Virus genome (UHGV): UHGV-0334807
Strand: one strand, 5' to 3'
Source: a virus
DNA: 42,756 bases
In this document: positions 1-42,756 of the stretch, in pieces
Numbering within the stretch: position 1 is the stretch's first letter
Layout of the letters: the number at the start of each line of letters is the position of its first letter
The notes under the pieces: generated by a model
Databases searched by the model: none
What the model was told of the DNA's origin: nothing
Seen by the model: the letters and a program-made list of their open reading frames with translations, nothing else
Made by a program: the position numbers and the translations under genes

Positions 1-29
1 TTGCTTTGATTTTATTCTTATCTTTCCCA

Positions 30-85
30 TGGTACCCGGAGCGGGACTTGAACCCGCACAGCGCGAACGCCGAGGGATTTTAAAT
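30..85 (-). other. partial tRNA 3' end (tRNA-Leu-like: anticodon-loop side, T-arm, acceptor 3' strand, CCA); probable prophage attachment-site core
   Basis: Minus strand reads ATTTAAAATCCCTCGGCGTTCGCGCTGTGCGGGTTCAAGTCCCGCTCCGGGTACCA: T-stem GCGGG/CCCGC with TTCAAGT loop and CCA end, but no complementary 5' acceptor strand upstream, so a fragment rather than an intact gene. It lies at the tail-gene end of the prophage, opposite the integrase. Confidence 0.45.
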
Positions 86-270
86 TGGTCGCTTTGTGCA
101 ATAAATTCAAATAATTATGGCAAATTATCCGGACATAATGGTGTGTATGAATATCAAATAATCATATAGTTACGACGCGTCTTACTCATCGTCTTCTGAA
201 GGTTTTTGGCAAAAATGGTGATGTTCTGCGCCTTTATGTGACCAAACTGTCAGGAGCAAAGCGAGGTAAA

Positions 271-297
271 GGGGTATGAGAAAAACTCACATACCCC
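271..297 (-). terminator. hairpin terminator downstream of lipoprotein gene
   Basis: GGGGTATG / CATACCCC 8 bp stem immediately after the stop of the 306..725 gene; short T-run (TTTA) on the minus strand. Confidence 0.35.
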
Positions 298-305
298 AAC
301 ACAAA

Positions 306-725
306 TTAAAACGCGGTTGGGTGAATTCCATATTCACCGTTTGATCCATACCCTATGCGATACATCAAAGTACGATCTGTTGTCACCTTGCCCGCTTGTT
401 CGCTCATGCCACCACCACATACTCCTTTTGGCCACGCGCTGAAGACATGATCACCAATCGTTGGGTATACAACGACTTTCTGAGCTGTACCTAAATCTGC
501 CACCTCTTTACCATCAACATAAACACGGGAAAAACACGCGCTTCCAAAGAAACCCGAGTCACGCTTGATGATCACCTCTCCCGTACCGTCTCGTTTTTCG
601 AGTAACGCGGTACTGATAATTTGTTTTTCAGGAACAGGAGTGGCTTGTTCATTTGAGACAGGTTTTGTAGCACAACCGACAAGAGCAAGCATAATCCCAC
701 AGGCAAGACCATTTTTAACGACCAT
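306..725 (-). CDS. lipoprotein of unknown function (moron at prophage end)
   Basis: N-terminal signal peptide with lipobox LVGC; located after the last tail gene, next to the att fragment. Confidence 0.55.
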   Translation of the reverse strand: MVVKNGLACGIMLALVGCATKPVSNEQATPVPEKQIISTALLEKRDGTGEVIIKRDSGFFGSACFSRVYVDGKEVADLGTAQKVVVYPTIGDHVFSAWPKGVCGGGMSEQAGKVTTDRTLMYRIGYGSNGEYGIHPTAF

Positions 726-1162
726 GTTTGAAAACTCCCAATATTAAAAATATGTCAGCATCTAACGATAACAACGTTCAGCACCAGAGACTCTTCGTTC
801 TCCGGCTTACGCCTAAAAATATCGCAGGTGCCGTTTGCAGTCGACATCTGTTAATACTAAATTCATACCGCCACCGGCTCGCCGAGCCCATTTACTCCAG
901 AGACAGCCGAACCGAAAAACCGTTTTCAGCGAGCGTCAGACTCAGTGTGTTGATAGTCCAGTCCCGGTCCTCCTCGGTCCCGAAACCTTGAGTTGTGACT
1001 TTGCATTCTGCTGTCAGCGACACTAAATCGAGCGTCGCTGGCGTCGTGTACGTCATAGAGAACTCTTTTTTAGCTGCACCGCCCTTGAGCCCTGGTGCAG
1101 CTTCTTTCGCTGCGTCGAGCGACGGCTCAACTGCCGGCCATTCAATGACAGGATCGCCGCCA

Positions 1163-1936
1163 CTACCTTGTCCGCAATTCTTTGATCTGCCCAGTTGCTG
1201 TGTCGTGATATTTAATCAGATACGTCGGTTCCGGATTTTCGCCACCGCTACCACTATCGCCACTTTGTCCATTTCTCGAATAGCCCCAGCTGGAGTTATC
1301 ACGACGAGTTAGCGTGTAGTGCTGGAGCGGAGCACCGCTAACAGATTCGCCCGCGCCGCGCGGCAGGAATATCCAGTACCCGCCCGCGGGTTTACTCACC
1401 GCATCGAATCTCGTTGCGAGCCGCGACATCAGGTGCATATCTGACTCGCCGACCTGATCGAGTTGCGTGATAACATTGTCTGCAAACCGCTTTGATACGC
1501 GTGGTTTTAGCCCATTATCGCTCGCTATTGTCGCAACGATATCGCTGACAGTGACGTCGCTCCAGGAACGAGTCTTTTTGCTCTGAACTGTCGGAGATCC
1601 TTTTGCTGCGTTCATCGGAGCCGCTTTTGCTGTGAAATCAACTACCCGGGGTTCACCGCCACTGCTAGCACCGTCAACGATGTATATCCCTTTATCAATT
1701 ATCTGATTACCGAAACCGAGCCCAATACTGATTTTTACTCCGCGGGCCGGAATTTTCAGAGTTTCAGAAACTATTGCTACGCGGAGTTCGTCTGTCTGTT
1801 TACTGGAGCCGCCGTAATCTGTCAGCGTGATATTGATCAAACCTTTTCTTATTTTATCCGTGATGTTTTTATTATCAGCAGATATATAAAAATTAGGTTT
1901 CCACGCCTCCACGCCAGTATTTACGTAATCACTCAT
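1163..1936 (-). CDS. tail protein D-like (P2 gpD / late control D family), N-terminal 257 aa ORF; C-terminal part continues in another frame to about 892
   Basis: Last gene of a P2-order tail module (T-U-X-D). The ORF is short for the family, and an open frame without a start codon runs from about 1215 to 895 (reads ...GGDPVIEWPAVEPSLDAAKE...TLSLTLAENGFSVRLSLE). Confidence 0.55.
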   Translation of the reverse strand: MSDYVNTGVEAWKPNFYISADNKNITDKIRKGLINITLTDYGGSSKQTDELRVAIVSETLKIPARGVKISIGLGFGNQIIDKGIYIVDGASSGGEPRVVDFTAKAAPMNAAKGSPTVQSKKTRSWSDVTVSDIVATIASDNGLKPRVSKRFADNVITQLDQVGESDMHLMSRLATRFDAVSKPAGGYWIFLPRGAGESVSGAPLQHYTLTRRDNSSWGYSRNGQSGDSGSGGENPEPTYLIKYHDTATGQIKELRTR

Positions 1937-1939
1937 TCA

Positions 1940-2164
1940 TCAATCCCATAATTGCGTTTCTTTTTTAACCGGCTCTGGTTCGATATCTGGTAAAACAATT
2001 TTTTCTCCAGCACGAAACACGGCACACATATCCGTTACGCCGTAATTCGAAACCTGATATAAAACAGTCTCTGTCGTTTTTGACGCTCTCCCGTAGACCG
2101 CAAGGCAGATCTGATCGAGACGGTCACCGTCCCGTGTAGTGTATGTAATCATTTGGGGCCCCAT
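1940..2164 (-). CDS. tail protein X-like
   Basis: 74 aa ORF between U-like and D-like genes; size and position as in P2-type tail clusters. Confidence 0.45.
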   Translation of the reverse strand: MGPQMITYTTRDGDRLDQICLAVYGRASKTTETVLYQVSNYGVTDMCAVFRAGEKIVLPDIEPEPVKKETQLWD

Positions 2165-2325
2165 TAATTAAAAGGATTTCATAATGAGAATTAATTTTAG
2201 TAGTCGGAGAGGTATTAGTATTTCGGCGTCAAAAAAAATACCATCAGGTTGTTTTACATTTATGTTCGTAGTTTTTTTTATTATTTTTATACTTGTTAAG
2301 TGCTCTGGTAGCGCTTGATTTTGTA

Positions 2326-2754
2326 TTAATCTAGCGAAGCTCCATAATATTCGAGCGTGAGTGAAAAGTCCTGCGATTTAGGTGTTCCGCCCATCAAAAA
2401 GCTGTTTTGCGTTTCAGTTAGTTCTCGCAGCACCCAGTACCCTTTCACCTCCCCGGTCCCCAGCACTAGCTGCTGGGGTTCTCCCGTGTTCCCGAGCGCT
2501 CGCAAATCTGTCAACAGGCCGACGCCGCACCCGTCAAGAAATAAAGCGTTTATCTTTCCATCGATAGTAATTGTGGGGTTCGGTCGTCCGGTTATCTGCA
2601 ACGCGTCGTTTTTCCCGAATCGTGTTTGCTGAGCCCAGCGCCAGGCGTCACTACGTTGCAGTTTGTTGTACGCTACTGTTGATATAGCAAAAATGAAATC
2701 ACCCAGGCCGAGCATGATATCCTCAGCACCGTTTATTGCATCACTCATTGTCAC
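2326..2754 (-). CDS. tail protein U-like
   Basis: 142 aa ORF directly downstream of the tape measure gene, P2 gpU position. Confidence 0.5.
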   Translation of the reverse strand: MTMSDAINGAEDIMLGLGDFIFAISTVAYNKLQRSDAWRWAQQTRFGKNDALQITGRPNPTITIDGKINALFLDGCGVGLLTDLRALGNTGEPQQLVLGTGEVKGYWVLRELTETQNSFLMGGTPKSQDFSLTLEYYGASLD

Positions 2755-4391
2755 CCCGCCGCAGCTGGTTTATCAAACATCGCGCCACGATTGTACGAAC
2801 TCGCAGCCTGTCTCAGTCCATCGAGCACCCCCGACGCTGCAGATTGTTGTATTGACTGCGGATCTGTCGCACCGACAATATTGATTTCGATTTTATTGTT
2901 TTGCTCCGGCGCAGGTGTCGAGACTGCCTGCTTCAACGTATCAATATTTAACGTCGACGAATCCAGTGCTGCAGGCGCGGTATTTTTATTTACCATCCCG
3001 GATAATGGATTAACAAACGCGAGCATTGATTCTGCCTGAGATTTTGCCTGTTCTTGCCGTTCTGGATGCCGCATATTTTCGACAGCCTCTTCGGCTTTTG
3101 CCTTCGCAATATTATCAGCAGTCAATCCAGCGTTCGGTGAATATTTACCTCCCGAATCCATAAACTCTTGATATGCCCGATTATATTCGTCATTATAAGT
3201 TTTCTGTTCTTCATCTGATTTTTCATCCGGAATAAGCCACTCCAGTTTCTTTACGACAGCCCATATAATCTTCCCGAATTTGACGCAACCTTCTCCAAAA
3301 TTGACGATGCCATCCCACATTTTTTTCATATTTTCTGGTTTTACCCACTCAGTAATTGTGCTGACAAAACCACCCTGATTATCCTTAAACCAGGATGTAA
3401 ATGTTTCACGTACTGAGTCAAACGTCGGCGCGAGTTCCCCCCCGATTTTACCGAGTGTATCTGCAAGTCCCGACGTAATAGAGCCCCACAGATTTGTCAC
3501 TGATACATGCGCACGCGCCGCCCCTTCCGCACCCTCTTTTGTTAACAAATTCGACTTTTGCGCGTCAGACATTGTCTGTTCCCAGCTTTTACCCGTCGCC
3601 TTCATATACGTCATGATCTTATTAGCCTCGCCCCCCATGAGCTGGTCAGCGAGGCTCGCCGCTTGCTTCTCATCTTTCATTTCAGAGATGCGACGCATAA
3701 CCTCATTAAACTGTTTTTCCCGATCCCAGCCAGCCATTCGTTTTTTCGTCAGGCCAATTTGAAATAACATGGGATTCAGGCTTTTTTCGTTTCCGATTTC
3801 GCCGATTTTATTTGTAAGTTCTTCAGACAAATCCCCGATATTTTCGCCGTTCAGGCCCGCGGCTTTACCAATATTTTCCCACGCAGCGTATTTTTCGACG
3901 CCAACGCCGTAGGACTTCGCCAGACCGAGTTTTTCTGACGTCTCTGCATTCATTGCCAGCGCACCAGCTGCAGCACCGCCAATGAGCCCTGCCGCGCCAA
4001 GTGTCCCCCATTTGATACCCCGCCCCGTAGCCCTCACCGCACCTGCGGCGGCTCGTCCGCCCCATTTTGCAGCTCCTTTTGCGCGACCCGTCCACTTCTC
4101 CAGCCGCTGTTTTTTAGCAAGTTGAGTATTCAGCGCCTCCTGGTCCTGCGTTGTCGCTTTTATTCGACGGTCCAGCTTTTGATACTGAGCAGATAAATCA
4201 GAAACGTCTTTACCTGCCAGTTTCATTGCTGCGATTTTGTCTTTTAATTTATCCTGACTTTTCGTTAATTTCCCGACAGTAGACGACGTCTGCCGAATCG
4301 CATCATTGAGTTCTGTTGTACCGCGACGAAACGACGGGTCTATTCGCCCACCGAATACAACCTGCGTTTTAAAGTTTTGAGAAATAGCCAT
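2751..4391 (-). CDS. tail tape measure protein
   Basis: 546 aa, Ala/Gly/Lys-rich with coiled-coil N-terminal region; follows tube and E-like genes. Confidence 0.75.
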   Translation of the reverse strand: MAISQNFKTQVVFGGRIDPSFRRGTTELNDAIRQTSSTVGKLTKSQDKLKDKIAAMKLAGKDVSDLSAQYQKLDRRIKATTQDQEALNTQLAKKQRLEKWTGRAKGAAKWGGRAAAGAVRATGRGIKWGTLGAAGLIGGAAAGALAMNAETSEKLGLAKSYGVGVEKYAAWENIGKAAGLNGENIGDLSEELTNKIGEIGNEKSLNPMLFQIGLTKKRMAGWDREKQFNEVMRRISEMKDEKQAASLADQLMGGEANKIMTYMKATGKSWEQTMSDAQKSNLLTKEGAEGAARAHVSVTNLWGSITSGLADTLGKIGGELAPTFDSVRETFTSWFKDNQGGFVSTITEWVKPENMKKMWDGIVNFGEGCVKFGKIIWAVVKKLEWLIPDEKSDEEQKTYNDEYNRAYQEFMDSGGKYSPNAGLTADNIAKAKAEEAVENMRHPERQEQAKSQAESMLAFVNPLSGMVNKNTAPAALDSSTLNIDTLKQAVSTPAPEQNNKIEINIVGATDPQSIQQSAASGVLDGLRQAASSYNRGAMFDKPAAAG

Positions 4392-4499
4392 CGATTTTCA
4401 TGACCTCGTTTACATAGAAATTAAAAACCCGGTACGGCAGGTCCATTTGCGTATCGGGCGGGATGGCAAGTTTTTTCGCAATAAACGGAATCAGAATAA

Positions 4500-4781
4500 C
4501 TATATCTGATGTCGGTCTTTCGGAGGCTTTACCAGTTCGTTAAATGCGGCCTCCATTTGATCGTAATCGCACGCAGGCAGTGCATATAAATCCTCACGCT
4601 CCAGATTTGCCAGGCGCGCCAGCATTGTCGCTGTCCGCTCTTCAAGACCACTTTTATCGTTACTGAACATAATGCGGTCGCGTAATTTTGGTTCGCGAAT
4701 AGTAATTGTATCGCGGCTCTCCCCCTTAATAATAAACGGGCGAGAGAGCGTAATAGTCATACTGTCTAATAATGATTCCAT
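4500..4781 (-). CDS. tail assembly chaperone (P2 gpE-like)
   Basis: 93 aa ORF between tube and tape measure; the -1 frame stays open for about 48 codons past its stop into the tape measure start, as in E/E' arrangements. Confidence 0.45.
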   Translation of the reverse strand: MESLLDSMTITLSRPFIIKGESRDTITIREPKLRDRIMFSNDKSGLEERTATMLARLANLEREDLYALPACDYDQMEAAFNELVKPPKDRHQI

Positions 4782-4793
4782 TTTATTTGCCTT

Positions 4794-5306
4794 TTAATAT
4801 ACATGGAGAATACGAGCAACGCCCGCAAGAACGTCAACACCATTAATTACTCGTTTCATTTTTGCAGGATGAATCTCGTAAATAATTTTTCCATTTTGAA
4901 CTCGTTTATAATAGCTCGGCGCAATCGTTACTGATTGCCCAACTGCTGATTTTGAATCAGTCCCCTGCGCGTCATCAGTAATCGCCGTAATAAGCCCCTC
5001 ATATGTATCAATACGTTCAAAATTGACACCGTAATTGTCAGTATATGCACTTCGAATTTCGAACCTTGTTTTAGCACCTGGTATTAATCCCAAATACCCC
5101 ATCACACCAGAATCGGAGCCAGAGACTTTAAAACTGGCTGACATTTTCTCCATTCCCCCGTCCAGAGTGATAGCTGTATCCATAGCGCCCGTCTTAAAAT
5201 CATCTTCGATTATTTTCATATCGACGGGAGTGTATTCAGTGCAATTTAAAACTCGTTCTCCCTGGACGAACAACGCAAATGCACGATAGGTGTTACTATC
5301 TGCCAT
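4794..5306 (-). CDS. contractile tail tube protein (FII-like)
   Basis: 170 aa ORF immediately after the sheath gene. Confidence 0.7.
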   Translation of the reverse strand: MADSNTYRAFALFVQGERVLNCTEYTPVDMKIIEDDFKTGAMDTAITLDGGMEKMSASFKVSGSDSGVMGYLGLIPGAKTRFEIRSAYTDNYGVNFERIDTYEGLITAITDDAQGTDSKSAVGQSVTIAPSYYKRVQNGKIIYEIHPAKMKRVINGVDVLAGVARILHVY

Positions 5307-5323
5307 ATCAATTCTCCAGATTA

Positions 5324-6826
5324 TTAGACTGTTTCTTTAAAAAGAGAGGCCAGAGCTTCAACTGTGTAATCATTATTAATGCGGTACATTAACGTAATTG
5401 TTTGTGCCGGGGATTTCGGTCCAAAGTCAACATTAATATAAAGATTACCAGCGGCCAGACTTTCTTTTGTATTTAACTCTTCATCTAACCACGCCCGTCC
5501 TCCGTTAATCGCGCCCTGCTCCTCTAATTTATGCAGATACGCGTTTATCGACTCTACAACGTCTGTTCCGAGGTGCAGGTCTATCGGGCGATCAATAAAA
5601 TCGGTCATCATTGCCCGGGCTATTGAATCCTCAATTACGTCAGCTGTCCGACGAACGCATTCAAAGGACCATTGGGGACTGAGGCTACACAGATAGTTAC
5701 CCCAGTGTCTGAATCCATCATAGCGAATAATTGTGCTGACCTGGCTGGCGTTCAGCAGATTTGCTGTGCAGTTCGTTTCACCGATTATAAAATCATCGAC
5801 TTGTTCGAGTCCTGTAATTCCGTAGATATTTTGATTCGATTTGCTCCACCAAAACCCTTTTTCGTTATCAATTCTGGCTCGTAAACCAGCAGCGATAGCT
5901 GAATACGGACGAGATAAACCACTAACATCACTCGTAGAATAAACACGAGGGCGCAGAATTTCCATTCTGCCGCCGTACCTCTGACGACGATTTACAACGT
6001 CAGCAGGCGTAGCGCCTCGCGGTGAATCGATATATCCAACGCCTCGTAATTTATTTGTCACCACTTCAAGTTGTTCTGCAATATAATCGTTAGCACTATA
6101 ATCTGGAGCGATTAAAATTCTCGGCGTTACTTGATTTATTTGCGCAGACGTCAACAATGCGTTAATCCCGTTAACGACGTTCTGCCGCATTTTTGTTTCG
6201 TCGCTGTCCTCTTCGACGCGGACAACAACAATAATGGCATCCTCCTGATTTAGTATTTCAGATACAGCGGGAGGAAGGGTTCCAGACCCACCGAGCAATC
6301 CAGCTTTTTTTTGACTGCCTGCAATTAACGTCGGAACATTATATTTGAACGATTCGTCTTTACCACCGGATAAATTTGTTGGGGGGAGCGCGAATACAGT
6401 CCCCGTTCCTGCGTGATCACCACCGAATGTGACGTTAATATATTCTCCAATCTGGAGTCCTTCTTTATACTGCTGGTTCTGATCGTACATTTTTGACGGG
6501 GTCATGGCACCGTCCGTGATCATTGTTAATTTTCTCGAACCGTCGGGCAGTGTGCTGTATCCTGGAGTTGCTACATTCCCGTTAATTCCCAAATCAACAA
6601 TTTCAACAATCCAGTTGTTTCCGTCGGCCCCTGGCATGACAGTCGAAAACTCAACAAGATTGTCTGCGAGCTCTGATCCCCATAATAGTGATGCACAAGT
6701 TGGGTAGCTGGAATCGGGAGCAGTACCAACAATCCCAATCACGGAAATATCTACTGTGTTGATCTCTTTTGTGCCGTCGTCGTATTCGAGCGTGCGAATA
6801 CCGTGTAAAAAATTAGTTACGCTCAT
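5324..6826 (-). CDS. contractile tail sheath protein (FI-like)
   Basis: 500 aa ORF at the sheath position of a P2-order tail module. Confidence 0.8.
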   Translation of the reverse strand: MSVTNFLHGIRTLEYDDGTKEINTVDISVIGIVGTAPDSSYPTCASLLWGSELADNLVEFSTVMPGADGNNWIVEIVDLGINGNVATPGYSTLPDGSRKLTMITDGAMTPSKMYDQNQQYKEGLQIGEYINVTFGGDHAGTGTVFALPPTNLSGGKDESFKYNVPTLIAGSQKKAGLLGGSGTLPPAVSEILNQEDAIIVVVRVEEDSDETKMRQNVVNGINALLTSAQINQVTPRILIAPDYSANDYIAEQLEVVTNKLRGVGYIDSPRGATPADVVNRRQRYGGRMEILRPRVYSTSDVSGLSRPYSAIAAGLRARIDNEKGFWWSKSNQNIYGITGLEQVDDFIIGETNCTANLLNASQVSTIIRYDGFRHWGNYLCSLSPQWSFECVRRTADVIEDSIARAMMTDFIDRPIDLHLGTDVVESINAYLHKLEEQGAINGGRAWLDEELNTKESLAAGNLYINVDFGPKSPAQTITLMYRINNDYTVEALASLFKETV

Positions 6827-7212
6827 TTTATTCCTTCTCTATTTTCACCAATTCGCGTCGCTATTGCTTCTTTAAGCTCGGCCAAATTTTCGATTTGCGC
6901 GTCAGATGCGGTTCCGGCATCTACTGCACACTGAATTGAGAATGCCTCAATTGACAGATCGCCAACAGTCCGTAATGTAGTCTGGAGTTTTTGCGTCTGC
7001 TCTTTTTTTACAAATTTAGAAATGCTCCCATAATCCCCGCTCAGCGCTCTTTCATATAAAACCCTACCGTGTTCCTCGCAATCATTTTTCATTGCGGTGA
7101 ATGGAATGTCGTTTCCAATCCCGTCAATATCGCAAATAATATTTATAGATAACCCATGCTCGTCATTAAAAACAGGGTTTGTTATTTTTCTAAATGAATC
7201 AACGCTTATCAT
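6823..7212 (-). CDS. tail fiber assembly protein (putative)
   Basis: 129 aa ORF translationally coupled downstream of the tail fiber gene. Confidence 0.4.
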   Translation of the reverse strand: MISVDSFRKITNPVFNDEHGLSINIICDIDGIGNDIPFTAMKNDCEEHGRVLYERALSGDYGSISKFVKKEQTQKLQTTLRTVGDLSIEAFSIQCAVDAGTASDAQIENLAELKEAIATRIGENREGIK

Positions 7213-8396
7213 TACGCAATCCTAATAGCTAAAAAACAGGCAGTCCCAATATCACCGACTCCACCGGGTGAATACGCCATGGCTCGCCATGAGCCAATAA
7301 GTGGTGTGTCATAAAATGGTTTTGTGGCAATATCCGTGTTATATGAACCGGTATTATTTATACTAGCGTAATATAAATCCCCTCCAGCCCATATGGAGCC
7401 CGGGAGTATTTGTGGTGCATGATTAATAGCGACAAGCGCATAAGTACCAACCGCGCCAACAACACCTATTTCCGGTGATGGGTCCGGTGAAAGACTTATA
7501 TCTATGTTGCCATTTTCATCCGGCGACTCCCCGTTAATCGTTTTAACCGGTTTAAGATTAGCCTCATTCCAGTATTTATACGTCTGCCCGCCGCACAGTA
7601 ACACCAGGCCATCATAGTGAACTCCGCGTAATCTATAAAAAACCTTCTGATTGTTTTCTCCACGGGTCGAAAAATCTAAATAATCGCCCGACACATCTGA
7701 TAAACCAGCAAATGAAAACAACGTCAAATCAGTGCCCGGTTTGTTTATATTTATTTGTTTTTTAGAGGATAAAACGTCTTCAAAAATCACATCATCTTTA
7801 AAAGTATTTGGATGAGTAAATGCATTACCCTTATCTCTATATGCAACGTCCCCATCTATACCAATATTTTTCCGCGCAGCCTGCTGAGCAGTTTCACCAT
7901 TTGCGGGAATTTCAGATAAGTTTTTACTTATCTGCAAATATTTTTTGTCAGCTTCCTCGGGAGTTACGTAGTTGTCATATACTACAACATTAACCGTAGA
8001 TGTGCTGGACACCGCGAGTGTGTATTTATACGTGATTGAAATCAGCGCACCGTTGCTGTCCGTAGGTTTTAAAATGTCCGGCGAGCGCGCCACAGAGTAC
8101 AGCTCGCCTTTATCTGTTAATATCCCCACCTCACGGATAGTATAGCCCCCAGTGTCTGGCGGTACGTAAAGTGTAAAGATAACCTGGTTACCGCTATTTT
8201 CTGCGGATTTAATATCCCCACGATACGTCTCGTGAATTAATGCAGTTCGTGCCGGGTCCGGTGTTACGTCGTCGTTTCCGTTTGCGTCGCCAATAACGAA
8301 TTTATTCAGCACCACGGGTACACCCGATGCCAGCGCAGCGGCTTCAAGTTGTGCGCCACGGTCTGTCAGTACTGCGTAAATTTTATTTTCAGCCAT
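7212..8396 (-). CDS. tail fiber protein
   Basis: 394 aa ORF after baseplate I-like gene (P2 gpH position). Confidence 0.6.
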   Translation of the reverse strand: MAENKIYAVLTDRGAQLEAAALASGVPVVLNKFVIGDANGNDDVTPDPARTALIHETYRGDIKSAENSGNQVIFTLYVPPDTGGYTIREVGILTDKGELYSVARSPDILKPTDSNGALISITYKYTLAVSSTSTVNVVVYDNYVTPEEADKKYLQISKNLSEIPANGETAQQAARKNIGIDGDVAYRDKGNAFTHPNTFKDDVIFEDVLSSKKQININKPGTDLTLFSFAGLSDVSGDYLDFSTRGENNQKVFYRLRGVHYDGLVLLCGGQTYKYWNEANLKPVKTINGESPDENGNIDISLSPDPSPEIGVVGAVGTYALVAINHAPQILPGSIWAGGDLYYASINNTGSYNTDIATKPFYDTPLIGSWRAMAYSPGGVGDIGTACFLAIRIA

Positions 8397-9015
8397 TTGG
8401 CCCTATCTCCACATTTAAACTAACAATTGGTGAGCCCGATATATATAGCCCGCCGTTAATTTTTACACCGCCGTCGCCGTCTGCTGGGACGTTTACGCCT
8501 ATTTTCGCGTAAGGTGTACCGGCTATAAAAAACTCACCATCGACACCCGTTTCGAAATTTATTTCTTTTAATAAGGAACGACAATTTTTTGCATCAAATA
8601 TTTGTGCAATAAATGTATTCAATAGTTCTAAATCTAACCCCATGCTTTTTAGCAGATATATTTTAATTGCGAATGTATACGGGTCGTCCCTGGGCGTGGC
8701 TTCAAACCACTCTCTCATTTTGCTCTCAAAGCCAACAGTTAATAACGCTCGTTCAACAGCTCCACGCGTTCCGCGGTGCTTATTCTGCCACGCAGCTGCT
8801 TTAATAATTTCGCGTTTTTGCTGCTCACTCCAGTCGGGGTTCCAGTAGGTGACCGCGTACTCCCACGCCAGCCACGGCAACAGATTTGCAGGGCACAAAT
8901 CGGGATTTTTAATAATTCGAATATCGCCAGGCAGATCGCCGACGTGAGATAAAACAACCTCAAGCGCCCTCTCAGGGGTTATTGCGTTCGGAGGCAGTAC
9001 GCTTTGACTTGTCAT
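8389..9015 (-). CDS. baseplate/tail protein I-like
   Basis: 208 aa ORF between J-like and fiber genes. Confidence 0.6.
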   Translation of the reverse strand: MTSQSVLPPNAITPERALEVVLSHVGDLPGDIRIIKNPDLCPANLLPWLAWEYAVTYWNPDWSEQQKREIIKAAAWQNKHRGTRGAVERALLTVGFESKMREWFEATPRDDPYTFAIKIYLLKSMGLDLELLNTFIAQIFDAKNCRSLLKEINFETGVDGEFFIAGTPYAKIGVNVPADGDGGVKINGGLYISGSPIVSLNVEIGPNG

Positions 9016-9017
9016 GG

Positions 9018-9938
9018 CTACCCCATTTGCACGCTGAGTTTGATTTCTGTGCAGTACGGAGCCTGCCCGACGCCAGCGATCACATCCTCTGTTGACGATA
9101 TCAGAATCACACGTTCAGTGCCGTCACGATGTATCGCGTCGTAAATTCCTGACAGAGCTGCCGTCGCTCCGATTTTATGTTGCGTATCCACATATATCGC
9201 CAAATCGCTCTGAGCACCGTTAAGCAAAACGTTCTGGTCGGGTCCGAGCCCGGCTACGATAACGGCCTCAACCCGGTAATTCAGGTTCGACGCAGGTTTT
9301 ACAGTCACGAAATCAGTCAGCGGTCGAGTATCGTCAGGAGACAGGGCCGCATTCACTGTATTCAGTAGTGATTGAGGCGGAGTGCCGTCGCCGGTTCGCG
9401 ACAAGACATACATATCGACGTATCCAGGCTGGGTCACCGGCGGGCCGTACGCCTGAGCTGACAGAACGTCGGGATCACTCGACAGCGCGAAATAGTTATA
9501 GGCGTTCGTACTGCCGGCAGTATTCCGCGCATACCATGATAGCTGTATTCGGTGTCGATACTCGTCGTCACTCTCGTAAACAGCCTCAGTCGGGGGAATT
9601 ACATCGGGATTAGCTGGCGTTATCAACAGCCGCAGGCAGTCAAAATTAGCGCCAATCTGGTCGAGGTCACTCCCCTTTGCAAACGCGAGCAATACAGCGA
9701 GCATCCCCTGATTTACCCGAGCTGTAATAATGATTTCTCTGTATGCAACTATTTCCAGCAGTTTAACGGCCGGGTCTGACTCCAGGAGTGCGTTAAATTG
9801 TGGATATAATATCTGCAGCTCTGACAGTAGATTAGATTTAACATCTGAAAATAACGGGGTTTTAACGAATGCTGGCGGCGGCAGCAGACTCATATCAATA
9901 GTTTTCACTATCGAATTCTGAACTGTTGATGTTATCAA
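9018..9938 (-). CDS. baseplate protein J-like
   Basis: 306 aa ORF in V-W-J-I order. Confidence 0.7.
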   Translation of the reverse strand: MITSTVQNSIVKTIDMSLLPPPAFVKTPLFSDVKSNLLSELQILYPQFNALLESDPAVKLLEIVAYREIIITARVNQGMLAVLLAFAKGSDLDQIGANFDCLRLLITPANPDVIPPTEAVYESDDEYRHRIQLSWYARNTAGSTNAYNYFALSSDPDVLSAQAYGPPVTQPGYVDMYVLSRTGDGTPPQSLLNTVNAALSPDDTRPLTDFVTVKPASNLNYRVEAVIVAGLGPDQNVLLNGAQSDLAIYVDTQHKIGATAALSGIYDAIHRDGTERVILISSTEDVIAGVGQAPYCTEIKLSVQMG

Positions 9939-10324
9939 AATATCAGCTCCATATTATTAAACTCTAATCGCTGTTGTGTTTCGATATCTGTTGCGATAAT
10001 TAATATTGTTATTTTCCCGATATCCACTGCTAACACATTTATTCTGTCAATTCTGACGCGTGGTTCCCATCGTGCTATTGCGCCAGCGCTTTCCATGATT
10101 ATTCGCATAGCAAGCGACGGATCTGTGGGATTATCAACAAGATCAAATAATTTGCTGCCATATTCCGGCAGCATTACACGCGTCCCCAGCGGGGTCGTTA
10201 AAATATCAACGATAGACTGACGAATGTGATCAGTCCCCGATAAAAGTTTACCGGTGTTACGGTCCATTCCAAGCATCTTTACGCCATTGGTTGGTTCGGT
10301 TGTTGAGTTTCCCCGTCCGGACAT
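9935..10324 (-). CDS. baseplate protein W-like (GPW/gp25 family)
   Basis: 129 aa ORF; size and position match the GPW/gp25 baseplate protein. Confidence 0.65.
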   Translation of the reverse strand: MSGRGNSTTEPTNGVKMLGMDRNTGKLLSGTDHIRQSIVDILTTPLGTRVMLPEYGSKLFDLVDNPTDPSLAMRIIMESAGAIARWEPRVRIDRINVLAVDIGKITILIIATDIETQQRLEFNNMELIF

Positions 10325-20394: not shown

Positions 20395-20445
20395 TGCGCG
20401 TCTACCGACCCTCGGTGTTTTGGATTTCGGAAAGGACCCGCGACC
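20395..20445 (-). promoter_or_regulatory. cos site (lambda-like cosQ/cosN), putative
   Basis: Minus strand reads GGGTCCTTTCCG, a 17 nt spacer, then GGGTCGGTAGACGCGCAAAAACTCGCT, paralleling the lambda right end (GGGTCCTTTCCG...) and cosN GGGCGGCGACCTCGCGGGTTTTCGCT; just upstream of the terminase small subunit. Confidence 0.4.
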
Positions 20446-20684
20446 AGGGGGCTATCTCCCTTTCAGGACAGGAATTAGGGGCTCGCATCAGGTTCATCAA
20501 ACTCAACTGTAGCCTCGCGGCGTACTTGTTTGCATACATCAGCTTTGTGTATCTGATTATCAGCGTAAGCTTTCACTTTGGCAGCGAGCCATCCTTTTGT
20601 GCTGTATCGATAGACTACCGAACAAGTTTTCCATATATGTATATATCTTGAACTTATTGATATCATTACAGAAAAACAACAACC

Positions 20685-20945
20685 ATGAGAACGCAAAAAA
20701 TGAACAGAGAAAAAATTGAAGCCTTAATGAGCGTAATATTAAAAGAAGCTGACCCAAAAAAGTTTCCTGAGAAGTTATCAGAGGACGCCATCGTATCTTT
20801 TTATCGTGCGAACTCCTCTTATCTAAATTGTTCAACTTTAAGAGAATGGCTAAGCGGCGAAGCAGAGCCTTCAGATGAGATACTTCAGAAGATTATGGTT
20901 CAGAACAACTGGCGCGCAACAAAATGGTCAAATCAGTTACCTTAA
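20685..20945 (+). CDS. hypothetical protein (opposite-strand moron between lysis genes and cos)
   Basis: 86 aa ORF of normal composition in an AT-rich interval; no clear Shine-Dalgarno. Confidence 0.3.
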   Translation: MRTQKMNREKIEALMSVILKEADPKKFPEKLSEDAIVSFYRANSSYLNCSTLREWLSGEAEPSDEILQKIMVQNNWRATKWSNQLP

Positions 20946-21004
20946 TCTGTTGAATGTGTGCCGCCTTAAAACAAAAAGGCGGCCTCTCGTTAAAGTAAAT
21001 TACC

Positions 21005-21199
21005 CTATTTTCCACCAAGGCATGAAGCCTCTGCCCCGGTTGAATCAATACAACCACCGTTCGCAGTAGTAATCTTCGTACCCGGCGCGATCATCACGTG
21101 TTTAATACTGCTGCCGTCAGCGCGAGTCGCTTCGGTGTATGTCGAATGTGTGCAGCCTGCCAGCGTGAAGAACGCGACAGCTAAGAGAAGTTTTTTCAC
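21005..21199 (-). CDS. small lipoprotein (lysis-associated or moron)
   Basis: 64 aa with signal peptide and lipobox LAGC; not proline-rich so not a typical Rz1. Confidence 0.4.
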   Translation of the reverse strand: MKKLLLAVAFFTLAGCTHSTYTEATRADGSSIKHVMIAPGTKITTANGGCIDSTGAEASCLGGK

Positions 21200-21206
21200 G
21201 TTTTAC

Positions 21207-21686
21207 CTACGCTTCTGAGATAGATTTCTCAGCATTCACCAATGGAAGTGATTGTGGAACATCCGTTTGACCTGCTGGCCAGCGGTAGCCTGTTACGCGG
21301 GAACGAGGAAAAGCTTTGATATTTACTTCATCTGCCTGGTTGCCCCCCAAAATCATTAAATCCCCGGCGGCATTTTTCCCGACAACAAAGCCGACGTGAC
21401 CACCGCCAGACCGAGACAGAATAGCAATGCATCCATAGGCGGGTTCCTTCAGTTCATTACCCCAATCGAGATAAGAATTCGCAGACTCAAAACGCGTTGA
21501 GCGAATACCCGCACGTTCCAGCATTGCCCCGGTGAAAGCAGCGCACCACGGTGTTTCGTCATCCTTAATGCCGCCGCGTTTGATATCTTTCCAGTACTGC
21601 ACAATTTCTGCAGCATGTTGCTTCCCTTTCATTTCCCGAATGCCGAGGTTTTTTCGAGCCTCGATTAGCCATTTAGGATCCGTCAT
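21207..21686 (-). CDS. endolysin-like peptidoglycan hydrolase (putative Cys/His peptidase type)
   Basis: 159 aa downstream of two small membrane proteins; candidate catalytic Cys (CAAFTG) and His (GGGHVGF). Confidence 0.45.
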   Translation of the reverse strand: MTDPKWLIEARKNLGIREMKGKQHAAEIVQYWKDIKRGGIKDDETPWCAAFTGAMLERAGIRSTRFESANSYLDWGNELKEPAYGCIAILSRSGGGHVGFVVGKNAAGDLMILGGNQADEVNIKAFPRSRVTGYRWPAGQTDVPQSLPLVNAEKSISEA

Positions 21687-21958
21687 TACCTGTCTCCTGT
21701 TATTTTTGAAATATTCCCTCGTGCCCGCCAGACAGCAATACAGATGGTGAGGTTGAGAAAGAACTCTGCGGGATCAACCTGCGTATATTTCCCGTAAAAA
21801 ATTCGTAGGGCTATCCACGCAGCAGACAGAATCGCGAGGTAAGCAGTTAGTGAGATGAAAAAACGATAGCGGCCTGTTTTTTGAAAAAACATCAACCGTA
21901 GTGCCAACATCAGACAAATAATTGCATTGGCATTGATGAGGACAGAGTGCAGGGTCAT
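21686..21958 (-). CDS. small membrane protein (holin/antiholin-like)
   Basis: 90 aa with hydrophobic helices, in the lysis cassette. Confidence 0.4.
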   Translation of the reverse strand: MTLHSVLINANAIICLMLALRLMFFQKTGRYRFFISLTAYLAILSAAWIALRIFYGKYTQVDPAEFFLNLTICIAVWRARGNISKITGDR

Positions 21959-22422
21959 TATTTCATCCCCTTATCTGATTTCCATAAACGAGCTTGTGAC
22001 ATGATCCGCAACAGTGATGTAACGCTGATTACTGATGCAACCAGTGCACCAATGGCGGGAGAGACTTTTACTGTTACGGGAGGGTTCAGGTGACTCAGCA
22101 CCGCGTTCAGAATACCGGTAATGATGGCTGACGCTGTCTCAGCGCAATACACACCGCCAACAAACGAAATGAGTGCGAAAATAACCTGCTTCCAGAATCG
22201 ATGCTGCCCGGACGACAACACATAGAGAGCTGCGCCTGCCAGCGCACAGATCATCACTGCAGGTGTTGCCTCAGGAAATAACGCAGCAAACGTCACCCCC
22301 GCCGAGCCAGCAGCAACGCCAGCGGTTAGAGGTTCAGACATGATTTTTCCTGATTCAGAAACGACAAAACCCCGCCGTGGCGAGGTTCTTAGAAATTTGG
22401 CAACATACCAAATTAGCGTCAA
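21958..22422 (-). CDS. holin-like membrane protein
   Basis: Multiple TM helices; likely true start MSEPLTAGV at about 22341, preceded by a promoter/terminator pair. Confidence 0.45.
   Translation of the reverse strand: MTLIWYVAKFLRTSPRRGFVVSESGKIMSEPLTAGVAAGSAGVTFAALFPEATPAVMICALAGAALYVLSSGQHRFWKQVIFALISFVGGVYCAETASAIITGILNAVLSHLNPPVTVKVSPAIGALVASVISVTSLLRIMSQARLWKSDKGMK
22356..22385 (-). terminator. tR'-like intrinsic terminator between Q and lysis genes
   Basis: Minus strand CCTCGC-CACG-GCGGGG hairpin followed by TTTTGTCGTTTCTG; a TTGACG/CAAATT promoter-like pair lies about 35 nt upstream (about 22394..22422). Confidence 0.45.
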
Positions 22423-22453
22423 ATATGGCCTATTTTGTTCGTTTTTGCAAGCA

Positions 22454-23125
22454 TTATACGCAAACGTCGTCTAAATGGTTCTGATAATGATGCAAAGTTG
22501 CAAGAAGTGCCACTTCATCAAGTGCTCTCACCGCCTCTTTCATTCCTACCCAGTGCAGGGAGTATGTTTCGCACCAGGTGGAACGAGAAACCGACAGCAT
22601 TCCTGCTAGGGTAGATCCGGCCATCTCCTTAAAATCCTCGCGTTTATTTGCTGCTGCGACCGCCTGCACGGACAACCACACCAACGAAAGCAGGTGCTTA
22701 ACTACTTTTCTCTGAGTTGACGCGGGGATGTTTCCTTTATAGCGACTCCAGACAGCCTCACAAATAGCTGTTTGGTGTTTGAATGCCAGGTTACCACCGT
22801 AGCAATAACGCAACCACGCTTGCTGACTTGCATCCAGCGAGTTCACAGAACGCCGCCAGGATGAATCAGCAAATTCAAAATCACTCATCGGCGGCGCGGG
22901 GCGACGTCTGCTGAAACTTTCCAGAGCGTAAACTGGCGTAACCAGAGCATCAACGGTCCGGTCCTCCAGCTGCACACGGTGAATATGTTTGCGTGGGTAT
23001 GCGTTTTTGTCTGCCGGTGGGTGCTCACACAATGCTTCCAGTTGCCCCTTAGAACCACCAGACAAATCCCGCAATGCAGCGCGCAGTTTTATGCGGGTAT
23101 ATTCCAATAAATACTCGTTACTCAT
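22454..23125 (-). CDS. late-gene antiterminator Q-like protein
   Basis: 223 aa ORF immediately upstream of the late promoter/terminator and lysis genes. Confidence 0.5.
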   Translation of the reverse strand: MSNEYLLEYTRIKLRAALRDLSGGSKGQLEALCEHPPADKNAYPRKHIHRVQLEDRTVDALVTPVYALESFSRRRPAPPMSDFEFADSSWRRSVNSLDASQQAWLRYCYGGNLAFKHQTAICEAVWSRYKGNIPASTQRKVVKHLLSLVWLSVQAVAAANKREDFKEMAGSTLAGMLSVSRSTWCETYSLHWVGMKEAVRALDEVALLATLHHYQNHLDDVCV

Positions 23126-23418
23126 CAGATAAACTCCTCATCGCGCCAGATAGCCAGTGTTCTGAAAACTCCCTCAGCGTGCATCAACAACAATGAGTCG
23201 TGCTCGTAATCCGTTTTTGTACGTCCGTCGATGGCATCGTGACACGCACTGCAGGCGATAGCGCCCTGCATATCGTGAGGTTTGATGGCTGTGCCGCACG
23301 TTCCGGCGAGACGATAATGAGCCAGTACGCTGGTTTCAGGATTGTGATTGCACACACCGGGGATACGCACAGTACAAGCGCGACTGCGTGCAGCTTTTCT
23401 CAGGTCGATTTTTTTCAT
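23125..23418 (-). CDS. nin-region protein, YbcO-like (DUF1364, putative nuclease)
   Basis: 97 aa with VRIPGVCNHNPETSVLAH...CSACHDAIDGR motif resembling the recalled DLP12 YbcO sequence. Confidence 0.5.
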   Translation of the reverse strand: MKKIDLRKAARSRACTVRIPGVCNHNPETSVLAHYRLAGTCGTAIKPHDMQGAIACSACHDAIDGRTKTDYEHDSLLLMHAEGVFRTLAIWRDEEFI

Positions 23419-24011
23419 GATGTGTAATCCAGCAGCTGCGCGGCGGCATTTTCAGCGGCCTCCTGAGAGGCAAATGTGCGGAACAAAATATAATTCCACA
23501 GCACATCTAAAACGGCTGAATACAGTTGACCGAACTCAAGATCGTCCATCGCTGCAAACGAGATTGAACGAGGTACGCGCATCAAACTGCCGTCTGGCAT
23601 CTGATGAACGTCATAAAACCCAGCTTCCATAATCGCCCATGCGCGAAACGCCTCGAACGACTTCACCGCACTGATACTCCCCGCGCGCTTTTCCGACTCA
23701 TCGAGAAGATACTGATCAGCCAGCTCTGCCATGACATCACCGTGTCCACCGTAATACGCCAGTAACTTAACGTAGCCGTGAACCAGTTCGCGCTCCGCAG
23801 GAGAAATAGCCCCTCCGGACGGATGCCAGTAATCAAAGCCCAGGTTGAGAAGTGAGAAAAATTTACGATGAAACGCGGGATTACGCGCCTGTTTGAAATC
23901 TGCATACACAACAGCACCTGGTTTGACTCGTTCAGTCAACCAGCGTTGCGTGTCTGGTGTCGCGGGTATTAGCGAACCGCCGGATACCCTGATAAATGAA
24001 TGCTGCGCCAT
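23415..24011 (-). CDS. nin-region protein of unknown function
   Basis: 198 aa ORF with GGAG ribosome-binding site; no recognisable motifs. Confidence 0.4.
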   Translation of the reverse strand: MAQHSFIRVSGGSLIPATPDTQRWLTERVKPGAVVYADFKQARNPAFHRKFFSLLNLGFDYWHPSGGAISPAERELVHGYVKLLAYYGGHGDVMAELADQYLLDESEKRAGSISAVKSFEAFRAWAIMEAGFYDVHQMPDGSLMRVPRSISFAAMDDLEFGQLYSAVLDVLWNYILFRTFASQEAAENAAAQLLDYTS

Positions 24012-24088
24012 GGTTAACTCCAGGTGGCGCGGCAGTGTTCAGAAAATGATGCCGGGTGTTCAATCCAGCACCGATATTATACCGTGTT

Positions 24089-24289
24089 TTACGCGTCAGG
24101 GGGTGTAATAGTATATCCAGCTATTTCTGCCAACTCGAGAAACGCCATCAGGCTGGCAATCCGCTCATCATCGGTCAGAACACGCACACCAACGATGTGT
24201 CCGTCCTTACGCTTGATAACAGCCCGGCATGTTTCCGGTAGTTCGCCTATAGATTCTTGAATATTCATGTCTTCCCCCCAATGCCACAA
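24089..24289 (-). CDS. small protein under a LexA-box promoter (candidate SOS-induced antirepressor)
   Basis: Likely start MNIQES at about 24268 with GGGGGAA ribosome-binding site; promoter ATGACA-N17-TATAAA overlaps a LexA box. Confidence 0.5.
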   Translation of the reverse strand: MWHWGEDMNIQESIGELPETCRAVIKRKDGHIVGVRVLTDDERIASLMAFLELAEIAGYTITPPDA

Positions 24290-24290
24290 C

Positions 24291-24306
24291 CTGTATATTT
24301 ATACAG
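24291..24306. promoter_or_regulatory. LexA box (SOS operator)
   Basis: CTGTATATTTATACAG matches CTGT-N8-ACAG with an AT-rich palindromic core; overlaps the -10 of the minus-strand promoter. Confidence 0.7.
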
Positions 24307-24419
24307 TATTTTATGGCATTTGTCATAACGCCAAATACAATGAGGGAATAATGAACAATTATATTCACGTCGTGAATTTTATTAAACGGTTTTATAGGGG
24401 ATTAAACCGTTTATGGTCA

Positions 24420-25097
24420 TTATTTATCACTCCTGTAAATTGGAATTAACCATTTTCTAATCGTCGACGCTGCAGGTGGGTCAGAGTATTTCGCCACAAA
24501 AATACCGGATATGTATTGCACGCCACGCGATAATGGCGCTGTCGGGTTTTCAGTAAAAAAACGATCAGCCAGTTCAATGGCTTCGCTTTTTAATCTGTGC
24601 TGTGGTCGTCCTCCGCCCTTTGTTCCCAGGTATCGCGCCAGTTGTTTGAAACGGTAGGCGATGATTAACGGTCGCATCATCATATTGAAAAAATCGCGGG
24701 CATCGTTGTCAGCGCCTTGCGCTATCAACAGTGCAAAAAACAGATACGGGATTATGTACACTTCAGGAGATATACGAACCCGTTCACAAGTTGGTGGAGC
24801 CAACTCAATAAGTAAGTCAGCCAGCGGATTCCCCTTTTCTCCACGTTTGTAATAGCGATACAGCGGCCCGATATCAAGTTCACTCACGTCGATTTCAGGA
24901 TGCCCGGCAACGACTGTACGTATCTCTTCTGCCAGAGCGTCAAATATTGCCCCGGTCCGTTCAAGATAGAGCCTCCGGGTCGAACCGCGATCATCCAACG
25001 CCCGTAACATATCTAACCGGCTAACGAAAGTTTCAGGCCAGTCCTCATAGAAGGTTTTCATAATTACCTCGAATAATAAAAACTGCACTATTTGCAC
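24420..25097 (-). CDS. hypothetical protein
   Basis: 225 aa ORF (likely start MKTFYEDW); no recognisable motifs. Confidence 0.4.
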   Translation of the reverse strand: MQIVQFLLFEVIMKTFYEDWPETFVSRLDMLRALDDRGSTRRLYLERTGAIFDALAEEIRTVVAGHPEIDVSELDIGPLYRYYKRGEKGNPLADLLIELAPPTCERVRISPEVYIIPYLFFALLIAQGADNDARDFFNMMMRPLIIAYRFKQLARYLGTKGGGRPQHRLKSEAIELADRFFTENPTAPLSRGVQYISGIFVAKYSDPPAASTIRKWLIPIYRSDK

Positions 25098-25304
25098 AAT
25101 TTATTATTCGTTTTCACGCCGCTGAGTTCTATAAAAAAGAAAAAACCTCCGAGGCAGGGTTTTGTTATGGCTCGTTAAATCATCATCCAACTTTTTAGAC
25201 TGAACGGTGATACTTGCAAATATTTGAAAATATGGGCTGGAACCCTATCTTATGATGTGCCTGGTAATTTATATTGTTGGGTCTTTATATCATGAGGAAT
25301 CACT

Positions 25305-25538
25305 ATGGGTACGTTAGGCAACCAGCCGTGCAGAAGTCGTTATGAGTTCGATGATTTTAATTTAGCCAATCGAGCTGCGGCTCTTACTAAGTTAGCAAAA
25401 GAAACTGGTGTATCGGTGGATACCTTAATCAAACTTGAAATTGCTATGCAACTGAATCGGCTCAACTCCATCCTTATCGAAAACGGTGACAAGATGGACG
25501 AGAATCTGGCAGGTATTGGCGAGATACTGCAGAAGTGA
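25305..25538 (+). CDS. small protein, possible helix-turn-helix
   Basis: 77 aa with GAGGAA ribosome-binding site; segment LAKETGVSVDTLIKLE is HTH-like; followed by a CCCCTC/GAGGGG hairpin. Confidence 0.4.
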   Translation: MGTLGNQPCRSRYEFDDFNLANRAAALTKLAKETGVSVDTLIKLEIAMQLNRLNSILIENGDKMDENLAGIGEILQK

Positions 25539-25827
25539 GAGTAGCCCCTCTTCTGAGGGGTTGCACATTTAAAATATTAAGGGCGGTCTTCTTCACGTAC
25601 ACAGTCACCTGGTCGAATCGTTCACGCATACTGAGTACAAAAAATCTCAACGATAAGATCAGGTTAGACCTGTATTTTCCAGAAACATATAGACGCCTAA
25701 AAAAACACTAAACTCATGATTATCATGTATGTTTTTACTGGAAACATTGAACCATCCACAATACAGCGTAAAAAGCAAGCAATTCACAAGATTTTAAAGT
25801 GATTTATCTGGAAGACTTTACTACTAA

Positions 25828-25872
25828 CAGTTAATATCGTACCAGAAGTGCAGAATTTGCACTTTTACAGGA
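25828..25872. promoter_or_regulatory. nested dyad symmetry upstream of the peptidase operon (putative operator)
   Basis: AGTGCA-GAATT-TGCACT nested within CGTACCA...TGGTACG, about 65 bp upstream of the peptidase start. Confidence 0.4.
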
Positions 25873-25936
25873 ATGTGGTACGGAACATGCTGTCTATATT
25901 TCAACCAATAATCGTAATGCAGTAACTGGAGGAGCT

Positions 25937-26425
25937 ATGGCTACCAACCCAAGAGAGCACGCCCGGCGAGTGCTGGACACGTTCTGGTGCGGGCGTGGTT
26001 TCCCTGTTGATCCAGCGAAAATTGCTCACGACATGGGATTAGATGTTTTTATTACCGATCTTCCTGGGAAAGTTTCTGGCGCACTGATTAAACAAAAAGA
26101 TCAAGATCCAGCGATCTTTCTAAACAGTGATGACAACAAAGTTCGTCAACGTTTTTCATGTGGGCATGAGTTGGGGCATTACATCGCCCGGCAAGCATCG
26201 CATAGCGATGAATATGAGTACGTTGATTTACGTGGCGAAACCGCAAGCGCCGGAACGCATCCTGATGAAATTTTTGCAAACAAGTTCGCAGCAGAACTTC
26301 TGATGCCGGTAGATGAGGTCAGAAAACTGCACGCTGACGGTCAACCAAGTTATATAATGGCGCATTATTTTGGCGTATCTGACGATGCGATGACTTATCG
26401 TTTAAAGAACTTGAGGTTGGGGTAA
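25937..26425 (+). CDS. ImmA/IrrE-family zinc metallopeptidase (HEXXH)
   Basis: 162 aa with RQRFSCGHELGHY (HEXXH) and FANKFAAELLMP motifs; GGAGG ribosome-binding site. Confidence 0.7.
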   Translation: MATNPREHARRVLDTFWCGRGFPVDPAKIAHDMGLDVFITDLPGKVSGALIKQKDQDPAIFLNSDDNKVRQRFSCGHELGHYIARQASHSDEYEYVDLRGETASAGTHPDEIFANKFAAELLMPVDEVRKLHADGQPSYIMAHYFGVSDDAMTYRLKNLRLG

Positions 26426-26434
26426 CGCTTTAAA

Positions 26435-27040
26435 ATGCCATCGGATGACGATTTTAACAGCCGTTTCAAACAGGAAGTAGCACGCAGACTGAAGGATTCC
26501 CTCAACCTACACCGTCAGTTAGCAGAAGAGGTTGAGCCGGAGGACGATGAAACTCCGGTTCAGTCTCCTGACGAAGCTTCACCTCAGCCAAAGGTTTCGC
26601 ACGCCCCCAAAAAAACGGCTGTCCGTATTCGCGGAATAGCCAGAAAAAGAGCTGCCGAAGCTCGCAAAATGGCTGTAGCTGCGTCTAGCAAAAGAATTCC
26701 AACTGCTACACCCTCTCAACAAGTCACCCGTACTGAGAGTAAAATCTTGACCGAGTTCACATCTGTGAAACAGGTGAATTCACTTGATACCGAGCATGAG
26801 CGCAAACAACTCAACAACAAAGATTTTGAAGCAGAAATCGCTCTAAAAAAACGATACGGGAAATGGTTCCTGATTATCCTTGCTTTCCAACTTCTGATAA
26901 TGAATGGTGTATTTATTGCCGACGGCGCAGGTAAGCTGGAATTTGAGGATTTAACACTACAGTTGTACATGGGCGGTACTTTGACAGAGGTATTCGGCCT
27001 CGTGCTGGTCGTGACAAAATACCTTTTTAAACGCAAGTAA
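26435..27040 (+). CDS. membrane-anchored protein, basic disordered N-terminal region and two C-terminal TM helices
   Basis: 201 aa; starts 10 bp after the peptidase stop (operon); C-terminal WFLIILAFQLLIMNGVFI and TLTEVFGLVLVVT hydrophobic segments. Confidence 0.55.
   Translation: MPSDDDFNSRFKQEVARRLKDSLNLHRQLAEEVEPEDDETPVQSPDEASPQPKVSHAPKKTAVRIRGIARKRAAEARKMAVAASSKRIPTATPSQQVTRTESKILTEFTSVKQVNSLDTEHERKQLNNKDFEAEIALKKRYGKWFLIILAFQLLIMNGVFIADGAGKLEFEDLTLQLYMGGTLTEVFGLVLVVTKYLFKRK
26969..27040 (+). repeat. direct repeat copy 1 (last 23 codons of the 201 aa gene)
   Basis: About 90 percent identical to 30391..30462, which has mostly synonymous changes and a different stop codon. Confidence 0.75.
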
Positions 27041-27502
27041 CTCTCTCGGTCCAACAGTCTTTCGAAGGCCCTGATCAAAGGGCCTTGATAAATTAGCAGT
27101 GCGTTGAAAACAGATAGTTATTCCCATCAGTTCCAACGTAATACACATCAAAAAAATCACCATTCTTTTGCTCTAACGTCAACACCTACCCTTAAAAAAA
27201 TAATTCTCCAAGAATGAGAAAGTTATTGTGTGTATTAGATAAGATATGAGCTGACACATCTATGGCGTGGAGCCAAATTTAATATGACAGTCCGCTCTGT
27301 GCCATAAGCGGACTGTCAATAAACAGATTCACTTGTAAATCTTGAAGCTATACATATTTACTTTCAATGATAAATAAAAGAACTATCCAAAAATCACTGA
27401 GAGCATATTTTAACTAACCCTCCGCTACTATTAACATAAATTTCACCCAACCATAATTAAATTGATACATATAGCAACTTACCTTGATACGAATCATCTG
27501 GG

Positions 27503-28201
27503 TTATATTTTTCCATATTTTTTTCCGTCAAATCGAATCATGCCAGGATCAAGAAAATTAATTAAATCGATTAACGCGTGCTGTATTCTGATTAGCCTTT
27601 CTTTATAAATTCCGATATCTCTTGTCATATTTATCACTTCATTGTTTAAATCTAAAAAAAATGGCTCATTGATAAAGCAATTTTCCTTTGTGAAACTGCC
27701 GTAACCTATGCAATCAAATCCAGTATCTGTTGATATCAGCATCTTTTCTGCAATAGCTCTCTGCTCTCCTATGAAAAACATAAAATACTGACCAAAGACG
27801 TCTGTTTGGATTAATGAGTTAATATTGTTCTGTAATCTAATAAACTCCCTCATTTTTTTATTTTTTTCTAGGCTAAGGTATTGAATGTCTATGCGGGCAG
27901 CTTCTGTCCATGCAAAAAACTGGGAAAAAAGAAAAACAGTATTGTTGATAACATAATCTTGTTGGCGCTTATTCCCATTATGATAAAACTCTTCAATGAA
28001 CCCCAATTCTAATATATTATAAATACGGCTTTGTAAGTCTGAAGCTGAGCGAATTAACGGTTCAATATAGTACTGATGTTTTCTCCTTACATCCAGTGAT
28101 TCATTGAGCTTGTTTATTCTATTCTGATTATAAGTAGATATAGCAATAGAGATTATAGCTATTGCACCACTAATAAAGCTTGAAATTAATGCCGTACCCA
28201 T
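27503..28201 (-). CDS. membrane protein with one N-terminal TM helix and aromatic-rich soluble domain (unknown function)
   Basis: 232 aa, AT-rich codon usage, AAAGGA ribosome-binding site; flanked by long AT-rich noncoding DNA. Confidence 0.55.
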   Translation of the reverse strand: MGTALISSFISGAIAIISIAISTYNQNRINKLNESLDVRRKHQYYIEPLIRSASDLQSRIYNILELGFIEEFYHNGNKRQQDYVINNTVFLFSQFFAWTEAARIDIQYLSLEKNKKMREFIRLQNNINSLIQTDVFGQYFMFFIGEQRAIAEKMLISTDTGFDCIGYGSFTKENCFINEPFFLDLNNEVINMTRDIGIYKERLIRIQHALIDLINFLDPGMIRFDGKKYGKI

Positions 28202-29388
28202 CTAAAAGTCCTTTGATTCTTGCTTGGTTAACAAAATGACATAATTTTATTTAATGCCATAACAACTTAACAATATATCATAATATGATTATTATGGTGT
28301 AGCTTGTCGCATCTACGCTCCATTACAAACAGATGTAAGATATAACCTATATGTTTTAGCCAGCAAATTCGAAAGCATTCAAAGTAGTCTCATCGAACTC
28401 TCGAAACCCTATGTCTTCGGGTATAAAATATTTAAATCCATTTGCATAATATCGACTCATGTTTATTATATTCTCCCCATTCACCATTAAGATTTGACAT
28501 TATTTTCAACAATCGGTTATTGCAAGATTGAAATATATTTTTACTTGACACAATATTCCATGTAGCCCAGCGATTCGACTTACCCCCAACTATACGGACA
28601 ATCTAAATTAAATCGATGATTTTTTGATACATTCTCCTCTCTCCATTACTTTATGTTTTTGTTCCCCAAAAATACCTTGCTCTCTAAAAAATAATTGTTC
28701 TTTAAGTTCAAAATCGAGATCTACATGAGCGTTAGATACAAAGCTAATATGTTGAAATGTCTTTCCCCCCCCATAACGGCATTGTTATCTAAACTATGTT
28801 ACACAAATATAATATTACCCTTTCAACGTAATCCAAGAATAAGATTAATGCCATTATATATATCATAAATATGATATTTTGTATATTTTTATCATTTAGC
28901 CTTGATTGTACTAGGTGTACTCTCAACGAAGTAGGGAAAGTCTGTTCCTCGCTCACAGCTGCCCTTCAGTAAGCGAAAAAATGCCTACTCGGTGCCATAT
29001 ACAGCCATTGTTATTAACAGCAGGGAATAATTCAAAACTGAAATTAAATATCTACCTTTTACAGTAGAAATAGTTCCTCCAGGACACTATCCATTGCCGG
29101 GCACAATCACTCGGGGTATAACGATATAAAATATGTTCATGATAGTGCAGGTTCGTATATTAAGTTCAGCAGCGAAAACATGCCTTACAGGTTTCCGGTT
29201 TTGGGAGCGTCGTTACAGGATCCTGCGCATACCGTTCCCATCTGTTGAATTAAAGGTTTCACAGCCTTTGCCGATATCACCTTTTACCTTACCTGTGATG
29301 CGTTCAGTGCTCAGCGTTGTTTACTGTAGCTCTCGGGACTGATTACAGACCGCGTCTTAAAAACCAATCCTTACTCTAAAGGGAATTC

Positions 29389-30312
29389 ATGAGATTAAAA
29401 TACTCAGTACTCTTACTCGCCATTGCCCTTACAGGCTGTGATAACAAAAAAGATGAGATCGGTTGTTCTTCGGAAATAACCCAGTCAGCTCTCATGGATT
29501 TATTAAAAAAATCTGCTTATGAAGGACTCTCTGAACAGGTCGATAAATACCCTGATGTCACTAATCAGACCAAACGAAGCACACTGGACAAGATCAAACT
29601 AGCCATCTCTGAGATCTCCACAACATCAAGTGACACGGGCAGCACAATGAAAACTTGTGAAGGGACCGTGACGATGACTCTATCTGCGAACGAGTACGTC
29701 CAGCTTTCAGATGCTTACAGAAAGAATTTTAATCGTAATCTCGATAAGCAAATGGAAAGCCTGTTTTTGGAGAACAACGCAAACGCCTTTTCAAAACGTA
29801 TCACCTACACCGTGCAGGCGACCGACGATCAGAAAAACGTTTTTGTAAAAACCTCTACTGATAATCCGATATCAGTGGGCGCCGCTTTACTGACATCGCT
29901 TTCCATTATCACCCCGATCGTTGAGCAGCAGAAAATCCAGCAGGCTAAGGATGCCCAACAGAGTCAAATTGAAGCGGAACAACAGGTGCAACTCAGGGCG
30001 CAAGAACAGGCTAAGTATGAGGCGGAGAAGCAAATAGAGAGACAGGCACAACTTCAGCCGCAAAAAGCTGACAACCTTGATCAGTCCCGAATGGCATTTG
30101 CGAATGCCGACTCTGATTTGAGTACCGTCTGGAGCAAGTTAACCCCGGCGAAGAAAAAAGATTTGCTGCCTTCTCAGCGTCAGTGGATCAAAACTAAGGA
30201 TGCTATGTGCGGTAAAGTTTCAATGCAGGGAACAGATGCTGAAGTCAAGAAAATGGTCGACTGCCAGACGCAAATGACCCTTTCAAGAATCGCTTTCCTC
30301 AGAAACCAATAA
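29389..30312 (+). CDS. lipoprotein with Gln-rich coiled coil and DUF1311-like (LprI-like) C-terminal domain
   Basis: Signal peptide with lipobox LTGC; C-terminus with two Cys and QRQW motif resembling DUF1311. Confidence 0.5.
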   Translation: MRLKYSVLLLAIALTGCDNKKDEIGCSSEITQSALMDLLKKSAYEGLSEQVDKYPDVTNQTKRSTLDKIKLAISEISTTSSDTGSTMKTCEGTVTMTLSANEYVQLSDAYRKNFNRNLDKQMESLFLENNANAFSKRITYTVQATDDQKNVFVKTSTDNPISVGAALLTSLSIITPIVEQQKIQQAKDAQQSQIEAEQQVQLRAQEQAKYEAEKQIERQAQLQPQKADNLDQSRMAFANADSDLSTVWSKLTPAKKKDLLPSQRQWIKTKDAMCGKVSMQGTDAEVKKMVDCQTQMTLSRIAFLRNQ

Positions 30313-30326
30313 CTGAAGTCTCCTTC

Positions 30327-30360
30327 AAGCTGGCGCCAGGTGTTAACCTGGTGCCAGCTT
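30327..30360. repeat. 34 bp near-perfect palindrome (15 bp stem, 4 nt loop) at cassette boundary
   Basis: AAGCTGGCGCCAGGT-GTTA-ACCTGGTGCCAGCTT with one G-U wobble; no U-tract on either strand, so not a canonical intrinsic terminator. Confidence 0.6.
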
Positions 30361-30390
30361 AGTCATCAAGTGCATATGTAACTGTTTTAT

Positions 30391-30462
30391 ATGGGCGGTA
30401 CTTTGACAGAGGTATTCGGTCTCGTGCTGGTCGTGGTCAAATACCTTTTTAAGCGCAAATAG
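30391..30462 (+). repeat. direct repeat copy 2: orphan 23-codon gene-end fragment (MGGTLTEVFGLVLVVVKYLFKRK)
   Basis: Diverged duplicate of 26969..27040; begins with ATG right after a stop. Confidence 0.75.
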
Positions 30463-30486
30463 AGTATTTCCGCCCCAAACAACCTG

Positions 30487-31323
30487 TCAAAATGCTGAAT
30501 TAGCAACGGATATAGCCGACTTTTTCCCCATTACCATCAATTTATCCAGTGTCATACTTCGCAGATTGTCGCTGTGGATCACCAGATACCCTGCCCGCTC
30601 AGCGATCTCTTTGAAAGCGTCAAAGGTCATCAGATGTTCGCCTTTGGCAACATGGCGCATCCCGGTCACTTTTCCATTTTTGATAGTGGTGATAAAAGAA
30701 AAATCTGGAATGGTTGGGTGATTTTCATCGAGTAGCAGGCAGTGGATGTATTCAATCGCCTCTAACATTTGCGTCTGTGACAGTTGTTCTATGTGAGAGA
30801 CGGCGAAGCGTTGATGAATCATGGTGTAGGCATCGGGATACATCATGCCTTTCTTGCCGACCAGTATATTAACGGCATCACGCAAGGGAGTACGGTCATC
30901 GGTAGTTGTACTCCGCCTCTCTGGACGCTGGCTAAAATAACAATCTTCCAGCTTTTCGAAAACTTCCCAGGCCTGTTCTGTTTCCAGCATTTTGGCATGG
31001 CGAGCTGCGCCGCGTTCTGTCCAGAGAATGAGGGATCGGGTATGTTTAGCAACTGACTGACTATCTGTCAGTCTGTTTTTGAAGTCGCGTAATTCATTAC
31101 CTTCCAGCTTAAAAAAATGCTTTCCTACGACAAATCTGGCGATGTTGCGCTTGAAGTTTTGCTGGATACCATTTACTTCCGTGCCATACAAACTGGCAAG
31201 CAATTCAGTAGTGATGACGGGAAGTTGGTTATGATGTAGCGGAGAAAGGGATTCCGCAGATATTTGGACTGTCATCGCAGTGGCCTCACTTAGTGTTTTT
31301 TTCATCACCACCAGCGACGCCAA
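30487..31323 (-). CDS. antirepressor-like protein (ORF6N/AntA-type N-terminal domain)
   Basis: N-terminal region VITTELLASLYGTEVNGIQQNFKRNIARF; probable true start MTVQ at about 31275 with GAGG ribosome-binding site. Confidence 0.55.
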   Translation of the reverse strand: MASLVVMKKTLSEATAMTVQISAESLSPLHHNQLPVITTELLASLYGTEVNGIQQNFKRNIARFVVGKHFFKLEGNELRDFKNRLTDSQSVAKHTRSLILWTERGAARHAKMLETEQAWEVFEKLEDCYFSQRPERRSTTTDDRTPLRDAVNILVGKKGMMYPDAYTMIHQRFAVSHIEQLSQTQMLEAIEYIHCLLLDENHPTIPDFSFITTIKNGKVTGMRHVAKGEHLMTFDAFKEIAERAGYLVIHSDNLRSMTLDKLMVMGKKSAISVANSAF

Positions 31324-31547
31324 TCATCTGGTGGTGAGCTGTGCAGGGTTGGCGTAACCGGCTAAGTGAACCCGGCGCTTCCACAGAAGCCCCCACACAG
31401 CCCACCATAATGCGAATGTGGCCGTGCCTAACACATAAAAAAACCGCTAACGCGGCTATGCGTCACTTAGATATCCGGGACGCCAATCCCGGCAACCGAT
31501 TTTGCGGCTGCGCGGAAACTATAGCCCCGGACTTTTTCTAAGTCAAT

Positions 31548-31769
31548 TCAATCAACTTCAAACCTCCGGTGTTCACATTCCATACACTCAACGGGAACAT
31601 CATCGCGATGCAAGTCCACATATCCGACCCGCTTATACAACTCAATAATGTCCGGTAACGTGACCAGATGTTTTTCCGGTTCCAACACCTCAGCCCGGGT
31701 TACTTTGTAATCTGAAATATAGAGCACTATCCGCCCGTTCCGTGGTAACTCCAGTTTATCGCCAAACAT
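31548..31769 (-). CDS. hypothetical protein
   Basis: 73 aa ORF in the early rightward-type operon; a weak hairpin plus T7 run lies downstream at about 31436..31465. Confidence 0.3.
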   Translation of the reverse strand: MFGDKLELPRNGRIVLYISDYKVTRAEVLEPEKHLVTLPDIIELYKRVGYVDLHRDDVPVECMECEHRRFEVD

Positions 31770-31956
31770 GTCCTTTCCCTCCGGGAAACCAATGATATTG
31801 ACGATATTACACCCACAACGATTCGTTTTACGTCACTCCGCAATCACCATACATCCGTACCAATCCGTACATTCCCACCACAAAAACGATATTTGACAGG
31901 CACTGGTAATAGATTTTTAACGCGTGCTATTGCCTTGCGACGTATTTTCAATTCAC

Positions 31957-32181
31957 TCATACAGCCTCCCTGCTCTCAAACGGACGAATATTGGTTGGTT
32001 CTCCACACGGAATAGCCCAACCCAGCCAGGTAAATATTTTCAGGTCACACATCGCGTCATACCGTTCGCCAGGATTCACATCCACCATGCTGCAGGCAAT
32101 TTCATATTGTTCACCATTATCAGTCAGTGCGATCTGGTCATTAATAAACCGGGGCACAAATGCAAGAAAAAGTTCTTTCAT
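31957..32181 (-). CDS. hypothetical protein
   Basis: 74 aa ORF, translationally coupled to the next gene. Confidence 0.3.
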   Translation of the reverse strand: MKELFLAFVPRFINDQIALTDNGEQYEIACSMVDVNPGERYDAMCDLKIFTWLGWAIPCGEPTNIRPFESREAV

Positions 32182-32489
32182 GAAATTCTCCGCTCAAAAT
32201 AAACAAACTGATTCACCGCTCCGATCGGCATTTCGAGTTTTTCTGCGATATCCTGGCGATTAATACCCGACTGATGTAATTCCCTTGCCAGCTCGATATC
32301 TTCCTGGAGGTATTTCACTGACTGGTGATAATTACCCCGCAGATACATACAGATTTTCAGCTCGCGCGCTTTTGTGCGTACCGCTGCACCGGTTCTGCCA
32401 ATAAGCTGCCCTATACGTTCAACTGTCATGCTGCCCGCACATTGTTTGATGATTACGACTTCCGCACGCACCCACCGTTTGTATTTCAT
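32178..32489 (-). CDS. hypothetical DNA-binding protein
   Basis: 103 aa with two HTH-like segments. Confidence 0.3.
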   Translation of the reverse strand: MKYKRWVRAEVVIIKQCAGSMTVERIGQLIGRTGAAVRTKARELKICMYLRGNYHQSVKYLQEDIELARELHQSGINRQDIAEKLEMPIGAVNQFVYFERRIS

Positions 32490-32722
32490 TGTTCCATCAC
32501 CCCTCTCCAGTAGTTCAGACGCTCTCTGAAAAATTCCCGGTACGTATCTGGCGTCATTCCGATTTGCTCAATCACGCTTCCCCTCGGAATACGTTTCTCA
32601 AAGAGTTGGCGGATCAGCGCCGCCGCTCGCATGTCGTAGTGCTCTTTAAGCTGGTATTCCTGGGGCCATTTGGCGCGGTTGTGTGGTAAGCCGGGCGGCA
32701 GGTAATCTGATTGCCCGGCCAT
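32486..32722 (-). CDS. hypothetical protein
   Basis: 78 aa ORF overlapping its neighbours by 4 bp (operon). Confidence 0.3.
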   Translation of the reverse strand: MAGQSDYLPPGLPHNRAKWPQEYQLKEHYDMRAAALIRQLFEKRIPRGSVIEQIGMTPDTYREFFRERLNYWRGVMEQ

Positions 32723-32723
32723 A

Positions 32724-33134
32724 TCACGCCCCTTTCTTTGCTATCGGAGTGATGGAACTCAGCAGCAGGCGGCAGCGACCAGGCGCGCCAATGCGCTGCC
32801 CGGTTATCTTGTCGTAAGTTTCATGCGGTGAGGCACACCAGGTTGTCGCTGTTTCGTGGAGTTTCACTTGCCGCTCACCATTTCTGCGAATCGCGATCCC
32901 GGTGTGCGTTTTGCCCTTACGTTTCACTGCTGGCGCTGCGGCTACGGATGCCTGACGGGCAGGCTTAGCAGGGGTTGAAAAATTGCCTGCTTTAGGTCTT
33001 GGCACAAAAACCGCGCGAGTGCGCGCACGTGGCCCGACGTTCATATTCCACAAAATGACGTCGAGATAGTTTTTACCGTCGTCTATGTGTCCTTTGTCCG
33101 ACGGGTACTCTAATTTGCCTGGAGTGGTGGTCAT
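32724..33134 (-). CDS. hypothetical protein
   Basis: 136 aa ORF downstream of the helicase. Confidence 0.35.
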   Translation of the reverse strand: MTTTPGKLEYPSDKGHIDDGKNYLDVILWNMNVGPRARTRAVFVPRPKAGNFSTPAKPARQASVAAAPAVKRKGKTHTGIAIRRNGERQVKLHETATTWCASPHETYDKITGQRIGAPGRCRLLLSSITPIAKKGA

Positions 33135-33172
33135 TGGTCTTTCCTCGGTTATTTCACGCTGGTCAGGCGTGG

Positions 33173-34615
33173 TTAAAATTCATTTGTGCGAGAATTATCG
33201 CTACGGGAATAACGTTTATTTTTTTCTGAGCGGTCGTTGGTAAGGCGATAAACCTCCTCATCGCTGATATCAATAACTGAGCCATTTTTCATCAGGGCAT
33301 AGGCTGTTCCCGATGGTCCTTCGCGGTTCAGACGTAGCAACATTTCCATGAGATTTGGGTCGGCATTTTCGTTATAAACAGCATCACGATAGAGGCCAAT
33401 CCAGACATCGCAATCTTGTTCGATCTGCCCGGTATCTTTACTGTCGCTCGGGTTAGGCCGCTTATCGGCACGTTCTTCAAGCTTTCGGTTGAGTTGCGTC
33501 AGCAGGACCACAACACAATCCAGCTCTTTTGCCAGGTTCTTCAAACCGGTTGTGATATCGCCATACGCAATATCCCTACGCTCTGCCGATTCGGTCTTCA
33601 TCAGCGTCAAATAGTCAATTGCCACCAGGCCAACCGAGCCACGCATCCGTTTAACTTTTCGACATTCAGCGACAATATGCGCAAGGGTTACACCTGCCGT
33701 GCTGTCAATCATCATGTTGGATTCGGCAATCTCCCCCGCCTTTGCTATTGCGAGACTCAATTCAGATTCATCGTTAGGGCCAAGATAAAAAATCTCCGAA
33801 TTGACCTTTGCTTCCTGCGCAACCATGCGTTCAATGAGACTTCTGTCAGTCATTTCCAGGCTAAATACCAGCGTCGGCAAACGATGATTCAGAGCAAAAT
33901 GCACCGCAATTTTATTAAACGCGGCTGTCTTGCCCATTTTTGGCCGGGCACCAATAACGACCAATGAACCTCTTAACGCCTGCTTTGGTGCCATTAAGCG
34001 ATCAAGGCTTTCGATTCCGAGCGTTAGTCCGGCTGCATGTGCTGGATCATTGAAACGGCGCTCAAGGTCATCTATCCAGTCATCGACGACTTCACTTGCC
34101 GGACGCAAACCGCCCTTATGCCCGGTACGGGAATGTTCGGCCACCTGCCCAATCACTTGCTGAACGGCGGTGATCCTGTCAGTAGCAGTCATATCTGCAG
34201 GCTGGATCATAATCTCCAGACAAGAATTCAACTTTTCCACGGCATAACGAAGAATGGCTTTTTCACGTACAATTTTCGCGTAGTTGACCATTGAGGCCGG
34301 AATCGCCGCCTTACTCATTTCAGCCAGGTATGCGAATCCCCCCACGCGCTCATACAGCCCCTTCGATTCCATCAGTTCGGTCAGTGTTATCAGGTCAGTT
34401 GGTTTATCAGCTTGAAATAATCCTTTGATCTCCCGGTAGATAACCTGATGCGCATTGATATAAAACGTTTCCGGTTTCAGTAACGCAAATACCGCATTGG
34501 TTCTGTCGTGGTCGGTATTCAGCATCAGACAGCCCAGAACAGCCTGTTCTGCGTCAACGCTGTACAGTGCAATCGCGTTATTTATCATTTGCGCGTTCTT
34601 CCTTGACCGAAACAT
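33173..34615 (-). CDS. replicative DNA helicase, DnaB family
   Basis: 480 aa with Walker A GARPKMGKTA, LVFSLEM and VVLLTQLNR motifs. Confidence 0.9.
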   Translation of the reverse strand: MFRSRKNAQMINNAIALYSVDAEQAVLGCLMLNTDHDRTNAVFALLKPETFYINAHQVIYREIKGLFQADKPTDLITLTELMESKGLYERVGGFAYLAEMSKAAIPASMVNYAKIVREKAILRYAVEKLNSCLEIMIQPADMTATDRITAVQQVIGQVAEHSRTGHKGGLRPASEVVDDWIDDLERRFNDPAHAAGLTLGIESLDRLMAPKQALRGSLVVIGARPKMGKTAAFNKIAVHFALNHRLPTLVFSLEMTDRSLIERMVAQEAKVNSEIFYLGPNDESELSLAIAKAGEIAESNMMIDSTAGVTLAHIVAECRKVKRMRGSVGLVAIDYLTLMKTESAERRDIAYGDITTGLKNLAKELDCVVVLLTQLNRKLEERADKRPNPSDSKDTGQIEQDCDVWIGLYRDAVYNENADPNLMEMLLRLNREGPSGTAYALMKNGSVIDISDEEVYRLTNDRSEKNKRYSRSDNSRTNEF

Positions 34616-35333
34616 AGCAGCGTTCGGTAATCAGATAATCAAGATTTTTACGCCGCCAGAATCCTCCCCTGCCATTTGGCCTGTCCTCCAGCATCCAGCG
34701 ACAATTGCCACCGATAAATTCCAGATAGGCCCGCCAACGGGACTCATTGAAATTGAATTTTTTCCAGAAAGTGCGAAGGTGTTTTTTTCTGCCGTCAGTG
34801 AGGATTTTCACTGGTGGCATCTCTGGCAAAATCTCGTGATAGGTATCGAGTATCACCTGATAATTTATTCTCTGGTCGGCAGGTTGTTGGGTGTCGGCGT
34901 CAGCCGATTCACCATCAGTAATAATCTCTGTAGTATTCTCTGTAAGAATGTTTGTTGGTTTTCCACGTACAGGCCTGGTGGTTTTCCCCTCACCTGTATG
35001 TGGTTTTTCCGCATCCTTGTATGCGGACGTAAGTAGCTGGCACAACACATCATTATCGATTTTGTAGTACAGCCTGGCAGGCAAGCCCTGTTTACGTTCC
35101 AGCAAGACGCCGAGACCACGTAGTTTTTTGCGCGCGCCCTCCTGCTCGTATCGTGAAAGCCCTGTTTCCTCTTCCCACTCATCCTGGGTTTTATATACCC
35201 AGCCGTCGTCAGTTGTTCTGTTTGTCCAGTACGTCAACTGCGACAGAAACAATGCGGCAGTCACGCCCATTTCAAGACGGATAAAACTTCTCTGGAAGGC
35301 TATGGGTCTATCAAGTAACGGGAGGATGTTCAT
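34578..35333 (-). CDS. replication initiation protein (lambda O-like role)
   Basis: 251 aa immediately upstream of the helicase; contains iteron-like repeats within the coding sequence. Confidence 0.55.
   Translation of the reverse strand: MNILPLLDRPIAFQRSFIRLEMGVTAALFLSQLTYWTNRTTDDGWVYKTQDEWEEETGLSRYEQEGARKKLRGLGVLLERKQGLPARLYYKIDNDVLCQLLTSAYKDAEKPHTGEGKTTRPVRGKPTNILTENTTEIITDGESADADTQQPADQRINYQVILDTYHEILPEMPPVKILTDGRKKHLRTFWKKFNFNESRWRAYLEFIGGNCRWMLEDRPNGRGGFWRRKNLDYLITERCYVSVKEERANDK
34955..35025. repeat. iteron-like direct repeats (putative origin) inside the initiator gene
   Basis: Three tandem copies: TTGGTTTTCCACGTACAGG, GGTGGTTTTCCCCTCACCTGTATG, TGGTTTTTCCGCATCCTTGTATG. Confidence 0.4.
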
Positions 35334-35554
35334 ATGCCCAAAGCCTCTGAGAGAACGCGACAGCCAGCCTCATAGGCAGCGCCAGAGAGATTTTGCTCAC
35401 GCAGTTTCGCTTTTTCTTCTTCGTACTTTTCCCATACAGAACGTGCAGCTGCGACGCGGCCATCGAATATGGGGCGGATCTCTGCAACATGTGCCGGGCG
35501 TCCATTCAGGTGCCAGCCGTTACGCCAGGTAATGCGGTCAATATGTCTTAACAT
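35330..35554 (-). CDS. hypothetical protein
   Basis: 74 aa ORF between YdaT-like and initiator genes. Confidence 0.3.
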   Translation of the reverse strand: MLRHIDRITWRNGWHLNGRPAHVAEIRPIFDGRVAAARSVWEKYEEEKAKLREQNLSGAAYEAGCRVLSEALGI

Positions 35555-35593
35555 CGGTCTTTCCTCGGTATAAGTTAAACGCTGGTCAGGCGC

Positions 35594-36070
35594 TCATGCA
35601 TGGTGGTCTTGCGCAGTGCGTATCACTGCTCCTCGCGTCGCTACCAGCGCCGCTATTGCTTCGTCAATTTCCTGAATAGTTAACTCTGGCGCGAAGTGGA
35701 GATGTACAGCGTTAATCGCTTCCACCCCTTCTTTTGCCGCCAGCGTTGCCAGCAAAACGGGATCGCCCGGCGACTCCAGACGTGCCCGCCGTTCTGCGGG
35801 TAGCACGGCTTTCATCACACTGGCCAGCACCTGAGTTTTTCGGCGCGCCGCCGTTGTCTCGCCACGTAACCAGCGAAAGATTTTCTGCCGATTGTTGTTG
35901 ATGGCTCTCCAGTCCACGTTGCCGTCCGCGTCCTCAAATTCATGTAGTCTCAACTCATCATTGCGTCCCTGACTGAACCAGGCCCGGCAGATTTCAATCG
36001 TGACGAGTTCCTGCCCTGCCCTTGCCGCCCAGGTCAAAATCTCTTTTTGTAATTCCTCTTGGTTTTCCAT
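35594..36070 (-). CDS. YdaT-like protein (sits at the lambda cII position)
   Basis: 158 aa; RWLRGETTAARRKTQ...LPAERRARL parallels the recalled Rac YdaT sequence; directly downstream of the Cro-like gene. Confidence 0.5.
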   Translation of the reverse strand: MENQEELQKEILTWAARAGQELVTIEICRAWFSQGRNDELRLHEFEDADGNVDWRAINNNRQKIFRWLRGETTAARRKTQVLASVMKAVLPAERRARLESPGDPVLLATLAAKEGVEAINAVHLHFAPELTIQEIDEAIAALVATRGAVIRTAQDHHA

Positions 36071-36128
36071 AGCGTCTCCTGTCGCTAAAAATTGATTACG
36101 CTTAATCAGATTTGGGGCTCACCAACAG

Positions 36129-36395
36129 TTAAGCTGCTTCCGTTTTAGGCAAGCTGTCATCTGGGTTTGGGTAAAGATCCGGTCTAAGATCATGAGGGGT
36201 CACGCGCCATTCAAGAGCTTCAGATGTGCGCAAAACCTCTTCACCGGGAACCCGTCCTTTGAACCAGAGGCTTACCGTTTGTGGTTTTTTCCCTAATCGC
36301 CGCCCTAACTCGGATTGACTCATTACGGAAAGAATTTTGTCTTGCAGTTGTTTATCCATATGGACTCCTTGTGTCCGCGTCATCATTACAAACAA
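36129..36395 (-). CDS. Cro-like HTH regulator (YdaS-like)
   Basis: HTH followed by HDLRPDLYP motif; likely true start MDKQ at about 36349 with AAGGAG ribosome-binding site; divergent from the repressor gene. Confidence 0.6.
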   Translation of the reverse strand: MFVMMTRTQGVHMDKQLQDKILSVMSQSELGRRLGKKPQTVSLWFKGRVPGEEVLRTSEALEWRVTPHDLRPDLYPNPDDSLPKTEAA

Positions 36396-36424
36396 TAACT
36401 GTAATTACAAATTATATTTGCAAT
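36384..36424. promoter_or_regulatory. operator region: two overlapping 21 bp operators in the cro/repressor intergenic region
   Basis: ATTACA-AACAATAAC-TGTAAT (about 36385..36405) and ATTACA-AATTATATT-TGCAAT (about 36404..36424); divergent promoter elements overlap. Confidence 0.5.
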
Positions 36425-36442
36425 GCTCCCTACAATTAAACC

Positions 36443-36871
36443 TTGTATCCTTACGGTATGAACACAAAAACGAAAAACATGGCTTTTGCTAGCCGACTAC
36501 AACGGATTCTAAAAGACTTAGGCTGGTCTCAATCTGAGTTAGCTCGCCATATTGGGGTTACGGCTCAATCAGTTCAGGCATGGTGTAATGGGGTAACTCC
36601 AAGAAAAGATAAATTAGACAAGCTAGCAAAAGTGACCGGATACCCTGTTCATTTTTTCTTCATGAATGAAGGGGAATATTTGGATGAATCCACACTACAC
36701 CCGGGTAATTACAATCAAGAACTAACCCCGCAAGAACAGGCTCTACTGCAACTATTCAGAGGACTGCCTGAGAGCGAAAAAAATAAATTAATCAATGAGC
36801 TAAAAGAAAAAAGAGAGCACTTCGATCTACTGCTAAAAGAACTACTTGAAGCCAAAAACCAGACAAAATAG
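36443..36871 (+). CDS. CI-like repressor, HTH only (no S24 peptidase domain)
   Basis: 142 aa with XRE-type HTH (LGWSQSELARHIGVTAQSVQAW); divergent from cro; start codon uncertain. Confidence 0.65.
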   Translation: MYPYGMNTKTKNMAFASRLQRILKDLGWSQSELARHIGVTAQSVQAWCNGVTPRKDKLDKLAKVTGYPVHFFFMNEGEYLDESTLHPGNYNQELTPQEQALLQLFRGLPESEKNKLINELKEKREHFDLLLKELLEAKNQTK

Positions 36872-36989
36872 TTCAGTTCAAATTTCCAGGCCAGCCGCTG
36901 CTGGCATGCAACTTTCCCCTAACACAAAAACACCTTTACACAGTGAATATTTTTTTGCCCCTCACTACAAATTATTTTTTAAAAACACA

Positions 36990-37018
36990 TTGACCATTAC
37001 AAATACAAATTGTAAAGT
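36990..37018 (+). promoter_or_regulatory. leftward-type early promoter with operator (PL/OL-like)
   Basis: TTGACC, 17 nt spacer, TAAAGT, with a third ATTACA-N9-TGTAAA operator copy in the spacer; downstream of the repressor gene. Confidence 0.45.

Positions 37019-42756: not shown

What the first reader, a model, noticed from the sequence alone, without database searches (positions are those of the whole stretch)
24089..24306. Near-consensus LexA box over the promoter of a small gene, with a repressor that lacks a cleavage domain
CTGTATATTTATACAG (24291..24306) overlaps the -10 of a minus-strand promoter (ATGACA-N17-TATAAA) for a roughly 59 aa protein of unknown function. The CI-like repressor (36443..36871) is only 142 aa with an HTH and no S24 peptidase domain, so it is unlikely to self-cleave with RecA. 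This matches the established pattern in phage 186 and the Gifsy phages, where a LexA-repressed small antirepressor mediates SOS induction; the small protein here would be a new antirepressor candidate. No strong terminator separates it from the downstream nin genes and Q, so SOS-driven read-through toward Q is also possible.
Basis: partly seen in the sequence, partly recalled or inferred. Interest (0 to 1): 0.65.

Follow-up and report, generated by a model that had tools for sequence, protein, structure and literature searches.

The report
SOS-controlled small antirepressor of an ST131 prophage
A 59-residue prophage gene sits behind a near-perfect LexA binding site and is related to Rem, a small protein that switches off DicA-type phage repressors, so it is very probably how DNA damage wakes this common E. 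coli ST131 prophage; the mechanism is already known from Salmonella Gifsy phages.

Summary
ACCTGTATATTTATACAGTA (24289-24308) is the only LexA-like site in the 42.7-kb prophage: 25 bits against 9.9 for the next best. It covers the -10 hexamer and the predicted start of a minus-strand promoter for a 59-aa gene (24089-24268).

- **The small protein** belongs to PHROG 340, as does E. coli K-12 Rem, the experimentally shown antirepressor of DicA.
- **The repressor** (36479-36871, 130 aa, HTH only) is a full-length homologue of DicA and of Gifsy-2 GtgR. Both of those are inactivated by small antirepressors rather than by cleavage.
- **The next gene downstream** is 56% identical to the Gifsy-2 irsA homologue. 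The small gene therefore occupies the slot that gftA holds in the LexA-controlled Gifsy operon.
- **LexA boxes recur** upstream of diverged homologues (42-76% identity) in unrelated promoter contexts.

The ImmA/IrrE protease and the ORF6N Ant of this prophage are missing from a sibling prophage with the identical repressor, so they are not the core switch.

Verdict: a new, unannotated member of a known kind. No binding, expression or induction experiment exists for this gene.

The parts
24289..24308 (.). LexA (SOS) box ACCTGTATATTTATACAGTA
   Evidence: 25.05 bits, next best site in the window 9.9. The CTGTATA.A.A.ACAG positions are invariant across alleles.
24298..24326 (-). Sigma-70-type promoter: -35 ATGACA (24326-24321), 17-nt spacer, -10 TATAAA (24303-24298). 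Predicted start is near 24291.
   Evidence: Read. The -35 is invariant and the spacer variable in the alignments. The -10 lies inside the LexA box.
24089..24268 (-). 59-aa Rem-family small protein, the predicted SOS-induced antirepressor (WP_001025459.1)
   Evidence: phrog_340 E=1.6e-20. Rem matches the same family at E=4.4e-21. hhalign against Rem gives 88.7% probability, E=2.6e-6. The AF2 model is alpha-beta-beta-alpha with pLDDT 87.7.
24048..24072 (-). Conserved stem-loop with a (C)TGAACA loop between the small gene and the irsA homologue, followed by a weak U tract
   Evidence: Five of 6 pairs show compensatory changes across 8 phages, including Gifsy-2.
23415..24011 (-). DUF1367 protein, homologue of Gifsy IrsA (STM1020)
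   Evidence: Pfam DUF1367 E=6e-78. 56% identity, E=5e-82 to Gifsy-2 STM1020.
23125..23418 (-). YbcO/DUF1364 putative nuclease; its start overlaps the end of the upstream gene
22454..23125 (-). Late-gene antiterminator Q
   Evidence: Pfam Phage_antiter_Q E=8e-38
22366..22389 (-). Strong intrinsic terminator downstream of Q (tR'-like)
   Evidence: 10-pair stem followed by a T run
36479..36871 (+). Prophage repressor, 130 aa, HTH only, DicA/GtgR type (WP_000853106.1)
   Evidence: Pfam HTH_3 only. NCBIfam DicA model matched over its full length but below the cut-off. 31% identity to DicA, E=1e-15. 33% identity to Gifsy-2 repressor, E=5e-23. Shared C-terminal LLxLFxxLPxxEK motif.
36385..36424 (.). 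Two overlapping candidate operators (ATTACA-N9-TGTAAT) between the repressor and the cro-like gene
36996..37016 (.). Third candidate operator (1 mismatch) on the early-left side
36129..36359 (-). Cro-like regulator
   Evidence: phrog_35
35594..36070 (-). YdaT-family (cII-position) protein
   Evidence: Pfam YdaT_toxin E=2e-15
30487..31323 (-). ORF6N-domain Ant-type antirepressor whose C-terminal part (aa 213-254) is a Rem-like domain. It has no LexA box. An accessory, possibly second, antirepressor.
   Evidence: phrog_4792; phrog_340 on aa 213-254, E=4.6e-12. (37% identity to the small protein, E=5e-7). (ORF6N).

Best explanation
The locus is the SOS trigger of a lambdoid-regulated prophage carried by E. 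coli ST131. In the lysogen, host LexA binds the near-consensus box at 24289-24308 and occludes the -10 hexamer and start site of the promoter of a 59-aa gene. DNA damage activates RecA, LexA cleaves itself, and the promoter fires. The 59-aa Rem-family protein accumulates and binds the 130-aa DicA/GtgR-type repressor, which has no peptidase domain and cannot self-cleave. The repressor leaves its operators at 36385-36424 and 36996-37016, and the early lytic operons are expressed. The transcript probably continues into the irsA-like gene, as in the Gifsy operon, and may reach ybcO and Q. Shown here: the site, its strength, uniqueness and conservation; the family memberships of both proteins; the synteny. 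Inferred: LexA binding, SOS induction, the protein-protein contact and its consequence.
For: (1) The LexA box scores 25.05 bits, is the only site in the window (next best 9.9), and overlaps the -10. The matrix recovers the published Gifsy-2 box at 23.7 bits. (2) A box sits upstream of every allele in related E. coli prophages (22.4-28.1 bits), apart from one genome with a 2-bp deletion. Boxes also sit upstream of 42-50%-identical homologues whose upstream DNA is unalignable: L016 23.9, L018 25.6 and L019 17.5 bits. One of four such distant homologues lacks a box. (3) The small protein hits phrog_340 at E=1.6e-20. K-12 Rem hits the same profile at E=4.4e-21. The family profile against Rem gives 88.7% probability, E=2.6e-6. 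Rem derepresses the DicA-controlled dicBp 165-fold (PMC10448788). (4) The repressor aligns end to end with DicA (E=1e-15) and with the Gifsy-2 repressor (E=5e-23). Gifsy repressors are not cleaved; they are bound by small LexA-controlled antirepressors encoded outside the immunity region (PMC3121763). (5) The next gene downstream is 56% identical to Gifsy-2 STM1020, the irsA homologue that follows gftA in the LexA-regulated operon. K-12 rem and a GenBank-annotated 'rem prophage antirepressor - irsA - ybcO - q' string occupy the same position. (6) All five prophages where both the small gene and the immunity region could be seen have a 121-133-aa HTH-only repressor with the same C-terminal motif. 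(7) A sibling prophage (ETEC1738) has the identical repressor protein and keeps the LexA-boxed small gene, but has neither the ImmA/IrrE gene nor the ORF6N Ant.
Against: No experiment exists for this gene. There was no literature hit for WP_001025459 and none for EC958 prophage SOS induction. BLASTP finds no pairwise similarity to Rem or GftA, so the link to Rem rests on profile methods, and the link to GftA is not significant. The one characterised family member, the 83-aa Rem, has no LexA box in K-12 Qin or in phages mEp460, PPompW and a Rac-like element. [quoted passage not shown] LexA control is therefore not a family-wide property. The ETEC1738 prophage pairs the identical repressor with a 76%-identical allele of the small protein, so the variable N-terminal half is not obviously a specificity determinant. 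The predicted fold has no match among solved structures.
Confidence: 0.8

Rival explanations
1. The LexA-controlled promoter mainly drives the downstream irsA-like, ybcO and Q genes, so that SOS turns on late genes and lysis directly. On this reading the 59-aa product is incidental or has another role.
For: There is no canonical intrinsic terminator between the small gene and Q; only a hairpin with a short interrupted U tract. DUF1367, ybcO and Q overlap start to stop. In Gifsy phages irsA belongs to the LexA operon.
Against: Q expression without repressor inactivation and replication would kill the host without producing phage. The small ORF is conserved as protein, with profile-level family membership. 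The stem-loop between the genes is conserved with compensatory changes, which suggests regulated passage rather than free passage. This reading is compatible with the best explanation as an added layer, not a replacement.
Confidence: 0.08
2. The 59-aa protein is an SOS-induced accessory factor with a different target, such as a modulator of RecA or LexA like DinI, or a host-physiology or toxin-like moron. Repressor inactivation would then occur by some other route.
For: Prophage SOS operons do carry such genes, for example dinI in Gifsy. There is no direct evidence of repressor binding. Pfam and NCBIfam give no annotation.
Against: There is no DinI or other domain hit even at E<=10. The family contains Rem, whose only known activity is antirepression of a homologous repressor. 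The same domain forms the C-terminus of an Ant-type antirepressor in this prophage. No other SOS input into the prophage is detectable.
Confidence: 0.07
3. The repressor is inactivated by the prophage's ImmA/IrrE-family metalloprotease (25937-26425), as ImmA cleaves ImmR in ICEBs1 and phage phi105.
For: A Peptidase_M78 protein with an HExxH motif is encoded in the prophage. A 2-mismatch operator-like sequence lies just upstream of it at 25898-25918.
Against: The gene is about 10 kb from the repressor, not adjacent as in ImmR/ImmA pairs. It lies in a variable moron block on the opposite strand. Related prophages replace that block with GmrSD/DUF262 genes, and one of them carries the identical repressor protein. 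It has no LexA box.
Confidence: 0.03
4. The 278-aa ORF6N Ant (30487-31323) is the real antirepressor, and the small gene is a redundant fragment-like paralogue.
For: It has strong matches to PHROG families annotated as anti-repressor, and it carries a Rem-like C-terminal domain.
Against: There is no LexA box near it; the best nearby site, at 31191-31210, scores 9.9 bits and is inside the ORF. It lies within the repressed early operon, so it cannot start induction. It is absent from the ETEC1738 sibling with the identical repressor.
Confidence: 0.02

Closest known systems
Rem of the E. coli K-12 Qin prophage (antirepressor of DicA; Ragunathan et al. 2023, PMC10448788)
   Same: Both fall in the same profile family (phrog_340, both about 1e-20; hhalign 88.7%). 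Both share the C-terminal motif SLxAxxExxxxAG[YF]. Both sit just upstream of the DUF1367/ydfU-Q block. The cognate repressor is a DicA homologue.
   Different: Rem is 83 aa, this protein 59 aa, and the two show no BLASTP-level similarity. Rem follows hok/mok and has no LexA box in K-12 or in functional phages. dicBp is not induced by mitomycin C. This protein has a near-consensus LexA box.
GfoA/GfhA/GftA of Salmonella Gifsy-1/-3/-2 (LexA-controlled small antirepressors; Lemire et al. 2011, PMC3121763)
   Same: The logic is the same: a short non-cleavable HTH repressor (33% identical to the Gifsy-2 repressor), a small antirepressor encoded far from the immunity region, a LexA box over its promoter, and an irsA/DUF1367 gene immediately downstream (56% identical) ahead of the nin/Q genes.
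   Different: No significant sequence similarity to GftA was found: hhalign gives about 5% probability, and GftA hits phrog_340 only at E=0.23. There is no dinI homologue at the head of the operon. The protein is 59 aa rather than 73 aa.
Tum of coliphage 186 and AntC of N15 (LexA-controlled antirepressors)
   Same: These are also SOS-controlled antirepressors acting on non-cleavable repressors (as summarised in PMC3121763).
   Different: Tum is 146 aa with a DinI-like C-terminal half, and no DinI-like domain is detectable here. Both belong to different phage types, P2-like and N15. Direct comparison with the Tum and AntC sequences was not run.
P22-type Ant / ORF6N-KilAC antirepressors
   Same: The Ant of this prophage carries a Rem-like C-terminal domain homologous to the small protein.
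   Different: Ant proteins are large and multidomain, and are not LexA-controlled here. The small protein is the isolated domain.

Membership tests
Rem family of small prophage antirepressors (PHROG 340; Pfam PF27490 'Rem') | Significant match to the family profile that contains K-12 Rem | tested here: met
   phrog_340 E=1.6e-20 over residues 1-58. Rem matches the same profile at E=4.4e-21. hhalign of the 16-sequence alignment against Rem gives 88.7% probability, E=2.6e-6 over 48 columns.
Rem family of small prophage antirepressors (PHROG 340; Pfam PF27490 'Rem') | Match to the Pfam model PF27490 | tested here: inconclusive
   The local Pfam copy returned nothing for this protein or for Rem itself, so that model is apparently not in the copy. 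Precomputed hits mark homologues P0009 as faint and P0011 as weak for PF27490.
Rem family of small prophage antirepressors (PHROG 340; Pfam PF27490 'Rem') | Gene located just upstream of the DUF1367 (irsA/ydfU)-Q block, in a prophage with a DicA-type repressor | tested here: met
Rem family of small prophage antirepressors (PHROG 340; Pfam PF27490 'Rem') | Derepresses the promoter controlled by the cognate repressor when expressed | not testable with these tools
   Needs a reporter assay like the one in PMC10448788.
Gifsy-type LexA-controlled antirepressor system (Lemire et al. 2011) | Short HTH repressor homologous to GfoR/GtgR/DicA, without an Ala-Gly cleavage site or S24 domain | tested here: met
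   Pfam HTH_3 only, 130 aa. E=5e-23 to the Gifsy-2 repressor and 1e-15 to DicA, both full length.
Gifsy-type LexA-controlled antirepressor system (Lemire et al. 2011) | Antirepressor gene outside the immunity region, with a LexA box over its promoter | tested here: met
   The gene is 12.2 kb from the repressor. The box scores 25 bits and covers the -10. It is conserved in homologues.
Gifsy-type LexA-controlled antirepressor system (Lemire et al. 2011) | Operon dinI - antirepressor - irsA | tested here: inconclusive
   The irsA homologue is present directly downstream (56% identity). No dinI homologue is present. Co-transcription was not testable.
Gifsy-type LexA-controlled antirepressor system (Lemire et al. 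2011) | Sequence homology of the antirepressor to GfoA/GftA/FsoA | tested here: not met
   BLASTP gives no alignment. hhalign gives 4-5% probability. GftA belongs to phrog_4847 and hits phrog_340 only at E=0.23. The published chain from GfoA to Rem needed an intermediate sequence.
Gifsy-type LexA-controlled antirepressor system (Lemire et al. 2011) | Antirepressor binds the repressor and releases it from DNA, and the repressor is not cleaved | not testable with these tools
   Needs pull-down, gel filtration, EMSA and a western blot.
Lambda CI / LexA-type self-cleaving repressors | C-terminal S24 peptidase domain with a Ser/Lys dyad and an Ala-Gly site | tested here: not met
   No Peptidase_S24 hit. 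The protein is 130 aa. No S24 protein is annotated anywhere in the prophage.
ImmR/ImmA (IrrE-type protease) induction modules | Metalloprotease gene adjacent to and co-inherited with the repressor it cleaves | tested here: not met
   The ImmA-like gene is about 10 kb away in a swappable block. It is absent from a prophage with the identical repressor.
Tum (phage 186) type antirepressors | About 146 aa with a DinI-like C-terminal half | tested here: not met
   The protein is 59 aa, with no Pfam hit at E<=10 other than noise. Direct comparison with the Tum sequence was not run.

The most novel reading that the evidence does not exclude
The Rem fold may be a portable repressor-binding module that this prophage uses twice. 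One copy would be a stand-alone, tightly LexA-repressed trigger (24089-24268). The other would be the C-terminal domain of the ORF6N Ant (30487-31323), expressed only after derepression, where it could lock in the decision or cross-induce co-resident DicA-type prophages. In addition, the SOS promoter may read through a conserved (C)TGAACA-loop RNA element into irsA, ybcO and Q, coupling DNA damage directly to late-gene antitermination. That would add a feed-forward layer to the known Gifsy scheme. It would also explain why K-12 Rem, which has lost or never had the LexA box, no longer responds to SOS.
Probability: 0.2. Interest if true: 0.55.

Novelty: new member of a known kind. Interest (0 to 1): 0.38.

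Why it matters
The prophage region is present in 449 of 5426 complete E. coli genomes, mostly from the pandemic ST131 lineage (EC958, JJ1886). Its induction switch gene is annotated only as 'hypothetical protein'. Assigning it as the SOS-controlled antirepressor gives a single small target for making the prophage non-inducible, as has been done for Gifsy-2, or inducible on demand. It also links the K-12 Rem/DicA pair to the SOS-wired Gifsy paradigm through an intact phage. Finally, it predicts possible cross-talk among the several DicA-type prophages that E. coli strains carry. It does not reveal a new principle.

Tried and rejected
1. Pairwise BLASTP of the small protein against Rem and GftA found nothing. 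Only profile methods link it to Rem.
2. Homology to Gifsy GftA was not significant with a single sequence or with a 6-sequence profile.
3. The structure route led nowhere. The AF2 model is confident (pLDDT 87.7), but Foldseek against the PDB gave no hit below E=0.49.
With a 5-sequence alignment it returned only 2 loci.
5. I tested whether the palindrome ATTCACGACGTGAAT upstream of the promoter is a repressor operator. It does not resemble the operators at 36385-36424 and has no other good copy in the window.
6. I looked for co-variation between small-protein alleles and repressor alleles. The 76%-identical allele pairs with the identical repressor, so there is no specificity signal at that distance.
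7. I expected LexA boxes upstream of the 83-aa Rem in intact phages. None was found.
8. Literature searches for the protein accession, the matching phage record and EC958 prophage induction gave nothing relevant.
9. Distant homologues in Stx phages lie in the early-left operon of phages annotated with a 'phage repressor protein CI', and have no LexA box. They are not informative for this locus.

Full report
**What the window is.** The 801 bases around the finding are 100% identical to chromosomal prophages of E. coli ST131 strains (EC958, JJ1886 and many others). They occur in 449 of 5426 complete E. coli genomes, always on the chromosome. The RefSeq annotation of EC958 shows a prophage integrated next to a tRNA-Leu/Cys/Gly cluster, pgsA and uvrC. 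It has contractile-tail (sheath, tube, baseplate) morphogenesis genes and a lambdoid regulatory layout. On the plus strand lie the repressor, then early-left genes, then integrase. On the minus strand lie a cro-like gene, a YdaT-family gene, replication genes, a variable accessory block, the small gene in question, then DUF1367, YbcO/DUF1364, Q, lysis genes and head and tail genes.

**Checking the observation.** CTGTATATTTATACAG is at 24291-24306. The bare pattern CTGT-N8-ACAG is not rare enough to mean anything alone: 0.37 matches are expected, and 29 of 100 shuffles had at least one.

- I scored the window with a LexA weight matrix built from 28 E. coli SOS boxes. The boxes were recalled from memory from the Lewis 1994 and Fernandez de Henestrosa 2000 compilations, so the matrix is approximate.
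- The 20-mer ACCTGTATATTTATACAGTA (24289-24308) scores 25.05 bits, above 26 of the 28 training sites. The second-best site in 42.7 kb scores 9.9 bits. The best site in 200 shuffled windows averaged 12.0 bits and never exceeded 20.9.
- As a positive control, the same matrix picks out the published LexA box in front of the Gifsy-2 dinI homologue at 23.7 bits (PMC3121763).
- On the minus strand the sequence reads ATGACA (24326-24321), 17 nt, TATAAA (24303-24298). The -10 lies wholly inside the box, and the predicted start near 24291 lies at its edge. A G-rich ribosome-binding site and ATG 24268 follow.
- The tool's own promoter scan missed this promoter because it insists on a T at the last -10 position.
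- The ORF from ATG 24268 gives 59 aa, matching RefSeq WP_001025459.1, 'hypothetical protein'.
- The repressor has only an HTH_3 domain.

**Conservation of the site.**

- In related E. coli and E. whittamii prophages carrying 56-76%-identical or identical alleles of the small protein, the -35 hexamer and the CTGTATA.A.A.ACAG positions are invariant. The promoter spacer and the 5' half of the coding region have diverged. Box scores there are 22.4-28.1 bits.
- One genome (L005) has a 2-bp deletion inside the box.
- Three of four more distant homologues (42-50% identity, from metagenomes and another genome) have upstream DNA that cannot be aligned to the window. Each still carries a LexA box upstream of the gene: 23.9, 25.6 and 17.5 bits, the only strong site in each locus. 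The fourth (L017) has none and sits next to a divergent HTH gene.

Recurrence in unalignable promoters is the best computational evidence that LexA control is selected for.

**What the small protein is.**

- Pfam and NCBIfam give nothing.
- PHROGs places it in phrog_340 ('unknown function') at E=1.6e-20.
- A full HMMER search of 1.8 billion representatives found only 16 relatives, mostly 59-66 aa. They share an ASLxAFLELAxxAGY helix.
- E. coli K-12 Rem (83 aa, Qin prophage) matches the same PHROG profile over the same columns at E=4.4e-21. The family alignment aligns to Rem residues 32-79 with 88.7% probability, E=2.6e-6.
- Rem was shown to act as an antirepressor of DicA, increasing dicBp expression 165-fold. 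It was originally found by iterated searches starting from the Gifsy antirepressor GfoA (PMC10448788).
- Precomputed Pfam labels on two homologues name a family 'PF27490: Rem', marked weak and faint.
- BLASTP alone sees no similarity to Rem or to Gifsy-2 GftA. Profile comparison with GftA is not significant.
- The AlphaFold model is a confident helix, beta-hairpin, long helix (pLDDT 87.7). It has no counterpart among solved structures.

**What the repressor is.** The 130-aa protein aligns over its whole length with DicA (31% identity, E=1e-15) and with the Gifsy-2 repressor (33%, E=5e-23). It shares their C-terminal LLxLFxxLPxxEK motif. Lemire et al. showed that Gifsy repressors are not cleaved on induction. 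[quoted passage not shown] The same paper named DicA and RacR as members of this repressor group. Candidate operators (ATTACA-N9-TGTAAT) lie between the repressor and the cro-like gene at 36385-36424, and on the other side of the repressor gene at 36996-37016.

**Synteny.**

- The gene immediately downstream of the small gene (23415-24011, DUF1367) is 56% identical (E=5e-82) to Gifsy-2 STM1020. STM1020 is the irsA homologue that follows gftA in the LexA-regulated dinI-gftA-irsA operon. The small gene therefore occupies the gftA slot, and the operon here lacks dinI.
- K-12 rem sits at the equivalent place, upstream of ydfU and the Q homologue ydfT.
- A GenBank record of a Rac-like element annotates the string 'rem (prophage antirepressor) - irsA - ybcO - q'.
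- In all five prophages where I could see both a small-gene homologue and the immunity region, the repressor is a 121-133-aa HTH-only protein of this type, next to a P22_Cro/YdaS-like gene and a YdaT gene.

**Alternatives inside the prophage.**

- An ImmA/IrrE-family metalloprotease (25937-26425) could in principle cleave the repressor. It lies in a variable block on the opposite strand. Relatives replace that block with GmrSD/DUF262 genes, and one of them, the ETEC1738 prophage, carries the identical repressor protein WP_000853106.1.
- A 278-aa ORF6N Ant-type protein (30487-31323) has a C-terminal segment (aa 213-254) homologous to the small protein. It has no LexA box, lies within the repressed early operon, and is also absent from ETEC1738. 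It may be a second, post-derepression antirepressor, but it cannot be the trigger.
- No other LexA site and no S24 protein exist in the prophage.

**Read-through.** Between the small gene and the irsA homologue there is a hairpin (24072-24048) followed by AUUUUCU. It does not meet the terminator criteria of the scan. The U tract is absent in several relatives. The stem varies with compensatory changes while the loop (C)TGAACA stays nearly constant across eight phages, including Gifsy-2. Co-transcription with irsA is therefore likely, as in Gifsy. DUF1367, ybcO and Q overlap start to stop. A strong terminator appears only after Q, at 22389-22366. Whether SOS transcripts reach Q is open.

**Mechanism proposed.**

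1. LexA occludes the promoter in the lysogen.
2. RecA-stimulated LexA cleavage frees the promoter after DNA damage.
3. The 59-aa protein binds the repressor, probably dimer to dimer as for GfoR-GfoA.
4. The repressor leaves its operators, and the cro-side and early-left operons fire.

Because the box is close to consensus, derepression should need strong or sustained SOS signalling. This follows from the established relation between LexA-box quality and the timing of SOS gene induction, and it is an inference. Steps 1-2 rest on the site's position, strength and conservation. Steps 3-4 rest on homology to Rem/DicA and on analogy with the Gifsy system. None of the steps is demonstrated for this locus.

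**A distinction worth recording.** The characterised 83-aa Rem subgroup has no LexA box in K-12 Qin, phage mEp460, the PPompW prophages or the Rac-like element; there rem always follows hok/mok. [quoted passage not shown] The short 59-66-aa subgroup described here is the LexA-wired branch of the family. It combines a Rem-type protein with Gifsy-type control and position. I found no paper describing this.

**Verdict.** The element is a new, currently unannotated member of a known kind: LexA-controlled small antirepressors acting on DicA/Gifsy-type repressors. It is useful for annotating and manipulating a prophage common in ST131, but it is not conceptually new. Confidence in the mechanism is about 0.8, and interest is moderate to low.

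Noticed in passing
window 30487-31323 (-): An ORF6N-domain Ant-type antirepressor carries a C-terminal segment (aa 213-254) homologous to the 59-aa protein (37% identity, E=5e-7; phrog_340 E=4.6e-12). The prophage therefore encodes the Rem-like domain twice, once stand-alone behind a LexA box and once fused to an Ant N-terminus without one.
   Followed up: partly
window 24048-24072 (-); also L010 (Gifsy-2) about 11716-11738, plus L013, L016, L018, L019: A stem-loop between the antirepressor gene and the irsA/DUF1367 gene has a nearly invariant (C)TGAACA loop and stems that change in a compensatory way (5 of 6 pairs) across eight phages. It is not a canonical terminator, and its function is unknown. 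It could be a processing, attenuation or nut-like site.
   Followed up: partly
window 24358-24385 (-) and 24363-24377: A second, better-scoring promoter-like element (TTAATA-16-TATAAT, 10 of 12) lies about 55 bp upstream of the LexA-covered promoter. A perfect palindrome, ATTCACGACGTGAAT, sits in its spacer. The palindrome arms are conserved in most relatives but do not resemble the repressor operators. A transcript from here would have to pass the LexA-bound site.
   Followed up: partly
window 24384-24412: An inverted repeat AAACGGTTT / AAACCGTTT lies just after the stop of the upstream 225-aa gene (24420-25097, phrog_5215, unknown function). The region folds better than shuffled sequence (z = -3.5). 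This recalls the terminator-like palindromes that precede the LexA boxes in Gifsy phages.
   Followed up: partly
window 25937-27040 (+): An ImmA/IrrE-family metallopeptidase is followed by a 201-aa protein of unknown function, in an accessory block on the opposite strand. Sibling prophages have GmrSD/DUF262 genes in place of this block. A 2-mismatch copy of the repressor operator motif lies at 25898-25918, just upstream of the peptidase gene.
   Followed up: partly
L005 about 3963-3980 (GCA_053634315.1): One E. coli genome has a 2-bp deletion inside the LexA box (CTG--TATATATACAG). This would break the half-site spacing. It could be a naturally deregulated antirepressor or an assembly error.
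   Followed up: no
L009 (K-12 Qin), L022 (mEp460), L023 (PPompW), L024 (Rac-like MN652886): The 83-aa Rem subgroup always lies just downstream of a hok/mok-gef cassette and its terminator, and it has no LexA box even in functional phages. How rem itself is turned on remains unexplained.
   Followed up: partly
L021 (E. coli ETEC1738, NZ_CP122768.1): This sibling prophage has the identical repressor protein (WP_000853106.1) but a 76%-identical allele of the small protein. The differences are concentrated in the N-terminal 40 residues. An IS3 element is inserted in the early region.
   Followed up: partly
L012 (NZ_MVAG01000097.1, 279 bp): A 279-bp, 0.73x-coverage contig in a Chryseobacterium mucoviscidosis assembly contains this E. 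coli prophage's LexA box and the first 14 codons of the small gene. It is almost certainly contamination.
   Followed up: no
L010 (Gifsy-2) 45544-45563: A 26.1-bit LexA-like site (AACTGTTTGTATATACAGTA) lies near the right end of the Gifsy-2 record. It is separate from the known dinI-operon box at 11080.
   Followed up: no

What the first reader, a model, noticed from the sequence alone, without database searches (positions are those of the whole stretch)
26969..30462. A 3.4 kb cassette bounded by a diverged 72 bp gene-end duplication and a 34 bp palindrome
The last 23 codons of the 201 aa membrane-protein gene (26969..27040) recur at 30391..30462 as an orphan fragment starting with ATG just after a stop. 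The copies differ by about 8 substitutions, mostly synonymous, with a different stop codon, so the second copy derives from a diverged allele of the same gene rather than a recent target-site duplication. The enclosed segment carries the orphan membrane protein, the DUF1311-like lipoprotein and a 34 bp near-perfect palindrome (30327..30360) without a U-tract. This marks a mosaic recombination junction where an accessory cassette was swapped in at a conserved gene end.
Basis: seen in the sequence. Interest (0 to 1): 0.55.

Follow-up and report, generated by a model that had tools for sequence, protein, structure and literature searches.

The report
Gene-end relic at prophage cargo hotspot
The repeated 72-base gene end is real: it is a decaying leftover of a second copy of a prophage membrane-protein gene. 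It sits at the edge of a hotspot where related E. coli prophages carry different anti-phage genes, and the piece that is swapped today is a smaller inner cassette flanked by hairpin sites also used by P2-like phages.

Summary
Window 26969-27040 and 30391-30462 align without gaps at 65/72, or 81 nt at 89% from 26959/30381. The 34-nt palindrome is at 30327-30360.

The window is the E. coli ST131 lambdoid prophage. About 403 of 5426 complete genomes carry this arrangement.

- Copy B is a dead relic. It has a frameshift or an in-frame stop in relatives.
- B is fixed next to the LprI gene and its hairpin in every relative, including prophages with no intact 201-aa gene. It is therefore an old mosaic scar, not the footprint of the present cargo.
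- The two copies still recombine. One genome (GPEC172) has lost everything between them through a crossover in the 29-nt identical stretch. All four flank combinations exist.
- The 3.4 kb is three modules, not one cassette.
- What is swapped among relatives lies between about 27.06-27.32 kb and 28.95-28.99 kb. Alternatives include PD-T4-3, HEC-08 and GmrSD-like genes.
- The palindrome occurs only downstream of the LprI gene.

The inner cassette (about 27305-28955) is flanked by two hairpin sites homologous to the flanks of the P2 Z/fun hotspot. Units made of these hairpins separate cargo genes across Enterobacterales. A conserved 200-aa tyrosine recombinase gene sits exactly between the two loop motifs. 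This lead is unproven.

The parts
25937..26425 (+). ImmA/IrrE (Peptidase_M78) metalloprotease gene, first gene of a two-gene module with the 201-aa gene
   Evidence: Pfam PF06114 E=8e-18. PADLOC capP-like E=2e-25. The same gene pair is found next to int in other prophages.
26435..27040 (+). 201-aa two-TM membrane-protein gene (phrog_5346). Its last 27-29 codons are the most conserved part of the family.
26959..27040 (+). Repeat copy A: the intact 3' end of the 201-aa gene
27041..27230 (+). Native 3' flank of the 201-aa gene ('dsA'), with a hairpin at about 27064-27087. It travels with copy A in relatives.
   Evidence: In L006/L039 the same flank follows the copy in the B position.
27231..27318 (+). 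Left boundary element (L): about 55 nt plus the hairpin 27285-27318. The arms are GTCCGCTC 27290-27297 and AAGCGGAC 27306-27313, with the loop TGTGCCAT 27298-27305. It is homologous to the sequence downstream of gene G in P2-like phages.
   Evidence: 86% identity to P2-EC58. 81 nt at 71.6%, E=3e-10, to HQ103, whose cargo is unrelated. The element is kept in lambdoid relatives with other cargo. Fold z = -5.8.
27305..28955 (.). Inner cassette: AT-rich (about 31-33% GC) unit carrying the 232-aa ORF. This is the part that differs among relatives and that occurs in other genetic contexts.
   Evidence: Composition. 86.7% identical to the P2-EC58 Z-region ORF1 record. 87% to the P2-like IMG/VR contig L076. 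99.5% to a chromosomal island of strain M21816. Homology switches right after TCGCTCA at 28949-28955.
27503..28201 (-). 232-aa ORF with an N-terminal TM segment (phrog_5606; named 'lysogenic protein' in P2-EC58). Candidate defence or lysogenic-conversion gene; function not shown.
   Evidence: There is a weak PADLOC hit to RTasTM, E=2e-5.
28940..28963 (+). Right boundary site (R): GTCTGTT-CCTCGCTCACA-GCTGCC. The loop core TCGCTCA lies at 28949-28955 and the 3' arm is degenerate here. A degenerate L-like remnant follows at about 28989-29006.
   Evidence: The R-core motif gives 72 hits inside hotspots against 1 in 493 kb of flanking DNA.
28960..29388 (+). Conserved non-coding leader of the LprI gene ('preLprI'), the right-hand conserved flank of the variable slot
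29389..30312 (+). LprI/DUF1311-family lipoprotein gene, constant in the prophage family
30327..30360 (+). 34-nt palindrome, the 3' hairpin of the LprI gene. It is terminator-like but has no U-tract, and it pairs better on the + strand (G.U versus an A/C mismatch).
   Evidence: Variants in relatives break pairs without compensation.
30381..30462 (+). Repeat copy B: an orphan, non-functional relic of the 3' end of a diverged allele of the 201-aa gene
   Evidence: The most widespread variant has a 1-nt deletion. B is present without any intact gene in CFSAN061769.
30487..31323 (-). ORF6N-domain antirepressor gene, 24 nt from the stop codon of copy B. It is the conserved right neighbour.
   Evidence: C4/isrK-type RNAs lie just upstream at 31327-31524.

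Best explanation
The two copies are the working 3' end of a prophage membrane-protein gene (A) and a dead remnant of the 3' end of another allele of that gene (B).

B was created once, long ago. A non-homologous join placed the LprI gene and its 3' hairpin against about codon 172 of a resident copy of the gene, which lay tail-to-tail with the antirepressor (ORF6N) gene. That junction has been inherited by the whole prophage family. This step is inferred.

The last 27-29 codons are the most conserved stretch of the gene family. The relic therefore still matches intact copies well enough to act as a short patch of homology. General recombination (RecA or a phage recombinase; inferred) between tails deletes or reassorts whatever lies between them. 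The outcomes are shown: one deletion derivative, and all four combinations of flanks.

The 3.4 kb between the copies is a composite of three parts:
- the gene's own downstream flank;
- an AT-rich cassette with a 232-aa ORF;
- the LprI module.

Only the middle part turns over among relatives, where it is replaced by other cargo, much of it known or candidate anti-phage genes. That cassette is bounded by two hairpin sites homologous to the flanks of the Z/fun hotspot of P2-like phages. The same cassettes occur in P2-like phages and in a chromosomal island, and their homology ends at the same loop heptamers. Exchange at these sites is therefore the likely mode of swapping. Whether it is enzyme-driven is not shown.
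For: Repeat real and far beyond chance.

B is a pseudogene fragment. The most widespread variant lacks one base, which shifts the frame. A second kind of orphan (L006/L013/L014) has an in-frame stop.

The LprI-palindrome-B junction is identical in architecture in all relatives from E. coli genomes, IMG/VR and metagenomes. It is present in a prophage with no ImmA or 201-aa gene anywhere in the hotspot.

The tail is the conserved part of the protein family, and the residues just upstream are hypervariable. Intact alleles (L022, L037) also switch from unalignable to 98% identical at the same point.

GPEC172 has gene and ORF6N adjacent. It is A-type up to the ATG and carries all 7 B-type variants. 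Its flanks are 99.9% identical to the window over 6.6 + 6.7 kb, so the crossover lay in the 29-nt identical block.

The fourth combination, LprI-palindrome-tail followed by the A-type flank, occurs in L006/L039.

Variant patterns differ along the tail in different lineages, so there is no single crossover point.

Module breakpoints lie at 27062 or about 27313-27317 on the left and 28946-28988 on the right.

Cargo alternatives are PD-T4-3, HEC-08, GmrSD_N/NsnA-like, a T5orf172 GIY-YIG protein and an SMEK_N protein.

Inner cassette and P2 flanks.
Against: - The founding event is inferred. No native full-length B-type allele next to ORF6N was found other than the GPEC172 chimera, so the ancestral arrangement is not documented.
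- Two kinds of orphan tail with unrelated upstream flanks (B after the LprI hairpin; A' in L006/L013/L014) begin at the same position, 'acgttac', about 15 nt before the ATG. This is only partly explained by that point being the edge of the conserved segment. A weak protein-level match suggests A' is a longer decayed pseudogene.
- The pattern of an identical 29-nt core flanked by diverged arms also fits an att-type site.
- No recombination gene was identified in the window that would drive short-homology exchange.
Confidence: 0.7

Rival explanations
1. attL/attR of an integrative element. On this view a 3.4-kb element integrated site-specifically into the 3' end of the 201-aa gene. It brought its own copy of the gene end (A plus the downstream flank) and displaced the resident end (B), as e14 and phage 21 do at icd.
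For: - The direct imperfect repeats equal a gene 3' end, and the gene is kept intact.
- An identical 29-nt block is flanked by diverged sequence on both sides.
- attB-like (GPEC172), attL-like, attR-like and attP-like (L006/L039) junctions all exist.
- In other prophages the homologous gene abuts an integrase gene.
Against: - There is no recombinase gene between the copies.
- The content is a mosaic of independently assorting modules.
- B occurs without A and without any intact gene.
- Variant patterns indicate several crossover positions within the tail.
- The loci where the gene sits beside int have no orphan tails, and there the gene lies inside the prophage.
Confidence: 0.1
2. One reading: one accessory cassette, bounded by the gene-end duplication and the palindrome, was swapped in at the conserved gene end.
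For: Relatives differ between the copies, and one genome lacks the whole segment.
Against: - The swapped part ends at about 28950-28990, not at the palindrome or at B.
- LprI, palindrome and B form a constant block.
- The palindrome never occurs apart from LprI.
- The segment is three modules with different relatives. The middle one is found in P2-like phages and in a chromosomal island without the others.
Confidence: 0.08
3. Copy B is functional: either a 23-codon membrane micro-protein or a cis-acting RNA/DNA signal downstream of the antirepressor gene, kept by selection.
For: The frame is open with an ATG in the ST131 type. Three of five changed codons are synonymous. B is retained in all relatives.
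Against: - There is a 1-nt deletion in the most widespread variant, and many replacements in L006/L039.
- No Shine-Dalgarno sequence precedes the ATG.
- There is no structure on either strand (z = -1.0 and 0.0).
- There is no Rfam match.
- The synonymous bias is expected for a relic of a once-functional allele.
Confidence: 0.03
4. Chance similarity, assembly artefact or recent tandem duplication.
For: None beyond the bare fact of a repeat.
Against: - E = 2e-22, with 0 of 100 shuffles matching.
- The same arrangement is present in 403 complete genomes and in independent metagenome contigs.
- The 11% divergence, together with different stop codons and different flanks, excludes a recent duplication.
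Confidence: 0.01

Closest known systems
Mosaic junctions and gene remnants in lambdoid phages (modular/'moron' model; established knowledge from Hendrix, Juhala, Clark and colleagues, recalled from memory). Related are the small intergenic pseudogene remnants in P2/P4 defence hotspots (PMC13586616).
   Same: There are sharp homology breaks between related prophages and accessory genes on the opposite strand to the phage operon. A short dead fragment of a neighbouring gene is left at the junction. [quoted passage not shown]
   Different: Here the remnant is shown to be still recombinogenic. There is a deletion derivative, and all four flank combinations are observed. The locus lies in a lambdoid prophage of ST131, not in P2 or P4.
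P2 Z/fun-locus cassettes flanked by inverted repeats (Nilsson, Karlsson & Haggard-Ljungquist 2004, as summarised in PMC8987985; GenBank AJ512683 annotation)
   Same: The 232-aa ORF is the homologue of P2-EC58 'Z-region ORF1'. Both flanking repeat elements are present. [quoted passage not shown]
   Different: - The slot lies in a lambdoid prophage between the Q-side genes and the antirepressor, not between P2 genes G and FI.
- Relatives hold arrays of several cassettes separated by composite R-L units.
- The 3' arm of the R site is degenerate in the window.
Replacement of a gene's 3' end by an integrating element (e14 and phage 21 at icd; established knowledge, recalled from memory)
   Same: The intact gene ends in one version of its 3' end, and a diverged orphan copy of the same end lies a few kb downstream.
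   Different: There is no integrase at either end. The intervening DNA is not one element. The orphan exists without the gene in some relatives.
Integron cassette arrays (IntI, attI, attC)
   Same: In relatives, single-gene cassettes of unrelated function are separated by a conserved structured repeat. A tyrosine recombinase gene is bounded by the same site motifs.
   Different: - The recombinase has 200 aa rather than the roughly 320 aa of IntI.
- The sites lack the RYYYAAC/GTTRRRY cores.
- Cassette orientation is mixed.
- No recombinase lies in the window.
- Activity is untested.

Membership tests
Phage mosaic junction with a gene remnant | Abrupt loss of homology between otherwise closely related genomes at the feature | tested here: met
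   Breakpoints lie at 27062, about 27313-27317 and 28946-28988. The flanks are 97-100% identical.
Phage mosaic junction with a gene remnant | The extra copy is a truncated, non-functional fragment of a neighbouring gene | tested here: met
   Only the last 27-29 codons are present. Relatives show a frameshift or an in-frame stop.
att-type duplication by an integrative element in a gene's 3' end | Integrase or recombinase gene inside the element next to one repeat | tested here: not met
   The only ORFs with support in 27041-30390 are the 232-aa ORF and LprI. Neither has a recombinase domain.
att-type duplication by an integrative element in a gene's 3' end | The element is present or absent as one unit, and an empty site exists | tested here: inconclusive
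   An empty site exists in 1 of 5426 genomes. However, the content is mosaic and B occurs without A.
P2 Z/fun-type inverted-repeat-flanked cassette | Cargo and left repeat homologous to those of P2-like phages | tested here: met
   86.7% identity over 1.7 kb to AJ512683. The left element alone matches over 81 nt, E = 3e-10, to HQ103, whose cargo is different.
P2 Z/fun-type inverted-repeat-flanked cassette | Right repeat present at the cargo boundary | tested here: met
   GTCTGTTCCTCGCTCACAGC lies at 28940-28959 and aligns with the P2, HQ103 and P2-EC58 right repeats. On its own the match is weak (29 nt, E = 0.11). The motif is highly specific to hotspots.
P2 Z/fun-type inverted-repeat-flanked cassette | Located between genes G and FI of a P2-like phage | tested here: not met
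   The window is a lambdoid-type prophage with a Q antiterminator, a DnaB helicase and cro/cI-type regulators.
Integron | IntI-type integrase adjacent to attI, and attC sites with RYYYAAC...GTTRRRY cores | tested here: not met
   There is no recombinase in the window. The associated recombinase elsewhere has 200 aa. The site sequences lack the attC cores, judged by inspection.
Intrinsic (Rho-independent) terminator (for the 34-nt palindrome) | GC-rich stem-loop directly followed by a U-tract | tested here: not met
   The stem is strong. No T-run lies within 2 nt, and the consensus scan does not call it.
LprI/DUF1311 lipoprotein | Pfam PF07007 above its gathering score, plus a lipobox | tested here: met
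   30.8 bits against a cut-off of 22. The N-terminus MRLKYSVLLLAIALTGC contains LTGC.

The most novel reading that the evidence does not exclude
The hairpin sites that flank the inner cassette (L at 27285-27318, R at 28940-28963) may belong to an undescribed, integron-like site-specific cassette system of Enterobacterales.

- A roughly 75-nt unit separates single accessory or defence genes. It consists of hairpin R (GTCCGCT-CCTCGCTCACA-GCGGAC), a linker, and hairpin L (GTCCGCTC-YGTGCCAR-GAGCGGAC).
- The unit is found in P2-like, lambdoid, e14-like and Rac/Qin-like prophages and in chromosomal islands.
- Identical cassettes in different backbones change partners right after TCGCTCA in the R loop, and within or just after TGTGCCA in the L loop.
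- A highly conserved 200-aa tyrosine recombinase gene lies exactly between those two heptamers, where the 36-nt linker otherwise sits.

If that enzyme acts on these sites in trans, it would explain how defence genes hop between unrelated phages and islands. Evidence.

The probability given covers the system being both real and not yet described. The inverted repeats at the P2 fun locus, and the idea of site-specific exchange there, date from 2004.
Probability: 0.3. Interest if true: 0.8.

Novelty: new member of a known kind. Interest (0 to 1): 0.45.

Why it matters
The flagged repeat is an ordinary scar of phage mosaicism. It is nevertheless a clean, documented case of a dead gene end that still serves as a recombination handle. 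Through it a widespread ST131 prophage can lose its accessory block.

The region is also a previously unremarked cargo hotspot of this prophage family. Relatives there carry validated or candidate anti-phage genes.

The more consequential point is the inner cassette. It shares both flanking hairpin sites with the Z/fun hotspot of P2-like phages, and the same cassettes are found in both phage types and in a chromosomal island. Two papers read here (PMC9122126, PMC13586616) say the mechanism of rapid defence-gene swapping at such hotspots is unknown. Conserved sites, fixed breakpoints and a candidate recombinase would make that question directly testable.

Tried and rejected
- Chance or artefact was rejected.
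- The palindrome as a recurring cassette boundary was rejected. It occurs only downstream of LprI, and its variants break pairs.
- Copy B as a structured RNA or a known RNA family was rejected. There is no fold signal and no Rfam hit.
- The LprI module was not found in sequenced phages, either as DNA or as protein, in the INPHARED set.
- Reading Nilsson et al. 2004 and Odegrip et al. 2006 directly failed because neither is held. Their claim is cited second-hand from PMC8987985.
- A native full-length B-type allele next to ORF6N was not found, apart from the GPEC172 chimera.
- Orphan tails were not found in prophages where the homologous gene pair sits beside int.
- The L/R hairpins as canonical attC, REP or ERIC elements were rejected on sequence inspection and copy number (1-5 per genome, in 29% of E. 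coli).
- The L/R unit matches no Rfam family.
- No paper holds its sequence or describes the recombinase.
- No recombinase or Red/RecT-like gene was recognised in the window.
- L081, an apparent P2-like phage with LprI as cargo, was a false lead. The LprI-like match lies 6 kb away.


Full report
**1. The observation**

Window 26969-27040 and 30391-30462 align without gaps with 65 of 72 bases identical. The repeat extends to 81 nt at 89%, 26959-27039 vs 30381-30461. The self-match has E = 2e-22. A 45-nt probe finds only these two places, against none in 100 shuffles.

The seven differences are three synonymous third-position changes, one codon changed at all three positions (ACA Thr to GTC Val), and TAA to TAG (read).

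Copy A is the end of a 201-aa ORF, 26435-27040. Copy B is an orphan that starts with ATG four codons after an in-frame TAA.

The palindrome 30327-30360 has 15-nt arms and a GTTA loop. It folds at -39.3 kcal/mol (z = -5.4) on the + strand, where the single imperfect position is a G.U pair. On the - strand that position is an A/C mismatch. No T-run follows it.

**2. Where this is**

The window is the lambdoid-type prophage of E. coli ST131 (EC958, JJ1886). The region 25900-31400 is essentially identical in 403 of 5426 complete E. coli genomes.

The phage's early and late genes run on the - strand: DnaB helicase at 33173-34615, Q antiterminator at 22454-23125, with the integrase at 41609-42655. 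The + strand genes ImmA (25937-26425), the 201-aa gene and LprI (29389-30312) form an island of opposite polarity.

The right neighbour (30487-31323, - strand) is an ORF6N antirepressor. C4 antisense RNA, its a1/b1 target and isrK lie directly upstream.

**3. Module map from relatives**

I compared the window with E. coli genomes (L003-L007, L047, L048, L259), 16 IMG/VR contigs (L008-L023) and 14 metagenome contigs (L033-L046).

- The block preLprI (28960-29388), LprI, palindrome, copy B and ORF6N is present and collinear in nearly every relative. L006/L039 lack the ORF6N gene, and L017 keeps only the 3' end of LprI.
- ImmA, the 201-aa gene, copy A and about 200 nt of downstream flank (27041-27230) form a second block. 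It is present in only some relatives.
- Cargo differs between these blocks. Left breakpoints lie at 27062 or about 27313-27317. Right breakpoints lie at 28946-28988.

The cargo alternatives are:
- PD-T4-3 with an HNH protein (L005, L017);
- HEC-08 with a 200-aa tyrosine recombinase and an ETEC_3214 protein (L004);
- a GmrSD_N/NsnA-like pair (L006, L013);
- a T5orf172 GIY-YIG protein (L003);
- an SMEK_N protein with a methyltransferase (L022).

The locus is thus a cargo hotspot, largely for defence genes.

**4. What copy B is**

B is a decaying pseudogene fragment.
- The most widespread variant (L005, L009, L010, L013, L019, L023, L033, L035, L038, L040, L042, L043, L046) lacks one G and is out of frame.
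- The L006/L039 variant has many replacements.
- A second kind of orphan (A' in L006, L013, L014) has an in-frame stop.

B is present in CFSAN061769, whose whole hotspot from the Q-side genes to ORF6N contains no ImmA or 201-aa gene. LD91-1 has the same backbone. B is therefore older than the present cargo and independent of copy A.

Its synonymous-biased divergence from A shows that it came from a once-functional diverged allele.

**5. Why the tail**

In an alignment of 20 family members from Escherichia, Klebsiella, Enterobacter, Salmonella, Cronobacter, Serratia, Plesiomonas and others, the last 29 residues (LTLQLYMGGTLTEVFGLVLVVTKYLFKRK) are nearly invariant. The ten residues before them are hypervariable.

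Intact alleles in L022 and L037 likewise switch from unalignable to 98% identical at that point. The tail is therefore the one stretch that diverged phages share.

This at least partly explains why all orphan tails appear to begin at the same place. A weak protein-level match suggests that A' is a longer decayed pseudogene. The coincidence is not fully explained.

**6. The copies recombine**

A synthetic 'empty-site' query (201-aa gene joined to ORF6N) matched one genome contiguously, GPEC172.
- Its gene is A-type through the ATG and carries all seven B-type variants.
- Its flanks are 99.88% and 99.96% identical to the window over 6.6 and 6.7 kb.
- The crossover therefore lies in the 29-nt identical stretch, the longest uninterrupted identity in the repeat.
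- The 10 nt before the ATG are A-type in GPEC172 but differ at 3 positions in B. This argues that GPEC172 is a recombinant, not the ancestor.

The reciprocal combination also exists. In L006/L039 the LprI-palindrome-tail is followed by the A-type downstream flank.

All four flank combinations therefore exist. Variant patterns along the tail differ among lineages; for example, L003 and L017 B copies are A-type at position 63. This speaks for homologous exchange or gene conversion at several points rather than one fixed core.

An att-type reading is the main rival. It fails on three counts: there is no recombinase in the segment, the content is mosaic, and B occurs without A.

**7. The palindrome**

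A degenerate pattern for the palindrome hit 12 IMG/VR loci. In all of them it lies directly after LprI. Its variants in relatives break pairs without compensation.

It is the 3' hairpin of the LprI gene. It is probably a U-tract-less terminator, and possibly also a stop for antirepressor transcripts coming from the other side. That second role is inferred. It is not a recurrent cassette boundary.

**8. The inner cassette**

Window 27231-28959 is 86.7% identical to GenBank AJ512683, 'P2-EC58 proviral Z-region, ORF1'. Its depositors annotated left and right inverted repeats there.

The same cassette is 99.5% identical (27276-28970) in a chromosomal island of strain M21816. It is 87% identical in a P2-like IMG/VR contig.

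In P2-like phages the left repeat lies just after gene G and the right repeat just before the pF promoter of FI. Both are backbone.
- The window's left element (27231-27318) matches phage HQ103, whose cargo is unrelated, over 81 nt (E = 3e-10).
- The right motif aligns with those of P2, HQ103 and P2-EC58.
- Lambdoid relatives with other cargo keep both elements.
- Two further cassettes of L017 are 95-96% identical to cargo of P2-like hotspots.

A review (PMC8987985) summarises Nilsson et al. [quoted passage not shown] The inner cassette is a member of that known kind, here in a lambdoid prophage.

**9. A lead that goes further (partly followed)**

In the lambdoid arrays each cargo gene is followed by a unit of about 75 nt. 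It consists of hairpin R (GTCCGCT-CCTCGCTCACA-GCGGAC), CTTCAG plus a linker, and hairpin L (GTCCGCTC-YGTGCCAR-GAGCGGAC).

Specificity and spread:
- The R-core motif gives 72 hits inside hotspots. It gives 1 hit in 493 kb of upstream DNA and 5 on the opposite strand in 1.1 Mb.
- The unit occurs in 86 loci of species-representative genomes, nearly all Enterobacterales. There are arrays of four units, with one ORF between each, in Rahnella and Trabulsiella. Their cargo includes a hydrolase, ASCH, HNH, PD-T4-5-like, GNAT and LOG proteins.
- It occurs in 1567 of 5426 E. coli genomes at 1-5 copies and is never annotated. The contexts inspected were a prophage region with dicB/ydfD/hokD genes (Qin- or Rac-type), e14-type cargo at icd, and a thrW island next to Hachiman.
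- It matches no Rfam family, and no held paper contains its sequence.

Breakpoints: the same cassette in different backbones (the window vs P2-EC58 vs M21816, and the two L017 cassettes vs P2-like phages) always changes partner right after TCGCTCA in the R loop. On the other side the change lies within or just after TGTGCCA in the L loop.

Candidate recombinase:
- A 200-aa tyrosine recombinase with a Xer/integron-integrase-like catalytic domain is at least 92% identical at the protein level in 8 loci from 6 genera.
- The shared DNA is only about 700 nt. It starts right after TCGCTCA and ends right after TGTGCCA.
- The family is very large and highly conserved across Gammaproteobacteria.
- In Proteus it lies in the mutS-rpoS variable region among small accessory genes.
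- It is present in 904 of 5426 E. coli genomes, including some that carry this prophage.

Structure: covariation support for the hairpins is modest. 83.7% of cells are paired, and 22 cells show a change on both sides against 13.6 expected (14 of 500 shuffles reach that). One-sided changes are mostly U.G on the given strand.

Together this looks like a site-specific, integron-like cassette system, but nothing here shows activity. I could not establish whether it has been described beyond the 2004 inverted repeats.

**10. Verdict**

- The flagged duplication is an old mosaic scar that still works as a homology patch.
- The palindrome is the LprI gene's own hairpin.
- The true swappable unit is the inner P2-type cassette.
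- As given, the finding is an ordinary feature of phage mosaicism and a new member of a known kind. The hairpin-site and recombinase lead inside it is what deserves follow-up.

Noticed in passing
window 27285-27318 and 28940-29006; loci L004, L005, L017, L048, L178, L222, L252-L254: A conserved two-hairpin junction unit of about 75 nt (R: GTCCGCT-CCTCGCTCACA-GCGGAC; L: GTCCGCTC-YGTGCCAR-GAGCGGAC) separates cargo genes in prophage and island hotspots across Enterobacterales. It is present in 1567 of 5426 E. coli genomes, is unannotated, and matches no Rfam family. Homology breakpoints fall at the loop heptamers TCGCTCA and TGTGCCA.
   Followed up: partly
L004:2281-2981 (also L242, L245, L252, L198, L233, L182, L167, L255-L258): A 200-aa tyrosine recombinase gene is at least 92% identical at the protein level across six genera. 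Its roughly 700-nt shared DNA begins right after an R-site TCGCTCA and ends right after an L-site TGTGCCA. It is a candidate cognate recombinase of the junction units. It is present in 904 of 5426 E. coli genomes but absent from the window.
   Followed up: partly
window 31327-31524 (- strand): Rfam hits above gathering score lie directly upstream of the ORF6N gene: C4 antisense RNA (31327-31412), its a1/b1 target (31472-31524) and isrK (31437-31511). The neighbour is therefore a P1 immI / Gifsy-1 isrK-anrP-type antirepressor module.
   Followed up: no
window 29389-29420; also 26143-26177: A type I-E CRISPR spacer, carried in arrays of roughly 120 E. coli genomes, is 32/32 identical to the first 32 nt of the LprI gene. 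An ATG sits in the PAM position on the - strand. Another CRISPR-annotated 35-nt perfect match lies in the ImmA gene (strain JX21CE8).
   Followed up: partly
window 25937-27040; loci L024-L032: The ImmA (Peptidase_M78, capP-like) plus two-TM protein gene pair is a portable two-gene module. In other E. coli and Klebsiella prophages it sits at the prophage end, tail-to-tail with the integrase gene. Its function is unknown; a protease plus membrane-effector defence pair is a guess.
   Followed up: partly
window 25162-27151 vs L048:3920-4002: Relatives of the LD91-1/CFSAN061769 type lack the whole 2-kb block (77-aa ORF, ImmA, 201-aa gene, proximal flank). About 83 unrelated nt stand in its place, while 27152-27312 is kept. 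The ImmA module is thus itself an insertion/deletion polymorphism.
   Followed up: partly
window 17900-26425 vs phage record ON470624.1: The deposited 'complete genome' of Escherichia phage vB_EcoM-705R4 (27,112 bp) is 99.99% identical to the window. It ends exactly at the last base of the ImmA gene, at the edge of the hotspot. The record looks like a truncated prophage assembly.
   Followed up: no
window 30463-30490 (- strand): A promoter-like site (TTGACA, 16 nt, AATACT; 10 of 12 matches) overlaps the ORF6N stop codon and points into copy B and the palindrome. The number of such sites in the region is no higher than in shuffles.
   Followed up: no
ST131 genomes NZ_CP195410.1, NZ_CP107122.1; metagenome locus L043: Some ST131 strains carry IS1 inside this region, one in the LprI region and one in the 232-aa cassette. 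One metagenome contig has an internal deletion in LprI (codons about 46-100). The accessory block is therefore dispensable.
   Followed up: no
window 30341-30353 vs L-site loop: The right arm of the LprI palindrome (CCTGGTGCCAGCTT) resembles the end of the recombinase cassette (GCAGCCCTGTGCCAGAAGC), i.e. a hairpin followed by TGCCAG. This is a possible degenerate L-type site at the LprI-B junction. It rests on a 7-mer only and may be chance.
   Followed up: no

What the first reader, a model, noticed from the sequence alone, without database searches (positions are those of the whole stretch)
27503..28201. Orphan N-terminally anchored membrane protein with its own promoter in AT-rich DNA
A 232 aa protein with one N-terminal TM helix and an aromatic-rich soluble domain is encoded on the opposite strand from its neighbours, with about 460 bp and 1.2 kb of very AT-rich noncoding DNA on either side. 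This single-gene, self-contained layout inside a prophage accessory island is characteristic of superinfection-exclusion or abortive-infection genes, but the sequence has no motif I recognise.
Basis: inference. Interest (0 to 1): 0.5.

Follow-up and report, generated by a model that had tools for sequence, protein, structure and literature searches.

The report
Orphan relative of RT-defence membrane partner
This is a real, conserved, horizontally mobile prophage gene for a single-pass membrane protein that is a distant, stand-alone relative of the membrane partner of a validated reverse-transcriptase anti-phage system, which makes it a good but untested candidate single-gene phage-defence module in pandemic E. 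coli ST131.

Summary
The ORF (27503-28201, minus strand, 232 aa) is real. It has one N-terminal TM helix and a Shine-Dalgarno site. dN/dS is 0.25 against an 87%-identical copy, and 22 columns are invariant across 55 homologs. The window is a lambdoid prophage of E. coli ST131.

The gene lies in a ~1.7 kb AT-rich cassette (~27279-28970) with imperfect inverted-repeat ends. The same cassette occupies the Z/fun slot of P2-like phages (deposited in 2002 as "putative lysogenic protein") and a CP4-type island. In sibling prophages the same slot carries a GIY-YIG nuclease cargo instead.

All 55 family members hit PADLOC "RTasTM", the 1-TM protein needed by the validated RT-nitrilase+1TM defence system of E. 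coli E101 (hhalign 96.4%, E 1.3e-9). Predicted helix order is colinear.

Unlike that partner, this family is never next to an RT (0 of 10 contexts; positive controls 3 of 3). It is also much larger (~1,900 50%-identity clusters). Rare members are fused to an S1 protease or a LuxR HTH.

Best reading: a stand-alone, membrane-anchored sensor/effector acting in abortive infection or exclusion. Function is inferred, not shown. The fold has no informative structural neighbour.

The parts
27503..28201 (-). CDS, 232 aa. It encodes a single-pass membrane protein (EC958_RS10645, WP_000536231.1) of the family named 'lysogenic protein' (phrog_5606).
   Evidence: ORF call. RefSeq annotation. phrog_5606 E 7e-163. 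290 homologs and 22 invariant columns. dN/dS 0.25. AlphaFold pLDDT 86.9.
28130..28195 (-). Codons 3-24, the only hydrophobic (transmembrane) segment. It is followed by a net-positive stretch (R28, K31, R38, R39, K40), which predicts N-out/C-in topology with the conserved domain in the cytoplasm.
   Evidence: Hydropathy scan and charge count. Helix 3-65 in the model. The topology is inferred from the positive-inside rule.
28209..28214 (-). Shine-Dalgarno sequence AAAGGA, 7 nt before the ATG.
   Evidence: Sequence. The same hexamer is annotated as the RBS in AJ512683 and maps to these coordinates.
28244..28273 (-). Candidate proximal promoter (TTGTTA, 18 nt spacer, TAAAAT). Unverified and not well conserved in P2-EC58.
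   Evidence: Consensus scan, 9 of 12 matches, with the number of sites no higher than chance. Read against the P2-EC58 alignment.
28202..28935 (-). AT-rich non-coding upstream part of the cassette. It must hold the promoter and leader. The small ORF 28356-28487 is not conserved. IS1 has inserted here in some ST131 strains without disrupting the gene.
   Evidence: 75-86% identity with indels against P2-EC58. Frame-breaking differences seen in the alignment. No Rfam match. No match elsewhere in the phage collection. IS1 position.
27285..27318 (-). Perfect 13-bp-stem hairpin with tail TATTAAATTT, about 185 nt after the stop codon. It is a likely intrinsic terminator and also forms the left inverted-repeat end of the cassette.
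   Evidence: Terminator scan. Unique in the window, 0 expected by chance. Conserved in P2-EC58, TUM11352 and phage P2.
28936..28975 (.). Right end of the cassette, the imperfect inverted copy of the left end (…GAAAGTCTGTTCCTCGCTCACAGCTGCCCTTCAG).
   Evidence: In P2-EC58 the arms are 37 nt and 76% complementary. In the window, 21 of 33 positions match. Three-way similarity ends here. The same motif flanks fun(Z) in P2 and ends the GIY-YIG cargo in W284.
27279..28970 (.). Portable ~1.7 kb cassette: terminator/left repeat, CDS, upstream region, right repeat. It is shared with the P2-like Z region and with a CP4-type island.
   Evidence: Alignments. Contexts. Present in 419 of 5426 E. coli genomes.
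27048..28990 (.). Variable slot of this prophage family, between the ImmA/201-aa gene pair and the LprI gene. Sibling prophages carry a GIY-YIG nuclease cargo here.
   Evidence: W284 and GF43 loci. Junction alignments.

Best explanation
Shown. The ORF is a genuine gene under purifying selection. It encodes a ~230-aa protein with one N-terminal TM helix, a long stalk helix and a compact, mostly helical domain with many invariant polar residues (D55, Q57, S58, R59, N62, Q94, E100, R103, E146, Q147, R148, D218).

The gene is carried on a ~1.7 kb AT-rich cassette bounded by inverted repeats. That cassette has moved between P2-like phages (Z/fun slot), this ST131 lambdoid prophage and a CP4-type island.

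The protein family is a remote homolog of 'RTasTM', the 1-TM protein encoded right after the RT-nitrilase gene in the validated RT-nitrilase+1TM (UG5-large) defence system. Members of this family are encoded alone.

Inferred. The protein is a stand-alone, inner-membrane-anchored module with an N-out/C-in topology. Its cytoplasmic helical domain senses an infection cue directly, taking over the role the RT-nitrilase plays in the two-gene system. It then acts through the membrane anchor, probably by oligomerising and compromising membrane integrity. The outcome would be abortive infection or exclusion of a superinfecting phage, which benefits the prophage that carries the gene.

The trigger, the oligomeric state and the phage targets are unknown.
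For: Reality and selection.

Architecture: hydropathy and the AlphaFold model (pLDDT 86.9, pTM 0.79).

Homology to the defence component:
- All 55 members hit PADLOC RTasTM PDLC03799 (best E 9.8e-11), and 43 hit PDLC03013.
- The E101 protein 2 from Rousset et al. 2022 (PMC9122126, supplementary file 3) is that family (E 5e-164).
- hhalign of the family against the E101 protein gives 95.6% probability, E 1.2e-8.
- Family against family gives 96.4%, E 1.3e-9, over 130 columns. The shared residues are Y83, T88, Q94, W98, R103, E146-Q147, I150-G151, C164, Y167 and F170.
- Plain tblastn of the E101 protein hits two family members at E 5e-8 and 2e-6.
- Secondary-structure order is colinear in the two independent models.

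What is known about the partner: it is described as a transmembrane effector of a system that protects against phage, and is reported to be necessary in that system.

Solitary state:
- No RVT_1 or CN_hydrolase neighbour in 10 of 10 contexts.
- No tblastn trace of an RT-nitrilase in the window or in the loci.
- All 3 RT-linked controls show the RT gene overlapping the TM gene.

Defence-type neighbourhoods:
- The P2 Z/fun slot.
- The P2 integrase-att hotspot beside an AAA_15/DUF4435 pair.
- A position next to SIR2+HerA.
- A position among PIN/MqsA/MNT toxin-antitoxin genes.
- A swap with a GIY-YIG nuclease cargo in sibling prophages.
- The tail-gene slot of P2 is a recognised hotspot for defence and accessory genes (PMC13586616).
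Against: No experiment links this family to phage resistance, and I found no paper that mentions the protein.

The homolog is only known to work together with an RT-nitrilase. DRT1 and a UG5-large system also work without any TM partner, so the partner's own activity is undefined.

No dedicated defence HMM (PADLOC), Pfam model or NCBIfam model covers the family.

Fusions of the domain to an S1 protease or a LuxR HTH fit a sensor or regulator at least as well as a pore-former.

Two of the ten contexts look like ordinary chromosome. The neighbourhood evidence is anecdotal and was not tested statistically.
Confidence: 0.5

Rival explanations
1. Non-abortive superinfection exclusion. The inner-membrane protein blocks genome entry or an early membrane-associated step of incoming phages without harming the host, in the way small prophage-encoded membrane proteins such as HK97 gp15, T4 Imm or P22 SieA do.
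For: It is a single membrane-anchored gene, it must be expressed from the prophage on its own because it lies opposite its neighbours, and it occupies the same slot as the lysogenic-conversion gene fun(Z), which blocks T5. The depositors called it a 'lysogenic protein'.
Against: There is no sequence or profile similarity to any characterised exclusion protein; the PHROG hits carry no function. The conserved domain is predicted to be cytoplasmic and has an invariant polar network, which fits a sensor or enzyme better than a passive plug. Its only recognisable relative belongs to a system reminiscent of type I DRT, whose transmembrane component is described as an effector; transmembrane effectors in such systems are generally believed to trigger cell suicide. 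Homologs also occur outside prophages, in islets and on the chromosome.
Confidence: 0.2
2. Effector working in trans. The protein is the membrane effector for reverse-transcriptase or other nucleic-acid-synthesising defence enzymes encoded elsewhere in the cell, such as Abi-P2, retrons or DRTs. It would be gated by their DNA products, as proposed for Drt1b by analogy with Hailong HalA/HalB.
For: It is homologous to an RT partner. P2-EC58-type phages that carry the cassette also carry an Abi-P2-type RT and retron Ec48 about 16-19 kb away. The DRT1 paper proposes DNA-adduct gating of a TM partner.
Against: The window (42.7 kb) has no RT. The cassette also sits in a lambdoid prophage and in a CP4-type island, and homologs in 10 of 10 contexts lack a nearby RT. 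True RT partners are translationally coupled to their RT gene. There is no similarity to HalA in the PDB sequence search or in the listed fold matches. Retron Ec48 already has its own membrane effector.
Confidence: 0.1
3. A membrane-anchored sensor or regulatory module with no direct role in phage defence. Examples would be a lysogenic-conversion or stress-signalling protein that modulates host or prophage physiology.
For: The domain is fused to a LuxR-type HTH in one representative and to an S1 protease in two, which is typical of input domains. Some homologs sit among ordinary chromosomal genes. The family is very large and taxonomically broad, reaching Streptomyces plasmids.
Against: Most examined copies sit in mobile or defence-type contexts. 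The locus shows cargo-swap behaviour. The only functional anchor is a defence system.
Confidence: 0.15
4. A spurious ORF in AT-rich horizontally acquired DNA.
For: GC is low (32%), the neighbourhood is non-coding, and RefSeq annotates the gene as 'hypothetical'.
Against: dN/dS is 0.25, and the CDS has no indels while the flanks do. The PHROG match covers the full length. Homologs reach down to ~35% identity with 22 invariant columns. There are 1,921 cluster representatives. The structure model is confident.
Confidence: 0.01

Closest known systems
RTasTM, the 1-TM protein of the RT-nitrilase+1TM (UG5-large) defence system of E. coli E101 (Rousset et al. 2022; PADLOC PDLC03013 and PDLC03799)
   Same: The size is about the same (229 against 232 aa). 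Both have a single N-terminal TM helix, the same order of helices and β-hairpin in the models, and shared invariant residues (Y, T, Q, W, R, EQ, IG, C..Y..F). hhalign gives 96.4%, E 1.3e-9. Both are carried by temperate phages or satellites of Enterobacterales in variable hotspots.
   Different: Identity is only ~22% over 130 columns. The family-specific motif EPL..DLQSR.YN is not shared. This family is never adjacent to an RT-nitrilase, whereas RTasTM overlaps the 3' end of the RT gene. The orphan family is far larger and broader: 1,921 representatives at 50% identity (which may include the RT-linked branch) against 29 clusters at 90% identity, all Enterobacterales.
Drt1b, the TM protein found next to ~18% of DRT type 1 (UG1) RT-nitrilase genes
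   Same: It is also a small TM protein partnering an RT-nitrilase, with an undefined role. It may be part of the same broad group.
   Different: Only 1 of 55 family members touches the PADLOC Drt1b model, at E 0.005. No RT is present here.
Fun(Z) of phage P2
   Same: It occupies the same genomic slot in P2-like phages, between G (tail-fibre assembly) and FI (sheath). It has the same orientation opposite to the tail genes and the same flanking inverted-repeat motifs. Fun(Z) is a lysogenic-conversion gene whose cloned copy blocks T5.
   Different: The proteins are unrelated: 528 aa, hhalign probability 0.3%.
SLATT and other TM effectors of abortive-infection systems (CBASS 2TM, retron Ec48 effector, RexB, Hailong HalA)
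   Same: The concept is the same: a small membrane protein in a defence context that is thought to kill or arrest the cell when triggered.
   Different: No Pfam SLATT hit at E ≤ 1. It has one TM helix rather than 2-4. No similarity was detected to any solved structure, including channel or pore proteins, beyond generic helical bundles.

Membership tests
RT-nitrilase+1TM system (PADLOC RTasTM; UG5-large with TM partner) | Sequence match to the RTasTM profile | tested here: met
   This protein: PDLC03799 E 1.8e-5. 55 of 55 family members hit it, best E 9.8e-11. hhalign 96.4%, E 1.3e-9. This is a remote relationship (~22% identity), not family-level identity.
RT-nitrilase+1TM system (PADLOC RTasTM; UG5-large with TM partner) | ~230-aa protein with one N-terminal TM helix and a helical C-terminal domain | tested here: met
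   Hydropathy. Models of both proteins have colinear secondary structure.
RT-nitrilase+1TM system (PADLOC RTasTM; UG5-large with TM partner) | Encoded immediately downstream of, and overlapping, an RT-nitrilase gene | tested here: not met
   No RT or nitrilase in the window annotation. No tblastn trace, best E 0.9. 0 of 10 family contexts have an RVT_1 neighbour. Controls are 3 of 3 positive.
RT-nitrilase+1TM system (PADLOC RTasTM; UG5-large with TM partner) | Confers phage resistance together with the RT | not testable with these tools
   This needs plaque assays. Only the E101 system has been tested (PMC9122126).
DRT type 1 partner Drt1b | Match to the Drt1b profile and adjacency to a UG1 RT-nitrilase | tested here: not met
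   1 of 55 members at E 0.005. No RT nearby.
SLATT domain effectors | Pfam SLATT profile match and 2-3 TM helices | tested here: not met
   No SLATT family at E ≤ 1 in Pfam. Only one hydrophobic segment.
P2 Fun(Z) | Sequence homology to Fun(Z) | tested here: not met
   hhalign probability 0.3%. Only the genomic slot and its flanking repeats are shared.
PHROG 5606 ('lysogenic protein' family, function unknown) | Full-length profile match | tested here: met
   E 7.1e-163, residues 1-232 against profile positions 1-232. The NCBI name 'lysogenic protein' appears on homologs.
Hailong HalA-type DNA-gated channel | Sequence or fold similarity to HalA | tested here: inconclusive
Defence-island gene (guilt by association) | Statistical enrichment next to known defence genes | not tested
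   Only 10 contexts were inspected by eye, and 7-8 of them are mobile or defence-type. No background model was computed.

The most novel reading that the evidence does not exclude
The ~1,900-cluster 'lysogenic protein' family is a widespread, previously unrecognised single-gene immune module. It would be the free-living form of the TM partner that RT-nitrilase systems later recruited. Its cytoplasmic helical domain would itself recognise an infection-derived ligand (possibly a nucleic acid or a nucleotide product) and switch the single TM helix into a membrane-disrupting oligomer. Studying it would then reveal what Drt1b and RTasTM do in DRT1 and UG5 systems, which is currently unknown.
Probability: 0.3. 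Interest if true: 0.7.

Novelty: new variant of a known kind. Interest (0 to 1): 0.5.

Why it matters
The role of the membrane partner in RT-nitrilase defence systems (DRT1/Drt1b and UG5-large) is unresolved. It is required in some systems and dispensable in others.

A much larger family of stand-alone relatives offers a simpler handle on what this domain senses and does. These relatives move as a single-gene cassette through recognised phage hotspots.

If the gene is active, it adds a single-gene defence or exclusion determinant that is fixed in the prophage complement of the pandemic ST131 lineage. It is present in about 410 of 5,426 complete E. coli genomes, and it is relevant to phage-therapy host range.

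It would also show that current defence finders miss solitary relatives of multi-gene system components.

Tried and rejected
- Pfam and NCBIfam gave nothing usable: one sub-threshold TM-only hit to CNNM, and zero NCBIfam hits.
- The PDB sequence search with the family profile gave only a chance hit at E 0.91.
- Rfam on 26900-29500 at E ≤ 1 gave no RNA family.
- The upstream 1.2 kb as a decayed RT-nitrilase gene: rejected. There is no tblastn signal. Homologs elsewhere have short upstream regions of 0-305 bp. The upstream DNA is found only with the cassette in the phage collection.
- The small ORF 28356-28487 (43 aa) as a partner gene: rejected. It is disrupted by indels and a premature stop in the P2-EC58 copy (read from the alignment).
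- The depositors' promoter is not conserved in this copy; its -10 reads TAGGGT.
- Fun(Z) homology: rejected.
- Nilsson et al. 2004 and Odegrip et al. 2006, which first described the P2-EC58 loci, are not held in the library. What they concluded about the inverted repeats could not be checked.
- A literature search for WP_000536231 returned no papers.

Full report
**1. Observation**

Both neighbouring genes are on the plus strand: a 201-aa protein at 26435-27040 and an LprI-family protein at 29389-30312. The gaps are 462 bp and 1187 bp at ~36% GC. The window is 48% GC overall and the CDS is 32% GC.

There is one hydrophobic segment, residues ~3-24, followed by a positively charged stretch. Aromatic content is 13.3%.

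A Shine-Dalgarno sequence AAAGGA lies 7 nt before the ATG. A 13-bp-stem hairpin with a T/A-rich tail lies ~185 nt after the stop codon.

A promoter must exist upstream because of the gene's orientation, but it cannot be pinned down. Promoter-like hexamers are at chance frequency in this AT-rich DNA. The -10 proposed by the depositors of a related sequence is not conserved here.

**2. The gene is real**

- It matches phrog_5606 end to end, E 7e-163.
- It has 290 homologs in the word-indexed search and 1,921 cluster representatives in the exhaustive profile search.
- An alignment of 55 homologs down to ~35% identity has 22 invariant columns. The motifs are EPL..DLQSR.YN, Y..NT.F..AQ.FAWTE..R, GEQRAIGE, C.GY..F and ALIDL..FLDP.
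- Against an independent copy of the cassette, the CDS is 94% identical with no gaps. The flanks are 75-86% identical with indels, and dN/dS is 0.25.

**3. Where it is**

The window is a lambdoid prophage of E. coli ST131, identical in EC958, JJ1886 and others. The gene lies between the Q/late region and the replication genes.

The gene and its AT-rich flanks form a discrete ~1.7 kb cassette (~27279-28970). That cassette recurs in three contexts:

- At 87% identity it is the 'Z-region ORF1, putative lysogenic protein' of phage P2-EC58. It also sits in P2-like prophages between the tail-fibre assembly and tail sheath genes.
- At 99.5% identity, encoding the identical protein, it sits in a CP4-type island next to dynamin-family, patatin-like and RdcB genes in strain TUM11352.
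- It is present in 419 of 5,426 complete E. coli genomes. 409 of those copies are ≥99% identical, which is the clonal ST131 prophage.

The cassette ends are imperfect inverted repeats (37 nt, 76% complementary in P2-EC58). The same repeat motifs flank fun(Z) in phage P2 itself. The ST131 copy retains ~30 nt of P2-type backbone on its left side. The module therefore most likely originated in a P2-type Z slot.

In sibling lambdoid prophages (strains W284 and GF43), the slot between the ImmA/201-aa pair and the LprI gene carries a different minus-strand cargo: a GIY-YIG nuclease family gene plus two small ORFs. The backbone similarity breaks at ~27048-27062 and resumes at ~28990. This is the cargo-swap behaviour described for phage defence hotspots (PMC9122126 and PMC13586616).

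**4. What the protein resembles**

Pfam and NCBIfam give nothing.

PADLOC gives a weak hit to 'RTasTM' (E 1.8e-5). The hit becomes systematic across the family: 55 of 55 members, best E 9.8e-11.

I recovered the sequence of the 1-TM protein of the experimentally validated 'RT-nitrilase + 1TM' system of E. coli E101 from the supplement of Rousset et al. 2022.

- That protein is the RTasTM family, E 5e-164.
- hhalign of the orphan family against it gives 95.6% probability, E 1.2e-8.
- Against an alignment of 15 RT-linked proteins it gives 96.4%, E 1.3e-9, over 130 columns. The invariant residues of both families coincide.
- Plain tblastn of the E101 protein hits two environmental members of the orphan family at E 5e-8 and 2e-6.
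- Independent AlphaFold models of the two proteins (pLDDT 86.9 and 84.5) have the same order of elements over the full length: TM helix, very long stalk helix, three helices, β-hairpin, short helix, two helices.

The homology is remote (~22% identity) but well supported.

**5. What is different**

The RT-linked protein is always encoded right after a ~960-aa RT-nitrilase gene and overlaps its 3' end. This holds in the E. coli M19 P4-like satellite and in Pantoea and Pectobacterium.

The orphan family is never in that arrangement. None of the 10 contexts examined has an RVT_1 or nitrilase neighbour:

- the ST131 prophage;
- the P2-like Z slot;
- the CP4-type island;
- a Providencia P2 remnant;
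- Xanthomonadaceae, next to SIR2+HerA;
- Serratia, next to an ORC/Cdc6-like ATPase;
- a toxin-antitoxin islet;
- a Lonsdalea P2-like prophage at the integrase-att hotspot, beside an AAA_15/DUF4435 pair;
- two chromosomal sites.

tblastn finds no remnant of an RT-nitrilase in the window or in any locus.

The RT-linked family is small (29 clusters at 90% identity, all Enterobacterales). The orphan family is large and broad, reaching Streptomyces plasmids. In E. coli the RT system is in 33 genomes and the orphan cassette is in 419, although the second figure is inflated by ST131 sampling.

**6. Further hints**

About 9 in 10 of the top 150 representatives are 200-300 aa and carry the domain alone.

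Two representatives carry a C-terminal streptogrisin-type S1 serine protease with a GDSG motif (PDB 1hpg, E 3e-6). One carries a LuxR-type HTH. The TM-plus-helical unit is therefore modular and can be coupled to different outputs. That weakens a pure 'pore-forming effector' view and allows for a sensor role.

No structural neighbour is informative.

**7. Most likely mechanism (inferred)**

The protein is anchored in the inner membrane with an N-out/C-in topology. It has a conserved cytoplasmic helical domain with an invariant polar cluster.

By homology with the TM 'effector' of the RT-nitrilase system, and by context, the best reading is a stand-alone sensor/effector. It would respond to an infection cue and act at the membrane, giving abortive infection or growth arrest. 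Non-abortive exclusion is the main alternative.

Weaker alternatives are action in trans with RT systems encoded elsewhere (P2-EC58-type phages also carry Abi-P2 and retron Ec48) and a non-defence regulatory role.

The steps that are shown are gene reality, selection, architecture, mobility, homology and the solitary state. The steps that are inferred are topology, trigger sensing, membrane action and anti-phage function.

**8. Comparison and novelty**

This is not a member of the RT-nitrilase+1TM system, because the defining adjacency to an RT was tested and not met. It is a remote homolog of that system's TM component.

It shares only the genomic slot with P2 Fun(Z) (hhalign probability 0.3%).

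The sequence has been in databases since 2002 as a 'putative lysogenic protein'. I found no functional study and no dedicated model in Pfam, NCBIfam or PADLOC.

I rate it a new variant of a known kind: a stand-alone form of a known defence-system component. Interest is moderate (0.5). It is a well-defined candidate that is cheap to test, it could clarify the unresolved role of Drt1b/RTasTM, and it is fixed in a clinically important lineage. No unexpected mechanism has yet been demonstrated.

Noticed in passing
window 25937-26425 (+) and 26435-27040 (+): An ImmA/IrrE metallopeptidase hits PADLOC capP (E 2.4e-25) and the RmrA models. It is followed, 9 nt later, by a 201-aa protein with a hydrophobic C-terminal region and no family match. 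The pair is conserved in sibling prophages at the left edge of the variable slot, so it may be a regulatory or defence module of its own.
   Followed up: partly
L023 6716-8508 (E. coli W284) and L024 (GF43), equivalent to window ~27048-28990: Sibling prophages carry a different cargo in the same slot: a GIY-YIG nuclease family protein (221 aa) flanked by 134-aa and 65-aa hypothetical ORFs, all on the minus strand. The right end of this cargo carries a motif similar to the cassette's right inverted repeat.
   Followed up: partly
window ~28650 (equivalent of L019 2936-3633); also strains S9, R10, R13 and WP4-S17-ESBL-03: In several ST131 genomes, IS1 has inserted into the AT-rich upstream region of the cassette, about 450 bp from the ATG. 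The ORF is left intact. This could alter expression of the gene.
   Followed up: partly
window 30487-31323 (-): The ORF6N-domain protein (annotated from 31275) hits the PADLOC phage-defence-candidate models PDC-S05 (E 1.3e-9).
   Followed up: no
window 27281-27317 and 28936-28975; L026 (phage P2) on either side of fun(Z): The inverted-repeat motifs (AATNTGACAGTCCGCTCTGTGCC … CGCTCANAGCNGNC..TCAG) bound the variable Z slot in P2 and P2-EC58. They also travel with the cassette into a lambdoid prophage and a CP4-type island, and a similar motif ends an unrelated cargo. They may be recombination sites; the mechanism is unknown.
   Followed up: partly
L020 938-4927 (E. coli GDAR2-2 P2-like prophage): The P2-EC58-type prophage that carries the cassette in its Z slot also carries an Abi-P2-type RT and retron Ec48 (RT plus membrane effector) in the GpA-portal hotspot. 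That makes three accessory defence-type loci in one phage.
   Followed up: no
P0129 (557 aa), P0130 (622 aa), P0205 (328 aa): Metagenomic relatives fuse the TM-plus-helical domain to a streptogrisin-type S1 serine protease (with a weak NAL1_N-like hit at the C-terminal end) or to a LuxR-type HTH.
   Followed up: partly
window 41097-41309 (+): A weak tblastn hit of the E101 RTasTM protein (E 0.022, 29% identity over 73 aa), in the region just upstream of the integrase gene. Probably chance.
   Followed up: no
window 27075-27096 (+): A GC-rich hairpin (AAGGCCCTGATCAAAGGGCCTT) lies just after the stop codon of the 201-aa gene. It is a likely terminator. It lies in the ~200 bp of slot DNA that is shared neither with the sibling prophages nor with the portable cassette.
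   Followed up: no
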